A stretch of DNA of 32,000 nucleotides from a virus. The stretch is from the IMG/VR virus record IMGVR_UViG_3300045988_024411, positions 3,282 through 35,281 of that record; one strand, 5' to 3'. A program made the position numbers and the translations under genes. The notes below the pieces were generated by a model. It was given only the letters and a program-made list of their open reading frames with translations. It did no database searches and was not told where the DNA came from. Positions 1-32,000 of this stretch are shown one piece after another (positions within the stretch are counted from its first letter, which is position 1; every line of letters begins with the position of its first letter).

Positions 1-1
1 A

Positions 2-694
2 CTTCCAAATGTGACCACGTGGTCACATTTAGGGAACAGAGCGCTCTATCTGTTGGCTACACTTCCAGAGGAAGAAAAACAAGAGCAAATAGAAAAGATT
101 GAGCAAGGCGACACACCAACGGTCAAAGAGCTAGAAGAAGTGAAGAAAAAGCTAAAACTCAAAGACCAAGCACTAGAAGCGGTTAAAGGCGAGCTTAAGC
201 GTGCCAAAGCAATCAAACCGATTGAAAAAGTAATTGAAAAGGAAATCATCCCAGACGATTACAAGGCTGCGCAAGAGTTGAATAAAAAGCTACTAGCAAA
301 AAACAAAGAACTTTCAAATAGTGAGCAAGCAGCTAACGAGCGAGTGCAATTCATTGAATCGCAACTCAAAGAGCTAATGAATCAACGGCAAGAGGTTGAC
401 GAAAAGTCAGCTAAATACGACGAATTGACAAGAGCCATTGAACAGTCGCAAGGGCAATTAGACAGTTACCAAAAGCAAGTATCTGCTTACCGTCACACCA
501 TCAACTTTTTGGAAAAAGGGAACAAATTCCTTGCTAACTTTGGCGGCGTAGCGTTTTTGGATATCAAACCAGCGTTAAACAATCCGAAAGTTAGAACTGA
601 GCTTGAAACATTCTTAACTATGCTAAACAGTCTCAGCCGTAGCGTTTCGGAGATACTGGAACAAGACGACGTGATTGAAGGAGAAATCTTATGA
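2..694 (+). CDS. 5'-truncated coiled-coil early protein (possibly the C-terminal part of a DUF3102-like protein)
   Basis: The frame is open from the window edge, with no stop or SD before the GTG at 11. Stop TGA 692-694 overlaps the next start (ATGA). The sequence is highly charged and heptad-rich. The family name is from memory only. Confidence 0.6.
   Translation, partial: LPNVTTWSHLGNRALYLLATLPEEEKQEQIEKIEQGDTPTVKELEEVKKKLKLKDQALEAVKGELKRAKAIKPIEKVIEKEIIPDDYKAAQELNKKLLAKNKELSNSEQAANERVQFIESQLKELMNQRQEVDEKSAKYDELTRAIEQSQGQLDSYQKQVSAYRHTINFLEKGNKFLANFGGVAFLDIKPALNNPKVRTELETFLTMLNSLSRSVSEILEQDDVIEGEIL
7..30. promoter_or_regulatory. Perfect 24-bp palindrome AAATGTGACCAC/GTGGTCACATTT with a CACGTG core, lying inside the first CDS
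   Basis: Read directly: nt 7-18 are the exact reverse complement of nt 19-30. Confidence 0.5.
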
Positions 695-1110
695 CGAACG
701 ACATTATTGGTCAAAGTAAAGACCACGCAAGACAAGTATCGCACCTAGCAGTTACTAGAAATATGCTAGATGCACTCGAAAACCATGAGGAGCGTATCGC
801 TAATCTAGAAGACAACATGAGAGTGAACGCTGCACAAGAAATTAAATTAACTAACCTTGTCAACAGCAAGATTGTTGGATTGTTAGAAGGCAAGAAAAGC
901 AAGGCTTACCGCGATAATCATATTCGTGCTAAAGCGTATCATGCCATCAACAAAGAAATTATTAACCATTTCGGTGTGAGACGCAAAGAAATCCCTGCTA
1001 AAGAATTTAAGAACACCGTTATCTTTATCGAAAATTGGAGCTTGAATGATCAAGAGCTTAAAAACGAGATTTTCACTGCAAACCATCAAGGAAGTCTGTT
1101 TGAAGCGTAG
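691..1110 (+). CDS. ORF6C-domain protein (C-terminal domain type of phage antirepressors)
   Basis: 139-aa ORF with an ATGA overlap to the upstream gene. The block ...GKKSKAYRDNHIRAKAYHAINKEIINHFGVRRKEIPAKEFKNTVIFIENW matches my recollection of the ORF6C signature. Confidence 0.7.
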   Translation: MTNDIIGQSKDHARQVSHLAVTRNMLDALENHEERIANLEDNMRVNAAQEIKLTNLVNSKIVGLLEGKKSKAYRDNHIRAKAYHAINKEIINHFGVRRKEIPAKEFKNTVIFIENWSLNDQELKNEIFTANHQGSLFEA

Positions 1111-1136
1111 TTAGAGAGGTGTAGAAAGGAGACACT

Positions 1137-1277
1137 ATGAATGAAATCAAAATCCGTGAAGATAAAGTGTCCTTGGACGGTCAAGAGTTAAAAACACTTA
1201 CGGAATTCGAAATTAAAAGCACAACCGAGGACGGCTATGCTGAAGTGAAATTAACCTTACTTGCTAAATTGACCTGA
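1137..1277 (+). CDS. Small hypothetical protein (46 aa, MNEIKIREDKVSLDGQEL...)
   Basis: AAAGGAG SD at 1125-1131, 5 nt before the ATG. It fills an otherwise empty gap and is too short to appear in the ORF track. Confidence 0.45.
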   Translation: MNEIKIREDKVSLDGQELKTLTEFEIKSTTEDGYAEVKLTLLAKLT

Positions 1278-1290
1278 AAGGAGCAAAAAA

Positions 1291-1485
1291 ATGAATCACA
1301 TTCAAGATATTATCGAGTTCATGCAAAAAGGCCGTCCAATCCCTGAATGGGACTTCACGACCTACATGTTCTTTACATTCTCAATGCTTGTTGGAATCCT
1401 TATCTTGCTTCCTATTCGCTTTGAGAACTCTTTTGGAAAGAGACCAGAAGGCACCGAAGATAGGGACGCTAACGAAGGACATTAA
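1291..1485 (+). CDS. Small hypothetical protein with one predicted TM segment (64 aa)
   Basis: Strong SD (AAAGGAG then 7 nt then ATG). The 3' 105 nt overlap the convergent minus-strand gene, so the true extent is uncertain. Confidence 0.4.
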   Translation: MNHIQDIIEFMQKGRPIPEWDFTTYMFFTFSMLVGILILLPIRFENSFGKRPEGTEDRDANEGH

Positions 1486-1803
1486 ATTTCCAAATTGAGT
1501 ATCAGACAGAACAATCAAGCAGTTTCTCAAAACGAGGAATCCAAAGATAGGCAAAGTGATGACAAAGCTATAAGTTATATCACCGTCTTTCTCAAACTTG
1601 AAAAAGAGCAGAATGTCATGGATATAGCTTAACGCTAACATCGAAATGAATAAAGCGATACCAATCACTAGACATAGATACGTCCAATTGATGTCGGCCA
1701 GCCTAGTCAAGGCTGAATGGCTATCTGGTGTTATACAGTGGAATTCAATGTACAGCAACCCAACGAACATCAGAAAAGCAGATATTTCAGATTTATTCTT
1801 CAT
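1381..1803 (-). CDS. Polytopic membrane protein (about 4 TM, 140 aa). It is the only minus-strand gene, so it is a moron-like candidate for superinfection exclusion or abortive infection.
   Basis: GAGG SD 7 nt upstream of the ATG, and its own extended -10 promoter. Four hydrophobic stretches are visible (ISAFLMFVGLLYIEF, WTYLCLVIGIALFISMLAL, YSFVITLPIFGFLVL, LMSFVSVPIFGAFWSL), followed by a basic C-terminal tail. Confidence 0.65.
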   Translation of the reverse strand: MKNKSEISAFLMFVGLLYIEFHCITPDSHSALTRLADINWTYLCLVIGIALFISMLALSYIHDILLFFKFEKDGDITYSFVITLPIFGFLVLRNCLIVLSDTQFGNLMSFVSVPIFGAFWSLSKRVLKANRKQDKDSNKH

Positions 1804-1827
1804 GTCAAAACCTCGTTTTTATTAACT

Positions 1828-1836
1828 ATTATATCA
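1828..1836 (-). promoter_or_regulatory. Extended -10 promoter (TGATATAAT on the minus strand) driving the membrane-protein gene
   Basis: The reverse complement of 1828-1836 reads TGATATAAT, which fits TGnTATAAT perfectly. It lies about 25 nt upstream of the ATG at 1803, with a weak -35 (TTGGTA). Confidence 0.5.
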
Positions 1837-1853
1837 AATGGAAAGGACTACCA

Positions 1854-2093
1854 ATGGAAATCACCTACAAACCAGTCGGGATCAATGAGACGGCTGAGTG
1901 GGGAGACTACGACCACCTCATGCAGCGGTGGGAAGGTCTAGGGAAGTCAATGGCAAAAAACCTCATTCGAGAAATGAGGGATAACAAAGACTTTCGAGAC
2001 TACGTGTTCAACCCAACACATAAACTGGTTTTTATCAACTATGAAGGTTTTAAGTCCTTCATCGAATGGAAAACTAGAAACAGATTCAAATAA
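1854..2093 (+). CDS. Small excisionase/HTH_17-like DNA-binding protein (79 aa)
   Basis: An internal Met with the GGAAAGGA SD is preferred over the ORF-track start at 1728, because 1728 overlaps the minus-strand gene. The ...NLIREMRDNKDFRDYVFNPTHKLVFINYEGFKSFIEW pattern resembles Tn916-Xis-type small HTH proteins (from memory). Confidence 0.5.
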   Translation: MEITYKPVGINETAEWGDYDHLMQRWEGLGKSMAKNLIREMRDNKDFRDYVFNPTHKLVFINYEGFKSFIEWKTRNRFK

Positions 2094-2320
2094 CAATACA
2101 TCCCTAGCCGTAACGGTGAGCTAGCGGGGCATATCTGTTGAAAACGTAAGCAATACCATTAGCGACGATTTGATTTATAAGAACTCCTAAAAATTAATAT
2201 ATTAAAAGTCCTCGCTAGTTCTCTAGTGCGGTTAGGGAATAAAAAGGCCAACCACTGCCAGAAAGGAGCATAACCGAATGAAGTATATCTTTCACTAACA
2301 CGGAAGAAAATTACACGAAA

Positions 2321-2647
2321 ATGAACAACAAGTTCTTACAAGACACTAGCTTGAGCTTACAAGCTAAAGGCTTACTAGCTGAAATCTTGATAAATAAAAG
2401 CGACTGGCGGGTTTATCTGTCAGAACTTGAAAAGAGGTCAACCAATGGGAAAAGCTCACACCGTACAGCGTTTGAAGAATTGAAAGACAAACGGTATGTC
2501 GTGGTATTTCGTAAAAGTAAGGGCTATAAGAAAGGTTTTGAAATGGTCGTCTGTGCTTCAGACATACCAATGACAGACGAATTTATAGAATACCTTGATA
2601 AAAAGTTATCCACAGAGTTATCCACAGGTAGTCTTAAAAATTCATAG
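2321..2647 (+). CDS. Replication-initiator-like winged-HTH N-terminal domain protein (108 aa, looks truncated)
   Basis: FLQDTSLSLQAKGLLAEIL..W.VYLSELEKRSTNGKSSHRTAFEELKDKRYV is a typical wHTH of Firmicute phage or plasmid Rep/DnaD-like organisers. Its stop codon lies inside the first iteron. Confidence 0.55.
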   Translation: MNNKFLQDTSLSLQAKGLLAEILINKSDWRVYLSELEKRSTNGKSSHRTAFEELKDKRYVVVFRKSKGYKKGFEMVVCASDIPMTDEFIEYLDKKLSTELSTGSLKNS

Positions 2648-2754
2648 GTTAGGAAATTGGAATTTCCATTTAATCAAACGATGATAATTCGTAAGTTAGA
2701 AAATTCGTAGTATGAAAAAATCAAACGATGATAATTCATAGGTTAGAAAATCGG
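2639..2754. repeat. Three 22-nt iterons (AATTCrTArGTTAGrAAATysG) at an exact 47-bp period, plus a GGAAATT/AATTTCC palindrome
   Basis: Copies start at 2639, 2686 and 2733. The last two share an extra ATCAAACGATGAT flank (2673-2685 and 2720-2732). The palindrome is at 2652-2667. Confidence 0.8.
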
Positions 2755-2760
2755 ACGCTA

Positions 2761-2796
2761 ACAATAACTAATATATAAACAATAACTAATATATAA
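2761..2796. repeat. Perfect tandem duplication of the 18-mer ACAATAACTAATATATAA, with a degenerate third copy at 2859-2873
   Basis: Read directly. It lies in an AT-rich tract next to the iterons. Confidence 0.8.
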
Positions 2797-2920
2797 CAAT
2801 ATGGTGCTACGCACACTAACCAACAACAATCTAGAGCCTACCGGCACTAACTAGTAATAATAACTAATAGATAACTATACAGTAATAATCATAGTTAGAA
2901 GAATAAGAGAGGTAAAAAAC

Positions 2921-3067
2921 ATGAAAAAACTATTCGGATGGATTTGGAGCAAAAAGCAAAATGAAGAAGTGGAAACATTCGTGATCCACAACCGACCAAT
3001 GTGGGATGTTCAAATGCGTGAGTACAATCTCAAGCACGGATTACCAGAAGACCAAGTAATCGGGTGA
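2921..3067 (+). CDS. Small hypothetical protein (48 aa, MKKLFGWIWSKKQNEE...)
   Basis: AGAGAGG SD about 8 nt upstream. Below the ORF-track cutoff, with no recognisable family. Confidence 0.3.
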   Translation: MKKLFGWIWSKKQNEEVETFVIHNRPMWDVQMREYNLKHGLPEDQVIG

Positions 3068-3071
3068 TGCC

Positions 3072-3191
3072 ATGAAGCTACTAAGAAAACTATTTTCCAA
3101 GAAAAAACCTAAAGAGCCAGAATACTTTTTCGATGTGGTGGAGACGCCTGAAGAAAAGAGCGAACGGCTCAAACAGAAATATATTAAATAG
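3072..3191 (+). CDS. Small hypothetical basic protein (39 aa, MKLLRKLFSKKKPKEPE...)
   Basis: Starts 5 nt after the previous stop. Its N-terminus resembles that of the preceding small ORF. No clear SD. Confidence 0.25.
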   Translation: MKLLRKLFSKKKPKEPEYFFDVVETPEEKSERLKQKYIK

Positions 3192-3415
3192 CAACACCTT
3201 TCAACGTGTAGCCACGGCCCTGCCGTGAAGTGTAACTTATACCCATAATTTTTCCCCCAAAAAACTTTACTAAGTTACTTTTTTCCTAATATTCCCATTA
3301 CAGTCTAATAAAACATTGAAACATGACACGGTAGGGCTTGGGGTGCACGTTGAAGGCACTAAAAAAAGCACAGGTAAGGGCCTGTGCAAGAAAATTATAC
3401 CAAGGAGATTATACC

Positions 3416-5137
3416 ATGAAAACACAAACAATTGCAAAACCAAGTTTTACTAAATCTAAAGCCTATGGCTTGTGCGGAACACTAGCTCTTGCTACTGCAT
3501 TGCTAATCGGTGCAGGATCAGTATCAGCAGACGAAACTACTCAACCAGTGGCAGACACTCAACCAGCGGTGTCTAATGTGTACACAGCGGACAATTCTGG
3601 CAATGTCACTGTGACACCTAGCGAAACAGTGGCACCAGTCGAAACACCAGCGGTTGCTACAGAAGCACCAGCAACAACTACAGAAGTAGCACAACCGGTA
3701 GCTGAAACACCGGCAGCACACACAAGCGTAACTAAAGAGGGTGACACAATTACAGTGGAAAACCCTAATGTTGAAGTAACTTTCCCTAATGGAACTGGTA
3801 AATACTCACCATTCGAGGTCGAGTATAAAGATATTGAGTTTCCGGATAGCATGGCTATCAACGAAGGAGACAAGGTAGTAACTGAGTTGCCTAAAGAGAT
3901 TGGCTTGCAAACTAGCTTTGATTTCGATGTTTACAACAATGAGAATGTTGTGGGAAAAGCTAACGCCGATGCTCAAACACGAGTGATTACTACGACATTC
4001 AATAATTACTTTACTGAACATCCATTGAATAAAAAGATGTCTTTGAAATTCGATGCTAAATGGCTTGATGTCGTTGAGCCTGGCAAACCAGTGACAGTCA
4101 ATTTCGACGGTACTGTTAAGACATTCACTATTGCAGAGGAAGGGCCACTTCCAACTGATGAGCTCTTGTCTAAATGGGGTAGTCAAAATAAAGACAACCC
4201 ACAAGTTATCAACTGGACATTGCGTCTGAACACGGCTCGTCAGGTCTTGAACTATGCAAAATTGCAAGATACTTGGTCAGACAATCAAGAATTTGTGGAC
4301 GGCTCACAGAGTATCTACTTTGTTGAAGATCCTGTTAAGTGGACTGGCATTGACTATTCAGCTAAGGATTACCTTGAAAGCTGGAATGTCCGAGCAGACG
4401 GGTTCGATGCGAAATTCAAAGAGTTTAACCGCATCATGTACATTGACTATCAAACACGTTTGAAGTCAGCGGTTAAAGACTCAACTAATCCGACTAACAA
4501 GGCTACATTGGTAGCGGTAGATGCTGGGGCTATCTCAACATCTAAGGTCCAATTGGTTGGCGGACGTGGTGATGCGTCCGGTGAAAACAAACCAGAACCA
4601 ACCTTTGAAATTCCTCGTGAAGCTCCAAAAGTAGACATCCCAGAATTTGAGGGTGGCATCCCTGGAATTCCAGAGGTGCGAGAATTGCCGGAGTACACTG
4701 AGCCAATCGGCACAGTGCCAAATGAAGCTCCAGTTTACGATAAGCCAGAGTGGAACGGAGGTATTCCGGGAATTCCGGAAGAACGTGAACTTCCACAATT
4801 CGAGGGTGGAGTAGTGCCAAACGATGCACCTATCTTGGACTTGCCAGAATTGGAAATTCCGGAAGAACCAACACCAGAAAAACCTAGCACATCAAAAGAG
4901 GCATCTAATAAGCCCGTAGACGCTCCGAAAGCGAAAGAGGTAGAAATTACCGAGGTCGTTTATAAAAACGATTCTGAGCCAAAAGAGGTGGCAAATACGA
5001 CAGTTTACGGCGGTGTTCTACCTAACACTGGCGAAAAAGAGGGTATCGCTAGCAATCTTGGATTGGTAGTAATTGCAGCAGGTATCACTGGACTTACTCT
5101 TGGATTTAAAAAACGCAACGAAGAAAAAGGGGAATAA
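3416..5137 (+). CDS. LPXTG cell-wall-anchored surface adhesin, MSCRAMM/collagen-binding-like A domain plus a proline-rich repeat region (573 aa)
   Basis: AAGGAG SD 6 nt before ATG 3416, so the ORF-track start at 3338 is rejected. Signal peptide ...LLIGAGSVSA/DE. ITTTFNNYF resembles the TYTFTDYV motif of MSCRAMM N2 domains. The C-terminus carries LPNTG, a hydrophobic helix and KKRNEEKGE. Repeats of the form PEFEGGIPGIPEVRELPEY / PEWNGGIPGIPEERELPQF are present. Confidence 0.9.
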   Translation: MKTQTIAKPSFTKSKAYGLCGTLALATALLIGAGSVSADETTQPVADTQPAVSNVYTADNSGNVTVTPSETVAPVETPAVATEAPATTTEVAQPVAETPAAHTSVTKEGDTITVENPNVEVTFPNGTGKYSPFEVEYKDIEFPDSMAINEGDKVVTELPKEIGLQTSFDFDVYNNENVVGKANADAQTRVITTTFNNYFTEHPLNKKMSLKFDAKWLDVVEPGKPVTVNFDGTVKTFTIAEEGPLPTDELLSKWGSQNKDNPQVINWTLRLNTARQVLNYAKLQDTWSDNQEFVDGSQSIYFVEDPVKWTGIDYSAKDYLESWNVRADGFDAKFKEFNRIMYIDYQTRLKSAVKDSTNPTNKATLVAVDAGAISTSKVQLVGGRGDASGENKPEPTFEIPREAPKVDIPEFEGGIPGIPEVRELPEYTEPIGTVPNEAPVYDKPEWNGGIPGIPEERELPQFEGGVVPNDAPILDLPELEIPEEPTPEKPSTSKEASNKPVDAPKAKEVEITEVVYKNDSEPKEVANTTVYGGVLPNTGEKEGIASNLGLVVIAAGITGLTLGFKKRNEEKGE

Positions 5138-5139
5138 TC

Positions 5140-5460
5140 ATGAAAGAAAACAATAAACAAGTCGTATTTTACAACGCTGAAAAAGATGGATTTCTTAAAA
5201 GTTACAAAGATAGAGAAACTCTAGCTTTCGAAGCAACATTTACTGACCGTTTGAGAGACGCACTATACTTGCCAGTTGAACCATATGAAGAACAAAAAAC
5301 TGAAATCGACAAACTTGCTGAAGCGTTTGACTGCGAAGTGCTTATCGTGGAAGCTGAATACAATGTAACTAAACCTGGCGGTTCGGACTTTGAACGCACA
5401 GCGCGTGAAGAATCCCTGAAAGATGGTCTCAAATCGCTCCTAGACTTATTGACGGACTAA
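5140..5460 (+). CDS. Hypothetical acidic protein (106 aa), translationally coupled to the adhesin gene
   Basis: The ATG lies 2 nt after the adhesin stop, and GGGGAATAA supplies the SD. No recognisable family. Confidence 0.6.
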   Translation: MKENNKQVVFYNAEKDGFLKSYKDRETLAFEATFTDRLRDALYLPVEPYEEQKTEIDKLAEAFDCEVLIVEAEYNVTKPGGSDFERTAREESLKDGLKSLLDLLTD

Positions 5461-5526
5461 CAGAACTTGAAGTGGTGGGAGGGTAGGCATTAATTATGGC
5501 AGATAATCAAAAAATGAAGTTTAGAG

Positions 5527-5817
5527 GTGAGAGCAACGATAACATTCAAAGAATTTGAAGAAGTCTGGGACGAGTCAAGGGTCTTAAGTGACATTGTAAG
5601 AGTGCTAAGTTCAGCCGAAGGGAAGAACTATATCGAGGTCAAAGTTTACGAAAGTATTAACGGGATAGACATCTCGTCATCGGTCAGACTGGATGCTGAA
5701 GATAAAAAGGATGTTGTTGATCTTTTGAATAAAATTATGGCACGAAAACTCAGCAGACTTAGAGAGCAGGGTTTTGATTTTTACGAAGAATACCAAAAAT
5801 CAGAAACTACCACCTAA
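5527..5817 (+). CDS. Hypothetical protein (96 aa, GTG start uncertain)
   Basis: The only long ORF in this gap. The frame opens at 5518, and the only start candidate is a GTG with a weak SD. Confidence 0.45.
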   Translation: MRATITFKEFEEVWDESRVLSDIVRVLSSAEGKNYIEVKVYESINGIDISSSVRLDAEDKKDVVDLLNKIMARKLSRLREQGFDFYEEYQKSETTT

Positions 5818-5872
5818 AAACGATAAGAGAACCCAAAATTTGAGAATTAGGGGCATATAAAAAGGATATGAC

Positions 5873-6571
5873 ATGGAAGAAATGGAATTCACAGAGTTGC
5901 AACAACGGATGCAACTTGAAAAAAAACAAGAACGAAACGCCAAGTACGCTTCAAGGAGTGCTGAGGATATTTACAACACATTCAAGAGTTTGAAATCCAA
6001 CTGGAGTGTCGTTGTTGACTATGACTTGGTTGTAATTATGGACAAAACGTATATTAAAGCCACTGCTACAGCTTTCAAGAAAGGTTCAAGCGTGCAATCT
6101 GTGGCGTTTGCTGAGTTGTCTCCGGTGCCAATTTTGAAAACTCGCAACGGTGATCTAAAACAAATGACTGAGCCACAGTGGACAGGAGCGGTGCAATCAT
6201 ACGCTGGGAAATATGCCTTACAGTCATTGTTTGCGATTGGTGACCAAGATGTGGACCAGTTTGAAATGTCGGAGGATAGTTTGCAACAAAACCAACCTCA
6301 CAACAACCAACCGCATCAAAATCAGCAACCGCAACAAGCACACTACGAGTCAAGAAGCGATCAACAACCTAACTTTATCAGCAATGAACAGCATGACTTC
6401 ATTATGCAGCAAATCAATGAGTTAGCTCTAATTACTGGTCAATCAGTTGAAACAGTTGCTAATTACTACTTGAAGAAGTATAAACTCAATGATTTCCATG
6501 AATTGCTAGTAGCAGGATTTAACGTGGTAAGCAACGACATTCAAACACAAATCAACAATCGGAAGGGATAA
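5873..6571 (+). CDS. erf: ERF-family single-strand annealing recombinase with a Q/N/P-rich linker
   Basis: AAAGGA SD. The block ...MTEPQWTGAVQSYAGKYALQSLFAIGDQDVD resembles the ERF signature (GSA.TYARRYAL...FGI..eDD). Its position directly upstream of DUF1351 and SSB supports the call. Confidence 0.7.
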   Translation: MEEMEFTELQQRMQLEKKQERNAKYASRSAEDIYNTFKSLKSNWSVVVDYDLVVIMDKTYIKATATAFKKGSSVQSVAFAELSPVPILKTRNGDLKQMTEPQWTGAVQSYAGKYALQSLFAIGDQDVDQFEMSEDSLQQNQPHNNQPHQNQQPQQAHYESRSDQQPNFISNEQHDFIMQQINELALITGQSVETVANYYLKKYKLNDFHELLVAGFNVVSNDIQTQINNRKG

Positions 6572-6574
6572 GAC

Positions 6575-7558
6575 ATGAAGGACGTAACAAACAACGCAAC
6601 AAATAATTTCTTGGAAACAATCGAGCCGGTATATACACCGGGGCAAATCAACTTTGATTTTGAAGCATTTGACAAAGCTATTCAAGCGGCAGTTAGCGAG
6701 CTATCAGACGAACAATTGGACCAGCTTGAATATAGCGACATCAAGAAAGAAATTACCCGCTATAAAGGGCTTGATGACAAGCTAGATGCAAAACGCAAAG
6801 AGATTTCAAAAATCTATAAGAACCCACTCACAGAATTTGAGGGCAATTTGAAGAAATCACGCAAGCCGTTGCAAGAGCTAGTTGACAAGTTGCGTGCAAA
6901 ACGTGATGAAATCGACAATCACCAAGCAATGCTCCGAGCTGACCACGTTAGATCAGTCTTTGAAGAAAAGTGCGAACTTGCCGGACTTGATAAAGACACA
7001 TTCAAGGACAAGTACGACGGCTACTCTTTGAAGAAGTATTTCAAAGACAAAAAGGTGGAACTCAAGAAAGAGACTATCGAAGAAATCGACGCCCTTGTTT
7101 TAGCTGAGTATGACCGACTTGAGGAATACAAGGCTAACATAGCCATGATTGAGGAACAAGCCCTTGACTATGAGCTACCGGCTGAACCATATACTAGAGC
7201 ATTGCAGAATGATACACCTCTAGTGGAAATCTTGAAGCAAATGAAAAAGGACCGTGATGCAGCTATTGAGCGTAAGCAGCAAGCAGAAGCCAAAGCGAAA
7301 GCAGAAGCGGCACGCCTAGCAGAAATTGAAGCCATGGCTAAACAGTCAGCAAACGAGGAAATCAAAGCGGTTAACGCTGAAACTGGTGAGGTAATCGAAG
7401 ATGTCAAGCCAGCAGAGGAAGTACCTAGTAAACCCGCTGAACCGTACAAGGTCAACCTTGCCCTTACGTTCCACGGTGGAGAGAATCAATGGCATCAATT
7501 CGCTAAATTGTTGGATGATAACTTCGTAAACTATGAAATCTTAGGAGAAAATCAATGA
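6575..7558 (+). CDS. DUF1351-like protein (recombination-module accessory, 327 aa)
   Basis: N-terminal ...[23 protein letters not shown]...[27 protein letters not shown] pattern, a long coiled coil, and synteny between ERF and SSB. Confidence 0.6.
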
Positions 7559-8061
7559 TCAATTCGACCGTACTCGTTGGGCGCTTAACCCGTGACCCAG
7601 AACTAAAATACACGACCAGTAACATCGCAGTAGCCACATTCAGCCTAGCCGTTAACCGCAACTTCAAGGACGCTAACGGCGAACGTGAAACGGACTTTAT
7701 CAACTGCGTTATCTGGAGACAGCAAGCTGAGAATTTGGCTAACTGGGCTAAAAAAGGCGCATTGATTGGGATTACTGGACGCATCCAAACCCGTAGCTAT
7801 GAGAATCAGCAAGGGCAACGAGTGTATGTCACTGAGGTAGTCGCTGAGAACTTCCAAATGCTAGAAAGCCGTGCGGCGCGTGAAGGCAGTAGCGCAACTC
7901 AAGGCAACACATCGGGAGCGTTTGGCAATGATAACGGTGGCTATGCTGGGCCTTATGGTCAGCAAGCACCGCAACAGCAAGGGCCAAACTTTGCGAGAGA
8001 TAACGGTCCGTACGGGAACAGTAACCCAATGGACATCACGGATGACATGCTGCCATTCTAG
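7555..8061 (+). CDS. ssb: Single-stranded DNA-binding protein
   Basis: OB-fold N-terminus [20 protein letters not shown]...[47 protein letters not shown], a G/Q/N-rich linker and an acidic tail DITDDMLPF. Confidence 0.95.
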
Positions 8062-8072
8062 TTGGGTGAACT

Positions 8073-8465
8073 ATGAAATTAGAATTTCTATTACCAAGGT
8101 CAAAAGCTAAACCTGCTCAAAATCTAGTTATCAACAGTAACGACAGATTTCACTATCAAGCAGAGGGCCGAATGGTCAAGAAACTGCGATTGATAGCAAG
8201 AGCAGAAGCAGGACTTAACATTAAGCCGGTATATAGCCCAGATAAGCCTTGTAAAGTGCTTGTCACGGTTTATGCACCAACCAGACGAAGATTAGACCCA
8301 CCTAACCTATATCCTACTGTTAAAGCCCTTATAGACGGCTTGACGGATGCCAATTTGTGGCCAGACGACAATCACGAAGTTATCAAAATGATGTCGTTTC
8401 AGTATGGCAGGCTAAGTGGTGAATCTGGGAAATTTAAGATTGTGTTAGATATCGAAGGAGCTTGA
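8073..8465 (+). CDS. rusA: RusA-family Holliday junction resolvase
   Basis: NSNDRFHYQAEG... and ...APTRRRLDPPNLYPTVKALIDGLTDANLWPDDNHEV align by eye with E. coli RusA (SNNRYY..AEG; PDRRRRDLDNL.KA.FDALT.AGFW.DD.QV). Confidence 0.8.
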   Translation: MKLEFLLPRSKAKPAQNLVINSNDRFHYQAEGRMVKKLRLIARAEAGLNIKPVYSPDKPCKVLVTVYAPTRRRLDPPNLYPTVKALIDGLTDANLWPDDNHEVIKMMSFQYGRLSGESGKFKIVLDIEGA

Positions 8466-8705
8466 ATGAATAGCAAATATAAAGACAAGCTTGTTGGTGT
8501 ATACGCACCGGGCAACTATGGGCATACTAGCGTATTAGATCAGACACAAGAATTTTCAAGGTGGTTTTGGTCTAATCGTAAGGACATGGAGCTTATCAGC
8601 GTTAAGCTAGGTATCGACATTAAAAAGCTCAATCGTATTCTGACACTGGAGCAGTTACCGGATGAAGGCTTGTTAAGAAAGATGGTCGAGCTATGCAATG
8701 GTTAA
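8466..8705 (+). CDS. Hypothetical protein (79 aa)
   Basis: The ATG is directly adjacent to the upstream stop (TGAATG). Same-strand operon packing. Confidence 0.55.
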   Translation: MNSKYKDKLVGVYAPGNYGHTSVLDQTQEFSRWFWSNRKDMELISVKLGIDIKKLNRILTLEQLPDEGLLRKMVELCNG

Positions 8706-8801
8706 GACGATTTATAGCAAAGAATCCGGCAAAGGTTTTCAGAGAAGGTGCTAAGTATGGCGGTAGCAAGTGCCATGAAGTGGAGTTAAAGGAGGTTAGT
8801 A

Positions 8802-9011
8802 ATGGCTAAATTTATTAGAGTTACAAACATCGCACAAGGAATTGATATGGACACAATTTTAAATGTCGATGATATCGGGCACATCTCTATTGGCCCTAAT
8901 ATCATTTTTGTAAAAACGCCGTTCGCAGACGGGACAAATCGGATTTATGTAAGAACCGAAACGATTGAGCAGTTAGAAAAGATTTTGCTAGAGGGAGAAA
9001 ACAATGGATAG
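8802..9011 (+). CDS. Hypothetical protein (69 aa)
   Basis: AAGGAGG SD 7 nt upstream. Overlaps the next gene by 8 nt. Confidence 0.6.
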   Translation: MAKFIRVTNIAQGIDMDTILNVDDIGHISIGPNIIFVKTPFADGTNRIYVRTETIEQLEKILLEGENNG

Positions 9012-9510
9012 ACAAGAAGCAGTAAATCGAGAAGAAGCAGTGCGGACAATATCAAGGATATCTGGTGGTTCTGTATCTTACGCAGAAGACCTATATGACT
9101 CGTTCTTCGAGAAACCAGTGGTGCCGCAATACGTGGCGGATTGGTATGAGGAACATAAGAATGACTTAAATGAGGATATTTGGGCATATCTTACAAGCTG
9201 GGCTGATACGAAATGGGACGAGTTCAAATACTGGATGTACCATACTGGCAAGAACGAAGCCATCACTACTATCGTCAATATGCACCAGTTTGGCTACGAG
9301 GTCGAGAAAGAGGCTAGGTACACGGTTAAAATTAAAGGCCGTTTAGGGCAATATCTAGGCAAATATTACTTAAACAACGAGGAATTAACGCCACAGTTTA
9401 CAAGGACTCAATATAGTGAGGGTGGAAGTTTTACGAGAACAGAGCTAGAAGCGAACGGCTTTGGCTGGGTGTTTGATTGCCCAGGCGTTGAAGTGAAAGA
9501 GGTGGAGTGA
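9004..9510 (+). CDS. DUF1642-like phage protein (168 aa)
   Basis: Trp/Tyr-rich N-terminal half and C-terminal ...ELEANGFGWVFDCPGVEVKEVE, as I recall for streptococcal and lactococcal phage DUF1642 proteins. Confidence 0.6.
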   Translation: MDRQEAVNREEAVRTISRISGGSVSYAEDLYDSFFEKPVVPQYVADWYEEHKNDLNEDIWAYLTSWADTKWDEFKYWMYHTGKNEAITTIVNMHQFGYEVEKEARYTVKIKGRLGQYLGKYYLNNEELTPQFTRTQYSEGGSFTRTELEANGFGWVFDCPGVEVKEVE

Positions 9511-9767
9511 TGAAGATTAAAAATTATAAATACACTACTAACGAAATTAGCTACACTGCATGTTACGACGTTCTGGAAGCAGAAATAACTCACGAGCGTA
9601 CAGAGTATGGCGTTCGCACCACAGATATTTACGATTTTCTTGAGGAAGTGTCTATATACAGTCCCGAAGATGCAGACGCAATCGAAGCTTTCATAGATTT
9701 TCAAAATAATTTAGTGCTAGAAAATGTCGAATTTGAAATCGAGAATGCGGAGGTAACGGATGAATAA
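9507..9767 (+). CDS. Hypothetical acidic protein (86 aa)
   Basis: ATGA overlap with the upstream gene. Operon packing. Confidence 0.55.
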   Translation: MMKIKNYKYTTNEISYTACYDVLEAEITHERTEYGVRTTDIYDFLEEVSIYSPEDADAIEAFIDFQNNLVLENVEFEIENAEVTDE

Positions 9768-10074
9768 TCTGATTACTAAAATCAACCGCTGGGCAGACGA
9801 GCGAAATTTAAAACAAGCTGACCCAAAGATTCAGTGGATGCGAATCACGGAGGAGGTCGGAGAAATTCGGGATGTCCTCTTGAAACCAACGAAATTCACA
9901 GAACCACAAGCAGCACTCAAGGATGCTATCGGTGACACGCTGGTAACAATTATCGTACTAGCACATCAACTAGACCTCGATGTGACTGAGTGTCTCGGTA
10001 TTGCTTACGAGGAGATTAAGAACAGAAAGGGAAAGATGATAAATGGCACATTCGTCAAGGAGGAAGACCTTTGA
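9760..10074 (+). CDS. MazG-like nucleotide pyrophosphohydrolase (all-alpha NTP-PPase)
   Basis: EEVGEIRD and AIGDTLVTIIVLA metal-binding helices, and C-terminal ...YEEIKNRKGKMINGTFVKEE, which is typical of small phage MazG-like proteins. Confidence 0.75.
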   Translation: MNNLITKINRWADERNLKQADPKIQWMRITEEVGEIRDVLLKPTKFTEPQAALKDAIGDTLVTIIVLAHQLDLDVTECLGIAYEEIKNRKGKMINGTFVKEEDL

Positions 10075-11201
10075 AATTCATTGATCTATTCGCAGGCATA
10101 GGCGGATTCAGACTAGGAATGGAATCGGCAGGGCATGAGTGCGTGGGATTCTGCGAAATCGACAAGTTCGCTAGGGCGAGCTATAAAGCAATTCATAACA
10201 CTGAAGGAGAAATAGAACTACATGACATTACCACAGTCACAGATGAAGAAATTAGAAACATCGGACACGTTGACATTATATGCGGAGGATTTCCGTGCCA
10301 AGCTTTCAGCATTGCTGGAGCTAGACGAGGATTCGAAGATACTAGAGGAACTCTCTTCTTTGAAATCGCAAGGTTCGCCGCTATTCTCAAACCTAAGTAT
10401 CTATTCCTTGAAAATGTCAAAGGACTCCTTAACCACGGCAAAGGAGATACCTTCGAGACAATCCTCTCAGCGTTGGATGAACTCGGGTATGATGTGGAGT
10501 GGCAAGTGCTTAACAGCAAAGATTTCGGAGTACCACAAAACAGGGAACGTGTGTTCATTATCGGACATCTTAGAGGAGAATGTGGACGAAAGATTTTTCC
10601 TATCGGAGGAAATGGCGCAACGATTGATTGTGAATGGCCAAAGATAAAGAAAGTTGGGAATATCAGAAAAAAAGGCAAATCACAGAGTAGAGATGTGGTT
10701 TCAATCGACTCTTTGGCGCCTACCCTTTGCAACACGACAACGCAGAAAGACCCTTTAAAAATATTGCTCGCTGGCAACCTACCAGGATCACACGAACAGA
10801 ATGGCAGAGTCTACGATGTCAACGGCATCTCGCCAACTCTAAACACCATGCAGGGTGGGGACAGGCAACCCAAAATCCGTGTCCGTGAAGCAACTAAACA
10901 AGGCTATGCTGAAGCGAGTGTGGGGGATAGTGTTAATTTAGCACATCCGAACTCTAAAACACGCAGAGGGAGAGTTGGGAAACAGATTGCTAATACTCTA
11001 TTGACTGGCGAGAGCCAAGGCGTGGTTGAGCCTAGTTTCCGCATTCGCAAGCTAACACCTCGTGAGTGTTGGAGATTGCAAGGTTTCCCAGATTGGGCTT
11101 TTGATAAAGCACAAGAAGTAAACAGTAACAGTCAGCTATATAAGCAAGCCGGGAACAGCGTGACCGTCAATGTCATTAAAGAAATAGCGAGGCGTCTATG
11201 A
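10071..11201 (+). CDS. DNA (cytosine-5)-methyltransferase, orphan (no restriction endonuclease partner in the window)
   Basis: All canonical motifs are present: I FAGIGGF, IV GGFPCQAFS, VI ENVKGL, VIII QNRERVFIIG, IX TPRECWRLQGFPD, X GNSVTVNV. The TTG start overlaps the upstream stop. Confidence 0.95.
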   Translation: MKFIDLFAGIGGFRLGMESAGHECVGFCEIDKFARASYKAIHNTEGEIELHDITTVTDEEIRNIGHVDIICGGFPCQAFSIAGARRGFEDTRGTLFFEIARFAAILKPKYLFLENVKGLLNHGKGDTFETILSALDELGYDVEWQVLNSKDFGVPQNRERVFIIGHLRGECGRKIFPIGGNGATIDCEWPKIKKVGNIRKKGKSQSRDVVSIDSLAPTLCNTTTQKDPLKILLAGNLPGSHEQNGRVYDVNGISPTLNTMQGGDRQPKIRVREATKQGYAEASVGDSVNLAHPNSKTRRGRVGKQIANTLLTGESQGVVEPSFRIRKLTPRECWRLQGFPDWAFDKAQEVNSNSQLYKQAGNSVTVNVIKEIARRL

Positions 11202-11485
11202 AGAAACATAAAGATTTAAGCATTGCCACAGTTCTACTACTAGTCTCGCTAGCGATTAACGTGACTACTATTCTACGAGTGGTCAACAGACCAGTAGAAG
11301 CTATTGTGGTGCACAAGGCTGACAATGCCACTGTATTGCACGGGAAAATTACCGGCAAGGAAATGGTCGGAAAACTCTACACGCTCGATTGTGGAGCTTA
11401 TGGAAAGTTCCTAGTGAGTAAGGAACAGTACGACAGTGTTAATGTCGGGGATGATATCCCGAGCTACTTAAGGGGGCGAGGATAA
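11198..11485 (+). CDS. Small N-terminally membrane-anchored protein (95 aa)
   Basis: ATGA overlap with the upstream gene. A single hydrophobic helix, LSIATVLLLVSLAINVTTIL. Confidence 0.6.
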   Translation: MKKHKDLSIATVLLLVSLAINVTTILRVVNRPVEAIVVHKADNATVLHGKITGKEMVGKLYTLDCGAYGKFLVSKEQYDSVNVGDDIPSYLRGRG

Positions 11486-11880
11486 TGATTCCAAGATTCA
11501 GAGTGTGGGATAAGACCTGTAAAACGATGTACGAAGTTGATGATATTATGTCTATCGATTTCGGGAAAAGCGAAATTTCTGTAAAAACGCTCTTTTTCGA
11601 ACGGACAAATTACTACAAATTCGATGACCTTGTTCTCATGCAGTCAACTGGACTGAGAGACAAGAATGGCAAAGAGATTTTCGAAGGGGATATCGTTGAT
11701 TACAAAGGGAAAAAAGCAGTCGTCAAATGGCATGGGTCTTATGCAAGTTTCGTTTACATGTTTGTGGATGAATCGAGAGACAGGAATCAAGAATGGGATC
11801 CGCTATATCTTTCTTATTTTCACTTTGAAGTGGTTGGCAATAAATTTGAAACACCAGCATTATTAGAGGTAAGCTCATGA
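11485..11880 (+). CDS. YopX-family protein
   Basis: MIPRFRVWDK..., LMQSTGLRDKNGKEIFEGDIV and EVVGNKFETPALLE are hallmark YopX blocks. Confidence 0.85.
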   Translation: MIPRFRVWDKTCKTMYEVDDIMSIDFGKSEISVKTLFFERTNYYKFDDLVLMQSTGLRDKNGKEIFEGDIVDYKGKKAVVKWHGSYASFVYMFVDESRDRNQEWDPLYLSYFHFEVVGNKFETPALLEVSS

Positions 11881-12587
11881 GCGTGAAATACAAATATTCC
11901 GGACTGACACCAGAATTATATCAGCTGTTGGTCAGTGAGCATGCATCACTGAAGAAAGCACACAAAAAAGGCTCATATAAGCAGTTTTTCCAAGAAGTGC
12001 GACAGTGCGATGAGTTACAAGCTCGCATCATATATCAAGCATTCAACGCCGCAGTTGTGGAACGTGCGAGGATATCGCCAGCGACAGTCGATAGACTGGA
12101 AGGCATTATTTCTGATGAATTATTTTGCGACCTTCAAGGTTATCTGTCCACTAATTATACAAGGGGTAAAACCACGCGCCCAGTGTTGAATAAAACCAAC
12201 GCAGGACTGCCAGAGGGCTTATTCAAGCGATTCCAGGAAGAAGTGGAAGAACTACGCAAGGAACACCCTAGAGATCTAAATAGCTATATTAGGGAAATCA
12301 AGGGTTGCAATCAGAGAGATGCTAACAGAGCCCAATACTCCCTAAATCGCTGCAATGCAGAAGACATCACCTTGACACCTTTAAGGCTCATTCAAATGGA
12401 AGGCTTACTTTCCAGAGACTTATTCAGCAAGATTGCTAGTTATGTCTTCAATAACTACGATTGGCCCGAAAAATTGGATGAGGATGCTGACCGCATTATG
12501 CTTGAGTACCGAACTAAAGGCAAGCTAGGCAAGGATAAAATCGCGGTCAGAAAAGCCTTATATAAAGCCTATTCGTTAGGCGTGTAG
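11877..12587 (+). CDS. Hypothetical protein built from two tandem ~100-aa repeats (236 aa). Last gene of the early operon.
   Basis: ATGA overlap with the upstream gene. The internal duplication is visible by eye (see findings). Confidence 0.65.
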   Translation: MSVKYKYSGLTPELYQLLVSEHASLKKAHKKGSYKQFFQEVRQCDELQARIIYQAFNAAVVERARISPATVDRLEGIISDELFCDLQGYLSTNYTRGKTTRPVLNKTNAGLPEGLFKRFQEEVEELRKEHPRDLNSYIREIKGCNQRDANRAQYSLNRCNAEDITLTPLRLIQMEGLLSRDLFSKIASYVFNNYDWPEKLDEDADRIMLEYRTKGKLGKDKIAVRKALYKAYSLGV

Positions 12588-12626
12588 CTAGAACGGTTTA
12601 TGAGGGTTCGACTCCCTTACTAGCTA
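12585..12626 (+). ncRNA. tRNA-like minihelix 1 (7-bp acceptor-like stem, GG linker and canonical T-arm; no D or anticodon arms)
   Basis: TAGCTAG / AACGGTTTA / TGAGGG-TTCGACT-CCCTTA / CTAGCTA, followed by TTACCA. The stem overlaps the stop codon of the upstream gene. Confidence 0.5.
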
Positions 12627-12629
12627 TTA

Positions 12630-12760
12630 CCAGTCAATCTAAATATAGAATCGAGGAATCCTTTATTTTTTTCATTCAAATCAGCAGAAGCGGGACTGGT
12701 CGTGGATGCTACCAAAATCCAGTAAATCTAAAACATAGAAAGTAGGTATCCTTTATTTTT
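12630..12760. repeat. Two copies of a ~43-nt direct repeat (CCAGTnAATCTAAA..ATAGAA..G.AGG.ATCCTTTATTTTT)
   Basis: Copy a is at 12630-12672 and copy b at 12719-12760. A third AATCTAAA lies at 12771-12778, and an inverted GCTACCAGTAAT at 12783-12794. Confidence 0.75.
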
Positions 12761-12898
12761 ATCTTTACAAAATCTAAAGCGCATTACTGGTAGCGTGATT
12801 CTTTAAGGCTTATGCCTGCACTTAATTAGATATAGGCCAGAAATCTCTATAATTCTACCTAACTTTATTTCTTGTTTAAAAGTCTATTATTATGAGTT

Positions 12899-12923
12899 CA
12901 AAAAAAGAAGGAGGAAAACCTCC
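12899..12923 (-). terminator. Hairpin GGAGG-AAAA-CCTCC flanked by an A7 run. It is an intrinsic terminator if read on the minus strand, or an SD/anti-SD hairpin on the plus strand.
   Basis: The minus strand reads GGAGGTTTTCCTCC followed by TTCTTTTTTTG. Confidence 0.35.
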
Positions 12924-12945
12924 GAAAATGATTTCTCTATATCTA

Positions 12946-12988
12946 GGCGAGAATGGTTTTATCATGGGTTCGATTCCCGTGGCTCGTC
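12946..12988 (+). ncRNA. tRNA-like minihelix 2 (paralogue of minihelix 1)
   Basis: GGCGAG / AATGGTTTTAT / CATGGG-TTCGATT-CCCGTG / G / CTCGTC. The architecture matches copy 1, with compensatory changes in both stems. Confidence 0.5.
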
Positions 12989-13187
12989 ATTGTCTGTCAA
13001 AACACTAAAAAATAAGAATAGATTTTTTAGTGGCTTGAACACTTTTTCGACACGAGCAAGCTGACAGACCTTGCTCAAAACAAAACCCGGCAAATATAAG
13101 AAAAAAGGATGTGAAAGGCCCTCTTTCTTATTGATATCAAAATTGCATTTACTACAGCGATTAGCAATCTTGCCGGTATTGCTGATC

Positions 13188-13201
13188 TAGAAGGAGGTGA
13201 T
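13188..13201 (+). promoter_or_regulatory. Orphan super-Shine-Dalgarno sequence (TAGAAGGAGGTGAT) with no ORF behind it. Candidate STAB-SD-type mRNA stabiliser in the arpU leader.
   Basis: AAGGAGGTGAT gives 11 nt of perfect complementarity to the canonical Firmicute 16S 3' tail (GAUCACCUCCUU). The downstream frames stop after 6 codons or fewer. Confidence 0.4.
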
Positions 13202-13354
13202 AAAGATAGCTTGAGAAACACCCAAGAATAAACACTTATTCTATCTTTTCAATAAAATCTCTTAACGTTTCTTGAGCTAAAATAAAAAAGACCGACACAA
13301 TGGCCGGCACTCTTTGAAAGTCAACACTACTATTATACCAGAGAGGGCAGAACA

Positions 13355-13771
13355 ATGCTATTGCCGGAAATTGATGAGAAAGCAACTATCAGAGGTTGCA
13401 AGCGTAAACTTCGAGAATATCCAAGATGGCGAGAAATTGCACACGATAGCGCTGAGCAGAAGATTACACAAGAGTTCACTTTCATGCCAAGAGGTGGCAA
13501 CGGAGTGAGCAGACCAGTGGAAAATATCGCAGTCAGACGTGTCGATGCTACGAACGAGCTAGAAGCCATAGAGCAAGCAGTTAGCGGGCTATATCGTCCA
13601 GACTATCGCAGAATACTGATAGAGAAATATCTGGCATACCCACCGAAACCAAACTGGCAAATTGCCCAGGCAATCGGATTCGAGAGAACGGCTTTTCAAG
13701 AGCTACTTAATAATGCTATCCTAGCATTTGCTGAATTGTATAGAGATGGCAAATTGGTTGTAGAATGTTGA
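13355..13771 (+). CDS. arpU: ArpU-family late transcriptional regulator
   Basis: 138 aa. ...REYPRWREIA..., ...NELEAIEQAVSGL..DYRRILIEKYL... and C-terminal ...AILAFAELYRDGKLVV, plus its position directly upstream of terS. Confidence 0.85.
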   Translation: MLLPEIDEKATIRGCKRKLREYPRWREIAHDSAEQKITQEFTFMPRGGNGVSRPVENIAVRRVDATNELEAIEQAVSGLYRPDYRRILIEKYLAYPPKPNWQIAQAIGFERTAFQELLNNAILAFAELYRDGKLVVEC

Positions 13772-13774
13772 AAT

Positions 13775-13838
13775 GACGGTATTTTGACGGATAAAGCACG
13801 GTATCTTACAACTGTTTAAAGTGGTATTATTATATTAT
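13775..13838 (+). promoter_or_regulatory. Candidate late promoter: three 8-bp direct repeats phased at 11 bp, then an AT-rich -10 region
   Basis: GACGGTAT (13775), GACGGATA (13786) and CACGGTAT (13797), followed by TATTATTATATTAT at 13825-13838. Confidence 0.45.
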
Positions 13839-13851
13839 CGAAGAAAATCAG

Positions 13852-13880
13852 AGACAGCTCACTTTGTGGGTTGTCTTTTT
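13852..13880 (+). terminator. Leader terminator or attenuator hairpin between the late promoter and terS
   Basis: AGACAGCTCAC-TTT-GTGGGTTGTCT forms an 11-bp stem (2 G-U pairs) followed by TTTT. It lies 20 nt upstream of the terS start. Confidence 0.55.
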
Positions 13881-13899
13881 CAGTATCAGAAAGGAGTTG

Positions 13900-14343
13900 A
13901 TGGAAAATGGGATGACCGAAAAACAAATAAAGTTTGCCGATGAGTACATCATCAGCCTAAACGCTACGCAAGCGTACAAGAAGGCTTATCCTAGTATTAA
14001 GAAGATAAGGACGGCAGAAGTCAATGGTAGTAAGCTACTAAGAAATACTGAGGTCAAGGCTTATATAGACGAACGACTGGAACAATTAAAGTCGGAACGT
14101 GTTGCGGATCAACAAGAGGTCATGGAATTTCTAACTGCCGTCATGCGTGGAGAAGTTGAAGAACCCTTGCTGGTCCTCGATGGCGAGGGCATGCAACGCA
14201 TTGCTCAAGCTAAGCCGAACGTCGCTACTCGTCGAGCTGCGGCAGTTGATATCGGTAAGCGTTATAGAATGTGGACAGACAAGGTCGAAGCTGATGTAAC
14301 GCAAGATATCAATATTAATGTCGGTGAATGGAATGACGATTAA
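13900..14343 (+). CDS. terS: Terminase small subunit (Terminase_2 type)
   Basis: MTEKQIKFADEYIISLNATQAYKKAY...LLRNTEVKAYIDERL is the classic N-terminal HTH of Firmicute TerS. The start could be 13900 or 13912. The ORF-track start at 13864 is unlikely because it lies upstream of the SD. Confidence 0.9.
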   Translation: MENGMTEKQIKFADEYIISLNATQAYKKAYPSIKKIRTAEVNGSKLLRNTEVKAYIDERLEQLKSERVADQQEVMEFLTAVMRGEVEEPLLVLDGEGMQRIAQAKPNVATRRAAAVDIGKRYRMWTDKVEADVTQDININVGEWNDD

Positions 14344-15598
14344 TCTTGAAATCAATCCAAGCAAGGTGTTTAATCGGCATATCTATGAGCATTTGTTTGA
14401 TTACGACACATTCACTGAGGTTCATTACGGCGGGGCATCTAGCGGTAAGAGTCATGGGGTCTTCCAGAAGATAGTCCTCAAGGCTCTTAAAAATTGGGAC
14501 AAACCCCGCAAGATATTGATATTGCGAAAAGTAGGCTCTACGGTTCGTGATTCGGTGTTTGCGGACGTGCAAGCAGCCTTGTCTTATTTCGGTGTGCTTG
14601 CTTTGTGCAAGGTTAACATGAGCGCATTCCGTATTGAGCTACCAAACGGCGCTGAACTGATTTTTAAAGGTATGGATAATCCAGAAAAAATCAAGTCTAT
14701 CAAAGGTATTTCAGACGTGGTCATGGAAGAAGCGTCAGAGTTTACGCTTGACGATTACACACAGCTAACACTTCGTTTGAGGGATAAAGCTCACAAGCAG
14801 AAGCAAATCTATTTGATGTTTAACCCGGTATCTAAGGCTAACTGGGTATATAATGCGTTTTTTGTGAAGAACCCTAAAAATACAGTGGTCTATCAAACGA
14901 CGTACAAGGATAATCGCTTTCTGGATGAGTTGACCAAGGAGAATATTGAAGAGCTAGCAAACAGAAACGAAGCCTACTACAAAATCTATGCTCTAGGTGA
15001 GTTTGCCACTCTTGACAAGCTAGTATTTCCAAAATATGAAAAGAGATTACTCAACAAGGACGAGCTTAAACAGCTACCGTCCTTTTTTGGTCTTGACTTC
15101 GGGTTTACTAACGACCCGACGGCGTTTATGCACGTCAAAATAGACCGAGAGAATAAGCGGCTATATATCCTTGAGGAATATGTCAAGAAGGGCTTGCTTA
15201 ACAACCAAATAGCAGAAGCTATAACTAGCTTGGGCTATTCAAAAGAGGTGATTATGGCTGATTCAGCAGAGCAGAAATCTATTGCTGAATTGCAAACGCT
15301 GGGCTTGCGTCGAGCTATTCCAGTAGACAAGGGCAAAGGTTCGGTTCTGCAAGGGATTCAATTCTTGCAGCAGTTCGACATCATCGTTGACGAAAGATGT
15401 GTCAAGACGATTGAGGAGCTTGAAAACTATACATGGCAAAAAGATAAGCATACAAACGAGTACATCAACAAGCCGTGCGATAGCTATAACCACTGTATCG
15501 ACGCTATTAGGTACGCACTGCAGAACCTTATTTTCGTCAAGGATAGGCAGGACGTAGACGCTAAGATAAGACGGGTTAACAAACTGATAAGGAGATAG
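14333..15598 (+). CDS. terL: Terminase large subunit (PBSX/Terminase_3 type, headful packaging)
   Basis: Walker A motif GGASSGKS, a nuclease half ending ...NHCIDAIRYAL, and an ATGA-type overlap with terS. An alternative ATG is at 14318. Confidence 0.9.
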   Translation: MTINLEINPSKVFNRHIYEHLFDYDTFTEVHYGGASSGKSHGVFQKIVLKALKNWDKPRKILILRKVGSTVRDSVFADVQAALSYFGVLALCKVNMSAFRIELPNGAELIFKGMDNPEKIKSIKGISDVVMEEASEFTLDDYTQLTLRLRDKAHKQKQIYLMFNPVSKANWVYNAFFVKNPKNTVVYQTTYKDNRFLDELTKENIEELANRNEAYYKIYALGEFATLDKLVFPKYEKRLLNKDELKQLPSFFGLDFGFTNDPTAFMHVKIDRENKRLYILEEYVKKGLLNNQIAEAITSLGYSKEVIMADSAEQKSIAELQTLGLRRAIPVDKGKGSVLQGIQFLQQFDIIVDERCVKTIEELENYTWQKDKHTNEYINKPCDSYNHCIDAIRYALQNLIFVKDRQDVDAKIRRVNKLIRR

Positions 15599-15599
15599 A

Positions 15600-17099
15600 A
15601 TGACGAACACAACACATAGTGCTGACGACATTTTACATGAAGGACAGTACATTCCTAGATCATACCAATTCGAGCGAGACATGGAACCGACTAGTTTGCA
15701 GAAACGTGAAGACTTCCTTCGCTTTCCCAAAGAAGCTAATACACACTTCATGGCTCAATCAGCGGACGACCTAGTGAACACGTTTGAAGGGCGTGAGAAG
15801 TTAGAAAAGATGGTAGCTCAGTTCCAAGACGGACAGATAGACCGCTTGAATATCCTAGAGAGCTACTCGAACGGGAACAACTACACGATTCTAAATGGCC
15901 GTAAGCGACTAGAACCAGAGAAAGCTGACTACCGTATTAGGCATGATCTGGGCGGACAAGCTAGCCGCTTCTTCACTGGTTATACGGTGGGTCAACCTAT
16001 TTCAATTGGTGCTACTGACACTGACAGCGACTTGACGGCTATTGATGACTTCAACGCTTACAACGACATTGAAGCTCTGAACCGTGAGTTAGTCTATGAC
16101 GCTTCACGTTTTGGGCGAGCGTTTGAGCTGCATTATTATGATGAGTTTGGCAATCCAGCAGTGGTCTTGATTGATGCAAGGGAGATGTTCACAATCCGTA
16201 GCGCAGACGTCCGAAAGGATATCATTGCGGCTGTTCATTGTCCAGTATACAACGGTGAAATGTTTGTCACAGTTTACACCGACAACAAGATTGTCAGCTA
16301 TGATCCAAACTGGCAGGAAATTGAACGCAAAGAAAACCCATTTGGAATGGTGCCAGTGGTTGAATGGCAAAACAACCGAGAACGTTCGGGAGACTGGGAG
16401 AAAGGTATTCCAATCATTGACGCTTACGACGCAGCAGAGTCAGACACGGCTAACTATATGTCAGACCTTAACGATGCCATGCTTGTTATCAAGGGGGATG
16501 TTGAAAGTACCGGCATGAATGCGTCCGACATCATGAAAATGAAACACGCTAACATGCTAGTGCTTGAGAGCGGTGTTGGACACAACGGACAGCAAACGTC
16601 ACTAGATGCCGGCTATATCTACAAACAATACGATGTGAGCGGTGTTGAAGCGTACAAGTCACGCTTGATTAAAGACTTCTTCCGAATTGTCGGGCTACCT
16701 AACTTGCAAGACGATTCGACTTTCTCAGCTACGTCTGGGATTGCTATCCGCTATAAGCTCGTTGACTTGCAGCAAGTTACAGCCGTGAAGCGTGGGTTCT
16801 TTGTTAAGGCGCTCAGACGACGCTATAAGTTGCTTGAGTTGCTATCTAACAACCTCAAAGGGATCGAACCAGTGGACGCTGACATGCTGACATTCACATT
16901 TCATGAGAACCTGCCAACGGACGTATGGGCTGAGATTCAATCTGCTATCAATTCCGGCATGGAAATCTCACAAGAGACGCTTATGGAATCAGCTAGCTTC
17001 ACCGATGCACGCAAAGAAAAGAGCCGTTTGCTCAAAGAGGGCGGGGCTACTGATCTAGAAGTTAGCCAGATTGTAGGTGTTGAGGATGATGACGAATAA
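15600..17099 (+). CDS. Portal protein (SPP1 gp6-like)
   Basis: 499 aa. It lies directly after terL, and its size and acidic C-terminus are typical of portals. Confidence 0.85.
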   Translation: MTNTTHSADDILHEGQYIPRSYQFERDMEPTSLQKREDFLRFPKEANTHFMAQSADDLVNTFEGREKLEKMVAQFQDGQIDRLNILESYSNGNNYTILNGRKRLEPEKADYRIRHDLGGQASRFFTGYTVGQPISIGATDTDSDLTAIDDFNAYNDIEALNRELVYDASRFGRAFELHYYDEFGNPAVVLIDAREMFTIRSADVRKDIIAAVHCPVYNGEMFVTVYTDNKIVSYDPNWQEIERKENPFGMVPVVEWQNNRERSGDWEKGIPIIDAYDAAESDTANYMSDLNDAMLVIKGDVESTGMNASDIMKMKHANMLVLESGVGHNGQQTSLDAGYIYKQYDVSGVEAYKSRLIKDFFRIVGLPNLQDDSTFSATSGIAIRYKLVDLQQVTAVKRGFFVKALRRRYKLLELLSNNLKGIEPVDADMLTFTFHENLPTDVWAEIQSAINSGMEISQETLMESASFTDARKEKSRLLKEGGATDLEVSQIVGVEDDDE

Positions 17100-18042
17100 T
17101 GAACGCTACAATGCTGAACGCAAAGCACAATCAGACCTAATCAAGCGGGACATAGAACGTGACAAGGTCTTAAAAGAGCTCTATCAAGCGTCATATAACC
17201 GTATGCAAAGCCAAATAAACGGCTTTTACATGCGCTATGCTGACAAAGAGGGGCTAAGCCGTGCTGAAGCTATGAAGCGGGCTAGTGAGTTTGATGTCAC
17301 CGAGTACAAGAGCCGAGCTAGAAAAGCAGTAGTTGAGAAAGACTTCTCACACGGCACTAATCAATGGCTAAGACTGTTTAACTTAAAAATGAAAGTCAGC
17401 CGTTTGGAGCTACTCAAAGCAGAATTAAGGCTTGAAATAGCTAGTCTTATATCAGACGTTAACGAAGTCTTCGACGAAGCGCGTGAGAGTGAATATTTAG
17501 CTGAATTTAAGCGTCAAGCGGGTATCTTGGGCAATTCTGCTGTCAATGCAGTGAGTCGCATGAGAGCTATTTTAGACGCTGATTTCTACGGGCAGAATTT
17601 TAGTCGTAGAGTTTGGGGCAGAAACGGACTTCATGCAAACATGCAGAAGGATGTGTTTAGCTCGTTAGCACGGATCTTCACCGACATGGACGGTTTTAAG
17701 CAGGAACGGCAGCGATTAGCTAAGAAATATAACACAAGCCAAGCCAACGCCCAACGATTGCTCAAGACCGAAATAGCTCGCATTAATGCTGATACAGAAT
17801 TGATGATGTTGAAGGAGAATGACTTCACGCATTTAATCTATGTTGCAGAAAGTGGGGCTTGCGATATCTGTAAGCCCTTGGATAGAAAAGCCATACCGAT
17901 TAACAAGGCGGAAAAAGGGGTTAACATGTACCCAATGCACCCTAACTGTCGCTGTTCAGCGTATGGACACATCAAAATGGAATATAAAGCTGGTGGCAGC
18001 ACTCTTGACGAAGAAGCTGTTAACGGCGTGTGGGGTGAATAG
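17086..18042 (+). CDS. Minor head / head-morphogenesis protein (SPP1 gp7, Mu F-like)
   Basis: C-terminal ...CDICKPLDRKAIPINKAEKGVNMYPMHPNCRCS is the gp7-family signature. The AGGTG SD favours ATG 17086 over GTG 17077. Confidence 0.85.
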   Translation: MMTNNERYNAERKAQSDLIKRDIERDKVLKELYQASYNRMQSQINGFYMRYADKEGLSRAEAMKRASEFDVTEYKSRARKAVVEKDFSHGTNQWLRLFNLKMKVSRLELLKAELRLEIASLISDVNEVFDEARESEYLAEFKRQAGILGNSAVNAVSRMRAILDADFYGQNFSRRVWGRNGLHANMQKDVFSSLARIFTDMDGFKQERQRLAKKYNTSQANAQRLLKTEIARINADTELMMLKENDFTHLIYVAESGACDICKPLDRKAIPINKAEKGVNMYPMHPNCRCSAYGHIKMEYKAGGSTLDEEAVNGVWGE

Positions 18043-18128
18043 CCCCTTGTCCAGACCGTGCTGAGGACGTTAAAAGCTGCATGAGTTCGTCGAGGTTGGA
18101 CGTAAAAGCGTAAAGAAAGGAGCCTATC

Positions 18129-18680
18129 ATGGCAGAAAAAGAACTTGAAACAGTTGAGAATCCTCAAGAGGTTGAAGCTAGCCAACCAGAAAAAGAGGAG
18201 AAGATGGTGTCAGTTGCTGAAATGCAGCGTAGACTCAAACAGATGGAAGAAAAACATACTCTTGAAATTGCTGATATGCAAACCGGTATTCAATCTCAAA
18301 TCGAGGAAGCCGTTGCTAAAGCTAAAATGAGTGAAGAAGAACTTCAAGAGCTGCAACAGAAACAGCGGGATAAAGAATTCGAAGAAGCCCAGAGCACAAT
18401 TGCAGCGCTTCAAGCTCAAATCGCTCAACGTCAAATGCAGGATATCGCTATTAAAGAGCTCGAAGCTCAAGGCGTGCCTGTCAATGAGTCAACGCTTGCA
18501 TTCGTAGTCAAAGGCGATGAAGAAGCTACTAAGCTAGCTGTTTCAAACATGGCTAACATCTTAAACTTGCAGAAACGAGAGGAAGCCAAAGCTCTACCAC
18601 CTCGCACAAGCGGTGGAGAGGAAGGGAGCTCACATCGTGGAAAAGACAAGTTTGATAAAGCCAAAATCACTAATTTCTAA
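18129..18680 (+). CDS. Scaffolding protein
   Basis: 183 aa, acidic, all coiled coil. Its position between the gp7-like protein and the major capsid protein supports the call. AAAGGAG SD. Confidence 0.75.
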   Translation: MAEKELETVENPQEVEASQPEKEEKMVSVAEMQRRLKQMEEKHTLEIADMQTGIQSQIEEAVAKAKMSEEELQELQQKQRDKEFEEAQSTIAALQAQIAQRQMQDIAIKELEAQGVPVNESTLAFVVKGDEEATKLAVSNMANILNLQKREEAKALPPRTSGGEEGSSHRGKDKFDKAKITNF

Positions 18681-18698
18681 TCAAAGAAAGGAGAGCGT

Positions 18699-19631
18699 AT
18701 GGCTCAACAAAAATTCAATCCGGACACAGTCCTATTGTCTGACTCTCTTGGTAAAGAGATTACATCAGAATACATCACTGATCTTTTCACTGACGAACTT
18801 GTAAAAACTTCAAAAGTCATTCAGCTTGGTCAAAAAGTTGAAATGGAAGGCAAAATGGTCCGCAAGGGCGTTGAAGTTGGTCAATTGACAGACGCTTACT
18901 TTGTTGGTGAAGGTCAAAAAATCGGCACTGCAAAAGTACAAACTAAATCTTACGTTCTTGAATCTCGTAAATTGGCAGTTATCTTGCCAGTTACAGAAGA
19001 AGTCCTCAACTACACTTGGACTGACTTCTTCGAGTCGATCAAGGACAAGATTGTTGATCTTTTCAACAAGAAGATTGACGGTGCTGCATTCCTTGGTTTG
19101 TATAACAACCCATTCGGTGCTAACGTTTTGGCGTCTGCTAAACGTGCTCAGAACATTGTATCTGGTGACATCAACCTCAATAACATCTACGACGTTGAGG
19201 ACAAGTCAGAAAAAGAACCTAACGCATTCGTGGGGCACCGCACAATCAACCGCACACTTCGTGGAATTGTGGATAATGTGAACGGTGGTCAACACATCTT
19301 CACTAAGCCAGCTAACCCTAACGCAATCGGAGAGCTTGATGGTCTTCCATACTCACAACTTCAATTGCAAGACGGGCAAACTTACCCAGCAGGTACTTTG
19401 ATTACTGGTAACTTCAATGGTTTGGTTTACGGTATTCCAAACGGTACTAACTTGCGTCTTAAAATCGCTGATCAAGCTACCTTGTCTAAAGTTCAAAACA
19501 ATGGCGACCTTGATTCCGGTGACGTTCACTTGTTCGAACAAGACATGCAAGCACTCCGTGCTATCTTTGAAATTGCCGTAGCGATTCCAAACGATGAAGC
19601 ATTTGCAGCTATCCAACCTGTAGGAGTCTAG
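18699..19631 (+). CDS. Major capsid protein
   Basis: 310 aa, with an AAAGGAG SD, highly biased (expression-type) codon usage, and a position directly after the scaffold gene. Confidence 0.85.
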   Translation: MAQQKFNPDTVLLSDSLGKEITSEYITDLFTDELVKTSKVIQLGQKVEMEGKMVRKGVEVGQLTDAYFVGEGQKIGTAKVQTKSYVLESRKLAVILPVTEEVLNYTWTDFFESIKDKIVDLFNKKIDGAAFLGLYNNPFGANVLASAKRAQNIVSGDINLNNIYDVEDKSEKEPNAFVGHRTINRTLRGIVDNVNGGQHIFTKPANPNAIGELDGLPYSQLQLQDGQTYPAGTLITGNFNGLVYGIPNGTNLRLKIADQATLSKVQNNGDLDSGDVHLFEQDMQALRAIFEIAVAIPNDEAFAAIQPVGV

Positions 19632-19644
19632 TCAGGAGGTTTAA

Positions 19645-19917
19645 GTGGCCTATAAAGCTAAGATTACATTCCGTGACTTGCAAGATAACGAATATATCTA
19701 CCAAGTCGGGGAAACTTACCCACGAGAAGGCTATGAGCCTACTAAAGAGCGTGTGGTAGAAGTTCTTGAAAAGGGCGGCATCGAACAAGTCGAGCCGTCA
19801 AAAGAGCTTACGGTCAAAGAGCTCAAAGCAAAACTTGATGAAGCCGGTATCGAGTATGATGCCAAAGCAAAAAAAGCAGATTTAGAAGTTCTTCTAAAGG
19901 CTGCGGAGGAGGTCTAA
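19645..19917 (+). CDS. HeH/SAP-motif small head-associated protein (90 aa)
   Basis: GGAGG SD and a GTG start. C-terminal LTVKELKAKLDEAGIEYDAKAKKADLEVLL is a helix-extension-helix (Rho-N/LEM-like) motif. Confidence 0.65.
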   Translation: MAYKAKITFRDLQDNEYIYQVGETYPREGYEPTKERVVEVLEKGGIEQVEPSKELTVKELKAKLDEAGIEYDAKAKKADLEVLLKAAEEV

Positions 19918-19918
19918 A

Positions 19919-20266
19919 ATGAACGATATCCAACTAGAGAAGATTAAGCGTCGGTTGGGTATCGACGTTGAAGACAATCTTGAGGATAAATTGATTGAAG
20001 ACTTAGTCAATGACGCTGAGAGTTATTTCAAGGCGCTTGTCGGAACAACCGAGATTGACAAGAAGTATCATTTCATCATCGAAAATGTTGTTTACAAACT
20101 CTATGGCCGTAAGGGATCAGAGGGTGTCAAAACCGAAAACGTAGACGGCTATTCAGTCACCTATGAAGATTGGGACGACATGTTCAAACCTTACAGAAAG
20201 ATTCTGGACAAAGATTTCGGTCTGGACGGCTCGTTAGCTCGAAAAGGTAAGGTGAAGTTTCTATGA
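19919..20266 (+). CDS. Head-tail connector (gp6-like) protein
   Basis: N-terminal ...LEKIKRRLGIDVEDNLEDKLIEDLVNDAESYF is typical of this family. Gene order supports the call. Confidence 0.7.
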   Translation: MNDIQLEKIKRRLGIDVEDNLEDKLIEDLVNDAESYFKALVGTTEIDKKYHFIIENVVYKLYGRKGSEGVKTENVDGYSVTYEDWDDMFKPYRKILDKDFGLDGSLARKGKVKFL

Positions 20267-20571
20267 AAACACCGCACCGCATCAAGCTAGTGAAGCAGGG
20301 CGCTTCGACTTACAACCCGATTACTGATAAGCACGAAGAAAAGGCACAGTCTAGTAAGATTGTGCCTTGTTTGGTTAACTTCATTGACCAGCAGCGTGCA
20401 TTTGAAGCCTACGGGAGCAGGTCAGACGTTGTCATGATATGCCGATTCAGTCAAGAGCAGAAGCCGTTTGACTACGCTCTTTATGAGGGCAAGAAGTATT
20501 ACCCTATCGAACAGATTGACGCACCGATTAAGGGCGCAATCAGATTGAAAAGAGGTGAGCTAAATGGCTAA
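20263..20571 (+). CDS. Head-closure / head-tail adaptor protein
   Basis: ATGA overlap, about 100 aa, and a conserved gene-order position. Confidence 0.6.
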   Translation: MKTPHRIKLVKQGASTYNPITDKHEEKAQSSKIVPCLVNFIDQQRAFEAYGSRSDVVMICRFSQEQKPFDYALYEGKKYYPIEQIDAPIKGAIRLKRGELNG

Positions 20572-20917
20572 TTTCACAATCGAGTGGAGAGGGGACACGG
20601 TCCTCGCTGCTGCTTTGAATAAGGCAAGCCAAGGGGTTAGAACACAAGCTCAAACTGCTCTTAAAAACTCAGCTGAGAAAGGCAAGAGCATTTCAAAAGG
20701 GCTTGCGCCAGTTGATACTGGTTTCTTGAGAGCTAATATCACCACTAGGCACATAGGTGAAGAATCACACATTCATTCAGCCGCCTCTTATAGCGGTTTC
20801 CAAGAGTTTGGGACACGCTATCAGCCCGGTAAGCCGTTTATGCGCCCTATGATGCAACAAATCGAGCCCTACTTCACTGAACAAATCCGTAAAGTTATGG
20901 AAGGAGCCTTTAAATGA
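20564..20917 (+). CDS. HK97 gp10-family tail-completion / head-tail joining protein
   Basis: APVDTGFLRANI and SGFQEFGTRYQPGKPFMRP blocks. Confidence 0.8.
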   Translation: MANFTIEWRGDTVLAAALNKASQGVRTQAQTALKNSAEKGKSISKGLAPVDTGFLRANITTRHIGEESHIHSAASYSGFQEFGTRYQPGKPFMRPMMQQIEPYFTEQIRKVMEGAFK

Positions 20918-21294
20918 CACCTAGCCACGACTTATTCAGAAATCTATTTGCTATTGCTAGCGAGACGCTGGCAACTTACGACTATTTACCCGATTCATCC
21001 GCAAGCTATCCATTCGCGTTTATCGGTGAGAATAGCTCAGCGCCTACACTCAATAACGACAATTTTGGAATGATAAGACAAACCGTCCATCTCTACGGGA
21101 CTAGAGTGCAGCGTGCAGAGTTAGACACCCACTGCCAAGCGTTAGAACAAGCTAGCGAACGAATTAAAGGGTTTGAATACAACCTATTGAAGACTGGTAC
21201 AGACAAGCAAGTCTTACCGGATAATACAGACGTCCAGCCATTGATCCACATTGTGCTGGATTTTTCATTTTCATATACCAAAAAGGAGGAATAA
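20914..21294 (+). CDS. Tail terminator-like protein
   Basis: The call rests on gene order, immediately upstream of the major tail protein, and on the ATGA overlap. Confidence 0.5.
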   Translation: MTPSHDLFRNLFAIASETLATYDYLPDSSASYPFAFIGENSSAPTLNNDNFGMIRQTVHLYGTRVQRAELDTHCQALEQASERIKGFEYNLLKTGTDKQVLPDNTDVQPLIHIVLDFSFSYTKKEE

Positions 21295-21837
21295 ATGGCA
21301 GAACTTATTTTAGGTAAAGACCTAATGGTCTTCTTCCGTCGTGTTAAAGATCAAAAGACACAAGACGCTGCTAAAGTACGTTTCCAAACAGAACATACCA
21401 TCAACGCTGAAAAAGAGGTCGAAACTACTAAGACAAAAGACGGTGTTGTTAACTCAATCTCAGACGGTGAAGTATCTGGGGAGTTCGTATCACTCGCTTA
21501 TCGTGAAGATGGCACAACTACTGAAATGTGGCGTGAAATGCGTAAATGGTTCATCGCAGGCGAAAAAGTAGAGTGCTGGCAAGTTGACCTTGCTTCTAAA
21601 CGCACTTCTGGTAGCAAGGATGTCTATGACGTTGAATATTACCAAGGCTATCTTAAGAACTTTGAAATTTCAGCACCCGCTGACGACAAAGTGGAGCTTT
21701 CTTACGAAATGGCTATCGACGGCAACGGTATTATTTCAACTGACAGCTTGACAGAAGCTCAGAAGAAAGCAGTCGCAAGCGCTCAATACGACTATCACAC
21801 TCTTGCTAAAGAAGACGGCCTAACGGCATCTATCTAG
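21295..21837 (+). CDS. Major tail protein (TP901-1/phi13 type)
   Basis: 180 aa, in the canonical position, followed by a strong terminator and the chaperone pair. Confidence 0.8.
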   Translation: MAELILGKDLMVFFRRVKDQKTQDAAKVRFQTEHTINAEKEVETTKTKDGVVNSISDGEVSGEFVSLAYREDGTTTEMWREMRKWFIAGEKVECWQVDLASKRTSGSKDVYDVEYYQGYLKNFEISAPADDKVELSYEMAIDGNGIISTDSLTEAQKKAVASAQYDYHTLAKEDGLTASI

Positions 21838-21844
21838 TCTAATT

Positions 21845-21872
21845 GCAGGGGCTTTGTGCCCTTGCTTTTTTT
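21845..21872 (+). terminator. Rho-independent terminator after the major tail protein gene
   Basis: GCAGGGGC-TTTGT-GCCCTTGC followed by TTTTTTT. Confidence 0.8.
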
Positions 21873-21892
21873 GTACAAAGGAGAAATAAAAC

Positions 21893-22234
21893 ATGATTCT
21901 ATCTATCAACGGACGAGACTTTGAATTGAAATTCGGACTTGCGTTCTTGCGTGAAATCAACAAATTGCACTCAGCAGAACTTGAGGGCATGAAGACTGGT
22001 TACGGTGCTATGACATTGATTTCAGCCGGTGTCGCTATCAACGACCCGTTGGCATTTGTGGATATCATCAAAGCTGGTACGATTACAGCACCACAAAAGC
22101 CAAGTGACGCTGACATTGAAGCCTATCTTGCTGATTTGATTGACAAAGGTAAATACAAAGAGACAATCGGCTCTATTATTGACGAGTTAAAAGCGTCATC
22201 CCTACTCAAACTCGCAATGAACGTTCAAGAGTAG
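21893..22234 (+). CDS. Tail assembly chaperone (gpG-like)
   Basis: 113 aa, with an AAAGGAG SD and a position between the major tail protein and TMP. Confidence 0.8.
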   Translation: MILSINGRDFELKFGLAFLREINKLHSAELEGMKTGYGAMTLISAGVAINDPLAFVDIIKAGTITAPQKPSDADIEAYLADLIDKGKYKETIGSIIDELKASSLLKLAMNVQE

Positions 22235-22611
22235 GGCAAAGTCAACCAGATTATGATTTCAGCTATGACGACGCAATGGCCCTCTTGATTGCAAGGCACG
22301 GCATGAGCTATGTCGAAGCTGCTAGGACAACGCTTGTTGAATTTGAGGTATATAATACCGCCTACGCTATTAAACAAGAGGACATCCGCTTTAACGCAGC
22401 TATTCAAGCATGGTATAACCAGACCGTGCAAGCTACCAAAGGCAAGGGCAAAAGTGTTCGTTCAGCTTACAGAACCTTTAATGAGTTTTATGATCATGAG
22501 AAAGAGTTCAGCAAGATATTTAAACCAGAGGACACTGTGCCTAGAAGTCGAGCGCTCTCGTTAGCTGATAAGAATAGGATCATCAATCAAAAAATGAAAG
22601 GGGGTAGTTAA
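21893..22611 (+). CDS. Tail assembly chaperone frameshift product (gpGT-like; -1 shift within 22183-22234)
   Basis: The downstream ORF is in the -1 frame, open from 22183. It overlaps the end of gpG, has no SD before its first ATG (22276), and ends with an ATG overlap onto the TMP start. Confidence 0.6.
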
Positions 22612-23255
22612 TGGGAGTATCTTTTGACGTTACGGCCATACTTCGTGCCAACTCAAGCGACTTCACCAACGGTGTCAATGCTGCTAAGTCTGCCCTTGCT
22701 GATTTAAAAAATCAGTCTGGGGGCATGCTTGCTCAAGTTGGTAGCAGTTTAAAGTCAGTTGGTAGCGCCATGCAGTCAGTCGGAGCTGGAATGACCACAG
22801 CTTTTACACTGCCTATGGTTGGAGGTTTGACTGCCGTCATCAAAGGCTATGCAGACCTTGAGCAATCTTTGGGTGGTGTTTCTACGCTATTCAAACAGAA
22901 TGGCTCAAGCGTCAATACCCTTGCCAGAGACTACGGCATGACCAGACAGCAAGCTCAAGCGCTCTATAACACTATGGACCGTGAGGGAACCAACGTTATT
23001 GAGAATGCCAACCGAGCCTATAGGACGGCTGGTGTGTCTGCTAACCGCTATATGGAGCAGGTGACATCGTTCTCAGCTACCTTGTTACAAGGTCTAGGCG
23101 GTGATACTGCCAAGGCTGCGAAATACGGTGATAAAGCCCTTGTCCAAATGTCGGATAATGCGAACAAGTTCGGTACTAACATGACGGACATTCAAAACGC
23201 TTATCAAGGTTTTGCCAAGGACAACTATTCAATGTTGGACAACTTGAAACTCGGT
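22611..23255 (+). CDS. Tape measure protein, exon 1 (215 codons). The unspliced frame reads on to a stop at 23318.
   Basis: Ends ...AYQGFAKDNYSMLDNLKLG at the proposed 5' splice site. Confidence 0.8.
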
Positions 23256-23538
23256 AGAAAAACCATAGCCGAGTATAAACCTAGTGAAAACGGTGAAACT
23301 CTACGCTACACGGCGTAGACAATACCGTGCTAAGCTTAGAAACAGGAAAGTGTAACGACTATCGAAACAGAAAAAGCATCCGATAAGGGTGTTTTTTTAA
23401 TGGAGTAGAGTAGGCTCAAGCGAGCCGAAGCGCTAGGGTGTATTTAATACATAAGAGATAGTCTAATCTCTATGGCGACATAGAGCAGTCTTCAAAAGGC
23501 GGTTGTGATTTAGCGAATCACAGCGAATATGTACCGTG
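23256..23538 (+). ncRNA. Group I self-splicing intron (283 nt, no homing-endonuclease ORF)
   Basis: P1 with a U-G wobble at the splice site, P10 complementary to the start of exon 2, a terminal G, and candidate P2, P3, P8 (GNRA loop) and P9 hairpins. Details are in the findings. Confidence 0.75.
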
Positions 23539-25863
23539 TATGGTGGTACCATGTCCGAAATGGCTCGTTTGGTCAATGAGTCTGGTGTCTTGAATGGTGA
23601 GTTTGAAGCTACGGCTGACAATATCCGTGATATCCCATTCCATACCTTGATTGATGCCATCGGTATTACTCAAGATAGGCTTGGAGTAACCGGAACTACT
23701 GCGAAAGAAGCAAGTACAACCGTGTCCGGTTCATTCAATTCCATGAAAGCAGCCGCTGAGAACTTAGTGGCCGGTCTTGGTAATAACGAAGCTAATATCA
23801 AGCAGCTCATGGATAACATGAAGCAGACTATCATCACGTTCAAGGATAATGTGGTGCGTGTTCTAGGGACTATCTGGGACAATCTGCCAGTGGACGGCTG
23901 GGTTAAATGGGCAGCGCTTATCATTGGAGCGGCGGGGCCTATTATTGCAATATTGGGGACCTTAATCATTTGGATCGGTAACGTCGTTTCTGCACTTAGC
24001 ACAATCGGTGGGGCTATCAGCTCAGTAGTAGGGTTCTTTTCAAGCGGTTCTACCGCAGCTAGCGGTCTAGGAGCTGCTTTCAGTGGTCTATCAGCCGGAG
24101 CTCTTGCCGCTTTTGCCGGGATTGTTGCTGCCGTGGCTTTGGTTGGGGCTGCACTCGTTGACTTGTGGAACAATAACGAGAATTTCCGTGCACAAGTTAC
24201 GGCAATATGGGAAACCATCAAGAGTGCAATCACTAGCGCTGTTCAAGCCATTGTGTCGTTTGTTATGTCAATTTGGGGGCAGTTGACTTCCTTCTGGAAC
24301 GAAAACCACGCCTTGATTATGCAGACAGCGACAACTTACTGGAATATGTTCAAGGGCATAATTGAAAGTGTCATGAACGCTATTCTTCCAGTCGTTCAAA
24401 CTGGATTGAATTTGCTGATTACACTGTTCTCGACAAGCTGGCAAATGATTACCACAGTTATTTCAACAGTTATTGATGTTATCCTCAACATCATCAAGAT
24501 GGGTATGCAGATTCTACAAGGTGACTGGTCTGGAGCGTGGGAAACGTTCAAAACTATCTTGTCTACTGTGTGGGAAGGTATCAAGTCACTTGTTTCAATC
24601 GGTATCAATGCTATTGGTCCGATTATCCAAGCGGGTATTCAATTCATTCTCGCTATCTGGAACGCAGCATGGGCATTGTTAGCTATTCCATTCCAAACGC
24701 TTTGGGCATTACTTCAACAAATCGCTGGCGGAGCCATGACTGCCATTAGCGGTGTGATTAGTGCCGGGATTGCCGTGATTCAATCCATTTGGTCAGCAGC
24801 GTGGACGGTTATCCAGACTGTTTTCTCAACGGTTTGGAATACAATCATGTCCATTCTGTCACCTATCATGGCTGGTATCTCAAGCATTATCTCAAGCACC
24901 TTGTCAGCTATTCAAGCGATTTGGAACGCTATTTGGACGGGGATCCAAGCTGTTTTGGCTGGTGTATTAGCTGCCATTGTCGGATTGGTTACTGGTAACT
25001 TCTCGCAAGTTCAAGCGGCTATTTCGTCAATTATGTCAGCTATTCAAGCCACTATCAGTGCGATTTGGAACGCTATCTTGTCGCTTGTCAGCAGCGTATT
25101 GAGTGCGATTGCTAGCACTGTATCAAGTACATGGTCAGCTATCCAGTCAATCATTTCAAGTGCCATGAGCTCTGTTCAGAGCATTATCAGCTCAGCTTGG
25201 AGCGCTGTTAGATCAGCGGTATCAAGTGCTATGAGCTCTATTCAGTCGGCTATCACTAGCGGATTTAGTGCCGTTGTATCAGCGGTAACAAGTGCCGGTC
25301 AGCGTATCATTTCAGCAGTTCGCTCAGCGTTCAGCGGTGCACTTAGTGCAGCCCGTGGATTCGTTGGACAAGCTGCAAGCGTAGGTGCTAACCTTATTAG
25401 CGGTTTCGTTAGCGGGGTTACATCCGCAGCCGGCAAGTTGATTTCAGCGGTTAAAGGTGCGGTAGGTAACGCCATCAATGGAGCTAAAGCCTTGCTTGGT
25501 ATCAAATCGCCATCCCGTGTATTCCGTCAATTCGGTATCTACACGGATAAAGGTTTCATCATTGGTATCGACAGCAAAGCGGCCCAAGTAGCCCGCTCAA
25601 TGCGTTATATGGCCCAAGGAGCTATTGACGCATTCATTGGTCAAGATATCAACGGAGCCATCACTGATGAACTCGGTAGCATGGACGGCCAGTTAGGTCG
25701 TTTAGCAGGGTATGATCCATCTGTTTCGTTTAACGGCGGTAAGATGTCGGTTATTCAACAAGCAGTGGATATCGTGCTCAAGATGGGTGATACAACTTAC
25801 AGGGCATTTACTGAGGACATCACTAACGCTCAATCAATGGAATTAATGCTTGATAACTATTAA
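23539..25863 (+). CDS. Tape measure protein, exon 2 (774 aa). The spliced TMP would total 989 aa.
   Basis: Starts YGGTMSEMARL...GVTGTTAKEA. A long hydrophobic Ala/Ser/Ile-rich array carries recurring W(N/S)A(A/I)W motifs. C-terminal ...LLGIKSPSRVFRQFG. Confidence 0.85.
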   Translation, partial: YGGTMSEMARLVNESGVLNGEFEATADNIRDIPFHTLIDAIGITQDRLGVTGTTAKEASTTVSGSFNSMKAAAENLVAGLGNNEANIKQLMDNMKQTIITFKDNVVRVLGTIWDNLPVDGWVKWAALIIGAAGPIIAILGTLIIWIGNVVSALSTIGGAISSVVGFFSSGSTAASGLGAAFSGLSAGALAAFAGIVAAVALVGAALVDLWNNNENFRAQVTAIWETIKSAITSAVQAIVSFVMSIWGQLTSFWNENHALIMQTATTYWNMFKGIIESVMNAILPVVQTGLNLLITLFSTSWQMITTVISTVIDVILNIIKMGMQILQGDWSGAWETFKTILSTVWEGIKSLVSIGINAIGPIIQAGIQFILAIWNAAWALLAIPFQTLWALLQQIAGGAMTAISGVISAGIAVIQSIWSAAWTVIQTVFSTVWNTIMSILSPIMAGISSIISSTLSAIQAIWNAIWTGIQAVLAGVLAAIVGLVTGNFSQVQAAISSIMSAIQATISAIWNAILSLVSSVLSAIASTVSSTWSAIQSIISSAMSSVQSIISSAWSAVRSAVSSAMSSIQSAITSGFSAVVSAVTSAGQRIISAVRSAFSGALSAARGFVGQAASVGANLISGFVSGVTSAAGKLISAVKGAVGNAINGAKALLGIKSPSRVFRQFGIYTDKGFIIGIDSKAAQVARSMRYMAQGAIDAFIGQDINGAITDELGSMDGQLGRLAGYDPSVSFNGGKMSVIQQAVDIVLKMGDTTYRAFTEDITNAQSMELMLDNY

Positions 25864-25883
25864 GAGAAAAGAGGTTTTAGCTA

Positions 25884-26675
25884 ATGTATGATTATGCTTC
25901 ATTGAAGCGCACGGAATCAACGGTGCTGCAAAGAGCGCCAGTTGATAACATGCGTATCAACGGGACACCGATTGAGGATATCATCCAAGGATATCGACAG
26001 CTTACAGTTAAGGGGCGTTCACTGCTTAACCGTGAGATTTCAACTACTAGAGTTCCCGGGCGCCGTGGTGTCTGGGTGGACAGCGTCAATGACTCAGAGC
26101 GTGAGATTGAGGTTAAATACCAGTTAACTACGGTCACTAGCCAAGCCATGAGGACCTCTTTCCGAGAGCTCAACCGTATCTTGAGAGAAGTAGGCCCTAG
26201 CGGTTATCTTGAAGTCACATTTGACGATGAGCCGGATTTCACTTACTACGCAATCTTCAAGGAAGCGGACGAAGTCGAGGAAGATAGGCTTTCAATTATT
26301 AGCAGTTTCGTTCTGCTAGTGCCGGACGGTTATAAAAAACGAGTTCCAGAGCGTTCTAACGACGTTGTTTATCTAACCTATGCTAAGAAAGTGATACCTG
26401 AGAAAATTGTGGCCGTGACATCGGCAGTGGCGACAGAATTTGAAATCATCAACGGTCAAACCAAGTTATCGTTCAAGGGTAGCTACGCAGCTAATAAGGA
26501 AATCGTCATTAAATTCGGTACAGAAGAAGTGACAGCTACTTATGATGGACGTAATATCCTAAGTGAATTACAACGATTTAGCCCGCTTGAGCAGTTCTAT
26601 GTCAAGGACGGTGACAGATTGACCGGCAAGAATGTAACTATCCGTGAGGTACAGTGGAGGGATGAAAGTCTATGA
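25884..26675 (+). CDS. Distal tail protein (Dit, siphovirus tail component)
   Basis: 263 aa, directly after TMP, with the usual N-terminal ...INGTPIEDII..YRQLTVKGRSLL pattern. Confidence 0.8.
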   Translation: MYDYASLKRTESTVLQRAPVDNMRINGTPIEDIIQGYRQLTVKGRSLLNREISTTRVPGRRGVWVDSVNDSEREIEVKYQLTTVTSQAMRTSFRELNRILREVGPSGYLEVTFDDEPDFTYYAIFKEADEVEEDRLSIISSFVLLVPDGYKKRVPERSNDVVYLTYAKKVIPEKIVAVTSAVATEFEIINGQTKLSFKGSYAANKEIVIKFGTEEVTATYDGRNILSELQRFSPLEQFYVKDGDRLTGKNVTIREVQWRDESL

Positions 26676-29600
26676 TCTATTTATTCGATAAGGACGAAAA
26701 ACTTGTCAAGATTATTCGCAAGCCTGCTATTAAGACAGCTTTACAGAAATTCAGTCTTACCACTGAAAACTACATTTCAGACCGCTTGACTGTCGAAATG
26801 AAAGCCTTGAGAGACGACGAGCTGGCAAAACTGGAATATATGGCCATTCAGTCAATCGACGATACGCATAAATTCCATTACTTCTACATTGCCCAAGGCA
26901 ATACCAAAGGTGATATCACAACGCTTATCGGTGTTCAATCTGGTATCGAGGAGCTACGCAAGACAGTAGTTTACGACAAGCGCCCAACAGACCAACGTGC
27001 TAGACCAGTCATCGAATGGCTTTTAACTGGCACAAACTGGTCCCCTCGGTTCATTGCTGAAACAAATCCAAAGAGCACTAATTTCTATTACATTTCCACA
27101 TTCGATGCACTGAAAAAGGTGTGCAAAGTGTGGGGCTTAGAAATGCAGTTCTTTGTTGAAATGAACGGCACTCAGATTGGCGCTAGATACATTGATTTCA
27201 AGCGCAAAATAGGTGAAGCCGTCGGAAAACGTGTGGTTTATGGTCACAACGCCCTTGAAATTCTGCAAGAGGTTGAAAAGACAAACCTATACACCGCCTT
27301 AGTTGGTCGTGGTAAAGGGGAGCAAGTCAGCTCGGCGGAAGATACCGGCAAAGATGCTGACGGGTACGGACGCAAAATCAACTTCGAGGAAATTGTCTGG
27401 TCGAAAGCTAAAGGGGACCCACTAGACAAGCCCCTCGGTCAGAAGTACCTTGAAATTCCAGAAATGACCGCTAAATACGGGATTAAACAACCAGACGGCA
27501 AGATGCGCCCAAAGATTGGCTTTGTCGAATTTAGCGAGGAAGAAGACAAGAACGAGCTTATTAAACAGACTTATGAGGCTTTGATTGAGGCTTCCAGACC
27601 TAAACTCACACTTAAAACAACAACGGTCTATCTGAAAGGTGCCCGAATTGGCGACACTATCCGAGTTGTTCGCCATGACAGACATCTTGATTATGATACA
27701 CGTATCTTTGAAATCACATTTAACCGCTTAAACAATGAGTCTAGCGACATCAAGCTGGGAGATCGAGTTAGCGAAAGCAATGACGCAAAGGTACAGAGTA
27801 CCGTCAACAAAGCTCTTGATGAGTTTAAAGCTGGTGAGTTTACTGAGTTTGTCAAGAAACTGCCAGAGTTCATCCCGTCAGCTAATGGTTTCAACCATAA
27901 CTGGTACACAAGCACTGATCCAACAGAATCTCACCCCGGACAAGTTTTAATCAATGACTCTTGGTACAAACCAGACCCAGAACATGAGGGGCATACCATC
28001 ATGTATCGCTGGACTGGGGAAATGTGGCAAGAGGTCTTGAGGACATGGGACGGCACGGGGCTACAAGACAAAATCAAGAAAGAGTTTGAGAAAGTCGCAG
28101 CTGACATGGCTAAACAGCAATCAGACCACGACAGAGTGGTTGCTGAAATCACAGCCAAAGCTACTAATGCGGAAACATTAGCTAGTTCAGCTAAATCAAC
28201 CGCAGAGGACGCTTTTAGCCATCTAAACGACGTCAAGAGTGAAGCTATCGCAGAAGCACGTTATTTGGACACCGTCGAGCGTGCTGAGACAGAGAAGAAG
28301 ATTGCTGAATCTAAAAAAGACGCATTGTCAGAAGCTGTCAAACTGGTCGATAACGCTAAAAGTACGCTAAACACGGACTTATCTGAAACTGAAAAGAAAG
28401 TCGAAGCTCTAAAAGGTTCTATTGGTACATTGTTAAACGACACGTCTGTACAGTTTGCCAAAATCAATAACGCCTTGATTTCAGTAGCTAGCAAGCAAGA
28501 TGTTGACAAAGTCAGTCAGCGCGTGTCTAATGCTGAGACGGTTTTGACACAGCAAGCAGGGCAGATTTCAGCCAAGGCTAGCAAAGAGGATGTCAATGCT
28601 GTTTCTGGGCGTTTAAACAAGGCTGAGAGCTCGTTGACAGTGCAGTCTGGGCAAATCAGCCAGAAAGCCAACAAGCAGGACGTAGACACGCTGACAGGGC
28701 GTGTGAATCGTGCTGAAACGTCTATCACTCAGCAAGCGGACATGATTGCATCCAAAGCTAATAAGCAAGAACTTGACAATGTCAACAATCGAGTGTTGGA
28801 CGCTGAAAGTCGTATTACTCAACAAGCCAACGAGATTAGCCAACGAGTGAAAACAAGCGATTTTAACAATGCTACTCAGAGACTTGCGACGGCTGAAAGC
28901 TCGATTACTCAGTTAGGAAATAAAATCACTACTGAGATTAGCCGTGTGGACAGCAAGATCCCGACAGATTTTGGCAGTCGTAACTTGATTTTGAAATCTG
29001 CAGACTTCGATAACTTACACAGACAACCGTCAGGAAGTAATGCTACTACCGACGGTCAGGCCTATATCATCAATTCCCAAAACTATCCTAATGATGTTTA
29101 CGCTGGAATCTCATGGAATATGGCCGTTACGAAGATTGAAGCCGGCGAAACATTCTCGCTTCTAGCCCCGATTTACATCGACAGCAACATTGACATTGAT
29201 TTCGGCGCTAAAATTATGATAAAAAATCATAAAAGTAATGACCATTTATTCGTATTTGACATACCGACGGATGTTAAAGATGAATGGTTTGATGTCAAAT
29301 TGACGTTTACTACTAGCAAGAGCGTTGAGCTCGGAGAGTGGCCGTTTTACATATCAGTGGTCAGAAATGGGTATCTGAAAATCAAACCGCCTATGATGGT
29401 TAGAGGATCGCTCATTCCTTTACAACATACAGTAGCACCAGAAGACACCGAAGCTGAAATAAGCACGGTTAAAACGACGATAACACAGACTGAGCAGGGT
29501 GTCAGTCAGCTATCACAGAAACAATCTGAAACAGATAGCCGCATGACTAGCGCTGAAACCAAGGTTAATCAACTGGTCGGTGAAATGTCGTCTAAGGTAT

Positions 29601-31651
29601 CGAAGACAGATTTTGACAAATTGTCCAAGAGCGTAGCGGCTAATAGTACCGCAATCACTCAGACTGATAGCAAAATCAGTTTAAAAGCAGACCGGACAGA
29701 AGTCCAAATTGCCAAAGCTACGGCTGACAGTGCAGTGTCTAAAGGTCAAGAGTTAGAGCGTAAAATCAACCAGACTAACGCAGAATTACGTGTTACAGCG
29801 GATTCTATCGCTCAAAAGGTTTCAAGAGTTGATTTTGACAACCTTGGGAATAAAGTCACTAACGCTGAAACGCAAATCAACACGTTAGCTGGCAAGATTG
29901 AAACTAAGCTATCTAGAGTAGACCTAGATAAAACCATTGATAGCAGAGGGTTTGTGACGTCGGCTACTGTCACTAATCTCATTCAACAATCAGAGCGAGG
30001 GACAACCCAGCTTATTAGCGAGGTTAAGAAACAGATCCCATCAATCGGACAGGCCGGTGGTGAGAACCTAATTCAGAACTCAGCGTTTCCACAAAATATA
30101 GACGGTTGGGGGACATGGGTTTATGGACAAGGGAATAAGAATTTATTCGTAGGCAAGCACAGCGCTTACTACAATAACACTAGAGAGCTGTTCCGGTTGT
30201 ACAATGCAGAAGCTCAGCTCACTACGACAGTGCCAGCGTCCACTCGAAGGATTCCTCTTAAGAGAAACACTGCTTACCGAGTTAATATCTCGCTAATTGG
30301 CAGCGATAACTTGGCCGGGGCTGACATTTATTTGCTAGTTAGGAAAGCGGGAGAGACCAAAGACTACACTAACATCTATCATTTGAAGCACATCAACGGT
30401 CCAGAGATTAGCACACTTAAGCGGTTTGGCTTAAGTGTTCAGAACGGAGAATTCGATGAAGGGTATATACGTATTGATAACAGAGGGCACACGGATGCAC
30501 AACCGTCAAACTTATTCTTCACAGAACTAGATTTCTACGAAGGAACTATGGACCGTGCTTGGCAACCGTCTTCAAAGGACGTAAGTCAAGAGGTTACAGT
30601 TAAATTCAATGAAATCAAGTCAACCGTTGACGGTTTCAGCCGTACCATTGGCGAACATGGGCAGTCTATTTCTCAGATTATCCAAGATGCCAAGGGTACA
30701 GTTTGGAAAGTTGAGAACCTAGAGGATAAGTGGGCGTTTAATCTCGGTGTCACTAACAAGCAACTAGACAAGCTAGACACCGGGCTTGAAGCTACCAAGT
30801 CCGAAATGTCGCAGATTGCCGGTTCATGGGCTGTTAAGAACCTAACAAGGTCTGGTGATGTGCTCAACCAAATCAACCTCAATAAGGACGGCTCAGTTAA
30901 AATTGACGGTAAACTGGTTCAAATCACCGGTTCTACTTACATCGAGGATGGTGTCATTAGTTCAGCCAAAATCGGAGAGCTTTCAGCAAATAAAATCACT
31001 AGCGGACGCTTAAACGCTTCACTGGTCGACGTTGTCAATCTAAACGCTTCAAGCGTTACCAGTGGCACGTTTACTGGTTTAAATTATCGAGGGGGCAAAA
31101 TAGAAGGACTTAACGGGTCAATGCGAGTTGACTTGAATCAATCTGAGATTCATTTTTATGATAATGCAACGATTGAATTTCACAATAAGGATAATGCGCT
31201 GGTTCGACGTAAAGGCCCGCACACAGCGTTTGTGCACTTCAACGACACACCGCCAGACGAAGACCAGAATACCGGTTCGCTGTTTGCGGCGATAGGCGTC
31301 ACATCTTCTGGAGATGGAATCAATTCAGCGTCTTCTGGTCGTTTCGCAGGGCTTCGTGTGTATCGTGCTGCAAGAGGTTTGGAACATAACGCAGTTTTTG
31401 ACCAAGCCGAACTTTACGGGGACAGAATTTTGCTAAAAGACGACTTCTACTTAAACAGAGGGTTCTCTTTCCACCCAGCTTCACTTCCCGACGGGCGGTG
31501 GATAAATGTTACCAATCTTGCGTTTGCCGCTGCGGCTCTCGCTAGGGTCTGGCAGCATTTCCTAAACGTTGGAGGGAACGGAAAGGATCCTGCGTTTATC
31601 AACGCTTTAAAAAACGAACAAGCCACTTTTGGGAAAATCGCCCACTGGTAG
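26672..31651 (+). CDS. Tail-associated (Tal) / host-specificity fibre fusion protein (1659 aa)
   Basis: The N-terminal ~380 aa resemble the prophage tail endopeptidase / minor structural protein region. Then follow two coiled-coil repeat blocks, each followed by a beta-rich CBM-like module, and a C-terminal gp58-like fibre tip (...KITSGRLNASLVDVVNLNASSVTSGTFTG...). Confidence 0.85.
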   Translation: MIYLFDKDEKLVKIIRKPAIKTALQKFSLTTENYISDRLTVEMKALRDDELAKLEYMAIQSIDDTHKFHYFYIAQGNTKGDITTLIGVQSGIEELRKTVVYDKRPTDQRARPVIEWLLTGTNWSPRFIAETNPKSTNFYYISTFDALKKVCKVWGLEMQFFVEMNGTQIGARYIDFKRKIGEAVGKRVVYGHNALEILQEVEKTNLYTALVGRGKGEQVSSAEDTGKDADGYGRKINFEEIVWSKAKGDPLDKPLGQKYLEIPEMTAKYGIKQPDGKMRPKIGFVEFSEEEDKNELIKQTYEALIEASRPKLTLKTTTVYLKGARIGDTIRVVRHDRHLDYDTRIFEITFNRLNNESSDIKLGDRVSESNDAKVQSTVNKALDEFKAGEFTEFVKKLPEFIPSANGFNHNWYTSTDPTESHPGQVLINDSWYKPDPEHEGHTIMYRWTGEMWQEVLRTWDGTGLQDKIKKEFEKVAADMAKQQSDHDRVVAEITAKATNAETLASSAKSTAEDAFSHLNDVKSEAIAEARYLDTVERAETEKKIAESKKDALSEAVKLVDNAKSTLNTDLSETEKKVEALKGSIGTLLNDTSVQFAKINNALISVASKQDVDKVSQRVSNAETVLTQQAGQISAKASKEDVNAVSGRLNKAESSLTVQSGQISQKANKQDVDTLTGRVNRAETSITQQADMIASKANKQELDNVNNRVLDAESRITQQANEISQRVKTSDFNNATQRLATAESSITQLGNKITTEISRVDSKIPTDFGSRNLILKSADFDNLHRQPSGSNATTDGQAYIINSQNYPNDVYAGISWNMAVTKIEAGETFSLLAPIYIDSNIDIDFGAKIMIKNHKSNDHLFVFDIPTDVKDEWFDVKLTFTTSKSVELGEWPFYISVVRNGYLKIKPPMMVRGSLIPLQHTVAPEDTEAEISTVKTTITQTEQGVSQLSQKQSETDSRMTSAETKVNQLVGEMSSKVSKTDFDKLSKSVAANSTAITQTDSKISLKADRTEVQIAKATADSAVSKGQELERKINQTNAELRVTADSIAQKVSRVDFDNLGNKVTNAETQINTLAGKIETKLSRVDLDKTIDSRGFVTSATVTNLIQQSERGTTQLISEVKKQIPSIGQAGGENLIQNSAFPQNIDGWGTWVYGQGNKNLFVGKHSAYYNNTRELFRLYNAEAQLTTTVPASTRRIPLKRNTAYRVNISLIGSDNLAGADIYLLVRKAGETKDYTNIYHLKHINGPEISTLKRFGLSVQNGEFDEGYIRIDNRGHTDAQPSNLFFTELDFYEGTMDRAWQPSSKDVSQEVTVKFNEIKSTVDGFSRTIGEHGQSISQIIQDAKGTVWKVENLEDKWAFNLGVTNKQLDKLDTGLEATKSEMSQIAGSWAVKNLTRSGDVLNQINLNKDGSVKIDGKLVQITGSTYIEDGVISSAKIGELSANKITSGRLNASLVDVVNLNASSVTSGTFTGLNYRGGKIEGLNGSMRVDLNQSEIHFYDNATIEFHNKDNALVRRKGPHTAFVHFNDTPPDEDQNTGSLFAAIGVTSSGDGINSASSGRFAGLRVYRAARGLEHNAVFDQAELYGDRILLKDDFYLNRGFSFHPASLPDGRWINVTNLAFAAAALARVWQHFLNVGGNGKDPAFINALKNEQATFGKIAHW
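28490..28939 (+). repeat. Five tandem 90-nt (30-aa) coding repeats within Tal
   Basis: SKQDVDKVSQRVSNAETVLTQQAGQISAKA / SKEDVNAVSGRLNKAESSLTVQSGQISQKA / NKQDVDTLTGRVNRAETSITQQADMIASKA / NKQELDNVNNRVLDAESRITQQANEISQRV / KTSDFNNATQRLATAESSITQLGNKITTEI. Confidence 0.85.
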
Positions 31652-31664
31652 AAAGGAAACACTA

Positions 31665-31892
31665 ATGAACGAACAAATTTATACTTCAATGATTCAAGAC
31701 ATTGCAAGTCAGAACGCTAACTTGACGATTGAGAAAGCTGAGTTTAAGGCTCGCTTGCAGGCAACAGTTAGCGAACTTGAACAAGCCAAATCACAACTAG
31801 AGCATTATCAAAATGTTCTAGCGTCTGACTCAGACCTTAACGACCTCTTTAACGAGGCGGCACAGAAAGGAGCGACGGATGAACAAATCTAA
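31665..31892 (+). CDS. Small coiled-coil hypothetical protein (75 aa)
   Basis: The GAAAGGAAA SD favours ATG 31665 over the ORF-track start at 31629, which overlaps the end of Tal. Confidence 0.6.
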   Translation: MNEQIYTSMIQDIASQNANLTIEKAEFKARLQATVSELEQAKSQLEHYQNVLASDSDLNDLFNEAAQKGATDEQI

Positions 31893-32000
31893 TTTCAGTG
31901 TCACATCAAGCTATCTGACCAATCCGACAACAACAAGGATTGCTGTCCAGTCCAAAGATGGCTCGACGTGGTTGACCCGTGATGTGCCCGGGGACCACAC
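31879..32000 (+). CDS. Hypothetical protein, 3'-truncated by the window edge (MNKSNFSVTSSYLTNPTTTRIAVQSKDG...)
   Basis: AAAGGAG SD 6 nt upstream. The frame is open to the window end and overlaps the previous gene by 14 nt. Confidence 0.5.
   Translation, partial: MNKSNFSVTSSYLTNPTTTRIAVQSKDGSTWLTRDVPGDH

Follow-up and report, generated by a model that had tools for sequence, protein, structure and literature searches.

When a temperate phage carries an adhesin gene, does the gene benefit the lysogen, or does it serve the lytic cycle? The position of the gene described here poses this question. The window (the whole stretch of DNA analysed, 32,000 nucleotides of IMG/VR virus record IMGVR_UViG_3300045988_024411) belongs to a prophage whose host is Streptococcus salivarius, a commensal of the human mouth and small intestine that ranks among the most abundant there. 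Within the public data searched, the gene is present in most temperate phages of this species. Should the protein be displayed, the sticking of bacteria to host surfaces or to one another would change with phage carriage or induction, with relevance to colonisation, probiotic strains and biofilm ecology. The explanation that best accounts for the locus as a whole, to which we give a probability of about 0.5, is that the gene codes for a sortase-anchored adhesin, carried as phage cargo and expressed from P_R with the early genes.

An LPXTG protein with an MSCRAMM-type A region

The open reading frame at 3416-5137 (plus strand) was confirmed as real and encodes a protein of 573 residues with the following parts:

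3402-3416: Shine-Dalgarno sequence AAGGAG (3402-3407) and spacer, the ATG being 8 nt on
3416-3529, plus strand: putative signal peptide, residues 1-38 (by inspection), likely cleaved at VSA/DE
3530-3727, plus strand: T/A/V/P/E-rich N-terminal region of variable length, predicted to be disordered
3728-4561, plus strand: A region of two beta-sandwich domains, Big_8 and Collagen_bind, MSCRAMM N2-N3-like (Pfam, AlphaFold, Foldseek)
4565-4573, plus strand: RGD (residues 384-386) within QLVGGRGDASGENKP, the glycine-rich motif that closes the A region
4598-5017, plus strand: proline/glutamate-rich SIALI-17 repeats (NCBIfam NF043031) and wall-spanning region, predicted to be disordered
5018-5137, plus strand: sorting signal (Gram_pos_anchor) made of LPNTG, hydrophobic helix, KKR tail and stop codon

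On inspection, the putative signal peptide has a K-rich n-region, a hydrophobic core and the VSA/DE sequence, whose residues V36, S37, A38, D39 and E40 are invariant in an alignment of 30 relatives of the adhesin. Residues 39-104, rich in T/A/V/P/E, include an equally invariant VYTADNxGNV..PSET motif. Pfam places Big_8 at residues 140-215 (E 3.4e-10) and Collagen_bind at residues 249-366 (E 1.5e-10), both above the gathering score; the conserved ITTTFNNYF (residues 191-199) is modelled as a beta-strand (E190-195) in the first of the two domains. The RGD tripeptide lies exactly where the initial annotation had put it, and because a chromosomal S. salivarius paralogue also carries the glycine-rich motif, as LVGGRGDAIGDN, it is a feature of the family and not specific to the phage. 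The LPNTG motif (residues 535-539, nt 5018-5032) is followed by a hydrophobic stretch and KKR, the whole being matched by Gram_pos_anchor at residues 532-571 (E 1e-4; 22.6 bits against a cut-off of 20), with a helix at residues 553-570 in the AlphaFold model; relatives have LPNTG, LPLTG, LPHTG, LPVTG, LPDTG, LPSTG or LPNAG at this place. The proline-rich repeats that had been noted in the protein are recognised by NF043031 at 52.9 bits (cut-off 30) in two stretches, the best at residues 421-450, and include PEFEGG (residue 409) and PEWNGG (residue 444), but they do not form a tandem array at the DNA level, none being found in the coding sequence by Tandem Repeats Finder; the repeats are diverged and spaced apart, and their number differs among the aligned relatives. 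NF043031, 'SIALI-17 repeat-containing surface protein', is also the NCBI name for relatives in S. parasanguinis; it is an annotation label defined by the repeat and is silent on function and phage carriage. No PHROGs family was found for the adhesin, no mention of SIALI-17 was found in the literature searched, and none of this gene in the literature on S. salivarius adhesins or phages.

The A region (residues 100-382) was modelled by AlphaFold with a pLDDT of about 80-90 as two beta-sandwich domains, the C-terminal strands at residues 360-379 belonging to domain 2 and not forming a latch. Foldseek matched this model to SdrC, RspB, ClfA, SdrD, SdrE, Bbp, Cna, UafA, SdrG, FnBPA, ClfB and Ace, with E values of 4e-15 to 5e-10 over about 300 columns for the MSCRAMM matches, and aligned both domains to SdrC, ClfA, SdrG, Cna and Ace, which are among the top matches, at a probability of 1.00. 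The TM-scores are low (0.3-0.44) and the rmsd large, probably as a result of a different angle between the domains in the model, so that the inter-domain geometry, including the arrangement of the binding trench, is not fixed by this comparison. A search of the PDB with the single adhesin sequence gave no match, and the sole match of a profile search (Cna, 1AMX; E 0.013) has an implausible alignment; since the sequence searches of the PDB yielded no significant match, the assignment as an adhesin rests on Pfam together with the fold comparison. These two agree, and the MSCRAMM-type, two-domain A region and LPXTG anchor proposed at the outset are thus borne out.

Like the MSCRAMMs, the phage protein combines a signal peptide, an A region of two Ig-like beta-sandwich domains, a spacer and an LPXTG anchor. 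It differs from them in having an identity of only 12-16% to the solved adhesins, with no significant match among PDB sequences, in lacking both SD repeats and a Cna-B/FctA stalk, the spacer being made of the SIALI-17 proline-rich repeats, and in being encoded by a phage gene within an early operon. The nearest relative in the host is a chromosomal LPXTG adhesin of S. salivarius (1014 residues), to which the phage A region is 43% identical over residues 105-412 and with which it shares TTTFNNYF, LVGGRGDA and the host species. The chromosomal protein has, however, a YSIRK signal, Big_8, Collagen_bind and four FctA domains, an isopeptide stalk instead of the SIALI-17 repeats, and its gene stands in a housekeeping neighbourhood from which phage genes are absent. 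SALIVA_0576 of strain F6-1 has the same set of domains (PMC5847202), and deletion of this counterpart of the chromosomal paralogue left the adhesion of F6-1 to HT29-MTX cells unchanged (PMC5847202).

The signals in the protein suggest that it would be exported by Sec and cleaved after VSA, and that the sortase A of the host would join it covalently to peptidoglycan through LPNTG, the proline-rich SIALI-17 region holding the two-domain MSCRAMM-like A region off the wall.

A precise insertion behind a phage leader

The surroundings of the adhesin gene are made up of phage backbone elements:

2921-3067, plus strand: small backbone ORF of 48 aa (phrog_1022), preceding the leader
3072-3191, plus strand: small backbone ORF of 39 aa, preceding the leader
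3198-3356, plus strand: long-range stem of the RNA leader, 31 bp, arm 1 (3198-3233) pairing with arm 2 (3321-3356)
3361-3387, plus strand: A7 run and 8-bp hairpin (arms 3368-3375 and 3380-3387)
5140-5460, plus strand: 106-aa backbone gene (phrog_2486), the first gene after the leader in adhesin-free siblings

Further upstream, the Rep-like stub and the iterons that the initial annotation had described are real: the stub (2321-2647) corresponds to positions 16-120 of the 365-position profile phrog_1456, and the iterons consist of three 47-nt units at 2639-2779 together with AATAACTAATA repeats. Homologues of the small ORFs also stand ahead of the leader in phages DT1 (orf30) and TP-J34 (orf9).

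The boundaries of the insertion follow from a comparison with sibling phages. Positions 3120-3430 of the window align to 6974-7262 of contig L125, and positions 5127-5499 align to 7237-7609 of the same contig; the empty site therefore consists of the leader followed directly by the 106-aa gene, an arrangement also seen in L130, L196 and L203. In phage SVep1, a YdcK-like gene occupies the slot behind the leader. Because the leader stands directly before the 106-aa gene in the siblings, the adhesin gene is a precise, ORF-level insertion, with exact boundaries, between two genes that are otherwise adjacent, and its description as accessory cargo of the early region is upheld. These natural siblings without the adhesin are, moreover, ready-made controls.

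The 106-aa gene, which had been taken for a coupled partner of the adhesin, starts 2 nt past the adhesin stop codon and has its Shine-Dalgarno sequence in the 3' end of the adhesin coding sequence. Partnership is nevertheless not what the wider comparison indicates: phrog_2486 occurs in 74 streptococcal phage records, the majority of them without the adhesin, and about a third of the adhesin loci lack the 106-aa gene. Its product has close homologues only, all unnamed; AlphaFold gave a model of middling quality (pLDDT 65.8; a single good one among five) that has no significant fold match in the PDB (best E 0.07). We suggest that a bare adhesin ORF was inserted between the structured leader and the first gene of the replication/recombination module, where it would borrow the ribosome-binding site of the leader, while its own 3' end would give the 106-aa gene a new one.

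The leader is a conserved RNA element of the phage backbone

The arms of the leader form inverted repeat I1 and enclose a loop of about 87 nt that varies among phages. In the window, the leader folds with -67.9 kcal/mol (z -4.69), as against a z of -2.08 for the minus strand, and the leader of DT1 folds alike (z -7.05). Over 61 distinct sequences, 96.1% of the cells of the alignment are paired, compared with 30-48% in slid controls, nine pairs of the long stem change on both sides, and G:U pairs outnumber A:C by 408 to 66. The covariation favours the long-range pairing over a separate, local hairpin of arm 1 (CCACGG...CCGTGG). A replication origin or DNA cruciform was also considered and rejected, given the excess of G:U over A:C, the better folding of the plus strand and the location of the iteron-type repeats elsewhere (2639-2890), as was a plus-strand terminator, neither stem having a plus-strand U-run after it.

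The hairpin just upstream of the Shine-Dalgarno sequence exists as first reported, although at 3368-3387 and not 3370-3389, and with eight pairs, the closing U-G counted, and not seven. It covaries at two pairs (UA/CG 31:30 and GC/AU 37:24). Read on the minus strand, 3361-3387 is a terminator-like hairpin followed by T7, and 3416-3408 reads TGGTATAAT, an extended -10 element (10/12 with TG) that is found in 119 of 122 distinct leader tails but in 5.9% of shuffled tails.

The leader had been regarded as a long 5' region belonging to the adhesin gene, which is contradicted by its distribution. It is present in 333 GenBank phage records, nearly all of them S. thermophilus phages without the adhesin (in DT1 and TP-J34, for example, it precedes replication genes), and in other phages it stands before the 106-aa gene or the YdcK-like gene; since it occurs where the adhesin does not, it belongs to the phage backbone. 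As far as we found, it has been recorded solely as stem_loop features in one GenBank record, that of TP-J34, in which the same stem-loops lie downstream of the annotated P_R, coh and ant. A leader shared by more than 300 sequenced dairy and commensal streptococcal phages is still without an Rfam family, nothing better than E 0.6 being obtained at 2000-5600. The only Rfam match at gathering level in the window is a group I intron elsewhere.

A bolder proposal, which we consider rather unlikely, is that the leader is a functional regulatory RNA gating the replication operon, that the slot behind it is a preferred docking site for cargo, and that the adhesin is an early-lytic product serving phage transmission. 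The parts of such a device may be the 31-bp stem, the A-run, the GC hairpin and the convergent extended -10, in phages of the Aliceevansviridae; gating may involve, for example, processing by RNase III and an antisense RNA of 40-45 nt ending at the hairpin. If so, the adhesin would tether or clump induced or newly infected cells in a host-rich biofilm, and would not act for the fitness of the lysogen.

Distribution and conservation

The placement of the gene in the early operon was first thought unusual, yet the slot turns out to be its normal home in phages of S. salivarius. All S. salivarius phages matched in GenBank, and more than 100 IMG/VR contigs, have the adhesin gene there, ahead of at least five different replication modules. 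Relatives that are 80-99% identical to the adhesin over its full length form at least 120 distinct 90%-identity clusters. In species-representative genomes, the full-length relatives found in other oral streptococci are flanked by phage genes, and the only chromosomal relative is the 1014-residue FctA adhesin, which matches in the A region alone, at 43%. Far from being a one-off, the gene occurs frequently in oral-streptococcal phages, and its family has already been named by NCBIfam. No match was obtained in S. thermophilus phage records: the adhesin is restricted to phages of commensal streptococci. S. thermophilus itself shows few surface proteins (PMC4076053).

This pattern bears on two other explanations. 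The 43% identity of its A region to the chromosomal adhesin and its want of regulatory signals of its own might suggest that the gene is a passenger without function, derived by capture of part of a host adhesin gene and now decaying. We think this very improbable, because the full-length ORF is uninterrupted in each of 80 IMG/VR loci and in every GenBank relative, because the signal peptide, the core of the A region and the sorting signal are invariant while the number of repeats varies in frame, and because the gene persists in front of all those replication-module backgrounds. The conservation of its position in many related phages could alternatively denote a structural role, in the virion or in host recognition, and Ig-like domains are common on virions. 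This is hardly credible for a protein with a Sec signal peptide and an LPXTG sorting signal, whose gene belongs to the early region, some 9 kb upstream of the packaging and structural genes, and is missing from siblings and from the matched S. thermophilus phages; a search of BFVD, moreover, returned no tail proteins, its single real match being a metagenomic 'clumping factor'.

Transcription and time of expression

In the source contig of the window (L242), a P_R of sequence TTGACA-17-TATAAT (12/12) precedes a cro-like gene, and the adhesin gene lies 3.9 kb downstream of this promoter and of the genetic switch. A consensus scan found no plus-strand promoter better than 9/12 between P_R and the adhesin gene, and no plus-strand promoter-like site between 2204 and the adhesin ATG; such a scan is weak evidence, and non-canonical promoters escape it. 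By eye, no convincing sigma-70 promoter was seen in the loop of the leader. A promoter may nonetheless lie in this variable loop or upstream of the small ORFs. Plus-strand terminator-like sites are likewise absent from positions 1-8200 and from the interval between P_R and the adhesin gene. Thus, of the features expected of a moron in the sense of Hendrix and Juhala, the gene shows the insertion between backbone genes but neither a detectable promoter nor a terminator of its own. In related S. thermophilus phages, early transcription runs from the cro promoter into the downstream early genes (PMC13575424). Since no promoter or terminator of its own was detected for the adhesin gene and it was inserted as a bare ORF, its transcription from the CI-controlled P_R is most likely, and the adhesin is probably made together with the early genes. 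Occasions for this would be induction, a new infection, or any state with an active or leaky early operon, such as that of plasmid-like prophages. An additional adhesin would thereby be available to the cell, directed at a host-associated ligand, or a bacterial one, in the mouth or gut. Possible benefits are the retention of induced or infected cells in a host-rich biofilm or, for lysogens, extra adhesion. A point against this explanation is that a cell about to lyse would have no evident use for an adhesin, and the unchanged adhesion of the F6-1 deletion mutant counts against it too.

Alternatively, the gene may act by classical lysogenic conversion, the adhesin being made in stable lysogens and aiding their adherence to oral or intestinal surfaces, with the phage gaining through its host. 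Expression would then depend on a constitutive promoter, in the leader or close to it, that escaped detection, or on early transcription that is leaky or belongs to the plasmid state. We regard this as possible but doubtful. The adhesin fold and sorting signal are in keeping with it, as are the near-universal presence of the gene in S. salivarius phages and its absence from dairy phages of S. thermophilus with the same leader, and precedents exist in an LPXTG protein of phiD12-like prophages of group B streptococcus (GBS) and in SasX of S. aureus. YMC-2011 has been deposited as a separate circular replicon, and Chou et al. are said to have reported in 2017 that it is kept extrachromosomally at 3-4 copies, a state in which expression of the replication module during lysogeny would be required. 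On the other hand, the absence of a plus-strand promoter above 9/12 from P_R to the gene and of a terminator of its own, together with the distance of 3.9 kb behind P_R, makes lysogenic conversion less likely as the default. The 5' region, being common to virulent phages such as DT1, is not a control region specific to lysogeny, and the gene lies outside the lysogeny module, in which conversion genes of the Ltp type are found (PMC3952083). Judged from the arrangement of the genes, display during lytic growth, which the initial annotation had offered as its second option, would fit better than lysogenic conversion.

Comparison with other phage-borne surface proteins

Ltp of TP-J34 is a lipoprotein that blocks superinfection and is encoded by a moron-like gene of the lysogeny module (PMC3952083). 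The adhesin resembles Ltp as a predicted surface-exposed cargo of an Aliceevansviridae phage, and differs from it in having an LPXTG motif, an adhesin fold and a gene placed behind the leader in the early operon. The existence of such surface-exclusion proteins in the same phage group (PMC3952083) raises the possibility that the A region attaches to wall polysaccharide of the producing cell or to the tail of an arriving phage, and thereby blocks adsorption or injection by other phages or, like Llp of T5, stops the loss of progeny on debris. The predicted surface location and early-operon expression would suit blocking during lytic growth, and the source of one close homologue names it 'cell-wall agglutinin N-terminal ligand-sugar binding'. 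Exclusion or receptor masking is, however, improbable in our view: neither the adhesin nor the YdcK-like and 106-aa proteins, nor any of their neighbours, are matched in PADLOC; a lipoprotein signal and Ltp-like domains are both missing from the adhesin (no lipoprotein-type match above the cut-off in Pfam or NCBIfam); its nearest relative is the A region of a host adhesin; and the gene lies far downstream of the genetic switch and not in the lysogeny module. Moreover, dairy phages of S. thermophilus would profit equally from exclusion, but the adhesin is absent from all that were matched.

SasX of S. aureus and S. epidermidis is a prophage-encoded LPXTG surface protein. The phiD12-like prophages of GBS carry an LPXTG protein that has been proposed to be an adhesin (PMC6546898). 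By description, the S. salivarius phage protein can be set beside both, as a sortase-anchored product of a temperate phage with a proposed role in colonisation, the difference being that its gene has no detected promoter of its own and stands at the head of the replication module, not at the end of the genome. PblA and PblB of the S. mitis phage SM1 are tail proteins that are released by lysis and re-bind choline on neighbouring cells. The adhesin would be like them a phage-encoded adhesion factor of an oral streptococcus that is made, as proposed here, with the lytic programme; unlike them, it bears a sorting signal and is not structural.

An MSCRAMM-like adhesin of a known kind

The initial annotation of an LPXTG-anchored, MSCRAMM-like adhesin is sound by both Pfam domains and Foldseek. 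The ORF (3416-5137, plus strand, 573 aa) starts 8 nt past AAGGAG, and the RGD and LPNTG motifs, two PE(F/W)xGGIPGIPE repeats and a T/A/V/P-rich N-terminal region lie where they had been placed. The repeats correspond to NCBIfam NF043031, 'SIALI-17 repeat-containing surface protein' (52.9 bits; cut-off 30).

Features of the adhesin (plus strand; Pfam matches exceed the gathering score)
aa 140-215: Big_8 (Pfam)
aa 249-366: Collagen_bind (Pfam)
aa 532-571: Gram_pos_anchor (Pfam)
nt 4565-4573: RGD
nt 5018-5032: LPNTG

Searches of the sequence against solved structures gave negligible similarity. AlphaFold2 (38 input sequences: the window protein, its S. salivarius-phage relatives and about 45-50%-identical relatives retrieved with the protein of S. 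parasanguinis phage Javan371) predicts two beta-sandwich domains at aa 100-382, with a pLDDT of about 80-90, and disorder elsewhere except for a C-terminal helix. With this model, Foldseek searches of the PDB return staphylococcal and enterococcal MSCRAMM A regions (SdrC, RspB, ClfA, SdrD, SdrE, Bbp, Cna, UafA, SdrG, FnBPA, ClfB and Ace; E 4e-15 to 5e-10, probability 1.00, about 300 columns), and because of these matches the lack of an adhesin-type fold, which was to have told against the annotation, does not apply. TM-scores are low (0.3-0.44) and rmsd values reach 10-14 A, as would be expected if the inter-domain angle of the model differs. A predicted Sec-exported, sortase-anchored, MSCRAMM-like adhesin thus seems well supported as the product. 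No experimental work on the gene was found in the literature.

The RGD tripeptide lies within an invariant glycine-rich motif, QLVGGxGxAxG, that is shared by a chromosomal paralogue (LVGGRGDAIGDN) and by the consensus of the alignment, Javan371-type relatives included; the motif is an old feature of the family. Separately, aa 54-71 (3575-3628; NVYTADNxGNVTVTPSET) are almost invariant in S. salivarius-phage alleles, within an otherwise variable, disordered N-terminal region; Javan371-type relatives differ here.

Distribution of the adhesin gene

The adhesin is an already annotated and very common prophage-borne LPXTG surface protein. YMC-2011, in which GenBank names it 'lpxtg cell wall surface protein, collagen binding domain protein', Javan534/535/536/539 and SA-TP2, all S. 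salivarius phages, carry the gene by tblastn against 50,697 phage records; more distant copies are found in Javan311 (S. mitis), Javan371 and a 'Campylobacter phage CJLB-5' record, and none in S. thermophilus phages. In the protein database, distinct 90%-identity clusters with 80-99% identity to the adhesin over its full length number at least 120, and IMG/VR holds 110 confirmed loci (ORF intact in 80/80 fetched). Full-length relatives (33-81% identity) flanked by phage-like genes also occur in species-representative genomes of the S. salivarius group, S. parasanguinis, S. gingivalis, S. oralis, S. sanguinis and S. panodentis, and in a Gemella MAG. Only one relative among these is clearly chromosomal: an LPXTG protein of S. 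salivarius (1014 aa) that combines a YSIRK signal with Big_8, Collagen_bind and four FctA domains. Its gene has glmU-like, NUDIX, nucleoside-phosphorylase, glycosyltransferase and thrS genes as neighbours, and it shares 43% identity with the phage adhesin across the A region.

Some host labels deserve comment. The CJLB-5 record (MW057932.1) encodes at 3923-5353 a 476-aa Big_8, Collagen_bind and LPXTG protein, 35% identical to the adhesin and flanked by excisionase and replication genes; its Gram-positive sorting signal suggests that the label Campylobacter is wrong. Four contigs (L091, L096, L107 and L114) assigned to Prevotella, Carnobacterium and Saccharibacteria MAGs also carry close relatives, most likely because streptococcal prophage contigs were misbinned.

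A cargo slot behind a conserved RNA leader

The initial annotation assigned the adhesin a long 5' region of its own with a hairpin. The hairpin is present, but 2 nt from the position first given, and the 5' region is a leader that is shared with phages in which other genes follow. It marks the junction of the switch/anti-repressor genes with the replication module.

Elements of the leader and its tail (plus strand unless stated)
3198-3387: leader (stem, loop, A-run, hairpin); also at 2160-2345 and 2506-2685 of L240 and L241, and 3180-3350 of S. vestibularis phage SVep1
3198-3233 with 3321-3356: long-range stem, 31 bp, conserved in alignment A3
3368-3387: 8-bp hairpin, after an A-run 3' of the long-range stem
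3416-3408, minus strand: extended -10, TGGTATAAT, overlapping the SD-ATG spacer

The leader of the window folds with -67.9 kcal/mol (z -4.69), and the loop inside its long-range stem, about 87 nt, varies among phages. In alignment A3, the upstream sequences of 61 distinct loci, 96.5% of cells are standard pairs, and none of 500 shuffles scores as high in pairing or covariation; with the partner displaced by 1-3 columns, pairing falls to 30-48%. Both sides have changed at 11 pairs (136 cells); given the kinship of the sequences and the concentration of most double changes in a few haplotypes, this amounts to several independent events and not dozens. The excess of G:U over A:C at paired columns (408 vs 66) and the poorer fold of the minus strand (z -2.08) are evidence that the structure is formed by plus-strand RNA. 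By its appearance, the long stem may be a site of double-stranded RNA processing, and the small GC hairpin a structure that would stabilise the 5' end.

The leader stands directly before the 106-aa gene (5140-5460 in the window) in four sibling phages without the adhesin (L125, L130, L196 and L203), before the gene of a YdcK-like beta-solenoid protein in SVep1, and before orf31 and a Sak4-helicase module in the virulent S. thermophilus phage DT1 (z -7.05), which adds further compensatory changes. GenBank has it in 333 phage records in total, nearly all of S. thermophilus phages. We found no functional description of the leader and no Rfam family; it is marked only as stem_loop (4377..4526 and 4537..4556) in the TP-J34 record, with orf9 on one side, a primosome gene on the other and the annotated P_R, coh and ant upstream, and the paper accompanying that record does not discuss it. 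The SVep1 protein that takes the place of the adhesin (3382-3957, 191 aa) matches Pfam B_solenoid_ydck, and NCBIfam YdcK_fam below its cut-off.

By blastn, window positions 3120-3430 and 5127-5499 align with 6974-7262 and 7237-7609 of sibling phage L125, the two segments sharing 26 nt of L125 around the SD-ATG. The adhesin CDS has therefore been inserted at the precise point between the leader ribosome-binding site, which it borrows, and the 106-aa gene, for which its last codons supply a new SD. That gene had been taken for a coupled partner; it is phrog_2486 (E 7e-37), and most of the 74 streptococcal phage records that carry it (pneumococcal, pyogenes, agalactiae, suis and others) have no adhesin. 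Structure prediction and fold search gave nothing usable for its product. The tblastn match of the 106-aa protein to YMC-2011 and four other S. salivarius-group phages stops at residue 89, which suggests a possible recombination breakpoint within the 3' end of the gene, at the module boundary.

Nor is the position unusual, as had been supposed: among the IMG/VR matches listed, the adhesin is behind 101 of 118 leaders, and it is the usual occupant of this slot in human-associated S. salivarius phages. Where IMG/VR loci have enough downstream sequence, it lies 5' of at least five replication/recombination modules, both with and without the 106-aa gene; in three loci (L039, L078 and L080) a YdcK-like gene stands between the two.

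Modules following the adhesin
J536_272-DnaI-DnaC
Gam-Sak4-helicase
AAA_23-helicase
ERF-DUF1351
replisome organiser-DnaC-RecT

Related genes lie elsewhere in the early region of Javan311 (3743-5407) and Javan371 (3746-5362), where one position has a helicase gene on either side and the other comes after the genes for SSB, Rep and a DNA-binding protein. No leader pattern was found in the genome loci of the S. parasanguinis type (L093-L108). Within early regions, the adhesin gene has thus been mobile between different points.

What the analysis adds is the exact anatomy of the cargo slot, siblings whose empty sites are natural controls, and a conserved structured leader that may be accompanied by an antisense RNA.

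Transcription and likely role

The window belongs to a temperate siphophage of the Streptococcus salivarius group. A human-metagenome contig of 39.8 kb, L242, encodes an identical adhesin, and eno adjoins the prophage there (subtracting 4585 from an L242 coordinate gives that of the window). The order is integrase, CI-like repressor (HTH and Peptidase_S24), divergent promoters, cro-like gene, DUF3102 protein, ORF6C-domain protein, small ORFs, adhesin, 106-aa gene, ERF, DUF1351 and SSB; the remaining window genes serve replication, packaging, head and tail.

Promoters of the L242 switch
P_R, before the cro-like gene: TTGACA-17-TATAAT, 12/12
P_L, divergent: 11/12

Over the 3.9 kb from P_R to the adhesin we found no plus-strand terminator-like site and no plus-strand promoter above 9/12. 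RNA-seq of related S. thermophilus phages places the earliest transcription at the consensus promoter of the cro-like gene, continuing into the downstream early genes (PMC13575424). The adhesin is inserted between genes adjacent in relatives, as a classical moron would be, but lacks the other two of the three moron hallmarks, as neither a promoter nor a terminator of its own was detected. Co-transcription with the early lytic operon is the most economical reading. This anatomy favours expression with that operon, on induction, on infection or through leaky or plasmid-state early transcription, over constitutive expression in lysogens, which is less favoured. The adhesin is usual in human-associated S. 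salivarius phages, and the dairy S. thermophilus phages that share the leader lack it; their host, S. thermophilus, shows few surface proteins (PMC4076053). This ecological contrast speaks for a role in host-associated adhesion more than for one of phage against phage.

On the minus strand, the extended -10 and an overlapping site (10/12 with TG) are the best promoter-like sites after P_R and P_L in the 6.4 kb scanned, and 20-24 nt past the -10 the hairpin and T7 form a canonical intrinsic terminator on that strand (3416-3361). Of 122 distinct leader tails, 119 retain the extended -10 (at least 5/6) regardless of the following gene, against 5.9% of shuffled tails and 2/122 on the plus strand, a statistic weakened by the kinship of the tails. 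This arrangement predicts a putative antisense RNA of 40-45 nt from the leader tail, in the style of P22 sar and lambda oop.

Other features of the prophage

In the region 2321-2890, a 108-aa ORF matches replication-initiator and DNA-binding families over their N-terminal third only (positions 16-120 of the 365-position profile phrog_1456).

Repeats 3' of the 108-aa ORF
2639-2779: three 47-nt direct repeats
2759-2887: AATAACTAATA-type repeats

Together they resemble the rep-plus-iteron regions of S. anginosus and S. agalactiae phages, and could be a remnant or a second origin beside the ERF module. A 140-aa hydrophobic ORF (1381-1803, minus strand) is antisense to the early operon, opposite a plus strand that is empty in the gene calls of the source. 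Four S. suis prophages have 25%-identical matches to it, likewise on the minus strand and in the corresponding place, and a minus-strand terminator-like site lies at 1241-1218. The ORF is a candidate opposite-strand moron for a membrane protein. Finally, a group I intron (23224-23485; Rfam RF00028, 60 bits against a gathering score of 50) is flanked by ORFs 22611-23318 and 23536-25863, both matching tape measure protein families, and appears to split the tape measure gene.

What the first reader, a model, noticed from the sequence alone, without database searches (positions are those of the whole stretch)
12585..12988. Two covarying tRNA-like acceptor/T-arm minihelices in an ORF-free gap, the first overlapping the last early stop codon
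Two roughly 42-nt elements lie 360 nt apart and share one architecture but differ in stem sequence.

- Copy 1 (12585-12626): TAGCTAG | AACGGTTTA | TGAGGG TTCGACT CCCTTA | CTAGCTA, followed by TTACCA.
- Copy 2 (12946-12988): GGCGAG | AATGGTTTTAT | CATGGG TTCGATT CCCGTG | G | CTCGTC.

Both carry a 7-nt loop matching the universal T-loop (TTCGAnT) on a 6-bp stem. That stem stacks on a 6-7-bp acceptor-like stem. A conserved single-stranded AAyGGTTT linker contains a GG that could mimic D-loop G18/G19 contacting the T-loop. There is no D arm or anticodon arm.

The stems differ between the copies but stay paired. T-stem pairs change T-A/G-U/A-T to C-G/A-T/U-G, and the acceptor stems are entirely different. 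That is covariation rather than simple duplication.

Copy 1 begins exactly on the TAG stop codon of the last early gene.

Ideas, all speculative:
- RNase P/Z punctuation signals that cut the early polycistron.
- CCA-adding or tRNA-elbow mimics.
- Decoys for tRNA-targeting defence nucleases.
- Footprints of tRNA 3' halves (att-site relics).

The phage is otherwise packed gene to gene, so 767 bp without any ORF of 60 aa or more on either strand is anomalous in itself.
Basis: partly seen in the sequence, partly recalled or inferred. Interest (0 to 1): 0.8.

Follow-up and report, generated by a model that had tools for sequence, protein, structure and literature searches.

The report
tRNA top-half mimics in phage RNA
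Two short hairpins that imitate the upper half of a tRNA sit in a gene-free stretch of a Streptococcus phage, are kept with compensating mutations in many related phages, and most likely serve as cutting marks for the host's tRNA-processing enzymes.

Summary
Each has a 6-8 bp acceptor-like stem, a 9-10 nt D-loop-like linker (A-R-Y-G-G-U-U), a 6-7 bp T stem and a canonical T-loop.

They are not tRNA or tmRNA genes, match no Rfam family, and element 1 is not a copy of a host tRNA 3' end.

They lie between a DUF1340 gene and the late activator gene arpU in a Streptococcus salivarius/thermophilus-type phage. All informative related loci carry element 1, and about 70% of distinct gap sequences also carry element 2. 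Pairing is kept through compensatory and G-U changes, which points to + strand RNA.

The same architecture with unrelated stems occurs in S. thermophilus phages and, downstream of arpU, in S. pyogenes, S. dysgalactiae and S. agalactiae prophages. In other phages this slot holds real tRNAs and a GOLLD RNA.

Best reading: these are selected derivatives of phage tRNA genes, analogous to plant-mitochondrial t-elements. They probably mark RNase P and RNase Z cuts in the early transcript. That mechanism is inferred, not shown.

The parts
12584..12627 (+). Element 1, a tRNA top-half mimic. Lower stem is G.U plus TAGCTAG/CTAGCTA (12584-12591 with 12620-12627). Linker AACGGTTTA is 12592-12600. T stem TGAGGG/CCCTTA is 12601-12606 with 12614-12619. 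T-loop TTCGACT is 12607-12613. TAG 12585-12587 is the DUF1340 stop codon.
   Evidence: CM R1 scores 74.5 bits. Mean pairwise identity is 95% across 40 loci, against 70% at DUF1340 third codon positions.
12946..12988 (+). Element 2, a paralogous top-half mimic. Lower stem is GGCGAG/CTCGTC (12946-12951 with 12983-12988). Linker AATGGTTTTA is 12952-12961. T stem TCATGGG/CCCGTGG is 12962-12968 with 12976-12982. T-loop TTCGATT is 12969-12975.
   Evidence: Cells paired 99.4%. Five pairs show compensatory change, reached by 0 of 500 shuffles.
12628..12945 (+). Inter-element module of about 320 nt, present or absent as a block. It holds the tail TTACCAGT (12627-12634) and two ~47-nt direct repeats (12630-12676 and 12719-12766, about 90 nt apart). 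It also holds the hairpin AATC..GCGC[ATTACTGGTA]GCGT GATT (12771-12800) and the hairpin GGAGG-AAAA-CCTCC (12910-12923).
   Evidence: Single-element loci join element 1 directly to TTGTCTGTCA. L079 is an element 1/element 2 hybrid.
12990..12999 (+). Tail 2, TTGTCTGTCA. In every aligned locus but L189 (GTCTGTCG) it lies 3' of element 2, or of element 1 in single-element loci. It is complementary to the loop at 13061-13069 and to GGCAGA at 13346-13351 just before the arpU start codon.
13054..13076 (+). Hairpin GAGCAAG[CTGACAGAC]CTTGCTC. The stem covaries and the loop, complementary to tail 2, is invariant.
   Evidence: pairs 137-159 show GC/AU/GU exchanges.
13310..13354 (+). The last part of the arpU leader. 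CTCTTTG (13310-13316) can pair with CAGAGAG (13339-13345), which overlaps the Shine-Dalgarno region.
   Evidence: RNAalifold pairs 398-404 with 427-433. The pairs vary at most on one side (U-A to U-G at 402/429), so there is no covariation support.
11877..12587 (+). DUF1340 (PHROG 1814) gene. Its stop codon lies inside element 1.
13355..13771 (+). arpU-type late transcriptional activator gene, downstream of the structured gap.

Best explanation
The two elements are functional + strand RNA structures inside the early polycistronic transcript. Each is a tRNA top half: acceptor stem, a D-loop remnant able to dock on the T-loop, and a T arm.

**Origin.** They descend from phage tRNA genes that lost the D stem and anticodon arm. 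Related phages still carry full tRNAs in the same slot next to arpU.

**Mechanism (inferred, not shown).**
- They keep the part of a tRNA that RNase P, RNase Z and the CCA-adding enzyme recognise. They would then act as punctuation, like plant-mitochondrial t-elements.
- RNase P would cut at the 5' edge and RNase Z just after the 3' strand.
- This would separate the upstream early mRNA, the ~320-nt noncoding module between the elements, and the arpU mRNA with its structured leader.
- The late activator's stability and translation would then be set independently of the early genes.

**Confidence split.**
- About 0.85 that these are selected, tRNA-derived RNA structures.
- About 0.4-0.45 that processing by tRNA-maturation nucleases is what they are selected for.
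For: **Structure and selection**
- The loop is UUCGAYU and the closing pair is G-C in 239 of 242 copies in 728 kb of related loci.
- The linker consensus A-R-Y-G-G-U-U matches D-loop positions 14-20.
- Within orthologues, element 1 is 97% paired with 3 pairs changed on both sides. Element 2 is 99.4% paired with 5 such pairs. In both, no shuffle reached the covariation score, and slid controls paired only 30-58%.
- Across genera, pairing is 97.4% and 12 of 14 pairs show compensatory change.
- Distinct hairpins hold 48 G-U among 292 pairs, which would be A-C mismatches on the - strand.
- Element 1 is 95% identical across 40 loci, against 70% at DUF1340 third codon positions.

**Distribution**
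- Element 1 is present in every informative DUF1340-anchored locus.
- All 93 covariance-model hits in 316 kb lie on the + strand, 200-750 nt upstream of arpU.

**Link to tRNA genes**
- The same slot holds tRNA-Asn in phiFL1C.
- It holds tRNA-Ser, GOLLD and a UUA tRNA in Javan636.
- It holds a decayed tRNA in Javan161.

**Transcription**
- No + strand terminator-like site occurs in the gap.
- In phage 2972, which carries an element, TEX RNA-seq found only an early and a middle promoter, and the authors place arpU in the early gene cluster (PMC11551762).

**From established knowledge**
- Acceptor/T-arm hairpins are substrates of RNase P, RNase Z and the CCA-adding enzyme.
- The three bases after the discriminator are UAC or GUC, not CCA. 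This suits RNase Z.
Against: - No RNA end mapping exists for these positions.
- The stacked helix is 13-14 bp, not the 12 bp of a tRNA.
- G at -1 and U at +1 are the opposite of what bacterial RNase P prefers (established knowledge).
- A cut at the 5' edge of element 1 would remove the DUF1340 stop codon.
- Linker-less copies, T-arm-only hairpins (TP-J34, 5093) and loss of the first hairpin in phage 2972 show that parts are dispensable.
- In pyogenic-group prophages the elements lie in the arpU 3' region ahead of terminators. Separating genes is less obviously needed there.
- Between-paralogue differences in the stems may simply reflect descent from different tRNAs.
Confidence: 0.45

Rival explanations
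1. Neutral relics. The elements are decaying leftovers of a phage tRNA island with no function of their own. Their stems pair only because the ancestral tRNAs paired.
For: - There is a graded series from true tRNA to degenerate tRNA, minihelix, linker-less minihelix and bare T-arm hairpin.
- The hybrid L079 has a broken acceptor stem.
- Phage 2972 has lost the 3' strand of its first hairpin.
Against: - Compensatory double changes occur within orthologous lineages. Examples are G-C to A-U in L054, C-G to U-A between TP-J34 and 5093-type hairpins, and U-A to C-G plus G-C to C-G in the TAGCCAG lineage.
- Element 1 is more conserved (95%) than codon positions 1-2 of the neighbouring gene (90-92%), and far above third positions (70%).
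- Element 1 is present in all informative loci.
Confidence: 0.12
2. Decoy or sponge RNA. After release, and perhaps CCA addition, the stable ~45-nt minihelices bind a host factor that recognises the tRNA elbow or acceptor end. Candidates are a tRNA-targeting defence nuclease or toxin, a modification enzyme, or a 3' exonuclease.
For: - Several copies per phage carry different acceptor stems.
- The helix end is conserved as G.U / U-A / A-U / G-C, with G.U in 20 of 23 informative distinct sequences. This suggests sequence-specific recognition.
- tRNA fragments are known anti-CRISPR cofactors in a staphylococcal phage (PMC11662646).
Against: - No anticodon arm is present, and that is the target of most known tRNA-cleaving defences.
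- Nothing shows that a discrete small RNA accumulates.
- No partner gene is consistently linked. DUF1340 is adjacent only in the salivarius/thermophilus group.
Confidence: 0.15
3. Cis-regulatory leader. The minihelices are structural modules of a long riboregulator that times ArpU synthesis. Their 3' tails switch between pairing with downstream hairpin loops and with the arpU ribosome-binding region. A ribosome terminating at the TAG inside element 1 melts its stem and couples the switch to upstream translation.
For: - Tail TTACCAGT matches loop ATTACTGGTA. Tail GTCTGTCA matches loop CTGACAGAC and GGCAGA just before the AUG.
- The hairpin stems covary while their loops stay fixed. L067 has an unrelated stem with the same ACTGGTA loop.
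- CTCTTTG can pair with the Shine-Dalgarno region.
- The stop codon overlaps the helix in three different arrangements: TAG in the acceptor stem, TAG in the T stem, and TGA in the T stem of L162.
Against: - The tail and loop sequences are almost invariant, so pairing between them has no covariation support. They could be DNA sites instead.
- In L189 the CCAGTAAAT unit is not attached to a minihelix.
- In pyogenic-group prophages the elements lie downstream of arpU.
- GUAG begins the elements even where no ORF ends.
- None of this explains why a T-loop in particular is kept.
Confidence: 0.15
4. DNA-level recombination hot spots. The near-universal GGTTCGAnTCC core gives short homology that lets phages swap or lose noncoding modules.
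For: - The ~320-nt module is present or absent exactly between the elements.
- L079 is a recombinant joined inside the T-loop.
- Module order differs in L189.
Against: - Recombination explains the indels. It does not explain the compensatory changes in the stems, the bias towards G-U pairs on one strand, or the conserved D-loop-like linker.
- This is more likely a side effect than the selected function.
Confidence: 0.08
5. Fragments of host tRNA 3' ends left by integration or excision (att-site relics).
For: The T-arm sequence is tRNA-like. Streptococcal phages often integrate into tRNA genes (established knowledge).
Against: - Both strands of the acceptor stem are present, not just a 3' half.
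- The location is mid-genome, next to arpU.
- The 3' half of element 1 occurs in only one Streptococcus genome among 185,579 species, and that copy is a prophage element with no tRNA.
- ARAGORN and Rfam find no tRNA here.
Confidence: 0.02

Closest known systems
Plant-mitochondrial t-elements (tRNA-like processing signals)
   Same: Both consist of an acceptor stem and T arm only, with no anticodon arm. Both derive from tRNA genes and are embedded in polycistronic transcripts next to coding regions, sometimes overlapping a stop codon. This comparison rests on established knowledge.
   Different: This is a bacterial virus, not an organelle. Here a D-loop-like linker is retained and the helix is 13-14 bp. 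Cleavage by RNase P and RNase Z is shown for t-elements but untested here.
tmRNA tRNA-like domain
   Same: Both have an acceptor stem, a single-stranded D-loop analogue with GG, and a T arm, with no D stem. The Rfam tmRNA models match only these parts.
   Different: There is no mRNA-like region, no pseudoknots, no G3:U70 pair and no terminal CCA. The total length is 44 nt rather than about 350.
mascRNA / MALAT1-type tRNA-like 3' modules
   Same: Both are tRNA mimics inside a long transcript, used as a handle for RNase P and RNase Z to define RNA ends (established knowledge).
   Different: Those are eukaryotic full cloverleaves. Here only the top half is present, and processing is not demonstrated.
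Phage tRNA islands with GOLLD or ROOL RNAs
   Same: They occupy the same genomic slot. Javan636 carries tRNA-Ser, GOLLD and a UUA tRNA between arpU and terS, and phiFL1C carries tRNA-Asn there. GOLLD and ROOL are reported near tRNA islands in prophages (PMC12286853).
   Different: The window gap gives no GOLLD, ROOL or tRNA hit even at E of 10 or less. The elements cannot decode because they have no anticodon arm.
RNase P hairpin substrates such as the phage P1/P7 C4 RNA precursor
   Same: Both are phage-encoded acceptor/T-like hairpins within a longer transcript that RNase P could cut (established knowledge).
   Different: C4 is an antisense repressor with a 3' CCA. Here there is no CCA in register, there are two copies, and no known antisense target.

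Membership tests
Canonical tRNA gene | Cloverleaf with a D stem and an anticodon arm | tested here: not met
   ARAGORN finds 0 genes in the window. Rfam gives no tRNA hit at gathering score or at E of 10 or less. Only 9-10 nt lie between the acceptor 5' strand and the T stem.
Canonical tRNA gene | T arm with a 7-nt loop U54-U55-C56-R57-A58-N-Y and a G53-C61 closing pair | tested here: met
   Loops are TTCGACT or TTCGATT. The closing pair is G-C in 239 of 242 copies in related loci and invariant in the broad alignment.
Canonical tRNA gene | 7-bp acceptor stem stacked on a 5-bp T stem (12 bp), then a discriminator and CCA | tested here: not met
   The stack is 13-14 bp. CCA is out of register after element 1 and absent in many orthologues.
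tmRNA | tRNA-like domain plus an mRNA-like reading frame and pseudoknots | tested here: not met
   Only T-arm fragments match, at 6.8 and 9.9 bits against gathering scores of 47 and 84. ARAGORN finds no tmRNA.
t-element-like processing signal (functional class) | Acceptor stem plus T arm without an anticodon arm, inside a longer transcript | tested here: met
   No + strand terminator-like site lies in the gap. Transcription is inferred from phage 2972 RNA-seq.
t-element-like processing signal (functional class) | Cleavage by RNase P at the 5' edge and RNase Z at the 3' edge | not testable with these tools
   This needs end mapping or in vitro cleavage.
GOLLD / ROOL large phage RNAs | Match to the Rfam covariance model | tested here: not met
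   No hit in 12400-13450 at E of 10 or less. As a positive control, GOLLD scores 245 bits in Javan636.
Intrinsic terminator | G+C-rich hairpin followed directly by a U run | tested here: not met
   No + strand terminator-like site in 12300-13900. The elements are followed by UUACCAGU and AUUGUCUG.
att site / host tRNA 3' fragment | Identity to the 3' end of a host tRNA gene, with only the 3' part present | tested here: not met
   Element 1 was tested and has no Streptococcus tRNA match. Both acceptor strands are present in both elements. The 3' half of element 2 was not scanned.
Viral aminoacylatable tRNA-like structure | Lies at the 3' terminus of the RNA and ends in CCA | tested here: not met
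   The elements are internal to the gap and have no conserved CCA.

The most novel reading that the evidence does not exclude
Streptococcal phages carry a previously undescribed family of bacterial t-elements, tRNA top-half modules, in the same pre-packaging slot where other phages keep tRNAs and GOLLD.

- They would be cut by RNase P and RNase Z to excise a new ~320-nt noncoding RNA.
- The cuts would also release CCA-tagged minihelices that act in trans, for example as decoys against defences that target the tRNA acceptor end.
- Alternatively, the cuts would physically uncouple arpU mRNA from early RNA that type III CRISPR targets.
Probability: 0.18. Interest if true: 0.8.

Novelty: new variant of a known kind. 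Interest (0 to 1): 0.6.

Why it matters
**What would be new**
- tRNA-like punctuation of mRNAs is established in organelles and for a few eukaryotic long RNAs, but hardly at all in bacteria or their viruses.
- These elements occur in well-studied dairy phages (2972, TP-J34, 5093) and in pathogen prophages (S. pyogenes 315.5). They are unannotated and are in no Rfam family.

**What it would explain, if they are processing marks**
- How one early promoter can yield RNAs with different fates.
- How the late activator ArpU is timed.

**Link to an open question**
- The elements share a genomic slot with phage tRNA islands and GOLLD RNA. The function of GOLLD and ROOL, and their association with tRNAs, are unexplained.

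**Testability**
- Infection RNA-seq for phage 2972 has been published (PMC11551762). Its read ends could be checked at once.

Tried and rejected
**Known RNA gene or family**
- tRNA or tmRNA gene: rejected.
- Any Rfam family in the gap: none above noise. The JUMPstart/ops-like match GGTAGCGTG at 12789-12797 has E = 5 and lies in a hairpin, so I treated it as chance.

**Coding and host-derived readings**
- Small ORFs over element 2 (the 38-aa ORF at 12892-13008, or the 26 aa from its internal ATG at 12929): not conserved. SA-TP2 has a 1-nt indel and lacks the start.
- Host tRNA 3' end copy: rejected for element 1.

**Structure on the other strand, or as a terminator**
- The - strand folds are weak, and G-U pairs would become A-C mismatches.
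- Terminator function: no U run follows either element.

**Linked protein**
- The DUF1340 protein was a candidate partner. It has no PDB sequence relative, only DUF and PHROG labels of unknown function, and is not linked to the elements in pyogenic-group prophages. I did not pursue it.

**Literature**
- Searches for a described tRNA-like element in these phages found nothing relevant.
- The TP-J34 paper does not discuss the stem-loops annotated in its GenBank record.
- No supplementary text is held for the 2972 RNA-seq paper.

**Technical dead ends**
- A joint MAFFT alignment of elements 1 and 2 put the T stems out of register. I analysed them separately and then through a covariance-model alignment.
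- Model R2 found no copy in PH15, SM1, SA-TP1, IPP24, phiFL1C or Javan636. The regex scan still found T-arm hairpins in PH15, IPP24, phiFL1C and Javan636; the phiFL1C one and two of five in Javan636 lie in real tRNAs.
Full report
**1. What is there**

The window is a temperate Streptococcus phage of the salivarius/thermophilus type. Its nearest record is S. salivarius phage SA-TP2, and S. thermophilus Brussowvirus phages also match.

The finding lies in a 767-bp ORF-poor gap. Upstream is a DUF1340/PHROG 1814 gene (11877-12587). Downstream is the ArpU-type late activator gene (13355-13771), followed by terS and terL.

- Element 1 runs from 12584 to 12627. It has an 8-bp lower stem that includes a terminal G.U pair, a 9-nt linker AACGGUUUA, a 6-bp T stem and the loop UUCGACU.
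- Element 2 runs from 12946 to 12988. It has a 6-bp lower stem, a 10-nt linker AAUGGUUUUA, a 7-bp T stem and the loop UUCGAUU.

The core GGTTCGAYTCC occurs only at these two places in 32 kb, against 0.00 expected from shuffles. Both structures are the minimum-free-energy folds alone and in context.

**2. What it is not**

- ARAGORN finds no tRNA or tmRNA in the window.
- Rfam at gathering score finds only a group I intron elsewhere.
- A permissive Rfam scan of the gap returns only the T-arm fragments of tmRNA models.
- The small ORF over element 2 is not conserved.
- No + strand terminator-like site lies in the gap.
- The 3' half of element 1 (T-loop to CTAGCTA) matches 88 stretches in 185,579 species genomes. 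The sampled matches outside Streptococcus are tRNA-Met genes of unrelated phyla or tRNA-like pieces in Companilactobacillus. The single Streptococcus match is a prophage copy of the element itself.

**3. Conservation, covariation and strand**

I collected 160 IMG/VR loci anchored on the DUF1340 gene or on arpU.
- Element 1 follows the DUF1340 stop codon in every informative locus. L056 is truncated, and L005 has an 8-nt loop.
- About 70% of distinct complete gaps also carry element 2.
- A covariance model built from element 1 finds 93 hits in 316 kb. All are on the + strand and lie 200-750 nt upstream of arpU, with none elsewhere.

Pairing within orthologues:

| Element | Cells paired | Pairs changed on both sides | Shuffles reaching the covariation score |
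|---|---|---|---|
| 1 | 97.0% | 3 | 0/500 |
| 2 | 99.4% | 5 | 0/500 |

Slid controls paired only 30-58%.

Some double changes are recent single events. One is G-C to A-U in L054. Another is C-G to U-A between the TAGCGG and TAGTGG hairpins of S. thermophilus phages.

G-U pairs are frequent, 48 of 292 pairs in distinct hairpins. They would be A-C mismatches on the other strand, so the folded molecule is the + strand.

Across 40 two-element loci, mean pairwise identity is as follows:

| Region | Identity |
|---|---|
| Element 1 | 95% |
| Element 2 | 81% |
| Inter-element module | 84% |
| DUF1340 codon positions 1 / 2 | 90% / 92% |
| DUF1340 codon position 3 | 70% |

Element 1 is under sequence constraint. 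Element 2 keeps its pairing mainly through compensatory change.

The linker consensus A-R-Y-G-G-U-U follows D-loop positions A14, R15, Y16, G18, G19, U20. Linker-less copies of both elements also exist.

**4. Wider family and origin**

S. thermophilus phages of three genera carry two copies upstream of arpU. The genera are Brussowvirus (TP-J34, CHPC1230, CHPC869, 2972), Vansinderenvirus (5093, SW24) and Piorkowskivirus (CHPC926).
- One copy is a bare T-arm hairpin that starts on the DUF1340 stop codon.
- The other is a linker-less minihelix.
- Phage 2972 keeps only the second.

Prophages of the pyogenic group carry two or three copies with unrelated stems, this time downstream of arpU. They are S. 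dysgalactiae Javan161, S. pyogenes 315.5 and S. agalactiae Javan53. In Javan161, terminator-like hairpins with T runs follow the copies.

On the broad model-fitted alignment, 97.4% of cells pair and 12 of 14 pairs show compensatory change. G53-C61 is invariant and the terminal G.U is nearly so. Two caveats apply. The alignment was fitted to the model, and paralogues may descend from different tRNAs.

In other phages the same slot holds real tRNAs:
- tRNA-Asn in Enterococcus phage phiFL1C;
- tRNA-Ser, a GOLLD RNA (245 bits) and a tRNA with anticodon UUA in S. uberis phage Javan636, followed by more bare T arms.

Javan161 has a decayed tRNA (31 bits on Rfam tRNA, not called by ARAGORN). It is followed by the same downstream hairpin (TAGTGG..CCACTA) as the Javan636 UUA tRNA.

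Together these form a series, all in one slot on one strand: tRNA, degenerate tRNA, minihelix with D-loop remnant, linker-less minihelix, T-arm hairpin. The elements are best read as derivatives of phage tRNA genes.

**5. Anatomy of the gap**

The gap is modular.
- Short forms of 350-420 nt join element 1 directly to TTGTCTGTCA.
- Long forms of 570-780 nt insert a ~320-nt module and element 2 before that same sequence.
- L079 is an element 1/element 2 hybrid joined in the T-loop, so recombination between the elements does occur.

Each tail is complementary to the loop of a downstream hairpin whose stem covaries:
- UUACCAGU pairs with the loop AUUACUGGUA at 12783-12792;
- GUCUGUCA pairs with the loop CUGACAGAC at 13061-13069.

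RNAalifold also pairs GUCUGUC with GGCAGA just before the arpU AUG, and CUCUUUG with the Shine-Dalgarno region. In long forms it pairs the two tails with each other. The partners in these contacts are almost invariant, so they remain leads rather than findings.

**6. Transcription**

TEX RNA-seq of phage 2972 found only an early and a middle promoter, and its authors place arpU in the early gene cluster (PMC11551762). Phage 2972 carries an element of this family in its arpU leader.

With no + strand terminator in the window gap, the elements are most likely transcribed as an internal part of the early polycistron. This is an inference from a relative, not a measurement on this phage.

**7. How it most likely works**

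The retained part of the tRNA is the part recognised by RNase P, RNase Z and the CCA-adding enzyme (established knowledge). The three bases after the discriminator are not CCA, which suits RNase Z.

I therefore favour punctuation. Cuts at the element borders would separate three pieces: the early mRNA, the noncoding module between the elements, and the arpU mRNA with its leader. This is the mechanism of plant-mitochondrial t-elements.

Several points count against it.
- The helix is 13-14 bp, not 12.
- G at -1 and U at +1 do not suit RNase P.
- The DUF1340 stop codon would be lost.
- Some lineages have reduced or lost copies.
- In pyogenic prophages the elements sit in a 3' region ahead of terminators.

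Rival readings are a decoy RNA, riboregulator modules, recombination hot spots and neutral relics. The neutral reading is the one the data argue against most clearly. The others are not mutually exclusive with punctuation.

**8. Novelty and score**

No paper found in the searches describes these elements, and Rfam 15 has no model for them. tRNA-like processing modules are a known kind of thing. A covarying family of top-half mimics in streptococcal phages, sharing a slot with tRNAs and GOLLD, is a new variant of that kind.

I score interest at 0.6. The structure and its selection are solid, and the setting (arpU timing, the GOLLD/tRNA slot) is intriguing. The function rests on inference but can be tested with published data.

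Noticed in passing
window 23224-23485 (+), flanked by ORFs 22611-23318 and 23536-25863: A group I intron (Rfam RF00028, 60 bits) interrupts the tail tape-measure gene. Both flanking ORFs match tape-measure PHROGs.
   Followed up: partly
L264 (S. uberis phage Javan636) 3097-4480: A 2-kb CDS-free gap between arpU and terS. It holds tRNA-Ser, a GOLLD RNA (3516-3900, 245 bits), a tRNA with anticodon UUA (possible ochre suppressor with a G3.U70-like pair) and three further bare T-arm hairpins.
   Followed up: partly
L256 (Javan161) 2457-2523: A degenerate tRNA that scores 31 bits on Rfam tRNA but is not called by ARAGORN. It is followed by the same downstream hairpin (TAGTGG..CCACTA) as the Javan636 UUA tRNA, so it may be an intermediate in tRNA decay.
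   Followed up: partly
window 12910-12923 and 13291-13308 (- strand); 13025-13039 (- strand): Two terminator-like hairpins with T runs read on the minus strand inside the gap. A 4-bp hairpin on the minus strand has a T-loop-like loop (AGTG|TTCAAGC|CACT); its + strand sequence is conserved in the aligned loci (93 minus-strand T-loop-like hairpins were counted in the related loci, not itemised). An antisense transcript is possible.
   Followed up: no
window 12627-12634 / 12783-12792; 12992-12998 / 13061-13069 / 13346-13351; 13310-13316 / 13339-13345: A network of 6-8 nt complementarities links the tails after the minihelices, the loops of covarying hairpins and the arpU ribosome-binding region. 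It may be a translational switch. The partners are almost invariant, so it is unproven.
   Followed up: partly
window 12630-12676 and 12719-12766: Two ~47-nt direct repeats about 90 nt apart (CCAGTnAATCTAAA..TAGAA..AGGnATCCTTTATTTTT). The unit is present once in some loci (L024, L061, L067) and detached from element 1 in L189.
   Followed up: partly
L079 around 2708-2760: A hybrid element with the 5' half of element 1 and the 3' half of element 2, joined in the T-loop, with the module deleted. It is direct evidence of recombination between the two elements.
   Followed up: yes
L265/L266 (phage 2972 record ends, 34690-34704 and 1-20): The GenBank record of phage 2972 begins inside the remnant of the first T hairpin. 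Its 3' strand is deleted relative to TP-J34.
   Followed up: yes
L226 about 1108-1180 (-), L169 about 800-850 (+), L204 about 6001-6030 (-): Companilactobacillus genomes carry armless tRNA-like elements with the same CTAGCTA 3' strand, next to tRNA genes. Similar degenerate tRNA-like modules may be common in Lactobacillales prophage tRNA islands.
   Followed up: no
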